Part shown: positions 1 through 39,420 of the stretch, one piece after another
Layout: every line of letters begins with the position of its first letter
Numbering within the stretch: the first letter of the stretch is position 1
NCBI GenBank assembly: GCA_017444965.1
Contig: JAFSVO010000098.1
Span: forward strand, 1-39,420
Length of the DNA stretch: 39,420 nucleotides
From: Clostridia bacterium
GTDB lineage: Bacteria > Bacillota > Clostridia > Oscillospirales > Butyricicoccaceae
Direction of reading: 5' to 3'
Notes under the pieces: model-generated
Databases searched by the model: none
Seen by the model: only the letters and a program-made list of their open reading frames with translations
Told to the model about the DNA's origin: nothing
Program-made: the position numbers and the translations under genes

Positions 1-1
1 C

Positions 2-379
2 CCCGAGCTTGCGGAGATACTTCTCGACATAGTAGGCACCCCCGTAAGCCCCGAGCTTCTGCCCGGCGCGCAGATAACGGAGGATATAATCGGCCCCTAC
101 GAGCTTCACGATTTCTTCCTTTACAACCTGGTGAAATACGGCTTCGCGCCGTCCAAGGTCGCCTATATGGCGAAGTACGCGTTCGAGGGCGTCTTTGACG
201 CGAAGACGGTAGATAAATGGCTCGCCGTTTTCTGCCGCAGGTTCATAAATCAGCAGTTCAAGCGCTCGTGCCTTTCCGACGGGCCGCTTGTTACCGAGAT
301 ATCCCTTTCGCCGAGACGCGGGATAAACTTCCCGAGCGACGCGTCAAACGACCTTTTCCTTGCCGACCTTAAACAATGA
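2..379 (+). CDS. nadE: C-terminal fragment of NAD(+) synthase; the gene enters from the left edge
   Basis: Frame 2 is open from the window edge to the stop at 377-379, so the track start at 131 is an internal GTG. The tail GPYELHDFFLY...QQFKRSCLSDGP...SLSPRRG..FPSDAS resembles, from memory only, the conserved C-terminus of the long glutamine-dependent NAD synthetases of Firmicutes. Confidence 0.5.
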   Translation, partial: PELAEILLDIVGTPVSPELLPGAQITEDIIGPYELHDFFLYNLVKYGFAPSKVAYMAKYAFEGVFDAKTVDKWLAVFCRRFINQQFKRSCLSDGPLVTEISLSPRRGINFPSDASNDLFLADLKQ

Positions 380-397
380 TTTTGGAGGAATATATAA

Positions 398-1618
398 ATG
401 AAGATCTATGAAGAACTGCGCGCCCGCGGGCTGATAGCGCAAGTCACCGACGAAAACGAGATACGCGAGCTTGTAAACAACGGCAAAGCGGTCTTTTATA
501 TCGGCTTCGACCCGACGGCGGATTCGCTTCACGTCGGACACTGTATGGCGCTCTGCCTTATGAGAAGGCTTCAACAGGCGGGCAACCGCCCCGTCGTGCT
601 CATAGGCGGCGGCACGGGCTACATAGGCGACCCGTCCGGAAGGACGGATATGCGCGCCATGATGACGCCCGAAACGATACAGCATAACGTCGAGTGCTTC
701 AAAAAACAGATGGAGCGCTTTATAGAGTTCGGACCCGACAAGGCTATCATGGTAAACAACGCCGACTGGCTTTTAAAGCTCAATTACATAGAGCTTCTGC
801 GCGAGGTCGGCGCCTGCTTCTCGGTCAACAACATGCTTCGCGCCGAGTGCTATAAGCAGAGGATGGAAAAGGGCCTTTCCTTCCTTGAATTCAACTATAT
901 GATAATGCAGTCTTACGACTTTTATCATCTGTATAAGACCTACGGCTGCAATATGCAGTTCGGCGGCGACGACCAGTGGAGCAATATGCTCGGCGGCACC
1001 GAGCTTATAAGGAAAAAGCTCGGCAAGGACGCGTTCGCCATGACGATAACCCTGCTTATGAACAGCGAGGGCAAGAAAATGGGCAAAACGGCGAACGGCG
1101 CCGTGTGGCTCGACCCCAATAAAACTTCGCCCTTCGAGTTTTACCAGTACTGGAGGAACGTCGACGACGCCGACGTCATCAAGTGCATAAGGCTTCTTAC
1201 CTTTATCCCCATAGAAGAAATTGAGGAAATGGAAAAGTGGGACGGCTCAAGAGTTAACGAGCTTAAAGAGATACTCGCGTTTGAGCTTACCGCGCTGGTG
1301 CACGGCAGGGAAGAGGCGGAAAAGGCGAAGCAGGCTTCCCGCGCGCTTTTCTCGGGCGAGGGCGACGACGCGAACATGCCGACGACCGAAATATCCCCCG
1401 AAGACGCGGCGGCGGGACTCGGCATAATAGAGCTTATGAAAAGGTGCGGTTTAGTTACGAGCAACGGCGAGGCGCGGCGCCTTATCGAGCAGGGCGGCGT
1501 GACCTTAAACGGCGAAAAGGTGACGGGTATCGACCGCGCCGTGACGCCCGACGAGCTTCGCGAAGGCGTGAAAATACGCAAAGGCAAAAAGGTGTTCCAC
1601 AAGGCAGTTTTAAAATGA
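398..1618 (+). CDS. tyrS: Tyrosine--tRNA ligase
   Basis: 406 aa. It has a class I HIGH-type motif (HVGH), a KMSKS-type motif (KMGKT) and a C-terminal S4-like domain ([19 protein letters not shown]). An SD GGAGG lies 8 nt upstream of the ATG. Confidence 0.95.
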
Positions 1619-2187
1619 ACGCCTACGATTTTGACGGAACGGTATACGACGGCGACAGCACGGCAGATTTTTTCCGCTTCTGCGCGAAAAGAAGCCTTAA
1701 AATAAGGCTTCTTACGCCCTATTATCTTCTCGGCTTCATACCGTATAAAATGGGGATAATAAACAAGACGCGCGCGAAAAGACACTTTTACAACTTCGTC
1801 CGCGCGGTCCCCGATATGGACGGGGCGGTAAAAGCGTTCTGGGATAAAAATCAGGTAAAAATAAAGGGCTGGTACCGCAAAAACAGCCGCCACGACGATA
1901 TCGTCCTGTCGGCGTCGCCGCGGTTTACGTTGCGCGAGATATGCGCGCGGCTCGGGATAAAAAGCCTTATCTGTTCCGAGGTAAACGAAAAAACCGGCGA
2001 GTACTCGGGGCTTAACTGCCACGGCGAAGAAAAAGTGCGGCGGCTTGAAAAAGAGTACCCCGGCGCGGTCATTGAGGAGTTTTACTCCGATTCTTTTAAC
2101 GACGCGCCGCTCGCCCGCCTGTCGCAAAGGGCGTTTTGCGTAAGGGGCGACAGGATATATCCGTGGGACGAGTATTTTTCAAAATAA
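1615..2187 (+). CDS. HAD-IB family hydrolase (phosphoserine-phosphatase-like superfamily)
   Basis: The start [15 protein letters not shown] carries the DxDGT nucleophile motif. The ATG overlaps the tyrS stop (ATGA at 1615-1618). The longer track ORF from 1444 is only an in-frame extension across the tyrS 3' end. Confidence 0.8.
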
Positions 2188-2200
2188 AAAACGCAAAAAT

Positions 2201-2240
2201 AAGAGATAAAGCAAAACTAAAATTGCTTTATCTCTTTTAT
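2201..2240. terminator. Bidirectional intrinsic terminator between convergent genes
   Basis: A 13-bp stem AAGAGATAAAGCA / TGCTTTATCTCTT is flanked by an A-run on the left and a T-run on the right. Confidence 0.6.
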
Positions 2241-2249
2241 TCAGCGCTC

Positions 2250-2951
2250 TTATTTTATTTCGAAAAGCGTGCTTATAACTCCGTTCGCGCAGGCGCAAAG
2301 AGCGTAACCCGAAGGGGTCTTCGCCGTCTTTACTGTGACCGCGTCGCCGTATTTTACGGGGCGCAGGTAAGATATGCGCGCCTCCGAAAAATCGACCTTT
2401 TCGGGCAGCGCCTCGGGTATAATATCAACGTAGGCGGCGTTGTGGACGTGCCCGTTGAAATCGAGGTCGGCGCGGCGCAGTATAAAGGGCTTTTCCGTAT
2501 CGTATAAGTCTAACGGGCGCAGTTTTTCGGGCGCGCCCTCGAAAACGCGGGTCTGTTCGGGCGAGTACGCCGTCATAAGCTCTTGCGTTATTCGCGAAAG
2601 CCGCCCCGAGGAAAGATCGGAAAGGCAGAGCCGCGCCTCGCCCAAAGCCGCCGTTTCGCCGGTCTTTGTTTTCAGCGTGAAATCGCGGAAAACGGAGGAA
2701 GAGGGCGTTTTGCCGCCCGTCCACGTCGTGACGAGCAAGGGTTCCGAAACGCGCGGGCGCGAAATGAACTTGACGCGCCAGTCGTAAATTATCCACACGG
2801 CGCCTTTATGCTCGCCTATTATGCTGTCGCGCGCGGCGTCCGAATGATGCCCGCCGGCGTTTTCAAACGCCTCAAAGACAGAGCGCCATGACAGCCGCCC
2901 GCTTTCGTCAAAATCCGAAAGACCGGGGCAAAAAGTTTCCTCAAAAAACAT
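2250..2951 (-). CDS. Acyl-ACP thioesterase
   Basis: 233 aa with a double hot-dog layout. The DLDFNGHVHNAAY block is typical of the FatA/FatB-like acyl-ACP thioesterase family. Confidence 0.8.
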   Translation of the reverse strand: MFFEETFCPGLSDFDESGRLSWRSVFEAFENAGGHHSDAARDSIIGEHKGAVWIIYDWRVKFISRPRVSEPLLVTTWTGGKTPSSSVFRDFTLKTKTGETAALGEARLCLSDLSSGRLSRITQELMTAYSPEQTRVFEGAPEKLRPLDLYDTEKPFILRRADLDFNGHVHNAAYVDIIPEALPEKVDFSEARISYLRPVKYGDAVTVKTAKTPSGYALCACANGVISTLFEIK

Positions 2952-2960
2952 AGACGCCTC

Positions 2961-3863
2961 TCAAAATCCCTTGTCGGGCAGGATGCAGACGACGTTTTTG
3001 CCGCGCGCCTCCTCGCGCTGAGCGACGTTTATCGCAGCGACCAGGGCGGCGCCCGAGCTTATGCCGCAGCATATCCCCTCTTTTTCGATAAGATAGCGTT
3101 TGGCGTCGAGCGCGTCGGGCATACGCACCTTTATTACCTCGTCAAGTATATACGTGTTGAGTATAGGCGGAATAAATCCCGCGCCGATGCCGGTTATTCC
3201 GTGGGGAGACGCGAAGCCGCCCGATATTACGGGCGAATCCGCCGGCTCTACGCCTATTACGGCGCAGTCGGGATAATGGCGGCGTATTATTTCGGCGCAG
3301 CCCGTTATTGTGCCGCCGGTGCCTATACCCGCGACTATGTAATCTATCTGAATACCGGTCTTAAGCAGCTCTTTCGCGGTGCCGGCGCGGTGCGCCTCGG
3401 CGTTGTCCTCGCTTTCAAACGGGTCGAAGATGGCGGAACGGGGCAGTCTTTCTTTAAGCTTCTGCGCCGCCTCCTTCGCGCCTTCGGTGCCCGATCTCGC
3501 GGGGGTCGTAAGGACTTTGGCGCCGTACGCCTCGACCGTGGCGATACGCTCTTTCGGCGTGTCGTCGGGCATAACTATAACGCATGAAAGAGAGAGCGCG
3601 GCGCATACCATCGCCATCGAAACGGCGCTGTTGCCGCCCGTCACCTCTATAACGGTGAAGTCGCGCCCGATCATGCCCTTTTCCAGAGCGCCCTTTATCA
3701 TGAAAAGCGCCGAGCGGTCCTTTACCGAGCCCGTCGGATTTAAGTATTCGGCTTTACCGTAAAGGTCGGCTTTAAGGGAAAACGCGGCTTTTATCCCCCG
3801 TAGCTCGATAAGCGGGGTGTTTCCTATGGTTTTCAGCGCGCTGTCGTAAATTCCGCCCGCCAT
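2961..3863 (-). CDS. cysK: Cysteine synthase / O-acetylserine sulfhydrylase (PLP-dependent)
   Basis: It has the PLP-lysine motif NPTGSVKDR and the glycine loop GIGTGGTITG. The start is set at MAGGIYD (ATG 3863) because GGGAGGGG lies 7 nt upstream; the track ORF extends 13 codons further without an SD. Confidence 0.9.
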   Translation of the reverse strand: MAGGIYDSALKTIGNTPLIELRGIKAAFSLKADLYGKAEYLNPTGSVKDRSALFMIKGALEKGMIGRDFTVIEVTGGNSAVSMAMVCAALSLSCVIVMPDDTPKERIATVEAYGAKVLTTPARSGTEGAKEAAQKLKERLPRSAIFDPFESEDNAEAHRAGTAKELLKTGIQIDYIVAGIGTGGTITGCAEIIRRHYPDCAVIGVEPADSPVISGGFASPHGITGIGAGFIPPILNTYILDEVIKVRMPDALDAKRYLIEKEGICCGISSGAALVAAINVAQREEARGKNVVCILPDKGF

Positions 3864-4010
3864 AAAGATCCCCTCCCGTTTGTTAAAAATAGGTATCGAC
3901 AAGGCGTGATAATTGTGATATCTTATATACGGATAAGTATCGAAGAAAAAGTTTTTTACTTATTTCATTATATAGTATATTTATTTTTTTTACAATAAGG
4001 AGGAGCAAAA

Positions 4011-5090
4011 ATGCACAAGAAACTGTTCATACCCGGCCCCGTTGACGTGCGCGCCGACGTTCTGGAAAAAATGGCGACGCCCATGATAGGGCACAGAGGA
4101 AAGGCGGCGACCGCCCTTCAGAAGAGCATAAGCGAAAAGGTACAGAAGGTATTTCAGACCAAAAATACGATAGTTCTTTCCACCACCTCCGGCTCGGGCC
4201 TTATGGAAAGCGCGATCCGTTGCTGCACGAAAAAACGCGCCGCCGTGTTTTCGATAGGCGCTTTCGGCGACAGATGGTATAAAATGGCGGTCTCAAACGC
4301 CGTCCCCGCAGACAAGTTCCGCGCGGAAGACGGCAAGGCGACCGACCCCGCTGAGGTCGATAAAGTCCTCGCGACGGGCAATTACGACCTTTTGACGATA
4401 ACCCATAACGAGACCTCCGTCGGCATACAGAACCCCGTCGAGGAAATAGCTAAGGTAGTCAAAAAATATCCCGACGTCGTATTCTGCATGGATACCGTAA
4501 GCTCTATGGGCGGCACCAACATCCCCGTAGACGAGCTGGGCGTCGATTTCTGCATAACCTCAACTCAGAAGTGCTTAGGGCTTCCTCCCGGAATGTCTAT
4601 CGCGTCGGTTTCCGAAAAGGCGTACGAGCGCGCCAAGACGGTCGAGCACCGCGGGCTTTATCTCGACATCGTCGAAATAATGGACAAGGTGCGCGTTGAC
4701 GATAAATATCAGTATCCCTCCACGCCGTCTCTTTCCCACATGTTCGCGCTTGACTATCAGCTCGACTGCATACTCAAAGAGGGGCTTGAAAACCGCTGGG
4801 CAAGGCATACCGAAATGGCGAAGGTCGTAAGAGAGTGGGCGAAAAAGTACTTCGCTCTCTTCTCCGACGAAAGATACCTTTCCAACACTCTTACCACCAT
4901 AACCAACACGAGGGGCATTTCGGTCGCGGATCTTAACAAGGCGCTCGGCGAGCGCGGATACGAGATATCCAACGGCTACGGTTCTTTAAAGGAAAAGACC
5001 TTCCGCATAGCCCACATGGCGGACACCGATATGGACACCTTAAAGGCGCTGCTTCACGAGATAGAAGACATACTCGGACTGGAGGCGTAA
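4011..5090 (+). CDS. Class V aminotransferase (AGXT/SerC-like), probably phosphoserine aminotransferase
   Basis: 359 aa with the FIPGPV N-terminus and a TSTQKCLG PLP-lysine block. It sits 1 nt upstream of the serA-like gene. SD is AAGGAGGAG. Confidence 0.8.
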   Translation: MHKKLFIPGPVDVRADVLEKMATPMIGHRGKAATALQKSISEKVQKVFQTKNTIVLSTTSGSGLMESAIRCCTKKRAAVFSIGAFGDRWYKMAVSNAVPADKFRAEDGKATDPAEVDKVLATGNYDLLTITHNETSVGIQNPVEEIAKVVKKYPDVVFCMDTVSSMGGTNIPVDELGVDFCITSTQKCLGLPPGMSIASVSEKAYERAKTVEHRGLYLDIVEIMDKVRVDDKYQYPSTPSLSHMFALDYQLDCILKEGLENRWARHTEMAKVVREWAKKYFALFSDERYLSNTLTTITNTRGISVADLNKALGERGYEISNGYGSLKEKTFRIAHMADTDMDTLKALLHEIEDILGLEA

Positions 5091-5091
5091 T

Positions 5092-6000
5092 ATGAAAAAG
5101 ATACTCGTTACCGACGGAATGGAAAAGGAAGCGCTGGCTTCCCTCAGAGCCAAGGGCTATGAAGTCACCGAAAAGTTTTTCGAGCCCGAAGAGCTCGCGA
5201 AGAATTTAGGCGCCTTTGACGCCGTAGTCGTAAGGTCGGCGACTAAAGTGCGCCAGCCGATAATCGACGAGGCGAAAAAGGGCAATTTAAAGCTTATAAT
5301 CCGCGGCGGCGTCGGCGTTGACAATATTGACGTCGCCTATGCGGAAGCAAACGGCATAGCCGTCCGCAACACTCCGCGCGCGTCCACCGCGTCGGTCGCC
5401 GAGCTCGCGCTCGCGCACATGTTCGCGCTCGCGAGATTTATAGGCGTTTCCAACTACACGATGAGATGCGGCGAATGGAACAAGAAAAAGTACGAGGGCG
5501 TAGAGATAGCGGGCAAAACGCTCGGCATAGTCGGCTTCGGCAGGATAGGCAGAGAGCTTGCTTCCAAAGCGCACGCTCTGGGCATGAAAATAATCGCGAC
5601 CGACGTGATGAAGGTCGAAAACGCGCCCGATTACGCCGAGATAACCACCTTTGAAGAAGTGCTCAAAAAGGCTGATTTTATTTCTCTGCACGTTCCGATG
5701 CCCAAGGATAAAAAGCCCGTCATTACGGCAAAAGAGATCGCCGCGATGAAGGACGGCGCCTTTATCATAATCGCGGCGCGCGGCGGCATAAGAGACGAAG
5801 ACGCGCGTTGCGACGCGCTTGACAGCGGCAAGCTTTCGGGCGCGGGGCTTGACGTTTTCGCCGAAGAGCCCTGCAAAAACGAGCGCCTTCTCAAAAATCC
5901 CAAGGTATCCGTAACGCCGCACATCGGCGGCTCCACTAAAGAGGCGCAGACCAGGATAGGGCAGGAAATAGTCGACATCATTGACGGCTTTTTCGCCTGA
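5092..6000 (+). CDS. serA: D-3-phosphoglycerate dehydrogenase, short form without ACT domain
   Basis: 302 aa. It has the NAD-binding GIVGFGRIGRE motif and the D-2-hydroxyacid dehydrogenase catalytic region (..RGG..DE....PHIGGST). Confidence 0.85.
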   Translation: MKKILVTDGMEKEALASLRAKGYEVTEKFFEPEELAKNLGAFDAVVVRSATKVRQPIIDEAKKGNLKLIIRGGVGVDNIDVAYAEANGIAVRNTPRASTASVAELALAHMFALARFIGVSNYTMRCGEWNKKKYEGVEIAGKTLGIVGFGRIGRELASKAHALGMKIIATDVMKVENAPDYAEITTFEEVLKKADFISLHVPMPKDKKPVITAKEIAAMKDGAFIIIAARGGIRDEDARCDALDSGKLSGAGLDVFAEEPCKNERLLKNPKVSVTPHIGGSTKEAQTRIGQEIVDIIDGFFA

Positions 6001-6011
6001 AAGGAGAAAAA

Positions 6012-7250
6012 ATGGCAAAGGTAAGACCTTTTAAGGCGGTGCGCCCGGCGCCCGAGTACGCGGCGAAAGTCGCGGCGCTGCCTTACGACGTCATGTCGTC
6101 GGACGAGGCGAGAGAGATGGTAAAGGGCAACCCCTATTCCTTTCTTCACGTCGACAAGGCGGAGATAGACCTGCCCCTCGGCACCGACCTTTATTCCCCC
6201 GTCGTTTACGGAAAGGCGCGCGACAACCTTTATAAAATGATAAAGGACGGCGTGTTTATCGAGGATAACAAGCCCTGCTATTACGTATACCGTCAGATAA
6301 TGAACGGCAGAGCGCAGACGGGCATAGTCGCCTGCGCCTCGGTCGACGATTATATCGATAACGTGATAAAAAAGCACGAGCTGACGAGAGCCGACAAGGA
6401 GGAGGACCGCTGCAACCACGTCGATATATGCGACGCGAACACGGGCCCCATCTTCCTGACCTACCGCGCGAGGGCTGATATCGCCGCCACGGTAGAAAAG
6501 TACGTCAAGACCGCGCCGGTCTACGATTTCGTATCCGACGGCGTGTCCCAGACAGTGTGGGTCATATCCGACGAAGCCGACATTTCGGCAATTACCTCCG
6601 CCTTTGAGCAAACGCCCGCGCTTTACATAGCCGACGGGCATCACAGATCGGCGTCCGCCGTAAGAGTCGGCAAAAAGCGCCGCGAGCAGAACCCGGGCTA
6701 TACGGGAGAGGAAGAGTTCAACTTTTTCCTTTCGGTCCTTTTCCCCGACAAAGAGCTTTATATAATGGACTATAACCGCGTCGTGCTCGACTTAAACGGG
6801 CTTACGCCCGGCGAGTACCTTGCGCGCGTGTCCGAAAAGTTTAACGTAGAGCCGTGGAGCCGCCCCGAAGGAACGGTTAAGGAAAAGCATTCCTTCGGCA
6901 TGTATATGAACGGCAGATGGTATAAGCTTACGGCAAAGACCGGCTCTTTTGACGAAAAAGACGTAATAGGCTCGCTCGACGTGTCCATTCTTCAGCAGAA
7001 CCTTTTGAGCCCGGTCCTCGGCATAGGCGACCCGAGAACGGATAAGCGCATCGACTTTGTCGGCGGCATACGCGGCATAGGCGAGCTTGAAAAAAGAGTG
7101 AACGCGGGCGCCGCGGTGGCTTTCGCCATGTGTCCGACCGACGTTTCCGAGCTTATGAAAATAGCCGACGCGGGACTTATCATGCCGCCGAAAAGCACCT
7201 GGTTCGAGCCCAAGCTTTTGTCCGGGCTTTTCGTGCACAAGCTCAAATAA
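6012..7250 (+). CDS. DUF1015 family protein (uncharacterised)
   Basis: 412 aa. The N-terminus VRPFKAVRP and the ADGHHR block are hallmarks of DUF1015 as I remember it. Its position downstream of serA is a commonly seen arrangement. Confidence 0.8.
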   Translation: MAKVRPFKAVRPAPEYAAKVAALPYDVMSSDEAREMVKGNPYSFLHVDKAEIDLPLGTDLYSPVVYGKARDNLYKMIKDGVFIEDNKPCYYVYRQIMNGRAQTGIVACASVDDYIDNVIKKHELTRADKEEDRCNHVDICDANTGPIFLTYRARADIAATVEKYVKTAPVYDFVSDGVSQTVWVISDEADISAITSAFEQTPALYIADGHHRSASAVRVGKKRREQNPGYTGEEEFNFFLSVLFPDKELYIMDYNRVVLDLNGLTPGEYLARVSEKFNVEPWSRPEGTVKEKHSFGMYMNGRWYKLTAKTGSFDEKDVIGSLDVSILQQNLLSPVLGIGDPRTDKRIDFVGGIRGIGELEKRVNAGAAVAFAMCPTDVSELMKIADAGLIMPPKSTWFEPKLLSGLFVHKLK

Positions 7251-7291
7251 TTTCCTGAAATTTACAAAATTTCCGTTTTTTTACAAAAAGA

Positions 7292-7320
7292 CCCGCCGAA
7301 AAAACTCGGCGGGCTTTTGT
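7292..7320 (+). terminator. Intrinsic terminator after the DUF1015 gene
   Basis: An 8-bp GC stem CCCGCCGA / TCGGCGGG is followed by CTTTTGT. Confidence 0.7.
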
Positions 7321-7460
7321 ACGGTGAGCTTATTATATTATATAATATGTTCGCGCGCGATACATTATATATAATATATACGCGCGTAAAGCCGAAAAAC
7401 GGTAAAAATGTAATGAAAAGCCCCCAATGTTACATCTGTGTTACATTTGCCCCGATGTGC

Positions 7461-7489
7461 TTGACATTCATTTCGGGGATTGTTATGAT
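7461..7489 (+). promoter_or_regulatory. Sigma-A type promoter of the S-layer gene
   Basis: TTGACA, a 17-nt spacer and TATGAT, with TG at -15/-14 (TGTTATGAT). It lies about 55 nt upstream of the ATG. Confidence 0.5.
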
Positions 7490-7545
7490 ATAGACATCAA
7501 AAAGGTCGAACTATCCGACCGAAAAATTTATAGGAGGAAACACAC

Positions 7546-10248
7546 ATGAGCACCCTGAAGAAAATCTTCGCTCTGACGATTGCCATCGCTATGGTAATGT
7601 CGGTCGCAGTTTTTGCAGACTTCACTGACAAAAGCGCGATCAACTCCAAATGCGTAGACGACGTCAACCTTCTCTCCGCCATCGGCATAATCAACGGTTA
7701 TACCGACGGCACCTTCAAGCCCGAAGGCACCATCACCCGTGCCGAAGCTGCCAAAATGATCTACGTTTTGCGCAACGGCGGCGACGATGACGGCGCAGCG
7801 AGCTGGAAGGGCGCGGCATCCTTCACGGATGTACCGGCCACCGCTTGGTATGCGGGTTACGTAGCGTATTGCGCGCAGTACAACATAGTTGCCGGCCGCA
7901 GCGCGACGACCTTTGACCCCAACGCCAACGTCACGTCCCTTGAACTTGCCAAGATGCTCCTCGTTGTCGGCGGCTACAGAGCCGACGTCCAGGGCTATAC
8001 CGGCTCCGAATGGGCGACCAACGTCAGGAAAGACGCTGAGAGCGCGGGCCTCCTCGCCGGCTACGGCGCGGCCCTCACCACGGCTGCTCCCAGACAGTGG
8101 GCTGCCAAGATGTTCGCTAACTCCATCGACGCCAAGATGGCTGTTTACTACGGCGATATGCTCGCAGTCAACACCAAGGACGCGATGACTGTCGGCGAAA
8201 ATTACCTCAAGCTCGCGACGGACACCACTTTCGTTCTTGCTAACGAGAACTGGGCCATCGACGACGGCGCGACCGCTGCCGAAGGCAAGACCCGCTTTGA
8301 GAACCCGATCGCCGCTGCGGAAGATGATTTCGCGGTAGCAGATGACCTCGTCGGTAAGGAAGTCGTTGTTGCTTACACCGTTAAGAACAACAAGAACGTC
8401 ATCATAGGCGTATCCGAGACCGGCAAGACCGCTGCAGGCGCCATCACCATCACCAAGTCCGGTTCCGAGAACAACAGATACACCGTCGAAGTCGGCGGCA
8501 CCAAGCTCTGCTCTGCTGTTCTTGCTACCAAAGCGAACGACGTATTTGACAACGCGAAAGTCGTTTATTCTTCCATAGCTAAGGGCGAGACCCTCAGCGA
8601 AGCCAAGAAGAACGTCGGCGCTGCCGTCAACACGGTTGCCGATGCTTACAACCTCATAGCTGTCAATTCCGCCGATCAGACCTCGACCGCGTACGATAAG
8701 GACGGCGACGGCGATATCGACTATATCGTCATCAACCCCGTTTACTACGATGAGGTTTCCGGCGATCCCACCAGCACCCGCTTCAACACCACGTTCTATT
8801 CCTTCGATATCACCGATAACGACACGAAAGTTAAGTATGCTTCCGGTCTCCAGGATGAAGACTACGTCAAGATCATACCCGACTACGCGTCCGGCGAGAT
8901 AAAGATCGAAAAGCTGACCGAAGTAGTAGTAGGCGTTGTCTCCGGTACTGCCGGCGACAATAACGAGAAGTACGTCATCGGCGGCACCCCGTACGAGACC
9001 TTCTCCTACACCTCCGCTCTTGCGGCCAACCCGAACGAACTCTATGACAACACCGATGCTATCCTTAACAAACTCGGCCAGTCCGTAACGGCTTACACCG
9101 ACGGCAAGTACATCATCTTCGCCGAGCAGACCAAGGAGTCCGCGGCTACCGTTACCGGCAAGTTCGCGTACATCATCGACGCCTATGATTCCGATGCGGA
9201 AGGCCATACGACCGGCCTCATCAAGATCAAGGCCCTCCTTTCCAACGGCACCGTTGCCACGATGGAATTCGACACCAAGGCGAGCGCGACCGAGTATCTC
9301 CAGACCGCTGACCTCGGCAATCTTACCACCGGCAATATCGCTGACGTTCTCGTAGCCGGCAACGTCTATGAGTATGCCACCAACTCCGAAGGCAAGATCC
9401 GCCTCCGCAAGGCCCCGAAGGAAACCGTTGACGTCGACTTCACGAAGATCGATAACGCTGTCTTCGATTTCGACAAGCAGACCATAGGCGCTTACGGCAT
9501 TGATGAAGGCACCTACGCGTTTGTCAAGTACAATGAGAAGAAGGGCGACACCGACGCTTCTTACAAAGTTGTCAAGGCTTCCGAATTCAAGAACGGTATG
9601 GACGGCCAGAAGCTCACGGTTTATGCGCACTCCACCGCGAAGGGCACGATCAGCGCCGCTATAATCACGGTTTACGACGCGACTGCTCAGGGCGGCCTCA
9701 ATCCGGACGGCACGCTGCCCGGCATGACCGACACCAAGGTCGTATTCATCACCAGCAAGATGTACTACAAAGCCTATGATGCAGAAGACGAAGAGACCAA
9801 GAACTACATCCAGGGCATTGACATCAAGACCGGTGCGACCGAGACTTACGTCATAGCGAACGCTAACCCTGCTGACAAGATCTTCCAGGAGACCACTGAT
9901 ACCTCCGACCTCAGAGCCTCCTTCTTCGAACTCGAACCCGACGGAGACGAATACGTCTTTACGCCTGTTGCAGATGCCGGTTGGGTCATCGACTCCGTAT
10001 CCGGTGTTTCCTCCAAGGCGATCCAGCTTAAGGGCAAGGGCGTCATCAACTCCGGTGACGACGAAGTCAAGGACGTCAAGGTTTACGTCAGGAACAGCAA
10101 CAGCGGTGTCTCCGCCAGCTCCTTCAGCGCCATCACGGCTGCTAAGAACGACGCGAAGAACATCATGCTCCACTATGACGGAACCGAAATAGACATCATC
10201 GTCTATGCTTCCAACGCGTCCAGAGACGTTGACGGTTACTGGTATTAA
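7546..10248 (+). CDS. S-layer protein with N-terminal signal peptide and three SLH domains
   Basis: The signal peptide is MSTLKKIFALTIAIAMVMSVAVFA. The SLH repeats are FTD..GYTDGTFKPEGTITRAEAAKM, FTDVP...FDPNANVTSLELAKM, and a third, degenerate copy. The rest is Thr/Ala/Asp/Gly-rich with almost no Cys. SD is a strong AGGAGGA. Confidence 0.9.
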   Translation: MSTLKKIFALTIAIAMVMSVAVFADFTDKSAINSKCVDDVNLLSAIGIINGYTDGTFKPEGTITRAEAAKMIYVLRNGGDDDGAASWKGAASFTDVPATAWYAGYVAYCAQYNIVAGRSATTFDPNANVTSLELAKMLLVVGGYRADVQGYTGSEWATNVRKDAESAGLLAGYGAALTTAAPRQWAAKMFANSIDAKMAVYYGDMLAVNTKDAMTVGENYLKLATDTTFVLANENWAIDDGATAAEGKTRFENPIAAAEDDFAVADDLVGKEVVVAYTVKNNKNVIIGVSETGKTAAGAITITKSGSENNRYTVEVGGTKLCSAVLATKANDVFDNAKVVYSSIAKGETLSEAKKNVGAAVNTVADAYNLIAVNSADQTSTAYDKDGDGDIDYIVINPVYYDEVSGDPTSTRFNTTFYSFDITDNDTKVKYASGLQDEDYVKIIPDYASGEIKIEKLTEVVVGVVSGTAGDNNEKYVIGGTPYETFSYTSALAANPNELYDNTDAILNKLGQSVTAYTDGKYIIFAEQTKESAATVTGKFAYIIDAYDSDAEGHTTGLIKIKALLSNGTVATMEFDTKASATEYLQTADLGNLTTGNIADVLVAGNVYEYATNSEGKIRLRKAPKETVDVDFTKIDNAVFDFDKQTIGAYGIDEGTYAFVKYNEKKGDTDASYKVVKASEFKNGMDGQKLTVYAHSTAKGTISAAIITVYDATAQGGLNPDGTLPGMTDTKVVFITSKMYYKAYDAEDEETKNYIQGIDIKTGATETYVIANANPADKIFQETTDTSDLRASFFELEPDGDEYVFTPVADAGWVIDSVSGVSSKAIQLKGKGVINSGDDEVKDVKVYVRNSNSGVSASSFSAITAAKNDAKNIMLHYDGTEIDIIVYASNASRDVDGYWY

Positions 10249-10299
10249 TAACTGACCTGATAAGTCGACAAACCCGAGCGATCGGGTAGTATAAAGGGA

Positions 10300-10334
10300 G
10301 CCCCTCCGCGAAAGCGGAGGGGCTTTCCTTTTGC
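10300..10334 (+). terminator. Intrinsic terminator after the S-layer gene
   Basis: A 10-bp stem GCCCCTCCGC / GCGGAGGGGC with a GAAA tetraloop, followed by TTTCCTTTTGCCTTTTT. Confidence 0.8.
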
Positions 10335-10375
10335 CTTTTTGCTGCTTTTATTTTGCAAAACGGCAGATATTATTC

Positions 10376-10404
10376 TTGCCTTTTTATTGCCTTTGTGTTA
10401 AAAT
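10376..10404 (+). promoter_or_regulatory. Candidate promoter of the cpsC-cpsD-cpsB operon
   Basis: TTGCCT, a 17-nt spacer and TAAAAT, preceded by TGT (extended -10). Confidence 0.45.
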
Positions 10405-10466
10405 CAAAGAGTAATAATGGATAAATATACTGGTATGGTATATCCTCAAAAAGAAGAGGTGCGGAA

Positions 10467-11225
10467 ATGAACGAAAAAAAGGATTATATGGAAATAGATC
10501 TGCTGAGATTGGGCAGAGCGATACTCAAGCGCTGGTGGCTTATCGCGATAGTTTCAATACTCGGCGGCGTGATAGCGTTCGGGTACGCGTCGTATTTTGT
10601 CAAGCCGACTTATACGTCTAAGGCGCAGATACTCGTCGTGAACAGCGCCGCGAGCAATACCGCCGGCAGAAACCCGACGGCGTCAGAGCTTAACGCGGCG
10701 CAGCAGCTCGCGAACACTTATATGGTCATTATCAAATCGACCTCTACTATGAAAAGAGTCATGGATAAGCTCGGCATCAACGTTTCTCCCGAAGTGCTGC
10801 AGAGGATGATAAAGACCGAAATAGTGCCCGACACCGAGATATTCAAGGTAAAGGTCACGGCGTTGTCCCCCGAGGGCGCGAAGCAGATAGCCGACGCGCT
10901 CGTCGAGGTCTTCCCCGAGGAGATACCTTATCCGAACAGCGTGCTCAACGTTATTGAAGAGCCCGACCTGCCGAGGTCGAGGACCTCGCCCAACCGCACG
11001 AGATACGCCTTCATCGGTATGGTCTTAGGCTTCATTTTAAGCGCCGGCATAGTCGTTATCACCGATATGACCGACGATATCATCCGCAGCGAGGATCACC
11101 TCGTACAGAATTACGATCTGCCGATACTCGTCGTCATACCCGACCTTCACGATTACGGCGAAGGACATTCGACGGGATATTACCGTTACTCCTCATCTAA
11201 ACCCAAGGAAGGAGAAACAAAATGA
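10467..11225 (+). CDS. Wzz/CpsC/YwqC-type chain-length determinant (tyrosine-kinase transmembrane modulator)
   Basis: 252 aa. It has the N-terminal DLLRL..ILKRWWLI transmembrane helix, an extracytoplasmic loop, and a second transmembrane helix near the C-terminus. Its stop overlaps the kinase start (ATGA). Confidence 0.85.
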   Translation: MNEKKDYMEIDLLRLGRAILKRWWLIAIVSILGGVIAFGYASYFVKPTYTSKAQILVVNSAASNTAGRNPTASELNAAQQLANTYMVIIKSTSTMKRVMDKLGINVSPEVLQRMIKTEIVPDTEIFKVKVTALSPEGAKQIADALVEVFPEEIPYPNSVLNVIEEPDLPRSRTSPNRTRYAFIGMVLGFILSAGIVVITDMTDDIIRSEDHLVQNYDLPILVVIPDLHDYGEGHSTGYYRYSSSKPKEGETK

Positions 11226-12046
11226 TCACCATAAAGAAGAAAGACAAAAACGGCAATACCAAGACAATAGAAGTAAGACAGACGATAGGCAAGAACTTAA
11301 GCTTTTCCGCGTCCGAGGCGTATAAGCTTTTAAGGACGAATATACTTTTCTCGATAGCAAGCGACAAAAAGTGCAAAACGGTAGGCATCACCTCGGCTCT
11401 CGCGGGCGAGGGAAAATCCACCACGGCGATAAACCTCGCCTACACGATGGCGGAGGCGAACAAAAAGGTCCTTCTGCTCGAGTGCGATATGCGCCGCCCG
11501 AGTATCGCGAAAAAGCTTGAGCTTCGCGGCACGCCCGGCCTTTCGAACGTTCTCGCGGGCCTCAGCACGTTGGAAGAGGCCACGCAGTCGGCGCTTTTGA
11601 ACGATCTTTATATAATCACCGCGGGCGATATCCCGCCGAATCCCTCCGAGCTTCTGGATTCCGAAGCGATGAAGCATACGCTCGAGCAGCTTAAGGAAAT
11701 ATACGATTTCATTATTTTCGACCTGCCCCCCGTAACGCTCGTGTCCGACGCCCTTATCGTATCCAAGCTGGTCGACGGCATAGGGCTCGTCGTGCGCCAG
11801 AATTACAACAGCAGGCAGGCGTTATCCGACGCCGTCAATCTTTTCAAGTTCACCGAGGGCAAGCTTCTCGGCTTTATCGTGACCGGTTCGATCAGCACCA
11901 AAAAAGGCTACTATAAGAAGTACAGCAAAAAATATAATTATTACAGAAAGAGCTACGGCTACGGTTACGGCTACGGTTACGGATACGGACAGAAAAAGGT
12001 ATCTTCCATCTTTAATAAGGAAACAGACAAAAAGACCGAAAAATGA
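11222..12046 (+). CDS. CpsD/CapB/YwqD-type bacterial tyrosine kinase (BY-kinase)
   Basis: It has Walker A GEGKST, a Walker A'-like LLLECD, Walker B IIFDLPP, and a C-terminal tyrosine cluster YYKKYSKKYNYYRKSYGYGYGYGYGYG. Confidence 0.9.
   Translation: MITIKKKDKNGNTKTIEVRQTIGKNLSFSASEAYKLLRTNILFSIASDKKCKTVGITSALAGEGKSTTAINLAYTMAEANKKVLLLECDMRRPSIAKKLELRGTPGLSNVLAGLSTLEEATQSALLNDLYIITAGDIPPNPSELLDSEAMKHTLEQLKEIYDFIIFDLPPVTLVSDALIVSKLVDGIGLVVRQNYNSRQALSDAVNLFKFTEGKLLGFIVTGSISTKKGYYKKYSKKYNYYRKSYGYGYGYGYGYGQKKVSSIFNKETDKKTEK
11954..11989 (+). repeat. In-frame hexanucleotide microsatellite (TACGGN)x6 encoding (YG)6
   Basis: tacggc tacggt tacggc tacggt tacgga tacgga, in the kinase reading frame. 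Confidence 0.9.
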
Positions 12047-12711
12047 CCGATTATCATACTCATATCCTTCCCGGAATAGACGACGGATGTCAGACGGTCG
12101 AGGAAAGCGTTGCCGTGCTGAACATGCTGAAGGAGCAGGGGGTCACGCGGGTCTACGCCACCTCCCATTACTATTCGGGGCAGAACAGTCCGGAAACTTT
12201 TTTAAGGCGCAGAGAAAGCGCCTGGCAAAAGCTTAAACCGTATCTTACGCCCGATATGCCCGAGGTGCTGCTCGGGGCGGAGATAGAATACTTCGACGGC
12301 ATGAGCCGTATAAAGGGCGTTTACGACTTAGCGCTTGAGGGAACGCGCATTTTGCTTATCGAGATGCCGGAAGAGCGCTGGTCTTACCGCACGGTAAGCG
12401 AGATTCTTGAAATAAACGGCAACAGCGGGTATACCGTGATGATAGCTCACGTCGACAGGTACGCCCTTTTTCAAAAGAAAAACACGCTGAAGGCGCTTGT
12501 ATCGGAAGGCGTCATTATGCAGGGCTCGGCTGATTTTTTCGCGCTTCCTCCGACAAGGAAGAAAGCTTTGAAAATGCTCAGGAAAAACGAGATACACGTG
12601 CTGGGAACAGACGCGCACGACCCTGTTTCAAGACCGCCGAGGATGAAGCAGGCTGCGGAAGTGATAGAAAAGCGTTTCGGCGAAGGCGTGTTGGCGGACC
12701 TTATAGTCTGA
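12043..12711 (+). CDS. CpsB/YwqE-type PHP-family protein-tyrosine phosphatase
   Basis: The N-terminal DYHTHILPGIDDG motif is diagnostic of CpsB-like Mn-dependent phosphotyrosine phosphatases. Its start overlaps the kinase stop (ATGA). Confidence 0.9.
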   Translation: MTDYHTHILPGIDDGCQTVEESVAVLNMLKEQGVTRVYATSHYYSGQNSPETFLRRRESAWQKLKPYLTPDMPEVLLGAEIEYFDGMSRIKGVYDLALEGTRILLIEMPEERWSYRTVSEILEINGNSGYTVMIAHVDRYALFQKKNTLKALVSEGVIMQGSADFFALPPTRKKALKMLRKNEIHVLGTDAHDPVSRPPRMKQAAEVIEKRFGEGVLADLIV

Positions 12712-12733
12712 TTTCTAAGAGGTGCAGCTGCTT

Positions 12734-12859
12734 ATGAAAAAGTTATATGAAGCTCCGGCGGCGGAGATATTCGTTCTGAAAACGCAGAACGTTCTCGGCG
12801 CGTCGGATCCGTATAACAACGAAGGATATCTTGAATGGGATTTCGAGGGAGGAAACTGA
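12734..12859 (+). CDS. Candidate 41-aa small protein (MKKLYEAPAAEIFVLKTQNVLGASDPYNNEGYLEWDFEGGN)
   Basis: It is not in the ORF track because it is under 60 aa. AAGAGGTG lies about 10 nt upstream of the ATG. The TGA at 12857-12859 sits 1 nt before the ATG of the next gene, whose SD is embedded in the small ORF's 3' end. Confidence 0.35.
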   Translation: MKKLYEAPAAEIFVLKTQNVLGASDPYNNEGYLEWDFEGGN

Positions 12860-12860
12860 G

Positions 12861-15800
12861 ATGAAAAAATTGTTATCCGTTCTGATAGCGGCCGTGATGA
12901 TAGCGTCCTTGTTTCCCGTTCTTCCCGCGGCGGCTGCCGCCACCCCCGAGACAGACATAATCGCGTATAACCTTATAAACGCCGACAACGTTTATATCGC
13001 CTATCTCGCGTCTTTCGAGAACGTGCCGTCCGGCGCGGAAAAAGGCGTGCTCGTATGGACGGCGCCTCAGGCGGATTACACTTACGCGAACGCCGAGTAT
13101 CAGCTTTCCTCGAGCGGCAAGAACGGCGTTTACGACGTCTTCGAATTCCGTCATCTTTCGGCGCGCAAAATGACCGACGATATTTACGCGGTCTCTTATA
13201 TCAAAAAGGACGCGCAGATTTATTACGGCAGTCTTACAAAGTACAGCGTGCTCCAGTACGTTTATAACAAAATGGGGAAAACGAGCTCAAGCGGCACGAC
13301 GTCCGTCGCGCTTTTAGAGGTGCTTGCCTCCATGCTCGACTGGGGCGCTTCCGCGCAGAGATATTTCGACTATAATACGGATCGCCTCGCGAGCGAAAAC
13401 TTTTATCAGATAAAGATAGAGGGCGGCACCCTGCCCGACGGCACGCGCAGAGGCCTTTTCAAAGAGGGCGACAGCGTTACCGTGACGACCGACGGCACGG
13501 TGGCTTATCCCGCGTGGGTAGACGACGCGGGTCTTGTCCTCGGCAACGGGCCGACGCTTACCTTTAAGGTCGGCAAAGAAAACAGGGTTATTTCCGCGAA
13601 AAAGAAATACGTCGTCTGCTATTTCGGCGACAGCGTGCTTTCAAACAACTACACGGGCGACTACGTCAGACAGTTCGCCGCAGCCGACGGCATACTTGTA
13701 AACAGTATCGCGAGAACTTACTACACGCTCGACAAAAACGGCACCTCGTCCTGCTACGACCCGTACGAATTATACGACTGGACCAATTCGTCGAGCCCCG
13801 TTATAAAAACCAACTCAGCCGCGGCGCGCCGTATGGTAGCGGCGCTTACGAACGAAAATCAGCCGGTCGACTTTTTCGTGATGGATACCGGCCGCGGCAG
13901 AACGATGTTTTCGGGCCTGTCCTTTTCGACCCGCTCGAAAACGGCGACAAGGAAGATATATAACGATTATCTTGCGTCCAAAGGCGGCAAAATGCTTCTT
14001 TTAGCCCCTCCGGGGTTTCAGGACGGCTCTTTGCAGTTTGACGTAACGCAGTATACGTCGGGTCAGACCGAATACAAAATAAGCAGCCTCGCGGGCGACC
14101 GCTCGGCGCACAATACGGTAATAAAGAATTACGCGAACAGCGTCGCGTCTTACGTCGGCGGCAACAGCTCGGTCGCCCTGATAGGCGACGCGGTCGAGTA
14201 TTTCATTGAGAATTATTCCGACACAAATATAGACCTTTACGAAAAGGACGGCGTTTACTTCAGCCGCGCCGGCGCGTATTTTGAAGCGTGCCTGCTCTAT
14301 TCGTACATGTTCGGAAAACAGACGTCCGGCATAGAGGTTTACGGCGTGCTTGACGAAGGCACGGCGAAGATCATGCAGGCGGCGTCCGACGCGTATCTCG
14401 CGCACGCGGGAAAGACGCTTACGCCGCACGTCAGCTCCGGCTCCGAAGGATTTAAGGCGAGCGCGGTCATAGACCCGCGTCTTCTGCCCGCGAGCCCCGA
14501 CGTTACCAAGACCGAGACGTATCACGCAAATTACGACGCGCTTCTTTCGGTCGCGCAGGCGTATTACGCGAGGGGCGCGCTTGCCCAGTACGACGACAGC
14601 TCGACTATATACAAACGTTTTTCAACGAGCAATCTGCCCGAGAACGCCACAGTTCAAAAGACGCTTTATTTAAACTGCGCGACCTTCGTTCACAACGTCT
14701 ATAAAAACGCGTTCGGCTTTAATTTCGGCGGTTACGCGGTCACGTGGAACATGCTGAGGCAGGCGGTCAACGCCGACATTAAGGTCTTCAGCATACCGAC
14801 GGGCGGCATCACGAGCGAATACGGCGGCGACGTCGCGGCGGCGAGAGCGGCGTTTATGTCGGTGCTCGAGCCGGGCGACGTAATAATCAAATACAGCGAC
14901 TCGGTAGGAAACGGCCACGCTATGCTTTATCTCGGCAACGGCATGATAGTGCACAGCACGTCGGGTCACCAGTCGGGCGGCACTTCAAGCTATGATATGA
15001 ATATACCCGCGGAAAGCTATGAGGCGCGCGGCACGGTATGCTTCGATCCCGTTTCTGTCTGCATAGACGAAAACGGAAGCAGCTTTATGTTTGAAGACAC
15101 GTGGGAGGTCGGTATTTTAAGGCCCTTCTTAAGAGGTCTTACGCCAACCGAGCAGACAACAAGGCGTATGAACAATCTTTCGGGCCTCGTCGTTTCCCGC
15201 CTTACGAGCGCGCCCGAGGGGACGAGCGTTTCTCCCGGCGCCGACGTGACCTTTACCTTCTCGGCAAGGAACGACACCTCTTCGGTCAAGACGGTAGAGT
15301 TCGGCGAGGCGCTCGACTCGAACCTCACTTTTAAACACGGCGATTTCACTTATTATTCGGCTTACGGCAAGTATTACAAGACGCTGACGATAGCTCCCGG
15401 CGAGACGTGCTTCGCAAGCTACACGGCGACTGTAAAGAGCACGGTCGCCGACGGAACGGTGCTCGCGTGCGCGTCGGCAACGGCGAACGGCATGACTATA
15501 AACGCGACGCCCGTGCTTGTAAAGAACTCGTTCACTCCGCTTTATTTCGCGGAAAAGCTTGAAAGCGCGTCAAAGGCGGGCGCGAACGATTACGCCCTTA
15601 TCTCGGGCGTTTACAGCGAGGCGTTCGGCTATACTCTGCCCTTTACTTCGGCAAGCGATCTTTTCTCAAAGGTGTTCACCGTATCCGGCGGCACGGCGTC
15701 TCTTAATACGGCGTCCAATACGACCCGCGCGCTCGTGGCGTCGAACCTCTACGGCGGCAAGGATTTCCGCGAGGGCTCGGCGGCAAGCAGGATAATGACG

Positions 15801-16928
15801 ACGGCGCCCAACGCTATCATGCCGGGCGACGTGATCTACTACGCCGCGGACGTGAACGGCGCGTCCCCCGCGCTTTACCTGTGCGTAAGGCCGGGCGTTC
15901 TGGCGCATACCGAGGGCGGCGCCTACCTCGAGCTTTCCAAAGCCGACAGCGGCGATATCATCGAGTCGCTTTTCGGACAAAGCGTTTTCTGCGTGCTTCG
16001 TCCGGCGTTCGCCATAGGGCGGTCGCTTACCGCCAAAAAGGCGTTCGTCTTCGGCGACGCGACGATGTACGGAATGCAGGATATACTTATGCCGATGATG
16101 AACGAGGCGGGCTATTCGCTCACGATAAGCGCGACCACGTCGTTCAATCTGCCCGGCACGGTGAATTCCTACAACATAAACGAGCTGTTCAACTATAACG
16201 ACGACAACAGCGAGGTGACCGGCTTCTACACCTACGGCGCGAACCTTCAGAGCGTGCTCGCGAACGCCTCTCTGACAGATTATTTCATAATTCCGACCGG
16301 CTCCAACTGGACGCTTATCGACGGCTACCGCAGGACGCGCGCCCTCACCGCGATGAACTACCTGCAGGGCGCGATTAAGGCGCATAACCCGAACGCGAAG
16401 CTTATCCTTATGGTATCGCCCCCGTACGAAGACGGCTACGATTTTACACAGATCTGCAGCGGCGGTCTGTCTTCGCTTACCTCGTTTGCCGACCATAACG
16501 CGGCGATAGAGGCGTTCAAGCAGGATATTTTAGACAATCTTGACGACGTTTCCAACGTGATAGTAGTCGCGGCGAACGACTCGTTTGCCGAAATACTCGA
16601 AAACGAGCCGGATATCGGGCTTTATCTTAACAATATCCAGAACGCGATATCCTACAGAGACGCGCAGGACGTCACGCAGAAGGTCTACAAGACTGTCAAC
16701 GGCCACAGATTCCCGACGCTTGAGGGACAGTATCTTATCGCCTGCAACCTCTTCAAGGCGATGACGGGCAAGGCGCCCGCGGGTCTGTCTTCGCTCGGCA
16801 AGGTGACGGACTACGTCGCCGAAAAGCTTCAGGGCGCGGTCGGCGCGTCCTCGGCGCCCGTGATCCCCGACGACGACAATCCGATAGGCAATAATGACGA
16901 CCTTTCGGGCGACTGGACGGACGACTGA
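12861..16928 (+). CDS. Secreted 1355-aa multidomain protein: two SGNH/GDSL-like modules flanking an NlpC/P60-like Cys-His domain
   Basis: The start is set at MKKLLSVLIAAVMIASLFPVLPAAAA (signal peptide; SD GGGAGGAAA). The first module has a GDS block (VVCYFGDSVLS) and the second has GDA (AFVFGDATMYG). Both modules end in ...G(A/Q)Y(F/L)..C.L(Y/F)..(M/T)(F/G)K-type helices. The central domain has LNCATFVHNVY and GNGHAMLYLGNGMIVHS, the Cys...His...His spacing of NlpC/P60. No SLH or LPXTG anchor is seen. Confidence 0.75.
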   Translation: MKKLLSVLIAAVMIASLFPVLPAAAAATPETDIIAYNLINADNVYIAYLASFENVPSGAEKGVLVWTAPQADYTYANAEYQLSSSGKNGVYDVFEFRHLSARKMTDDIYAVSYIKKDAQIYYGSLTKYSVLQYVYNKMGKTSSSGTTSVALLEVLASMLDWGASAQRYFDYNTDRLASENFYQIKIEGGTLPDGTRRGLFKEGDSVTVTTDGTVAYPAWVDDAGLVLGNGPTLTFKVGKENRVISAKKKYVVCYFGDSVLSNNYTGDYVRQFAAADGILVNSIARTYYTLDKNGTSSCYDPYELYDWTNSSSPVIKTNSAAARRMVAALTNENQPVDFFVMDTGRGRTMFSGLSFSTRSKTATRKIYNDYLASKGGKMLLLAPPGFQDGSLQFDVTQYTSGQTEYKISSLAGDRSAHNTVIKNYANSVASYVGGNSSVALIGDAVEYFIENYSDTNIDLYEKDGVYFSRAGAYFEACLLYSYMFGKQTSGIEVYGVLDEGTAKIMQAASDAYLAHAGKTLTPHVSSGSEGFKASAVIDPRLLPASPDVTKTETYHANYDALLSVAQAYYARGALAQYDDSSTIYKRFSTSNLPENATVQKTLYLNCATFVHNVYKNAFGFNFGGYAVTWNMLRQAVNADIKVFSIPTGGITSEYGGDVAAARAAFMSVLEPGDVIIKYSDSVGNGHAMLYLGNGMIVHSTSGHQSGGTSSYDMNIPAESYEARGTVCFDPVSVCIDENGSSFMFEDTWEVGILRPFLRGLTPTEQTTRRMNNLSGLVVSRLTSAPEGTSVSPGADVTFTFSARNDTSSVKTVEFGEALDSNLTFKHGDFTYYSAYGKYYKTLTIAPGETCFASYTATVKSTVADGTVLACASATANGMTINATPVLVKNSFTPLYFAEKLESASKAGANDYALISGVYSEAFGYTLPFTSASDLFSKVFTVSGGTASLNTASNTTRALVASNLYGGKDFREGSAASRIMTTAPNAIMPGDVIYYAADVNGASPALYLCVRPGVLAHTEGGAYLELSKADSGDIIESLFGQSVFCVLRPAFAIGRSLTAKKAFVFGDATMYGMQDILMPMMNEAGYSLTISATTSFNLPGTVNSYNINELFNYNDDNSEVTGFYTYGANLQSVLANASLTDYFIIPTGSNWTLIDGYRRTRALTAMNYLQGAIKAHNPNAKLILMVSPPYEDGYDFTQICSGGLSSLTSFADHNAAIEAFKQDILDNLDDVSNVIVVAANDSFAEILENEPDIGLYLNNIQNAISYRDAQDVTQKVYKTVNGHRFPTLEGQYLIACNLFKAMTGKAPAGLSSLGKVTDYVAEKLQGAVGASSAPVIPDDDNPIGNNDDLSGDWTDD

Positions 16929-16946
16929 TCTTATAAAAAGCATAAT

Positions 16947-16981
16947 AAAACGCTCTGCGGATTTTCCGCAGAGCGTTTTTC
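16947..16981. terminator. Bidirectional intrinsic terminator between convergent genes
   Basis: A perfect 15-bp stem AAAACGCTCTGCGGA / TCCGCAGAGCGTTTT with flanking A and T runs. Confidence 0.85.
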
Positions 16982-16988
16982 ATACCGT

Positions 16989-17939
16989 TTAAAGAGTTTC
17001 GGGATAAACTTTTTTTCGCGCGTCGTACATACGCTGGGCGTCAAGCTTTAAAGCGTATTCTTCCTCGCGCGTCGTCCTTGCCCAGCGCGCCGTAAGATAA
17101 CCCGCTACGCGCGCGGGGTCAAGCTTTGATTTTCCGTGTGAAAGCGTCTGGAAGGTATTGTAGGATTTATAAAGAGAGGACGAAAGGGGGACCTGCTCGA
17201 AGCCCGCCCTGTCAAGTCCCTCGAAAGAGGGCAGGTATTTTTTGAAATAATCGGTGGGCGTATCGCACATTTTCCCGTAACAGCAGGTCGAAACGAGGGC
17301 GTCGTGTGAAACGTTTTCGACAAAGAAATCGGGGTGATAGACGTATCCGTCGCCCCATATCCACGGCCTTGCGCCGTTTCTTTCGCACGCTTTGAAAAGC
17401 GAGTTTACGTCAGACAGCCAAAGTTCCGGGCTTCTTATTATAACGGCGTCGCAATTGAGCTGATTTTCGAGATCCTCTTCGTCGAGCCCTAAGTGAAAGA
17501 GTGAGGGAGACCCGAAAAGCCCGCATACCTCGTCTATTATCTCGCCGCATACCCTGCGGTAGATATCGCTGCCCGCCATACGGCCGTATTCCTTGAGCCA
17601 CGCGTCGTGACAGGCCGAAAAATTGAGTTTCGGCACGGGCGTTATCCCTTTTGAGCGGAATTTTGACAAAATGCGGTCGAGTTCGGCTTTTGAAAGCGCG
17701 TTAGGCGCGCATATCTCGGGGTGTTTCCGTAACTTTACGGCGTCGCCCACGTCGATAAGCACTGTGTTGAATTTTCGTTCGCAGAGAAAGTCCGCCATTT
17801 CAGCCCAAAGGGCAAAGTCGTTTTCGTTTTCGGGCGAGTAGGGCTTCGGCATATACCATCCCAAAGGGCTTGAATACTCGTCGTACCACATATGGTTCGA
17901 AAGCTCCATATAAAAAGCCCATATCATACCGTTTCCCAT
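16989..17939 (-). CDS. Cytoplasmic TIM-barrel glycosidase-like protein (GH20-type H-x-G-x-D-E motif)
   Basis: 316 aa with no signal peptide. FHLGLDEED resembles the GH20 catalytic HxGxDE block. SD is AAGGAG. The coding call is solid; the family call is tentative. Confidence 0.5.
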   Translation of the reverse strand: MGNGMIWAFYMELSNHMWYDEYSSPLGWYMPKPYSPENENDFALWAEMADFLCERKFNTVLIDVGDAVKLRKHPEICAPNALSKAELDRILSKFRSKGITPVPKLNFSACHDAWLKEYGRMAGSDIYRRVCGEIIDEVCGLFGSPSLFHLGLDEEDLENQLNCDAVIIRSPELWLSDVNSLFKACERNGARPWIWGDGYVYHPDFFVENVSHDALVSTCCYGKMCDTPTDYFKKYLPSFEGLDRAGFEQVPLSSSLYKSYNTFQTLSHGKSKLDPARVAGYLTARWARTTREEEYALKLDAQRMYDARKKVYPETL

Positions 17940-17975
17940 TTTCGCGCTCCTTAAAAAAGAGGTATTTTCCGGCTT

Positions 17976-19097
17976 TTAAACCGAGGCCTCGCGGTGATGC
18001 TCGTCCTTCATCTCGTACATTTTCGCGTCGAGCTCTTTCATAAACACGTCTACGCCGTCGCTGCAAAAGGGCATTACGCCGTAAGACACGGACAGCTTGT
18101 ACGGACGGCCCTCTTCGTTAAAGGCGTCTATTTTTTTGGTTACCTCGTCCATATACGCGTAAAGCTCTTCGGGCGCGCCTGTCTGCTTGAGCACGATGAA
18201 CTCGTCGCCCGCGAAGCGGAACACCCATTCGCCGTCGCCGCCGCAGCTTTTCAGTATCTCGGTAAGCGCTTTAAGCGTTTTATCGCCCTCGGAATGGCCT
18301 ATCATATCGTTTATGCTTTTAAAACTGTCGATATCGAGCATCACGCCGGCAAATTCGCGGTTTTGGCTTATCCACGACGAAATGATGCGGTCCATATAAT
18401 GGCGGTTATAGGTGTCGACGAGCGGATCTATATACGCTATCTCGTTCTGCTGCATCATGAACAGGGCGACGAGCCCTATTGCCGAAGAGAGCCACGCGAG
18501 CGAGATACCGTAGACTACGAACTGCACCCCCGCGCCGGTGACTATGGGCAGGAGAAATACGACGAAATCAAGGAAAGCCCTCGCGCCGTTTTCCTTTTCA
18601 TAGCGCTTTAACGCTATGAAGATGGACGCGCAGAAGTAAACTATCACGGCGTAGTATAAGTAAAACAGAGGTCCGCGCGAGTATTCGTTCTGCGGCGAAA
18701 TGTAAAACGAGAGGGGAAAGAAAAAGTTCACAACGTTTACGGCAAGCATAGCAGCGGCGACGATTATCTGCGGCTTGTATATCTTTTTTATCCTCGCCGT
18801 GTTGCCGTAAAGGGACAGGTCGGCGTAAAACAGCACAAGCAGGGGAAGAAGCATGTTTGCCGAGAAAATGTAGGTGTTGATCGCGTAACTCAGCACCCTC
18901 GCGCCGGGGAAAAGCTTTCCCTCTATAACGTAGGAAAGTATCTCCATAGCCGCGCCTAACATAACGCCGAAAAGGATTACGGTATAGAGCTTGTCTTCCG
19001 GTCGTCTCCTTAATATCTTGGCGCGGGAAACGAAAAACAGTATCAGCAGAAGGAATATGGCGACACAGTTGACGATGTAGATCGAACGAAGATCCAT
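17976..19097 (-). CDS. Polytopic membrane diguanylate cyclase-like protein (GGDEF domain with AGDEF signature)
   Basis: The N-terminal ~220 aa form about 6-7 hydrophobic helices. The C-terminal region DPLVDTYNR...GVMLDIDSFKSIND..GH..GD....FRFAGDEFIV is a GGDEF fold. Confidence 0.85.
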   Translation of the reverse strand: MDLRSIYIVNCVAIFLLLILFFVSRAKILRRRPEDKLYTVILFGVMLGAAMEILSYVIEGKLFPGARVLSYAINTYIFSANMLLPLLVLFYADLSLYGNTARIKKIYKPQIIVAAAMLAVNVVNFFFPLSFYISPQNEYSRGPLFYLYYAVIVYFCASIFIALKRYEKENGARAFLDFVVFLLPIVTGAGVQFVVYGISLAWLSSAIGLVALFMMQQNEIAYIDPLVDTYNRHYMDRIISSWISQNREFAGVMLDIDSFKSINDMIGHSEGDKTLKALTEILKSCGGDGEWVFRFAGDEFIVLKQTGAPEELYAYMDEVTKKIDAFNEEGRPYKLSVSYGVMPFCSDGVDVFMKELDAKMYEMKDEHHREASV

Positions 19098-19153
19098 AAC
19101 ACGAAAACTCCTTCGGTTTGTTTTTTGAGCCTCAGGGCGCGGCGGAAAGAAAA

Positions 19154-19915
19154 TCAGTCAATAATAACGGCTTTATCTGAGAAAGCGGAGCGCCCGGTCG
19201 CGCCGGACACGCCGTCCGCGGTCACGTCGGGCGTCCCTACGAGCAGGACGGCGACGGCTTTGAAGGAAACGGGAACGCCGAGCTTTTCGCATATCGCGTC
19301 GTGGTCTTCACCGTTCAGCGTCATCGTCGGCGAAGAAACTATTTTAACGCCGTACCCTAAGGACGAGGCGGCGATATACATATTCTGCGCCGCAAGCCCG
19401 CAGTCGAAATCGGGGTCGGGCGAGGGCGTGCTTTCGTCCTTATAAATGAATATCGCGAGAGGAGACGAGCCGAGCGACGCTTTGGGGCCGCCTGAGACGC
19501 CCTTCGGCGCGCCTCCCTGCGGAGGAGGTACGGGCTTATCGCCGTCCGGCGCGGGCGCGTTTTCTCCCTGCGGGAAGGCGGGCATGTCTCCGCCGCCCGA
19601 AGGCGCGGGCGCGCCTGCGCCCGGCGCTTTCCCCTGCGATGAAAGCTCTGTCAAAAGGTCTTTATCCGTAACGGCGGCAAAAAACCACGGCTGCTGATTT
19701 ATCGCGCTTTCGGCGGCGAGCCCCGCCGCGAGTATCGTTTTAATATCCTCTTCCTTTACGGCTTCGTCGGAAAAAGCCTGAGTCGTGCCGGCGTTCATGA
19801 TAACGCCGACGGCGCTTTCGCCTTTTTCGGCGGGCGCTTTGTCCGCGCCGCCGCAGCCGGCAAGCAGGATGAATACAAGAGCGAGAGATATCGCCGCAAA
19901 AACAGTTTTTTTCAT
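19154..19915 (-). CDS. Lipoprotein of the nitroreductase (FMN) family with a Pro/Gly/Ala-rich insert
   Basis: The start is set at MKKTVFAAISLALVFILLAGCGG, which has a LAGC lipobox. The nitroreductase block INQQPWFFAAVTD is present. An insert of about 60 aa reads GKAPGAGAPAPSGGGDMPAFPQGENAPAPDGDKPVPPPQGGAPKG. Confidence 0.8.
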   Translation of the reverse strand: MKKTVFAAISLALVFILLAGCGGADKAPAEKGESAVGVIMNAGTTQAFSDEAVKEEDIKTILAAGLAAESAINQQPWFFAAVTDKDLLTELSSQGKAPGAGAPAPSGGGDMPAFPQGENAPAPDGDKPVPPPQGGAPKGVSGGPKASLGSSPLAIFIYKDESTPSPDPDFDCGLAAQNMYIAASSLGYGVKIVSSPTMTLNGEDHDAICEKLGVPVSFKAVAVLLVGTPDVTADGVSGATGRSAFSDKAVIID

Positions 19916-19987
19916 AAGACGATAAGTCCTTTCGGTCAATTATTCTTTAATAAGGTTTTTAAAGCGTCTCGAAAAGCGCGTCGGGAT

Positions 19988-22900
19988 TTATCCGTTTACC
20001 TTTACCGCGCGCCGCGCGGGCGCTTTGCCGTCGGTTATGAAGAAGACGCCGGCGCTTTCCCACAAGGGCGCGTCAAAGCTTACGGGCGCGCCCTGCCATG
20101 TTATCTCTTTCGCCGAAACGAACCTGCCGCCGCCGTAGCCCGCTATAATAACGCGCGTGCCGCTTTCAAGCTCGCCCGTCAGGGTAAATACGTTTTCTTC
20201 AAGCGAGGCGGCGACCGAATCCTCGCCGCATACCGCGCAAACGCCGTACTCGTACTCGTGGGTATGTCCCTCGAGCGTTATCTTTCCGTCCTTAAGATCG
20301 TGAGCGTAGCGGTAGACGGGTATGGTCCCGTCGCTCGCGGGGGTTATTATGCCCGACTGCACGAGCGTGCCGTTATAGCCGGTCATATCGGTAACGTCCG
20401 GCTCCATCAGCATAGCGAGGATATTGCCGTTGTACCTGTCCATCGTGAACACGTAGGCGCCCTTTTCAAAGGTGACGACCTGCTCGGACAGAAGAAGGGC
20501 CTCTTCGCTTGAGCCCTTGTACTGCTGAAGCGAAACGGCGGAGCCGGAGTCTATCTCATAGTATTCGATGCCGTGCTGCTTTGCGAGCCACGCCGCCGTC
20601 AGCGCGCCCGAGGCGTCTTTGGGTATGACGTAAGCGGTCGGGCGGACGCGGGTGCGCACCGCCTTGTCCTTGTGGTACATATAACTCGTGGCGTTCGCGT
20701 CTTTTACCGTGCCGTCGGTAAGATTCCACGTCGGGCGGGGCGCGTAAATATATTTCTTGTTGGTGCCGTGCTCTATTATAAGAAGGTCGTCCCCGTCGTA
20801 AACGGCGCCTTTTTCGGCGACGCCTTCGCGGTACTGAGCCACGACCTCGCGCACGGTCTGCTCATGCTCGGCTACGTAGTCGATTATCGATTCGGCTACG
20901 GCGTACTGCGCCATAACGTTCCTTGCGAACTTGGCAAGGCCGGAATAGTGGCCGTTCGACTCAACAAGGAAAGATACGCTTCCCGCAAGTCCGAAATATT
21001 CCTTTGAAATGGAATAGTTGGCGGAAGAGGTGGTCTTGCCGTCGCAGTCGTAGTAAAACGCCCTTATCCCCAGGTCGCGGGTGCGGGTAAAGCATTGCCC
21101 GACAATGCTCATAAGAAGGTCGTTTTTCGCGTCCGTTGCGTTGAGATTGTAAGCGAGGCCTATCTGCACGTCGTCTAACGGACCGGTCACGGTGTTCGTG
21201 CCGCCGAACTCATGCGCGTCGATGCTCACCTCGGGGAGGAAGAGATTGTAAACGCTGTGTACGAGCCTCATCTCGGGGCTCTGCAAACGCATATTGTCGC
21301 GGTTCATATCGGTATCGTTATTAACGTTTTTTCTTATAAAATCATGCGAGCCGTCGGGATTGACCCTCGGCACGACGCAGACGTTTATCCTGTCGAGCAC
21401 GCTTTCGCCGTACGTTCCGTCAAGCCTTTTGATAAGAGCCAGCGCGCCTTCGCCCGCGGAAACCTCGTCGGCGTGTATCTGTCCCTGTAAATATACCGTC
21501 GCCTTTCCGTTGGCGTGAACGAGCGCCGCCGCGTCTTCAAGCGTTTCGGCTGACGAAATATCCGTTTTCGTGAAAATAACGACGGGGAAGTCGTAGCTGT
21601 AAGAGGGCGTTTTTCCGATTATATACAGATACATATCGTCGTCTGCTCCGTCAAGCCCGTAAAGGAAATCCATCATCTCGGTCTGCGTGGTCGCCTGAGT
21701 CGCCGGGTGCCCCTCGGCAAAATACGGCGTTTCGAAGACCTCTTCATATCCGGGCCACAGCGAAGGCGAAGAAAGCAGGATATTGTCCAGAACCTCCTGC
21801 GTGTGTCTGTATACGTATACGTTTGCTTTCGGCTCGAACCAGCTGCCGATCCTTTTGCCCGGGTTTTCGGTCACGACGTGATCGGCGGCGGCCTTTTCCG
21901 CGGAATACCAGAAGTTTTTGTTGACAGTATAATAGCCCGAGCCCGAACAGGTGAAGCTGTAATTCCCGACGGGCAGGCTGTAAAACGCGTAAACAGTCGC
22001 GTCGCTTTCGGTTATGACCTCTGACTCGGGGACGGTATCTCCCGCCATTTTAAAGCCGTTGTAAAGAGTAAGCTTTACGTTCTTCGGCAGTCTGAAGAAA
22101 AGCCCTACGGGATCCTCCACGCCGCTTATAAGCCATTGCTTTTGAGAGGCGGCGGTTTCGGTATAAAGTATCTCGTCGCCCTGCGGGATATATACGAAAG
22201 CGCCGTCCGGCACGGACGCCGGCGTCGTTATATAGGGGATCTTGTTATTCGGGGTGTCGAGTATTTTAAAGCAGGTCGTCCCCGAAACGGCGGAGAGCGT
22301 CAGACGGCAGGCGGGCATAATGGCAAGCGTGCCGCCGCCGGTAAAGGAGTTTACGTTAAGTTCGCCTTTGTGAAGCTCAAGCGTATGCCCCTCGGTCGCG
22401 GATAAGTTTATGACGGAATTGCCGGTGCAGACGGCGGAAACGTCTCCGTTGACCGTGCAGTCGCAAAGCGAAAGGGTGATGTTTCCCGAAACGCCGTTCA
22501 AGCCGCCGGCGGCGATCTCGCTTATAACGGCGCCGTTCGATACGGTTATTTCGACGTTTCCTTTCGATTTGTCCGATCCGCTTACGTTCGCGCCGCAGAG
22601 CTTGCCCGCCTGCGCGCCGCTTACCGTCATATAACAGTTTCCGGTAAGCATGTGATTGTAAGACGAGGATATGACGGTGGTCACCGTGCCGCCGATCAGG
22701 GCAAAGTGAATATCGCCCTTCATATTGTTAAGATAAGGCCCGGCGTAAACGTTGCGCCACGTGCCCGAACGTACCGTCACGTTCGTGTCGCCCGTATAGT
22801 CGCCCGAACGGTAAGCGCCTATTATGGTGAAATAATATCCCGCGGAGCTCGGCAGGGTCGTCACGTTTTCGCCTATCGTCAAAGGATATCCGTTCGCTAC

Positions 22901-24283
22901 GATAAAGCAGTGATTTGACGATGAATTATATATTTGCTTAAAGGTTACGTTTTCATATTTTGTAGGGCCGATATGCTTGTAGTCGTTCTTTATCTGCATC
23001 TCGGTCTCGGGCGTGACGCCGCTTACCGCGACCGTGTAAACGTGCGTGTTGAAGGTCGAGGGCGCGGGGCCGGAAGACTCGGTAAGATCGAGCGCCCCCG
23101 TAAGAACGATATTTCCGACGGCGTCGGGGTCGCTTAAAAGATACGCGTCCGCCATAAGCGCGTTAAGCAGGTCGTAAGCTTTTGACAAAGTGCGGACCGG
23201 ATTGCTCGAGCTCGTGCCGGCGTTGCCGTCGTTTCCCGCCTCGCCGTTTAAGTATATTGTCAGCGGCTCGCTCACGCTTATAAGCCACTGTTTTTTGCCG
23301 CCGACGGTTTGCGTGAACGCTGTCTCGGTTTTTTGCGGCTCGTAAACGAAAGCGCCGTCCGGCGTCGACCCGGGCGCCGTGATATAGGGCGTATCGCTTA
23401 AGGGAACGCCCGAAACGCTGAACTTCGACGTCCCTTCCACGCTTCCGAGCGTAAGGCGGGCAAGGCTCCCGAGCGTGAGCGTGCCGCCGCCCGAGAAGGC
23501 GCCGGCGTATAATTCGCCGCCGCCGATACTTAAGGTCTTTCCCTCGTCCGCGGCGAGGATGACGGATGAGCTTCCGCCGCAGTTTGCCGACACGGCGCCC
23601 TTTACCGCGCAGTTTTTAAGTGTAAGCGACGCGTTTCCCGAAACGGTCGCCGAGGTGCCGCTCTCGCCGTCGCTGTAAGTGCCGGCGTGAATACTGCGCC
23701 ACGTGCCCGAAAGGACGGTAAGGCTCGTGCCGCCCGAAAGCGTCCCCGTCTTTGCCGGGCCGAGTATAGACAGATAAACGCCCGTCGAGCTCGGCAGAGT
23801 CGTCACGTTTTCGCCTATCGTCAAAGCGTGTCCCTTCGCCGCGATGAAGGAGGGAGCGTCGCTGTCAAGCTTTTTAAAGGTTATGTTTTCGTAAACCGTC
23901 GGGCCCAACTGATTGTAGTCCTTCGTTATCTGAAGTTGTATATCGGGGGTAAGCCCGCTTACGCGGACAGTATATATATGATTGTCAAACCCGGGGTTCG
24001 GCGCGCTGCTCGTCACGAAGGCGACGTTGCTTGTCAGAACGACGCGCCCTTCGGCGGAGGGATCTTCCGCAAGACCGGCGTTTTTCATAATTGTATTTAA
24101 GCACTGGTAAGCCTTTGTCATGGTCTTGACGGGCTTGTCCGAACTTGTCCCGCTGTTCCCGTCGCTGCCGGTGTTTCCGACGTAAACGGTCAAAGGCGCG
24201 CTTTCGGCGAAAGCGGAAAGCGTCAGGGCGAATAATACCGCCGCCGCGAGAAGGAGAAAGATGAGAAATCTTTTGTTTTTCAT
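19988..24283 (-). CDS. Secreted 1431-aa M14 zinc carboxypeptidase with two N-terminal beta-helix-like modules
   Basis: The signal peptide ends ..LSAFA/ESAP. The M14 motifs are GQIHADE (HxxE), VVPRVNPDG, DMNRD, IDAHEF and FLVESNG. The N-terminal modules start APLTVYVGNTGSDGNSGTSSDKPVKT and EPLTIYLNGEAGNDGNAGTSSSNPVRT, as in pectate-lyase-fold proteins. Confidence 0.85.
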   Translation of the reverse strand: MKNKRFLIFLLLAAAVLFALTLSAFAESAPLTVYVGNTGSDGNSGTSSDKPVKTMTKAYQCLNTIMKNAGLAEDPSAEGRVVLTSNVAFVTSSAPNPGFDNHIYTVRVSGLTPDIQLQITKDYNQLGPTVYENITFKKLDSDAPSFIAAKGHALTIGENVTTLPSSTGVYLSILGPAKTGTLSGGTSLTVLSGTWRSIHAGTYSDGESGTSATVSGNASLTLKNCAVKGAVSANCGGSSSVILAADEGKTLSIGGGELYAGAFSGGGTLTLGSLARLTLGSVEGTSKFSVSGVPLSDTPYITAPGSTPDGAFVYEPQKTETAFTQTVGGKKQWLISVSEPLTIYLNGEAGNDGNAGTSSSNPVRTLSKAYDLLNALMADAYLLSDPDAVGNIVLTGALDLTESSGPAPSTFNTHVYTVAVSGVTPETEMQIKNDYKHIGPTKYENVTFKQIYNSSSNHCFIVANGYPLTIGENVTTLPSSAGYYFTIIGAYRSGDYTGDTNVTVRSGTWRNVYAGPYLNNMKGDIHFALIGGTVTTVISSSYNHMLTGNCYMTVSGAQAGKLCGANVSGSDKSKGNVEITVSNGAVISEIAAGGLNGVSGNITLSLCDCTVNGDVSAVCTGNSVINLSATEGHTLELHKGELNVNSFTGGGTLAIMPACRLTLSAVSGTTCFKILDTPNNKIPYITTPASVPDGAFVYIPQGDEILYTETAASQKQWLISGVEDPVGLFFRLPKNVKLTLYNGFKMAGDTVPESEVITESDATVYAFYSLPVGNYSFTCSGSGYYTVNKNFWYSAEKAAADHVVTENPGKRIGSWFEPKANVYVYRHTQEVLDNILLSSPSLWPGYEEVFETPYFAEGHPATQATTQTEMMDFLYGLDGADDDMYLYIIGKTPSYSYDFPVVIFTKTDISSAETLEDAAALVHANGKATVYLQGQIHADEVSAGEGALALIKRLDGTYGESVLDRINVCVVPRVNPDGSHDFIRKNVNNDTDMNRDNMRLQSPEMRLVHSVYNLFLPEVSIDAHEFGGTNTVTGPLDDVQIGLAYNLNATDAKNDLLMSIVGQCFTRTRDLGIRAFYYDCDGKTTSSANYSISKEYFGLAGSVSFLVESNGHYSGLAKFARNVMAQYAVAESIIDYVAEHEQTVREVVAQYREGVAEKGAVYDGDDLLIIEHGTNKKYIYAPRPTWNLTDGTVKDANATSYMYHKDKAVRTRVRPTAYVIPKDASGALTAAWLAKQHGIEYYEIDSGSAVSLQQYKGSSEEALLLSEQVVTFEKGAYVFTMDRYNGNILAMLMEPDVTDMTGYNGTLVQSGIITPASDGTIPVYRYAHDLKDGKITLEGHTHEYEYGVCAVCGEDSVAASLEENVFTLTGELESGTRVIIAGYGGGRFVSAKEITWQGAPVSFDAPLWESAGVFFITDGKAPARRAVKVNG

Positions 24284-24319
24284 TTAAAGCCCGCCTTTCT
24301 TTTATGTCAGCCCCGCATA

Positions 24320-27300
24320 TCAATAGTTCGTTTTAATACAGCCGCGCAGCGGCGCGCCGCCGTCGCCGGGGAAAAATACCGCGGCGCTTTCCCACAAGGG
24401 CGCGGCGAAGGATAACGGCTCGCCTTTCCAGATAAGCTCTTTTGCGGAAACGAACCGCCCGTCTTTATAGCCCGCCGCGAAAACGCGCGTACCGTTCGCA
24501 AGCCCGCCCGAAAGCGTAAAGACGCCGTCCGAGAGAGTTACGGCCACCGAATCCTCGCCGCAGACCGCGCATATGCCGTTCTCAAAAGAGTGCGAATGCG
24601 ACTCAAGCGTTATCTTGCCGTTCTCAAGGTCGCGCACGCAGCGGTATATCGGGATAGTCCCGTCGCCGCCCGCCTTAATTATCCCCGACTGCATAAGCGT
24701 TCCGTTATATCCCTTCGTGTCTCCGACGTCCGGCTCGAGAAGCACGGCTAAAATATTCCCCGCGCCCTGATCCATGGGGAAGACGTAGGCGCCGTTCTCA
24801 AAGGTCACGGCTTTTTCGGGCAAAAGCTCCGCCAAGGCGCTGCTTCCGCTGTACTGCCGAAGATACGCGGAAAACCCGGAGTTTATCTCGTAATAATATA
24901 TACCGTGCTTTTGTATCAGCGCGGCGGCTCTGTCCGCGCCGGGCGCGTCCTTCGGTATGACGTACGCGGTCGGGCGGACGCGCGCCGTCACCGCCTTGTC
25001 CTTCTGGTTCATGGTACCCGTAGCTTCCGCGTCCGAAAGGGTCCCGTTCTGAAGATCCCACTTGGGGCGCAGGGCGTAAACGGGAGTTTTCGAGGTGTCG
25101 TGCTTAAGCACCAAAAGGTCGTCTTCGTCGTACGCGGCGCCTTTTTCGGCGACCTCCGCGCGGTATTGCGCCACGGCGTCGCGCACGGCCTGACCGTTTT
25201 TTACGACGTAATCTATAATCGATTCGGCGACGGCGTACTGCGACATGACGCGCCGCGCGAACCACCCGAAGCCGCTGTAAAGCCCGTTCGTTTCGATAAG
25301 GAAAGAAAGACTTCCCGCAAGCCCGAAGTATTCTCTGCCTATGGCGTAGTTTGACGAAGATATGTAGGGATTGTTGCCGGTGTAGTAATACGCCCGAAGC
25401 CCGAGATTCTGAACGTCGATAAAGCATTTGTTGGCGACTGCCATCGAAATATCGTTTTTAGCGTCGCTTAAGTTTAAGTTGTGGGCGATGCCTATCTGCA
25501 CGTCGTCAACGGCGAAAGAATCCTTATCCATAGGCCCGTTAAACTCATGCGCGTCTATCGTCACCTCGGGCAGGAAGAGATTGTAAACGCGGTGGAGCAT
25601 CGCCGTCTCGGGGCTCTGCATAAACAGATGGTCGCGGTTCATATCGACGCCGTTTTTCACGTTCCTTCTGACGTAGTCCCTCGCGCCGTCGGGGTTGACC
25701 CTCGGCACGACGTAAATATCCAGAGAATCGAGCACGCTTTCGCCGTAGTCGCCGTCAAGCGTGCGTATCAACGCCAAAGCGCTCTCGCCGCCGGCGGGCT
25801 CGTTCGAGTGTATCTGCCCCTGATAATGCACCGTCGTTTTTCCGTCGGCTTTTATTATCGCCGCCGCCTCTTCAATAGTCGCGGCGCCCGATAAGTCGGC
25901 CTTCGTGAAAATGACGACGGGATAGTCGTACCCGTAGGAAGGCGTCTTTCCTATAACGTACAGATACATATTGTCGTCCTCGCCGTCGAGCGAGCGTATA
26001 AATGACGTCATTTCATCCTGAGAGGTGCCGCGGTTTTCCGGGTGTCCCGGCGCGAAATAGGGCGTTTTAAACACCTCCGCGTAGTCCGGCCAAAGCGCAG
26101 GGGAAGAGGGCAGGATATTTTCGACCGCCTCCTGCGTGTAGTAATATACCTCCTCGTCCGGCTCGAATCCCGCGTTCGTCTTTTTACCGGGGTCGGCGTC
26201 TAAATACAGATCGTGCGCCGCCTTTTCTTCGGAATAGTAAAAGTTACGGGTTACCTTGTAATAGCCCGTACCGCAGCAGGTATAGCTGTAGTCGCCGACG
26301 GGCAGAAGGAAATAGCGGTAAAGCGTCGCGCCGCCGTCGGTCGACGTCTCGGACGGCGCAACGGCGCCGCCCGTTCTTTTAAAACCGTTGTAAAGCGTAA
26401 AGGTCGTATCCTGCGGCGCGCTTATGATAAGCGAAACGGGGTCTTCGCCGCCGCTTATAAGCCATTGCTTTTTGCCGCCCGCCGTTTTAGTATAAAGGGT
26501 CTCCGCCCCCTGCGGCAGATAGGCGAAAGCGCCGTCGGGCGCGCCCTCCGGCGCGGTTATATAGGGGATGCCGTTATATAAGTCGCCGAGAAGCTGAAGG
26601 GAAGTCGTCCCCGTGACCGAGCCGAGCGTAAGCCGCGCGTCGCCCGACAAAACAAGCGCGCCGCCGCCCGAAAACGCGCTTGCGTTTATTTCGCCTTTTT
26701 GAAACTCGAGGCGTTTCCCAAAGGACGCGTCGAGAATTATATTTGCTTTGCCCGAGCAGACCGCCGTAACGCTGCCCTTGACCGCGCAGTCGGATATCGA
26801 TACGGTCACGTCGCCGGTAACGCCGTTTAAGCCGCCGCCGACGATATCGCCCGAAACGTCCGTGCCGGACAGCGATATCACCACGTTCCCCTTCGCCTTG
26901 TCAGAGCCGTTCGTGTTCGCGCCCGATATTTTTCTGATATGCGCGTTTGAAACGTCCGCGTAAAAGTTTCCCGTATGCGCGTGGCTGTAAGACGAGGCGA
27001 CGGTGGTCGTCACAGTGCCGCCGGTCATCGTAAGGTATACGTCGCCGGTCATATCGTCAAGGTAAGAGCCGGCGTAAATATTGCGCCACGTGCCCGAAGA
27101 GACGGTAAGACGCGTGTCGCCGGTATACGCCCCCGACCGCAAGGCGCCTATTATGGTGAAATAGTAGCCGCTCGAATCGGGAAGCACCGTCACGTTTTCG
27201 CCTATCGTCAAAGGATAGCCGTTCGCGACGAAGAAGGAATGGTTAGTCGTCGTGTTGTCAAGATGCTTAAGAGTAATATTTTCGTATTTCGTCGGCCCTA

Positions 27301-27679
27301 AATGGATATAGTCGTTTTTGATCTGCATCTGCACGCCGGGAGTTATGCCGCTGACGGCGACGGTATATACGTGGCTGTCAAAGGCGGAGGGCGTGGGGCC
27401 GTTCGTCGATTTAAAGGCGACCGTGTCGGTAAGAACGATATGCCCGACGGCGTCGGGGTCGTTTGAAAGCCCCGCTTCGACCATAAGGGCGTTTAGGCGG
27501 GCGTAGGCTTTCGACATAGTTTTGACAGGCGTATCCGAACTTGCGCCGCTGTTATCGTCGCTGCCCGAATTGCCGACGTAAACCGTCAAAGGGGCGCTTT
27601 CGGCGAAAGCGGAAAGCGTCAGGGCGAATAACACCGCCGCGGCGAAAAGGATAAACGTAATACACTTACGCGCCTTCAT
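24320..27679 (-). CDS. Secreted 1119-aa M14 zinc carboxypeptidase paralogue with one N-terminal beta-helix-like module
   Basis: It has the same layout as the downstream gene: GQIHSNE, VVPRVNPDG, DMNRD, IDAHEF and FLIETNG. Only 36 nt and no terminator separate it from the next gene. Confidence 0.85.
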   Translation of the reverse strand: MKARKCITFILFAAAVLFALTLSAFAESAPLTVYVGNSGSDDNSGASSDTPVKTMSKAYARLNALMVEAGLSNDPDAVGHIVLTDTVAFKSTNGPTPSAFDSHVYTVAVSGITPGVQMQIKNDYIHLGPTKYENITLKHLDNTTTNHSFFVANGYPLTIGENVTVLPDSSGYYFTIIGALRSGAYTGDTRLTVSSGTWRNIYAGSYLDDMTGDVYLTMTGGTVTTTVASSYSHAHTGNFYADVSNAHIRKISGANTNGSDKAKGNVVISLSGTDVSGDIVGGGLNGVTGDVTVSISDCAVKGSVTAVCSGKANIILDASFGKRLEFQKGEINASAFSGGGALVLSGDARLTLGSVTGTTSLQLLGDLYNGIPYITAPEGAPDGAFAYLPQGAETLYTKTAGGKKQWLISGGEDPVSLIISAPQDTTFTLYNGFKRTGGAVAPSETSTDGGATLYRYFLLPVGDYSYTCCGTGYYKVTRNFYYSEEKAAHDLYLDADPGKKTNAGFEPDEEVYYYTQEAVENILPSSPALWPDYAEVFKTPYFAPGHPENRGTSQDEMTSFIRSLDGEDDNMYLYVIGKTPSYGYDYPVVIFTKADLSGAATIEEAAAIIKADGKTTVHYQGQIHSNEPAGGESALALIRTLDGDYGESVLDSLDIYVVPRVNPDGARDYVRRNVKNGVDMNRDHLFMQSPETAMLHRVYNLFLPEVTIDAHEFNGPMDKDSFAVDDVQIGIAHNLNLSDAKNDISMAVANKCFIDVQNLGLRAYYYTGNNPYISSSNYAIGREYFGLAGSLSFLIETNGLYSGFGWFARRVMSQYAVAESIIDYVVKNGQAVRDAVAQYRAEVAEKGAAYDEDDLLVLKHDTSKTPVYALRPKWDLQNGTLSDAEATGTMNQKDKAVTARVRPTAYVIPKDAPGADRAAALIQKHGIYYYEINSGFSAYLRQYSGSSALAELLPEKAVTFENGAYVFPMDQGAGNILAVLLEPDVGDTKGYNGTLMQSGIIKAGGDGTIPIYRCVRDLENGKITLESHSHSFENGICAVCGEDSVAVTLSDGVFTLSGGLANGTRVFAAGYKDGRFVSAKELIWKGEPLSFAAPLWESAAVFFPGDGGAPLRGCIKTNY

Positions 27680-27792
27680 CGAAAAGCCCCCTTTCTTAAA
27701 TGTTTAATTGATATATATATAGATAATAATCCATTTTTACCATAACATAAAAAAGAGAGGATTTCAATATATTAATGGACGTTAATAATTTC

Positions 27793-27876
27793 CTTAGGGG
27801 AAAACCCTTTCGGGCGGGGAGGCCGCGGGATTAGTTTATAACAGAACAAAAAATCGGTTCCCCAAAGGGAACCGAT
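27793..27876. repeat. Copy A of a ~85-nt intergenic repeat ending in a 24-nt hairpin
   Basis: It aligns with 28948-29034. The hairpin ATCGGTTCCC-CAAA-GGGAACCGAT is 24/24 identical between the copies. The upstream ~60 nt are roughly two-thirds identical by eye. Confidence 0.8.
27846..27876 (-). terminator. Intrinsic terminator of the ECF S-component gene
   Basis: A 10-bp stem ATCGGTTCCC / GGGAACCGAT, followed on the minus strand by TTTTTTG. Confidence 0.7.
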
Positions 27877-27905
27877 AAAGAGAATATTGCTTTTTAAGCG
27901 GATGA

Positions 27906-28490
27906 TCACGCCCGTCTTTTCTGCGCTATCCGGATAAGACGGAGTATGACCGGGCAAAGGATAATATTGACCAGCATTTCAAATAAGAAATTGCCGCCGA
28001 CAAGACCGAATATCATATAGCGCCAGACGTTCTCAAACCCCATAGCGGTCCCCCATGCGGTAACGGTGGGCATGAAGAAGACGATGCAGCCCAAAAGAAA
28101 CACGCCGGTGTTTACAACGGGGCAGGAAAATGCGGCGAGGATCCCGGCAAACGTTTTGGATTTAGCCGAAAGCGCCCTGTAAAGAAGACCCGAGACAAAG
28201 CCCGCCAGACTTCCCTTTAAAAGCACGGTCAGTACGGTGCCGAAAATGCTTACCGCCAGAAACGGCGCCGCGTCGCCGCTGATAAGCACCGTCGCGCCGA
28301 AGACGAAGCCGAGCCAGGCGCCGGCGAAAGGCCCGTACAGAGTAGCGCCCAAAACGATGGGGACGAGGACGAGGGATATCGAAAAGGGGCCGAAGCGGAT
28401 GAACGCCCCGAGCAGCTGCAGTACGATGACTATCGCCGTGAACATGGCGATCCCCGTAAGTTCGCGGGTCTTTATACGCTTGTTACTCAT
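27906..28490 (-). CDS. ECF transporter S (substrate-capture) component, substrate unknown
   Basis: 194 aa with six hydrophobic helices. The N-terminus ..TRELTGIAMFTAIVIVLQ and the small-residue-rich GPFAGAWLGFVFG helix are typical of ECF S components. SD is GAGGAGG. No ecfA or ecfT is present in the window. Confidence 0.7.
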   Translation of the reverse strand: MSNKRIKTRELTGIAMFTAIVIVLQLLGAFIRFGPFSISLVLVPIVLGATLYGPFAGAWLGFVFGATVLISGDAAPFLAVSIFGTVLTVLLKGSLAGFVSGLLYRALSAKSKTFAGILAAFSCPVVNTGVFLLGCIVFFMPTVTAWGTAMGFENVWRYMIFGLVGGNFLFEMLVNIILCPVILRLIRIAQKRRA

Positions 28491-28566
28491 TTTTACCTCC
28501 TCGGCGCAGACTTGCCCGCGCCGGATGATGATCGGATGCGAAAAGGATATTCATATTATATTATAA

Positions 28567-28595
28567 TTTTATATAATATATCCTCCCGTTGTCAA
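28567..28595 (-). promoter_or_regulatory. Candidate promoter of the ECF S-component gene
   Basis: On the minus strand: TTGACA, a 16-18 nt spacer and TATAAA/TAAAAT. This would leave a 5' UTR of about 70 nt. Confidence 0.45.
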
Positions 28596-28630
28596 GAGTA
28601 AACAGCAAAGAAACAAGAGAAAGGCGGCGC

Positions 28631-28672
28631 GGACTGTTTTCTTAACGCAAAAACCCTTCCGGGTCAAGAGGC
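28631..28672. repeat. Copy B of a 42-nt direct repeat (partner at 28938-28979)
   Basis: GGACTGTTTTCTTAACGCAAAAACCCTTCCGGGTCAAGAGGC against ...CCCTCTCGGG...; 40/42 identical. Confidence 0.9.
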
Positions 28673-28739
28673 GGTCACTGAATGAGCTCGCTCTGCTTGC
28701 GGCCTCTTTGCAATTGCTTCGCAATTGCCCGGCTTAGTA

Positions 28740-28899
28740 GGCGGTGTCACTTGGGGAATAACCTATATCGGCTTTGTCTTTCGTCTTTATGCTTCGCAAA
28801 AAATGCTCGAAATAGATTTCCATTATTCCTGCGCTTTTTTGCTTGCCTAAAATCGAAATACTTTGCCGATATTACGACGATTCCCCAAGTGATCCCGCC
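28740..28899. repeat. 160-bp element bounded by ~33-bp imperfect inverted repeats (MITE-like or long hairpin)
   Basis: The left arm is GGCGGTGTCACTTGGGGAATAACCTATATCGGC. The right arm is GCCGATATTACGACGATTCCCCAAGTGATCCCGCC. Blocks of 8 and 13 nt are perfectly complementary. The core is AT-rich and about 92 bp long. Confidence 0.6.
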
Positions 28900-28937
28900 T
28901 TGGCGCCTGCGCCGATTTTTGCTGAAAACAGTCCACC

Positions 28938-29034
28938 GGACTGTTTTCTTAACGCAAAAACCCTCTCGGGTCAAGAGGCCGCAAGTAGGCTTATTACACA
29001 AAACAAAAATATCGGTTCCCCAAAGGGAACCGAT
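28938..29034. repeat. Copy C of the intergenic repeat (contains the 42-nt and the ~85-nt repeat units)
   Basis: See copies A and B. It includes GGGTCAAGAGGCCGCAAGT (28968-28986), the exact reverse complement of tRNA-Pro positions 29062-29080. Confidence 0.85.
29003..29034 (-). terminator. Intrinsic terminator downstream of tRNA-Pro
   Basis: It uses the same 24-nt hairpin as at 27853-27876, followed on the minus strand by ATTTTTGTTTTG. Confidence 0.7.
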
Positions 29035-29039
29035 ATTTT

Positions 29040-29115
29040 TGGTCCGAGTGACAAGACTTGAACTTGCGGCCTCTTGACCCCCAGTCAAGCGCGCTACCAG
29101 CTGCGCCACACCCGG
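29040..29115 (-). tRNA. tRNA-Pro (anticodon GGG), CCA encoded
   Basis: I folded the reverse complement CCGGGTG-TG-GCGC-AGCTGGTA-GCGC-G-CTTGA-CTGGGGG-TCAAG-AGGCC-GCAAG-TTCAAGT-CTTGT-CACTCGG-A-CCA by hand. It gives a 7-bp acceptor stem with one G.U pair, a 4-bp D stem, a 5-bp anticodon stem with loop CU-GGG-GG (G37 is typical of tRNA-Pro), and a 5-bp T stem with a TTCAAGT loop. Confidence 0.9.
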
Positions 29116-29123
29116 TCGTGCAA

Positions 29124-29152
29124 AAGTTATATTACCACACATATTATAATAA
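29124..29152 (-). promoter_or_regulatory. Candidate promoter of tRNA-Pro
   Basis: On the minus strand: TTGAAT, a 17-nt spacer and TAATAT. The -10 ends 8 nt upstream of the mature tRNA 5' end. Confidence 0.5.
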
Positions 29153-29229
29153 TTCAAGTATTTTTTAAAAAATAATATTATTAGCCTGCGACGGCGTATA
29201 CTTCATATTTTCCGAAACAGTCAGACATT

Positions 29230-29406
29230 CTATTTTACCTTTGACAGTCCGCGCTTGCGGAGCAGTATTTCAACAGCCTGATCTGCGCTGAGTTTTCCGT
29301 CTGAGATCTGTTCGCAGCAGCGAACGGCGTCCTTGCCGGGCGCCATACTCTCGATAGCGTTTGTCGACAGCGTATACGAAATATGTTCAGAGGCTTTTTT
29401 AGTCAT
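29230..29406 (-). CDS. 58-aa VbhA-like (Fic-antitoxin family) small protein, no partner gene
   Basis: The start is set at MTKKASEH, with AAGGAGGGTG 7 nt upstream. STNAIESMAPGKDAVRCCEQISDGKLSADQAVEILL resembles the VbhA helix pair, including a (S/T)xxxE inhibitory-helix-like TNAIE. Recognition is from memory. Confidence 0.5.
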   Translation of the reverse strand: MTKKASEHISYTLSTNAIESMAPGKDAVRCCEQISDGKLSADQAVEILLRKRGLSKVK

Positions 29407-29495
29407 TTGAAACACCCTCCTTACAACTTTTATTATATATCGCTTCGGGCAAAAAATCAAGCGATCGCGGTTTATAGAACGCCGCTCACCGGTTT

Positions 29496-30284
29496 TTATC
29501 CGAACGAAACGTCAAGCGCCATCATAACGATAAAGCCCAGAAGCACGCCCGCCGTCGCGAGCGTTTTATTATCTCTGAAAGAGTCGGGGATAAGCTCCGA
29601 GCAGACGACGGCTATCATGGCGCCCGCCGAAAAGGAAAGGGCGAAAGGCAGAACGGAGCGAACTGCGAGCGCGGCTAAAACGCCCAGCACCCCGGCGACC
29701 GGCTCGACAAGCCCCGAGCCCTGCCCGATAAGAAAGCTTTTAAACCGCGAAACGCCGCTTTGCCTTAGTGGGATCGCCACGCACGCCCCCTCGGGAAAGT
29801 TCTGTATCCCTATGCCGACGGCGAGCATGACGGCGCTGACGAGCTCGCCGTCGCCCTGCCCCGAAATTGACGCGTACCCGAAAGCCACGCCCACCGCGAG
29901 CCCCTCGGGTATATTGTGCAGAGTGACCGCCAAAGCGAGTAATATCGAGCGTTTAAGCGCGCCCTTCGAGCTCAGCGCCTCCGCCCGCGATAAAAAAGCG
30001 GAGGACAGCATGGTAAATACCCCGCCCGCGGCAAAGCCCAAAGACGCAGTCAGACAGCCGTTTTGTGAAAGCGCCGCCGAAAGCTCGAGCGCGGGCGCTA
30101 AAAGCGACCAGAAGGACGCGGCTATCATTACCCCCGCGGCAAAGCCCATCATAAGGTCGAGCGGCTTTTGCCGCACGTCCTTGAAAAAGAAGACGAGCGC
30201 CGCGCCCAAAGCCGTTACTGCGTAAGTAAACAAAGTCGCCGCAAGCCCCAAAGTTACGGGGTGCAGCGATGAAAAAGCGTTCAT
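29496..30284 (-). CDS. ZIP family divalent-metal transporter (ZupT-like)
   Basis: 262 aa and polytopic. The paired motifs LHNIPEGLAVG and IQNFPEGACV are characteristic of ZIP/ZupT permeases. Confidence 0.9.
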   Translation of the reverse strand: MNAFSSLHPVTLGLAATLFTYAVTALGAALVFFFKDVRQKPLDLMMGFAAGVMIAASFWSLLAPALELSAALSQNGCLTASLGFAAGGVFTMLSSAFLSRAEALSSKGALKRSILLALAVTLHNIPEGLAVGVAFGYASISGQGDGELVSAVMLAVGIGIQNFPEGACVAIPLRQSGVSRFKSFLIGQGSGLVEPVAGVLGVLAALAVRSVLPFALSFSAGAMIAVVCSELIPDSFRDNKTLATAGVLLGFIVMMALDVSFG

Positions 30285-30406
30285 AAGACCCCTCCGTTTT
30301 TACATCCTATGAAAAACGTACCGCAACTGTGAACTGTGCCAAGGAAAAAGAAAAGGACCCCCTAATACGTTTTTCGGGGATCCTTTTGTTTGGCGACATA
30401 TATATT

Positions 30407-30451
30407 TTAGTAAAAATATTTACTAAAGTCAATAGTAAATTTATTTACTGT
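30407..30451. promoter_or_regulatory. Two tandem palindromic operators upstream of the XRE gene
   Basis: O1 is TTAGTAAA-AATA-TTTACTAA (30407-30426, perfect 8-4-8). O2 is ATAGTAAA-TTTA-TTTACTGT (30432-30451, 7/8). The centres are 25 bp apart. O2 abuts a -10-like TATAAAAT (30452-30459). Confidence 0.55.
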
Positions 30452-30479
30452 TATAAAATATCCTCAGAGGTGGTGCGGT

Positions 30480-30692
30480 ATGGATTATACGCAAAGACTG
30501 CGTAATTTAAGAGAAGACAGGGATGAAACCCAGACGCAGATAGCTCGGATACTCGGTACGTCGCAGACTATGTACGCGAGATACGAAAGAGGGGCAAACG
30601 AATTGCCGCTGCGTCACCTGATAAAACTTGCCGATCATTATGGCGTTACGACCGATTTTATTTTATGCAGAACAGAAAAAAGCGGGAAATGA
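30480..30692 (+). CDS. XRE/Cro-type helix-turn-helix transcriptional regulator
   Basis: 70 aa. LRNLREDRDETQTQIARILGTSQTMYARYERG is a canonical HTH_3 pattern. Confidence 0.85.
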   Translation: MDYTQRLRNLREDRDETQTQIARILGTSQTMYARYERGANELPLRHLIKLADHYGVTTDFILCRTEKSGK

Positions 30693-30706
30693 TCCCGCTT
30701 TTCTCT
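30676..30706. terminator. Bidirectional terminator between the XRE gene and azlD
   Basis: AAAAA-AGCGGGA-AATGA-TCCCGCT-TTTCTCT. The XRE stop codon lies in the loop. Confidence 0.7.
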
Positions 30707-30721
30707 ATGTAAAAAGGCGTT

Positions 30722-31021
30722 TTATATGAACAGTTCGAGCAGAAACACGGTCGCGCAGCAGGCGCTGGCGACGACGAAAAGACTTCCGCCGAAAAGGGAA
30801 ACGGCAATTCCGACGATAAGCGCCGCCGCCCCCGCGAGGGGTTTTTCGGTCGCCTGAACTATGGCGGGGAAGGTCATGACGGCGAGCGTGACGTAAGGCA
30901 CGTAGTAAAGGAAAGAGCGGAAAAAGCGGCTTTTTATCGGCTTGCGGAAAAGCGTCAGCGGAAGCACGCGCACGGCGTAGATGGTAGCGAAACCGATAAG
31001 TATGTAAACGTAATTACTCAT
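30722..31021 (-). CDS. azlD: AzlD-like branched-chain amino acid exporter small subunit
   Basis: 99 aa with 3-4 transmembrane helices. It overlaps the azlC 3' end by 8 nt, the usual azlCD arrangement. Confidence 0.8.
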   Translation of the reverse strand: MSNYVYILIGFATIYAVRVLPLTLFRKPIKSRFFRSFLYYVPYVTLAVMTFPAIVQATEKPLAGAAALIVGIAVSLFGGSLFVVASACCATVFLLELFI

Positions 31022-31733
31022 CGCGCGCCTCCTCCTTTGCGGGGAAAATAAGCGCGGCGGCGGCGGACAGCACGACCGTTAAGATAATGGTGCGCATTCC
31101 CGTCGATATTTCGGACAAAAGGGGCAGAACGCCGAAAAGCCAGCTGAAAAGAAAGCCGCACGCGACGCACAGCGCTATGGGCAGGCTTTTTTTCATCGGC
31201 GGTATTATGGTCGCGAGGAACATTCCGTAAAGAGCGACGCTTAAAGCGCTGACGAGCCGCGCGGGGAGCAGCGTGCCCATAATAATTCCGAGCGCCGTGC
31301 CGACAGACCAGCCGGGTACGGCGAGAAGCATTATTCCGTAATTGTAGGCGGGCTCAACGTACCCTTTGCGGGCGATAGTCGCGCCGAATATCTCGTCGGT
31401 CACGACGGCGCCCACGGTAAGGCGGTGGAAAAAAGGCGTGTCGGGTGAAAAGCGCTGCGAAAGAGCGCAGCTCATAAGAAAATATCTGGCGTTCGTGATA
31501 AGCGTCAGCACGATGACCTCAATAACCGGCGCGCCCGCGCCGATAAGGGTGAAAAGGGCGTACTCGCCCGCGGACGCCATACATAAAAAGCTCGCCGTAA
31601 AGCCCTGAAGCGGGGTGACCCCCGCGCTTTTCGCGGCTATTCCCAAAGAGAACGCCACGGCGAAATAACCCAGACCTATCGGCAAGCCGTCGCGCATGCC
31701 CTCAAGAAAAGGCGACGGCTTTTTATTCGGCAT
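31014..31733 (-). CDS. azlC: AzlC-like branched-chain amino acid exporter large subunit
   Basis: FLEGMRDGLPIGLGYFAVAFSLGI is the AzlC family N-terminus. The start is set at MPNKK (ATG 31733); the track ORF extends 14 codons further upstream. Confidence 0.8.
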   Translation of the reverse strand: MPNKKPSPFLEGMRDGLPIGLGYFAVAFSLGIAAKSAGVTPLQGFTASFLCMASAGEYALFTLIGAGAPVIEVIVLTLITNARYFLMSCALSQRFSPDTPFFHRLTVGAVVTDEIFGATIARKGYVEPAYNYGIMLLAVPGWSVGTALGIIMGTLLPARLVSALSVALYGMFLATIIPPMKKSLPIALCVACGFLFSWLFGVLPLLSEISTGMRTIILTVVLSAAAALIFPAKEEARDE

Positions 31734-31842
31734 AATATCACATCCGTAAAAAGATTTCCGCAGAAATTGTACCATTATATAATTATAAAGTCAACGGAAA
31801 AGCCCGCGGGTAAAAACCCGCGGGCTGATATTTAATATTATT

Positions 31843-32544
31843 TCAAACCGTCTCGTAGCCGCAGAATTCAATAGCCGCCTTGGCGAGCGCGTAGGTGGGG
31901 TCGGCAAAATCGCCCGGGGTCTTAAGCTCTTCGGCGATTATGGGAAGCTCGGTGCAGCCTAAAATGAAATAGTCGGCGCCGCGCGCCCTGCCGTTTTCTA
32001 GCACCCTGTCCCAATCGGCGGCGACCGAAGACAGCGGCGCGCCCGCCTTTACGCCGTCGTAAATAACGCGCATAAGACGGCGCGTATCCTCTTCGTCCGG
32101 CTTTATAAAAGGCACGCCCGCCTTTGAAAGGGCCTTGTCGTAAAGCCCCATCGCGAGCGTCGCCGCGGTGCCGAGTATGCAGGCGGTCTTTTCGGGGAAG
32201 GTCCTTTTGCAGAAATCCGCCGTGGCGTCCGTTATGCTTATAAAGGGCACATTTGTCAGCGAAGAAAGCTCGTCGATGTAATAATGCGCCGTGTTGCAGG
32301 GCATTATTATACATTCGGCGCCGCACGCCTCAAGCTTGCGGAGCGAATCCGTCATGGCGGGCAGGGGCGAGGGGCCGCCGCGCAGAATGGCGCCCGTCCT
32401 GTCGGGAATGGAAGAATTGTCGTCTATGTAAATGCGGATATGGTCGTTGTCGTGTGATGCGCGTGTGTTCAGCACTATTTTTCTGAACAGATCCGCCGTG
32501 GCGAGGGGGCCCATACCGCCTAAAATACCTAAAGCTTTTTTCAT
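31843..32544 (-). CDS. Aspartate/glutamate racemase family protein (aspartate racemase-like)
   Basis: It has GILGGMGP and the two catalytic-Cys blocks MPCNTAH and LGCTELP. SD is GGAGG. Confidence 0.85.
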   Translation of the reverse strand: MKKALGILGGMGPLATADLFRKIVLNTRASHDNDHIRIYIDDNSSIPDRTGAILRGGPSPLPAMTDSLRKLEACGAECIIMPCNTAHYYIDELSSLTNVPFISITDATADFCKRTFPEKTACILGTAATLAMGLYDKALSKAGVPFIKPDEEDTRRLMRVIYDGVKAGAPLSSVAADWDRVLENGRARGADYFILGCTELPIIAEELKTPGDFADPTYALAKAAIEFCGYETV

Positions 32545-32560
32545 TGAATACCTCCGTAAA

Positions 32561-32601
32561 TAAAAACACGGACCGTTGCGGAAACATCCGAAACGGTCCG
32601 T
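32561..32601 (-). terminator. Intrinsic terminator after the ferredoxin gene
   Basis: On the minus strand: ACGGACCGTT, a 14-nt loop, AACGGTCCGT, then GTTTTTATTT. Confidence 0.6.
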
Positions 32602-32613
32602 ATCCGTCGCAAA

Positions 32614-32781
32614 TTATTCCTTGATCGCTTCGACGGGGCACTGAGCCGCGCAGGAACCGCAGCTGATGCAAACGTTTTCGTCAATGACGTAAACGCCGCC
32701 GTTCTCCTTAATAGCGTCGACCGGGCACTGAGCCGCGCAGGAACCGCAGCCTATGCATTCACCACCGATTTTGAAAGCCAT
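32614..32781 (-). CDS. fdx: 55-aa clostridial-type 2x[4Fe-4S] ferredoxin (absent from the supplied ORF track)
   Basis: My own translation is MAFKIGGECIGCGSCAAQCPVDAIKENGGVYVIDENVCISCGSCAAQCPVEAIKE. It has two CxxCxxCxxxCP motifs. SD AAGGAGGTG lies 7 nt upstream. Confidence 0.9.
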   Translation of the reverse strand: MAFKIGGECIGCGSCAAQCPVDAIKENGGVYVIDENVCISCGSCAAQCPVEAIKE

Positions 32782-32990
32782 TAAAAGCACCTCCTTGTTA
32801 AATATATTTTCATCAATTCAATTTTATCACGAATTTTACAAAAATCAAGAAATATTGCAAATTCTTTTGCAGACACTAAAAAACGGAGGTGTATGAAAAT
32901 GAAGGAAAAGGACGCCGTGATGCCGTGGGGCAACCGGCAATCGCTGTCAACGCCGCATAAAAACCGTTTTTTCAGGGAAAGGAGGCCGAA

Positions 32991-35099
32991 ATGACCCGCG
33001 ACGGCTTTTCCCGGGGCGGCAGAGCGGTGCTCGCCTGCGCCTACGCGGCGGCTCGCAGGAATTTCTGCGGCGCCGTCGGAAGCGAACATATACTTTTCGG
33101 CGTAAGCTCGTGCGGGTGCCTTAAAGGGTTACTTGAAAGCTTCGGCGTGACCGAGGTGAAAATGAAAGAAAAGCTTTCGCCGCGCGGCGGGGAGAGGGCG
33201 CCCTTCCCCGCGAAGCTGTCGAAAAACGCCGAGGAGATAATAGCGCGGTCCCGCGCGAGCGCCGAGGCGTCAAACGAAAAGGTGTCGGAAAAGCATATAC
33301 TTCTCAGCATATTAAGGTCGCCCGAAAGCCGCGCCTGCCGCATATTAAGCGAGCTCGGCGCGGGCGCCGAAACTATAGCCGCGGCGCTCGAGCCCGCAAA
33401 GGCGATACCCGACGAAAAACTTAAGCTTACGCTCAGATACGGCGTCGACCTTACGGCGAACGCTTATAAGACCGACCCCGTCCTGTTCCGCGAGAAAGAG
33501 ACCGAGCGCATCGCGTGCGTTCTCTGCCGCAGGCAAAAGGGAAATCCCGTCCTTATCGGCGAGGCGGGCGTCGGAAAGACGGCGGCGGTAGAGGGGCTCG
33601 CGGCGAAAATAGCCGGCCGCACGGCGCCCCGCGCTCTTCTGGGGAAAAGGATAATATCGCTCGATATCCCGTCGCTCGTCGCCGGCACGAGATACAGAGG
33701 CGAGTTTGAGGAAAAGCTTCGCGCCGTGATAAGCGAGGTCGAAAAAGCCGGGAACGTAATATTGTTTATAGATGAGATACATCTTCTGACCGGGGCGGGC
33801 GCCGCCGAAGGCGCGGTGGACGCGGCGAATATCCTGAAACCCTATCTCGCGCGCGGAGAGGTGCGGGTCATAGGCGCGACGACGCCCGAGGAATACGCGC
33901 GCACCATACGCCGCGACCGCGCCCTTTGCCGCAGGTTCCGCGAGATACGCATAGAAGAGCCGTCGCCGCAGAAGACCGAAGAGATATTAAAGGCGCTCCG
34001 CCCGCGCTTCGAGGCGTTCCACGGGGTCGTCATAACCGACTCCGCCTGCGCCGCCGCCGTCGACCTTTCGGGGCGGTTTATGACCGAGCGCCGCTTTCCC
34101 GACAAAGCCATAGACCTTATCGACGAAAGCGCGGCGCGCGCCGCCGCGGGAAACGAAAGGACGCTTACCGAAAAGCATATAGAAAAGACCCTTTCCGATA
34201 TGACCGGCATACCCGCGGGCAGACTTACGGAAAGCGAAAGAGAGGCGCTTTTGAGCCTTTCGGAAAGGATAAAGGAAACCGTAACGGGTCAGGACGGGGC
34301 GGTAGACGCCCTTTGCCGCGCCGTGTTCCGCGCCGGCATATCGGGCGGGCAGAGGGGCACGCAGGGCGCGTTTCTTTTCTGCGGCGAGCCGGGCGTCGGC
34401 AAGACCCTGCTCGCGAGGACCTTCGCCAAAGAGCTTTTCGGGGATAACGGCTTTTTCTTTTTTAATATGAGCGAGTACTCGGAAAAGCACACCGTGTCGC
34501 GCCTTATCGGCTCGCCTCCCGGCTACGAGGGGCATTCGTGCGGGGGCGAGCTTTGCGAGGCGGTAAGAAAGCGCCCCCGCTCGGTCATTCTGCTCGACGA
34601 GCTTGAAAAAGCCCATCCCGACGTGCAGAACGTGCTTCTTCGCGTGCTCGACGAGGGGAAGCTGAGCGATTCCTCAGGGCAGACCGCCGATTTTTCGTCG
34701 GCTTTTATCATAATGACGACTAACGCGGGCGCGGGCGCGTCACGCGCGGGGTTTTTAGGCGGCGGCGCGCGTTCGGGAATCGGCTTCTTTTCGCCCGAGC
34801 TTCTGGACAGAGTCGACGAAACGGTCTTTTTCCGCAGACTTGAAAAAGGCGACCTTATCAAAATCGCCGAGCGCGAGCTTTCAAATCTTAAAAAATGTAT
34901 GCAGAAAACGGGAATAGATCTTAAGTGGAACGAAGACGCGCTAAAAGCGCTGACGAACGAGGGCGGCGCGCGAAAAGTCGTCCGCGCGGCGCGTTCGGCG
35001 GCGCTTGACGCCGCATGCGGCGGCATTCTTTCGGGCAAAACAGTCAGGCGCGCCGAGATAGAAGTCAAAGAAGGCCGTTTAAAAACTTTTTGCAGTTAA
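32991..35099 (+). CDS. Clp/Hsp100 AAA+ ATPase with two nucleotide-binding domains and no obvious middle coiled-coil domain
   Basis: It has Clp_N repeats (GSEHILFGV, SEKHILLSIL). D1 carries GEAGVGKTA and ILFIDEIH; D2 carries GEPGVGKTL and VILLDELEKAH. RAGFLGG sits where ClpC carries its VGF ClpP-docking loop. At 702 aa it is about 100 aa shorter than ClpC. Confidence 0.9.
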   Translation: MTRDGFSRGGRAVLACAYAAARRNFCGAVGSEHILFGVSSCGCLKGLLESFGVTEVKMKEKLSPRGGERAPFPAKLSKNAEEIIARSRASAEASNEKVSEKHILLSILRSPESRACRILSELGAGAETIAAALEPAKAIPDEKLKLTLRYGVDLTANAYKTDPVLFREKETERIACVLCRRQKGNPVLIGEAGVGKTAAVEGLAAKIAGRTAPRALLGKRIISLDIPSLVAGTRYRGEFEEKLRAVISEVEKAGNVILFIDEIHLLTGAGAAEGAVDAANILKPYLARGEVRVIGATTPEEYARTIRRDRALCRRFREIRIEEPSPQKTEEILKALRPRFEAFHGVVITDSACAAAVDLSGRFMTERRFPDKAIDLIDESAARAAAGNERTLTEKHIEKTLSDMTGIPAGRLTESEREALLSLSERIKETVTGQDGAVDALCRAVFRAGISGGQRGTQGAFLFCGEPGVGKTLLARTFAKELFGDNGFFFFNMSEYSEKHTVSRLIGSPPGYEGHSCGGELCEAVRKRPRSVILLDELEKAHPDVQNVLLRVLDEGKLSDSSGQTADFSSAFIIMTTNAGAGASRAGFLGGGARSGIGFFSPELLDRVDETVFFRRLEKGDLIKIAERELSNLKKCMQKTGIDLKWNEDALKALTNEGGARKVVRAARSAALDAACGGILSGKTVRRAEIEVKEGRLKTFCS

Positions 35100-35183
35100 T
35101 AATTTATTTACTTTTTAAACCTTGTTTTGTCACAATTATGAGTTACAATGTAACCGTAACAAATCCTGAAGGAGGAAAAAACC

Positions 35184-36398
35184 ATGGATGACAACAACAG
35201 AGTAATAATCGTAAACAGCGACGGCGACTACGAATGGCAGAGGAAAGCGCCAAAAACGAAACGCACCGGTAAAGTGCTTAAAACTATAATAAGCCTTATG
35301 CTCGTAGCGGCCGTATCGGTCGGATCGGCGGCGGCGTATCTTCACTTCGCGGGCGGAAAAACGACCGGCGCCGCGACAGCGGGCAGCGCTTCCACGGTTA
35401 TACAGCAGGTAACGAAAACCTCGACCATCGGTACCGCCGAATCGCGCGACGGCACGAAAAAGACCATTCCCGAGATATACGCCGAGTGCGTAAAATCGAC
35501 CGTGCTTTTGACCTGCAAGAGGCCGGCGACTAACAGCGGCCTGTTCTTCGGCTTCTACGGTCAGCAGCCGACTCAGCGCTACAGCACGGTATTCGGCTCG
35601 GGCGTCATCATGAGCTCGGACGGTTATATCATCACGAACCACCACATCGTTGAAGAAGCCGAAGAGGTGACCGTCACGATGTACGACGACACCGAGTATA
35701 AGGGGACCGTCGTCGGCAGCGACGCCAACACCGATATCGCGGTCGTAAAGATAGACGCGACCGGCCTTGACGCGGCGACCTTTGGCGACAGCTCGGCGCT
35801 TCTCGTCGGCGAGGAAGCATACGCGATAGGCAACCCCCTCAATACTCAGCTCGCGTTCACGCTTACCTGCGGCCACGTTTCCGCGCTTGAAAGAGAACTG
35901 TTTATAGAAGACAGAATGCTCTCTCTCATACAGATAGACACGGCGATAAATCCCGGCAACTCGGGCGGCCCCGTGATAGATTCCAACGGCAACGTCATAG
36001 GCATAGTAGACGCTAAGGTCGTCACCACCGACGTAGAGGGCATCGCCTTCGCCATACCGGTAAACGACGCGCTTTCGATAGCCCGCAGCATCATCGATTA
36101 CGGCTACGTTGTCGGCAGACCGATGCTCGGCATAACCGTGCAGTCGGCGACGCCGCAGCAGGCTCAGCTTTACGGAGTAGACGCGGGCATAACCGTCGTC
36201 GAGGTATCCCAGGGCAGCTGCGCCGAAAAGGGCGGCATGAAGGTCGGCGATAAGATAACCCACTTCAACGGCGTCGCGATAAGCACCACGTCCGAGCTTA
36301 ATTTCCAGAAGGAAAAGTACAAAGTGGGCGACACGGTGACGGTGACCGTAGAGCGCGAAGGCAAATCGGTCGTGCTCAACATAACCCTCGGAAACTGA
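35184..36398 (+). CDS. htrA: Membrane-anchored HtrA/DegP-family serine protease with one PDZ domain
   Basis: It has an N-terminal transmembrane helix (IISLMLVAAVSVGSAAAYL) and the catalytic triad blocks ITNHHIV, DIAVVKI and GNSGGPV. A C-terminal PDZ domain is present (GITVVEV...GMKVGDKITHFNG). Confidence 0.9.
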   Translation: MDDNNRVIIVNSDGDYEWQRKAPKTKRTGKVLKTIISLMLVAAVSVGSAAAYLHFAGGKTTGAATAGSASTVIQQVTKTSTIGTAESRDGTKKTIPEIYAECVKSTVLLTCKRPATNSGLFFGFYGQQPTQRYSTVFGSGVIMSSDGYIITNHHIVEEAEEVTVTMYDDTEYKGTVVGSDANTDIAVVKIDATGLDAATFGDSSALLVGEEAYAIGNPLNTQLAFTLTCGHVSALERELFIEDRMLSLIQIDTAINPGNSGGPVIDSNGNVIGIVDAKVVTTDVEGIAFAIPVNDALSIARSIIDYGYVVGRPMLGITVQSATPQQAQLYGVDAGITVVEVSQGSCAEKGGMKVGDKITHFNGVAISTTSELNFQKEKYKVGDTVTVTVEREGKSVVLNITLGN

Positions 36399-36447
36399 CC
36401 TCATTTCTTTTTTTCATTTCTTTTCTCATTTCTTTCTCTTTTTAGGG

Positions 36448-36485
36448 ATGCGCCGCGCTCGAACGAGCGCGGCGCATTTCTCTCC
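36448..36485 (+). terminator. Intrinsic terminator after htrA
   Basis: A 14-bp GC-rich stem ATGCGCCGCGCTCG / CGAGCGCGGCGCAT followed by TTTCTCT, which is a weak U-tract. Confidence 0.65.
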
Positions 36486-36665
36486 CCAAAAAGCAGGCTT
36501 TTTGGGGTCCCCTATCAAAATTATACGCTTTCGGGCGAAGTGAATTCGCCCTTCGCGTGCGGCTCGCGTTCCGCTCGCCTCGCCGCACTCGCGGCGCGGC
36601 GCAGAAGCGCCGTTTTTTCACAGAAATCCCTATCAAATTTGAAACGCACGCCACCGCAGTTTTCT

Positions 36666-36694
36666 ATTGACCGTATAACAATATCGTGATAAAA
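36666..36694 (+). promoter_or_regulatory. Candidate promoter of the transketolase operon
   Basis: TTGACC, a 17-nt spacer (GTATAACAATATCGTGA) and TAAAAT. Confidence 0.5.
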
Positions 36695-36748
36695 TAATTA
36701 AGATAAAAATCCGAAAAAACAATTTAAAAAATACAGGCAGGTGTAAAA

Positions 36749-37588
36749 ATGAAAACGAACAAGGAACTCCGCGTGTTCGCGGAAGAGATCAGAGTCGAGA
36801 CCCTTAAAGAAATAGGCCACCTCGGCTTCGGACACATCGGCGGCGCTTTGTCGATAGTAGAGCTTTTGTCGGTGCTTTACGGCGGCGAAATGCGCATAGA
36901 CCCTAAAAATCCCGACTGGGACGACAGAGACAGACTGGTCGTTTCCAAGGGTCATTCCGGCCCCTCGGTGTACGCGACGCTGGCGCTCTGCGGCTATTTC
37001 CCGAAGGAGATGCTCTTAACGCTCAACCAGGGCGGCACGCATCTTCCGAGCCATTGCGACCGCACCAAGACCCCCGGCATAGATATGACGACGGGAAGCC
37101 TCGGGCAGGGCATGTCGACGGCTATCGGCCTTGCGCTCGCGAGCAAGATAAAGAAAAAAGACAATTATACTTATCTTATTTTGGGCGACGGCGAATGCGA
37201 CGAAGGTCAGGTATGGGAAGGCGCGGCTTTCGCGCCCCACTTCAAGCTTGACAACCTTATCGCTTTCGTAGACCTTAACAAGCAGCAGCTTGACGGCGCC
37301 TGCGACGATATCCTCTATATGGGCGACATGGTCGACAAGTGGACGGCGTTCGGCTGGAACACGGTAAAAATAAACGGCCACGACATAGAGGCGATAAAGG
37401 AAGCCATAGCTAACGCGAAAAAGGTCAAGGGCAAGCCCTCTATGATAATCCTCGACACGGTAAAGGGCAAGGGCTGCGAGCTTGCCGAGCAGACCTTCCC
37501 CTGCCACCATATGAAGTTCAAGCCCGAGCAGATCGCCCCCAGCATCGAAAAGGCGGAAGCCGTGCTTGAAGCGGTCAAAAAGGCGTAA
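36749..37588 (+). CDS. Transketolase, N-terminal (TPP pyrophosphate-binding) subunit
   Basis: 279 aa with GHIGGALS, SKGHSGPSVYA and the TPP motif GDGECDEGQVWE. This is the split-gene form. Confidence 0.9.
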   Translation: MKTNKELRVFAEEIRVETLKEIGHLGFGHIGGALSIVELLSVLYGGEMRIDPKNPDWDDRDRLVVSKGHSGPSVYATLALCGYFPKEMLLTLNQGGTHLPSHCDRTKTPGIDMTTGSLGQGMSTAIGLALASKIKKKDNYTYLILGDGECDEGQVWEGAAFAPHFKLDNLIAFVDLNKQQLDGACDDILYMGDMVDKWTAFGWNTVKINGHDIEAIKEAIANAKKVKGKPSMIILDTVKGKGCELAEQTFPCHHMKFKPEQIAPSIEKAEAVLEAVKKA

Positions 37589-37601
37589 GGAGGGAACGGA
37601 A

Positions 37602-38564
37602 ATGTATAAAGTTAAATCTACGATAGAAAAAGAATCTGTCGAAATGCGCGCGGCTTACGTTGAAACTCTTTGCGCCCTTGCAGAAAAGGACGAGCGCATA
37701 GTCGTGCTTGACGCCGACCTCGTCGGCTCGAGCGGCGTAAAGCCCTTCTTCAAGCAGTTCCCCGACCGCGCGATAAACTGCGGCATACAGGAAAGCAATA
37801 TGATAGGCGTCGCCGCCGGTCTTTCGGCGCAGGGACTTATCCCCTTCGCCCATTCCTTCGGCCCCTTCGCGACCCGCAGGGTCTGCGATCAGATATTCAT
37901 TTCCTGCGCTTACGCGAAGCTGAACGTCCGCATACTCGGCTCCGATCCCGGCGTCACGGCGGCGTATAACGGCGGCACTCATATGCCCTTCGAGGATATG
38001 GGCACGCTCATGTCGATACCCGGCATAACGCTCGTTGAGCCCACCGACACGGTCCAGCTCAGATGGCTCGTAAAAGAGCTCGCGGGGAAATACGGCGTCT
38101 TCTACATCCGTATGCTCCGAAAGAACGCCGCCGGCGTTTTCGAAGCGGGAAGCACGTTTGAGCTCGGGAAAGCGGCGAAGCTCAAAGAGGGCAAGGACGT
38201 CTGCATAGTCGCCTCGGGCATCATGGTCGAAGAGGCGTTAAAGGCGGCGGCTCAGCTTGAAAAAGAGGGCGTTTCCGCGGCGGTGCTCAACACGTTCACG
38301 TGGAAGCCGATAGACGAGGAAGCCCTTTCCGAATACGCGAAGAAGTGCGGCTGCTTCGTCACCGCCGAAAACCACAACGTGATAGGCGGCCTGTACAGCG
38401 CCGTTTCGGCGAGCCTTGCGAAGAACGCCCCCGCGCCGGTCGAGGCCGTAGGCGTTTTCGACGAGTTCGGCGAGGTCGGCACCGAAGCCTTCCTGCGCGA
38501 AAGATTCAATCTTACCGCCGACGCCATAGTCAAAGCGGCGAAAAAGGCGATCTCCCGCAAATAA
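37602..38564 (+). CDS. Transketolase, C-terminal (pyrimidine-binding) subunit
   Basis: The start is set at MYKVKS (ATG 37602) behind TAAGGAGGG. The conserved blocks are INCGIQESNMIGVAAGL and GGTHMPFEDM. Confidence 0.9.
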   Translation: MYKVKSTIEKESVEMRAAYVETLCALAEKDERIVVLDADLVGSSGVKPFFKQFPDRAINCGIQESNMIGVAAGLSAQGLIPFAHSFGPFATRRVCDQIFISCAYAKLNVRILGSDPGVTAAYNGGTHMPFEDMGTLMSIPGITLVEPTDTVQLRWLVKELAGKYGVFYIRMLRKNAAGVFEAGSTFELGKAAKLKEGKDVCIVASGIMVEEALKAAAQLEKEGVSAAVLNTFTWKPIDEEALSEYAKKCGCFVTAENHNVIGGLYSAVSASLAKNAPAPVEAVGVFDEFGEVGTEAFLRERFNLTADAIVKAAKKAISRK

Positions 38565-38590
38565 GACCGGATAACGCGATAAATACGCGC
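38552..38590. repeat. Direct repeat, copy 1 (39/39 identical to 39382-39420)
   Basis: CTCCCGCAAATAAGACCGGATAACGCGATAAATACGCGC. It contains the last codons and stop of the transketolase C-subunit gene. Confidence 0.95.
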
Positions 38591-38591
38591 G

Positions 38592-38626
38592 CCCCCGCCG
38601 GAAAAATCCGGCGGGGGATTATTTTG
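38592..38626 (+). terminator. Intrinsic terminator after the transketolase operon
   Basis: An 11-bp stem CCCCCGCCGGA / TCCGGCGGGGG with an AAAA loop, followed by ATTATTTTG. Confidence 0.8.
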
Positions 38627-38655
38627 TTGACAATATCACGATATCGTGATATACT
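38627..38655 (+). promoter_or_regulatory. Promoter of the DUF4160/DUF2442 cassette with an embedded 20-bp perfect palindrome
   Basis: TTGACA, a 17-nt spacer and TATACT. The palindrome ATATCACGAT|ATCGTGATAT (38633-38652) fills the spacer and overlaps the -10. Confidence 0.6.
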
Positions 38656-38679
38656 GTAAATGAAAAAGGGGGGAAACTT

Positions 38680-38934
38680 ATGCCTGTACTTGCGAGGTTT
38701 TACGGAATAGTTATCAGAATGTATTTTTTACAAAGCGAGCATAATCCGCCGCATATCCACGCAATATATAATGACAACGTTGCCGCTGTTGATTTTATGA
38801 CCGGGAACGTATTGGAAGGATACTTGCCGGATAAGGCTCTTGCAATGGTGCGCGAGTGGATAGCCATTAACAGGGAAGACCTTAAAACCATATGGGAAAC
38901 GCAAGAGTTTAAAAAGTTGCCGCCGCTTGTATAA
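38680..38934 (+). CDS. DUF4160 domain protein
   Basis: 84 aa. FYGIVIRMYFLQSEHNPPHIHAIY is the signature block of DUF4160 as I remember it. Confidence 0.8.
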   Translation: MPVLARFYGIVIRMYFLQSEHNPPHIHAIYNDNVAAVDFMTGNVLEGYLPDKALAMVREWIAINREDLKTIWETQEFKKLPPLV

Positions 38935-38944
38935 AGGAGAGAAA

Positions 38945-39394
38945 ATGTTTCATAAGGTTAAAAACGTATTTGCGCTGCCCGATCTGCGCTTAAGCGTGCA
39001 GTTCGCCGAGGGAGTTACGAAAATATACGACGTCAAACCTCTGCTGAAACGTATTCCTGCTTTCGGCGTCTTTTTGAAAGAGCCGGAAAGATTTGAAGAC
39101 GTACAGGTCGATAACGGAGGTTACGGCGTTATTTGGAACGACGATCTTGACCTTTCCTGCGACGAACTTTGGGAACACGGCGCTAAAGCGGAGACTCCGT
39201 TTGACGGGCTTATGGCGTTCGGCGACGCGACGGAACTCTGGGGACTTAACGAAAGCACTTTACGAAAAGCCGTAAAATACGGGAAACTCATACAGGGCGT
39301 TGACGTTTGTAAATTCGGCAAGCAGTGGATAGTATCGACGTTGGCTATGAAAAGAGAATACGGCGAATCGGGCAAAGCCGGCTCCCGCAAATAA
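38945..39394 (+). CDS. DUF2442 domain protein with a C-terminal HTH-like extension
   Basis: The start is set at MFHKVKNV behind AAAGGAGAG. The N-terminal half (..LSVQFAEGVTKIYDVKPLL......VQVDNGGYGVIWNDDLDLSCDELW) matches the DUF2442 pattern. The C-terminal ~60 aa (GDATELWGLNESTLRKAVKYGKL...FGKQWIV) look like a small HTH domain. Confidence 0.75.
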   Translation: MFHKVKNVFALPDLRLSVQFAEGVTKIYDVKPLLKRIPAFGVFLKEPERFEDVQVDNGGYGVIWNDDLDLSCDELWEHGAKAETPFDGLMAFGDATELWGLNESTLRKAVKYGKLIQGVDVCKFGKQWIVSTLAMKREYGESGKAGSRK

Positions 39395-39420
39395 GACCGG
39401 ATAACGCGATAAATACGCGC
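39382..39420. repeat. Direct repeat, copy 2 (truncated by the window end)
   Basis: It is identical to 38552-38590 and supplies the last codons and stop of the DUF2442-HTH gene. Confidence 0.95.

What the first reader, a model, noticed from the sequence alone, without database searches (positions are those of the whole stretch)
38552..39420. DUF4160 / DUF2442-HTH two-gene cassette bracketed by perfect 39-bp direct repeats at the transketolase stop codon
Seen directly: CTCCCGCAAATAAGACCGGATAACGCGATAAATACGCGC occurs at 38552-38590 and again at 39382-39420, 39/39 identical. The second copy runs into the window end, so the repeat may be longer.
Copy 1 provides the final codons (..SRK) and stop of the transketolase C-subunit gene. 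Copy 2 provides the final codons (..SRK) and stop of the DUF2442-HTH gene.
The ~790 bp between the copies is self-contained. It holds a terminator, its own consensus-like promoter with a 20-bp perfect palindrome, a DUF4160 ORF, and a DUF2442 ORF fused to an HTH-like tail.
Inference: this looks like a small module inserted, or recombined site-specifically, at the 3' end of a housekeeping operon. The target appears duplicated and no recombinase lies inside.
Established knowledge: DUF4160 and DUF2442 commonly occur as adjacent pairs, and to my knowledge they have no assigned function. A compact, apparently autoregulated two-gene unit resembles toxin-antitoxin or abortive-infection modules, so this is my best candidate for an undescribed system.
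Basis: partly seen in the sequence, partly recalled or inferred. Interest (0 to 1): 0.72.

Follow-up and report, generated by a model that had tools for sequence, protein, structure and literature searches.

The report
Toxin-antitoxin cassette inserted behind transketolase
A small, already-described kind of toxin-antitoxin gene pair (DhiTA type) has been inserted right behind the transketolase gene. The insertion duplicated 39 bases of that gene's end; the gene pair is ordinary, and only the way it was inserted is still unexplained.

Summary
The 39-nt repeat is exact, at 38552-38590 and 39382-39420, with none expected by chance. A second contig shows it is exactly 39 nt long.

- The 791 bp between the copies are an acquired cassette: terminator T1, a sigma-70 promoter with a 20-bp palindromic operator, a DUF4160 gene and a DUF2442-HTH_59 gene.
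- The repeat is native to tkt, because every tkt relative ends ..A/S-R-K-stop. The antitoxin ORF reads into the duplicate and borrows its last three codons and stop.
- The closest relative with a long contig has tktC followed directly by the next gene, so its site is empty.

The cassette is not an undescribed system. DUF4160/DUF2442 is the DhiTA type II toxin-antitoxin family, shown experimentally in Dickeya (2021) and Thermus (2025). The HTH-fused version is carried by at least 582 species genomes, mostly gut and rumen Clostridia.

How it moves is open.
- An 832-bp contig from another sample is a circular permutation of the 830-bp unit, meaning a tandem copy or a circle.
- The window is a whole contig and ends exactly at the end of repeat copy 2.
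- In other species the same cassette sits behind queA in 21 of 63 loci, often with the queA 3' end duplicated on the far side.
- No recombinase is nearby.

Interest is moderate to low.

The parts
36667..36695 (+). tkt operon promoter (TTGACC, 17 nt, TAAAAT) with an operator-like site at 36675-36690. Listed as context; a possible cross-talk site, not shown to belong to the cassette.
   Evidence: Promoter scan gives 10 of 12 matches. ATAACAATATCGTGAT has 2 mismatches to the 16-nt operator core, against 0.12 sites with up to 3 mismatches expected per window. It sits in the same register as the cassette operator (D6). It is absent from the tkt promoter of relative L097.
36749..37588 (+). Transketolase N-terminal subunit gene (host, context)
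   Evidence: Pfam Transketolase_N, E 1e-55
37602..38564 (+). Transketolase C-terminal subunit gene (host). Its last 10 coding nt plus the stop lie in repeat copy 1.
   Evidence: Pfam Transket_pyr and Transketolase_C. The C-terminus ..ISRK-stop is conserved as ..(A/S)RK in 50+ homologues.
38552..38590 (+). Repeat copy 1 (R): the native tkt 3' end, made of the last 3 codons, TAA and 26 nt of 3' UTR
38592..38627 (+). Terminator T1: an 11-bp GC stem, a 4-nt loop and a T-rich tail. It ends tkt transcription now, and would end the TA operon in a tandem or circular form.
   Evidence: Terminator scan. Fold energy -32 kcal/mol, z -3.2. In other cassette subfamilies a similar hairpin lies directly 5' of the -35 behind three unrelated upstream genes.
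38627..38655 (+). Cassette promoter: -35 TTGACA, 17-nt spacer, TG-extended -10 TATACT
   Evidence: The conserved left edge of the cassette family starts at this -35.
38633..38652 (+). 20-bp perfect palindrome ATATCACGATATCGTGATAT between -35 and -10; the presumed operator of the HTH antitoxin
   Evidence: The core TCACGnTAnCGTGA is present upstream of the cassette in 72 of 73 related loci, and in 68 of 73 in the same -35/operator/-10 layout.
38680..38934 (+). Toxin gene: DUF4160 (DhiT family), 84 aa, with the conserved EHNPPHxH motif
   Evidence: Pfam E 1e-20. 3412 homologues. Invariant residues from the alignment. Confident model, pLDDT 91.8, with no PDB fold match.
38945..39394 (+). Antitoxin gene: DUF2442 (DhiA family) fused to an HTH_59 DNA-binding domain, 149 aa. 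Its last 3 codons and stop come from repeat copy 2.
   Evidence: Pfam. More than 5000 homologues. Tail not conserved beyond ..REYG. Best PDB fold match is 2AUW NE0471, probability 0.98. PHROG 2655, E 1.6e-36.
39382..39420 (+). Repeat copy 2 (R): a duplicate of the tkt 3' end. The contig stops at its last base.
   Evidence: The window is the whole contig (longest contig 39420). It is followed by T2 and the next gene in L005, and by T1, the promoter and the toxin start in L001.

Best explanation
The region is a horizontally acquired DhiTA-type type II toxin-antitoxin cassette. It carries a DUF4160 toxin first and then a DUF2442 antitoxin fused to an HTH_59 DNA-binding domain, with its own promoter.

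How it most likely works (inferred from the family):
- The toxin, whose conserved His-rich EHNPPHxH motif suggests a metal-dependent enzyme, arrests growth unless the antitoxin's DUF2442 domain binds it.
- The antitoxin's HTH domain, alone or with the toxin, sits on the 20-bp palindrome between -35 and -10 and represses the operon.

How it got there:
- A 791-bp piece (T1, promoter, toxin, antitoxin minus its own end; 38591-39381) sits between the tkt 3' UTR and tkt's native terminator T2.
- The event duplicated 39 bp of the tkt 3' end. tkt therefore keeps an intact end, and the antitoxin ORF runs into the copy and ends with tkt's own S-R-K-stop.
- The cassette encodes no recombinase. Whatever put it there acted in trans, or it was a recombination accident.

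What the repeats now allow (inferred): the two 39-bp repeats are substrates for homologous recombination. This would produce loss, 830-bp circles or tandem copies in part of the population, which fits the circularly permuted contig and the assembly break at the end of copy 2.
For: TA identity:
- Pfam domains and toxin-first order with a 10-nt gap.
- Experimental work on the family (PMC8198452, PMC12724237).
- The antitoxin fold matches NE0471, which is DUF2442 plus HTH.
- The operator is conserved in 72 of 73 loci.
- The toxin gene is frameshifted, truncated or missing in roughly 15 of 80 related loci while the antitoxin is kept, as is typical of TA decay.

Insertion:
- R is native to tkt and the antitoxin tail is not conserved.
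- GC drops across the cassette.
- L005 gives antitoxin-R-T2-next gene, and the T2 stem pairs with the last 4 nt of R, so R-T2 is one native unit.
- Relative GCA_016648615.1 shares the synteny but has only 200 nt between tktC and the next gene.
- The relative in L093 has no cassette within the 113 nt that its contig extends past the tkt stop.
- The cassette occurs at other sites in at least 582 species genomes.

No recombinase: there are only two ORFs between the repeats, and none of 27 large ORFs in the 39-kb contig is a recombinase.

Tandem copy or circle:
- L001 (832 bp, from another sample) covers window 38716-39420 and continues into 38591-38717. It passes through R unbranched.
- The window is a whole contig that ends at the last base of R.
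Against: - No nucleotide-level empty site (tkt-R-T2) was recovered.
- L001 is one short contig. If that assembler passed through a k of 39 or less, the antitoxin-R-T1 join could be a graph artefact.
- Toxicity, neutralisation and operator binding are inferred from the family and were not tested. The toxin's biochemical activity is unknown even in the characterised members.
- 39 bp is close to the lower limit for RecA-dependent exchange (my own knowledge), so repeat-mediated events would be rare.
- The origin of the 39-bp duplication is not explained by any demonstrated mechanism.
Confidence: 0.7

Rival explanations
1. The cassette is a trans-mobilised, site-specific gene cassette. An 830-bp circle (R-T1-promoter-toxin-antitoxin) would integrate at the 3' end of a housekeeping gene by a recombinase encoded elsewhere. 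The duplicated gene end would serve as attL/attR, and the excisionase-like HTH of the antitoxin might help. The queA-linked arrays in other Clostridia would be the same system with a different att site.
For: - The direct repeat is the target gene's 3' end including its stop, the classic signature of integrase-type integration.
- There is a circular or tandem junction contig.
- In other species the cassette follows queA in 21 of 63 loci.
- A queA-3'-end motif occurs 64 times in 81 loci against 3 in shuffles. Twelve loci have a copy at a fixed distance of about 470-510 nt from the antitoxin start.
- There are clean examples of duplicated queA ends next to the cassette: L086 (24 nt including the stop codon), L014 and L095.
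- The antitoxin matches PHROG 2655 'excisionase', and stand-alone HTH_59 proteins in C. difficile phages are annotated as excisionase.
Against: - No recombinase lies in the cassette, in the 39-kb contig, or next to the cassette in the 63 and 69 neighbours scanned; there was one TnpB-like hit only.
- The flanking repeats differ in sequence and length (23-50 nt) between loci and share no core.
- About half of the queA loci have no duplicate at all, for example L045 and L048.
- R has no inverted-repeat core.
- The 'excisionase' label is annotation only.
- A second 830-bp contig of a homologue (L099) is not circular.
Confidence: 0.2
2. The 830-bp periodicity is a plain tandem segmental duplication, or an amplification in progress, that happens to include the cassette. 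The 39-mer would be only the duplication joint and says nothing about how the cassette arrived.
For: L001 reads antitoxin-R-T1-promoter-toxin, exactly what a head-to-tail duplication of 38552-39381 gives. L001 carries a non-conservative L4R change in the toxin at a position that is L or I in all 34 aligned homologues. An inactivated toxin would make amplification tolerable.
Against: In L005 the copy of R after the antitoxin is followed by T2 and the next gene, not by the rest of a native antitoxin end. The single-copy state therefore already has two R copies, which a simple duplication of an R-less cassette cannot produce. The repeat borders coincide with the cassette borders.
Confidence: 0.07
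3. The repeat or the cassette position is an assembly artefact, that is, a chimeric join through a short shared k-mer.
For: The contig ends exactly at the repeat, and 39 is a k value used by a common assembler (my own knowledge). All cassette-bearing contigs other than the window are short. L092 is visibly mosaic.
Against: Both junctions recur in three or more independent assemblies, including a k141 contig (L003) that runs tkt-R-T1-promoter-toxin-antitoxin. L005 runs through R into unique downstream DNA.
Confidence: 0.03

Closest known systems
DhiTA (DUF4160 toxin / DUF2442 antitoxin) type II TA of Dickeya dadantii 3937, and the 'persistence-enhancing module' of Thermus thermophilus plasmids
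   Same: The same two Pfam domains, the same unusual toxin-first order, short adjacent genes forming one operon, and an own promoter. Autorepression was shown for dhiTA, and here a conserved palindrome overlaps the promoter.
   Different: The antitoxin here carries an extra C-terminal HTH_59 domain and is 149 aa. The Thermus antitoxin is 92 aa, and no HTH is mentioned for either described pair. The host is a Clostridia-type gut or rumen bacterium. Nothing has been tested experimentally here.
NE0471 of Nitrosomonas europaea (PDB 2AUW), a structural-genomics 'putative DNA-binding protein'
   Same: The same two-domain layout as the antitoxin: an N-terminal DUF2442 domain plus a C-terminal helix-turn-helix. 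It is the best PDB fold match (probability 0.98, 118 aligned columns).
   Different: Sequence similarity is marginal (E 0.62). The match is weak in absolute terms (Foldseek E 0.023, TM-score 0.41) and the antitoxin model is only moderately confident (pLDDT 70). The HTH type may differ, and NE0471 has no described function.
Integrative elements that target the 3' end of a conserved gene and restore it with their own copy, such as tRNA-gene islands and SCC elements at rlmH, including recombinase-less elements mobilised in trans (my own knowledge)
   Same: The direct repeats are the target gene's 3' end. The target gene stays intact. The elements can pile up as arrays at one site, as seen at queA in related loci. 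A circular junction may exist.
   Different: The unit is only 830 bp with no recombinase, and no cognate recombinase has been identified anywhere. The repeat sequence is not shared between loci. The antitoxin ORF itself reads into the repeat.
Integron gene cassettes carrying TA pairs. A DUF4160/DUF2442 pair is listed among the TA systems of a Vibrio cholerae genome in PMC12654330; that V. cholerae TA pairs lie in its chromosomal integron is my own knowledge.
   Same: A small promoter-bearing TA unit without its own recombinase, sitting in arrays and bounded by repeats.
   Different: There is no attC-like imperfect palindrome and no integron integrase. The repeats here derive from the host gene.

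Membership tests
DhiTA type II toxin-antitoxin (DUF4160/DUF2442) | Toxin protein with a DUF4160 (PF13711) domain | tested here: met
   E 9.8e-21, 74 bits against a cut-off of 23, full-length match
DhiTA type II toxin-antitoxin (DUF4160/DUF2442) | Antitoxin protein with a DUF2442 (PF10387) domain | tested here: met
   E 1.5e-9, 38 bits against a cut-off of 23.9. Fold match to 2AUW and 3K8R.
DhiTA type II toxin-antitoxin (DUF4160/DUF2442) | Toxin gene first, antitoxin immediately downstream on the same strand | tested here: met
   38680-38934 then 38945-39394, with a 10-nt gap and an RBS before each. The same order holds in about 60 related loci.
DhiTA type II toxin-antitoxin (DUF4160/DUF2442) | Toxin inhibits growth and the antitoxin neutralises it | not testable with these tools
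   Indirect only: the toxin is degraded or lost while the antitoxin is kept in roughly 15 of 80 loci.
DhiTA type II toxin-antitoxin (DUF4160/DUF2442) | Operon autorepressed by the antitoxin or the TA complex | not testable with these tools
   Sequence support only: a perfect 20-bp palindrome lies between -35 and -10, its core is conserved in 72 of 73 loci, and the antitoxin has an HTH domain.
Integrase-type integrative element (att = 3' end of the target gene) | Direct repeats made of the target gene's 3' end flank the element | tested here: met
   39/39 nt; tkt origin shown by C-terminus conservation
Integrase-type integrative element (att = 3' end of the target gene) | A tyrosine or serine recombinase in the element or demonstrably acting on it | tested here: not met
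   Two ORFs only between the repeats. No recombinase among 27 large ORFs of the contig. None among the nearest neighbours in 63 upstream and 69 downstream related loci.
Integrase-type integrative element (att = 3' end of the target gene) | Empty site and excised circle exist | tested here: inconclusive
   The empty site is seen only at gene-order level in an 86%-identical relative. The circle or tandem junction is seen in one 832-bp contig.
Integron gene cassette | attC imperfect palindrome at the cassette end and an integron integrase with attI nearby | tested here: not met
   R folds into nothing beyond a 4-bp stem. There are no inverted repeats at the cassette ends and no integrase. No dedicated attC model was run.
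Insertion sequence, MITE or transposon | Terminal inverted repeats, a transposase and a short fixed-length target duplication | tested here: not met
   No terminal inverted repeats and no transposase. The duplication is 39 nt here and 23-50 nt at other loci.
Known anti-phage defence systems (PADLOC) | Either protein matches a model of a catalogued defence system | tested here: not met
   0 families for both proteins at E up to 1. DUF4160 is, however, reported as an effector domain of some Menshen NsnC proteins (PMC12065111).

The most novel reading that the evidence does not exclude
Gut and rumen Clostridia may harbour an undescribed class of recombinase-less mini-cassettes: TA pairs such as this DhiTA-HTH unit, ParE or HigB-type pairs, and ORF-less hairpin units. 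These would insert precisely at the stop codon of housekeeping genes, mostly queA and here tkt. Each insertion would copy 20-50 nt of the gene's 3' end to its far side, building arrays, and the cassettes could leave as small circles or amplify in tandem. The window would be the cleanest recent example, with 39/39 identity and the antitoxin reading into the copy. The machinery acting in trans would be new.
Probability: 0.2. Interest if true: 0.7.

Novelty: new variant of a known kind. Interest (0 to 1): 0.35.

Why it matters
The gene pair adds little by itself. It is another member of a toxin-antitoxin family that already has experimental support, in an HTH-fused form that is very common (at least 582 species genomes) but has not been discussed in the papers I found.

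What could matter is the insertion signature:
- a clean, recent, recombinase-less insertion at a stop codon with a 39-bp duplication of the gene end;
- a possible circular or tandem form;
- a strong, previously unremarked preference of the same cassette family for the queA stop codon, often with a duplicated queA end.

If that reflects a dedicated mechanism, it would explain how small TA and defence cassettes spread into conserved operons of gut anaerobes.

The operator-like site in the tkt promoter also raises a testable possibility: that an acquired antitoxin regulates a central-metabolism operon.

Tried and rejected
1. Exact search for 26 nt of R found 0 hits in the 185,579-species genome collection and 0 in the JGI metagenomes. 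No extra copies and no nucleotide-level empty site were found that way.
2. DUF4160 as a small HUH-type nuclease or transposase, suggested by its H-I-H-A-I-Y motif. The confident model (pLDDT 91.8: five strands plus one long helix) has no PDB fold match (best E 0.38). The idea was dropped.
3. Structured RNA in or around the cassettes: Rfam gave no hit at E up to 0.1 in six loci.
4. Known defence system: PADLOC gave no hit.
5. A second circular contig: the 830-bp contig of homologue P0087 (L099) is not a circular permutation, so its length is a coincidence.
6. Plasmid or phage vehicle. No full-length antitoxin relative was found in 72,556 plasmids. One was found in 50,697 phage records (Dulem virus 33) and 8 in 2.9 million IMG/VR contigs, several of them at contig ends. 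The cassette is essentially chromosomal.
7. A shared core among the flanking repeats of different loci, which would point to one recombinase: none was seen.
8. T1 and T2 as diverged copies of one terminator. They sit in the same register and share the base of the stem, but that is also expected of any two intrinsic terminators. Left open.
9. tkt as a recurrent target: no transketolase was found among the 63 upstream neighbours. In a 78%-identical relative, phage packaging genes follow tkt, but no att-like repeat was found within the 4 kb held.
Full report
1. THE OBSERVATION

The 39-mer CTCCCGCAAATAAGACCGGATAACGCGATAAATACGCGC is present at 38552-38590 and 39382-39420, 39/39 identical and 830 nt apart. 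Even with three mismatches allowed there are no other copies in the window, and none are expected by chance.

Copy 1 covers the last three codons and the stop of the transketolase C subunit (37602-38564). Copy 2 covers the last three codons and the stop of the second cassette ORF (38945-39394). Between them lie:
- a strong terminator T1 (38592-38617 plus a T run);
- a near-consensus promoter (TTGACA, 17 nt, TG-extended TATACT; 11 of 12 matches);
- a perfect 20-bp palindrome (38633-38652);
- an 84-aa DUF4160 ORF and a 149-aa DUF2442 + HTH_59 ORF.

2. WHERE THE REPEAT ENDS, AND WHAT LIES BEYOND THE WINDOW

The window is a complete contig: the collection lists 39,420 as the longest contig carrying the toxin protein. 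The assembly therefore stopped exactly at the last base of copy 2. Exact-protein look-ups recovered short contigs of the same organism from other samples.

- L002 and L003 (the latter a k141 contig from another assembly) repeat tkt-R-T1-promoter-toxin-antitoxin at 100% identity.
- L005 gives the exit. It reads antitoxin (99% variant), the same 39 nt, then a different terminator T2 (CCCCGCGTGAGTTTTCACGCGGGGGCGC plus a T run), about 270 nt of AT-rich spacer, and a gene of at least 561 aa with no Pfam family.
- The exact repeat is therefore 39 nt; a 2-nt indel would add a few bases of GC stem.
- The T2 stem pairs with the last four bases of R. R-T2 thus looks like one native 3' UTR plus terminator.
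- The implied empty site is tkt-R-T2-next gene, and the inserted DNA is 38591-39381 (T1, promoter, toxin, antitoxin minus its own end).

3. WHICH COPY IS THE ORIGINAL

More than fifty transketolase C-subunit homologues at 75-92% identity all end ..A(I/V)(A/S)RK-stop. The S-R-K-stop in R is therefore tkt's own. Homologues of the antitoxin are conserved up to ..REYG and then have unrelated tails of 3-10 residues. The antitoxin in the window has thus lost its own end and reads into a duplicate of the tkt end.

4. EVIDENCE THAT THE CASSETTE WAS ACQUIRED

- GC falls from 58-62% in tkt to 42-50% in the cassette.
- The closest relative with a long contig (P0121, 86% identity, GCA_016648615.1) has the same gene order: racemase, ferredoxin, ClpC-like ATPase, HtrA, tktN, tktC. 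It has only 200 nt between tktC and a 1005-aa gene, so there is no room for the cassette. Its DNA could not be fetched.
- A second relative (L093, 88%) has neither R nor a cassette in the 113 nt that its contig extends beyond the stop.
- A 78% relative has phage packaging genes there instead. The region behind tkt is therefore variable in this group.
- The 39-kb contig is otherwise ordinary chromosome (tyrS, serine-pathway genes, capsule genes, S-layer protein, ClpC, HtrA). None of its 27 large ORFs is a recombinase.

5. WHAT THE TWO GENES ARE

The pair is not uncharacterised.
- DUF4160/DUF2442 was named dhiTA in Dickeya dadantii 3937. The first gene is toxic in Dickeya and E. coli, co-expression of the second relieves it, the genes are co-transcribed, and the promoter is repressed by the antitoxin and more strongly by the complex (PMC8198452).
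- In Thermus thermophilus plasmids the same pair raises plasmid persistence, and the second gene cannot be deleted alone (PMC12724237).
- A 2025 survey notes that most DUF4160 proteins are followed by DUF2442 proteins and treats DUF4160 as a toxin effector of unknown fold (PMC12065111).

My own checks agree.
- The toxin model is confident (pLDDT 91.8) but matches nothing in the PDB. This also disposes of my passing idea that its H-I-H motif marks an HUH nuclease.
- The antitoxin model (pLDDT 70) matches NE0471 (2AUW), a DUF2442 + HTH protein (probability 0.98, Foldseek E 0.023).
- PADLOC has no model for either protein.
- PHROGs files the antitoxin under a family labelled excisionase. The label seems to come from stand-alone HTH_59 proteins of C. 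difficile phages, and I found no experimental basis for it.

6. THE FAMILY AT LARGE

The HTH-fused antitoxin has more than 5000 relatives at 90% clustering. These are almost all gut or rumen Clostridia MAGs, at about 70-77% protein identity.

Findings in the 80 loci fetched:
- Toxin and antitoxin are adjacent in most. The toxin is frameshifted, truncated or absent in roughly 15.
- Conservation begins at the -35 box. The operator core TCACGnTAnCGTGA is present in 72 of 73 loci, and 68 of 73 have the full -35/operator/-10 layout. That is good comparative support for an operator, and with the HTH domain it supports autoregulation.
- In some subfamilies a terminator hairpin directly 5' of the -35 recurs behind three unrelated upstream genes. 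A 5' terminator such as T1 may therefore travel with the cassette.

7. HOW IT MOVES: WHAT IS SHOWN AND WHAT IS NOT

(a) L001, an 832-bp contig from a different sample, is a circular permutation of the 830-bp unit.
- It runs from inside the toxin gene through the antitoxin, R, T1 and the promoter, back into the toxin start.
- It passes through R without a break. It differs from the window by one synonymous change, and by L4R in the toxin at a position that is L or I in all 34 aligned homologues.
- Together with the contig end at R, this suggests that antitoxin-R-T1 and antitoxin-R-T2 both exist. That would mean tandem copies or circles formed by exchange between the 39-bp repeats.
- It is a single short contig, so I rate this junction as about even odds of being real.

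(b) The cassette's favourite site elsewhere is the stop codon of queA.
- queA is the upstream gene in 21 of 63 loci. Downstream genes vary: tgt 7, rsmF 4, miaA 3.
- A 17-nt queA-end motif occurs 64 times in 81 loci against 3 in shuffled sequence. Nearly all copies are on the cassette strand and 56 lie close to the cassette. Twelve loci have a copy at a fixed distance of about 40-70 nt after the antitoxin stop.
- L086 is a clean parallel to the window. A 24-nt segment holding the last five queA codons, the stop and 7 nt is repeated 22 nt after the antitoxin stop, just before the next gene's ribosome-binding site.
- L014 and L095 show the same, and L095 has three queA-end copies bracketing two inserted units.
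- In L054 the motif has travelled to a non-queA site, where an unrelated ORF reads into it and ends ..FGDAMLIE like QueA.
- Neighbouring units in these arrays include ParE, Gp49/HigB-HTH and Fic pairs.

(c) Against a dedicated mechanism:
- The repeats differ in sequence and length (23-50 nt) and share no core.
- About half of the queA loci have no duplicate.
- No recombinase is next to the cassettes.
- Phage or plasmid carriage is rare.

Exchange of whole flanks between related genomes, plus occasional illegitimate events, could give much of this picture.

8. VERDICT

The finding is real and the insertion reading is sound.

The 'undescribed system' claim fails. This is a DhiTA-type toxin-antitoxin cassette with an HTH-fused antitoxin, a common but unstudied variant.

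The unexplained part is the origin of the 39-bp target duplication and the possible circular or tandem form. The queA pattern makes a trans-acting cassette mechanism worth testing. I give it about 0.2.

Noticed in passing
window 36667-36695: The tkt operon promoter resembles the cassette promoter (24 of 30 nt). It carries an operator-like site, ATAACAATATCGTGAT, with 2 mismatches to the 16-nt operator core, in the same register between -35 and -10. The tkt promoter of a 78%-identical relative without the cassette (L097 2940-3165) has nothing like it. Either the antitoxin cross-regulates tkt, or this is a relic of another cassette promoter.
   Followed up: partly
L092 1159-1318 (same sample as L005): This contig runs tkt-R-T1-promoter-5' UTR and then diverges exactly at the toxin ATG (window 38679) into an inverted near-copy of the 5' UTR (AGTTTCTCCCCTTTTTCAT). 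Its first 398 nt do not match the window's tkt. It is either a structural variant lacking the genes or a chimeric scaffold.
   Followed up: partly
L001 797 (= window 38690); L005 588 and 595 (window frame 39312 and 39319, in the HTH part): There are at least three cassette haplotypes among samples. L001 has toxin L4R at a conserved position. L005 has F to V and K to M changes in the HTH domain.
   Followed up: no
L002 and L003 ends (= window 39206): Two contigs from different assemblies stop at the same base, at the DUF2442/HTH domain boundary of the antitoxin. This hints at a graph branch there, from a second, partly identical cassette or a variant in the population.
   Followed up: no
L054 4291-4476 and 5503-5688; also L060, L061, L036, L038: Repeat units of 111-186 nt flank the cassette. 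Each holds a long imperfect hairpin and ends in a queA-3'-end motif (GATGCTGATAGAATAAAAGAA, 5 copies in L054). They have no ORF and no Rfam match.
   Followed up: partly
L069 4567-4602 and 5442-5477; L052, L017, L018, L049, L055, L061: A palindromic element, TTACCGATTGG-N14-CCAATCGGTAA, recurs right after the antitoxin stop and after neighbouring ParE-type cassettes. In several loci the antitoxin's last codons lie inside it (..PIG-stop).
   Followed up: no
L024, L040, L047, L051, L053, L056, L057 (toxin absent); L026, L058, L061, L073, L088 (frameshifted); L016, L072, L085 (truncated): In roughly 15 of the 80 loci the toxin gene is absent, frameshifted or truncated while the antitoxin gene remains intact.
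   Followed up: partly
L029 3331-5001: About 1.4 kb, including a 285-aa ORF, lies between the toxin and antitoxin genes, so something has been inserted inside the operon.
   Followed up: no
L094 709-1434 (Dulem virus 33, PP511792.1): A 40-kb phage genome from lemur faeces carries both genes (toxin 63% and antitoxin 68% identical). The record annotates only the antitoxin, and places an opposite-strand ORF over the toxin.
   Followed up: partly
L097 5082-8966: In a 78%-identical relative, phage terminase and portal genes start 116 nt after the tkt stop, at host-like GC.
   Followed up: partly
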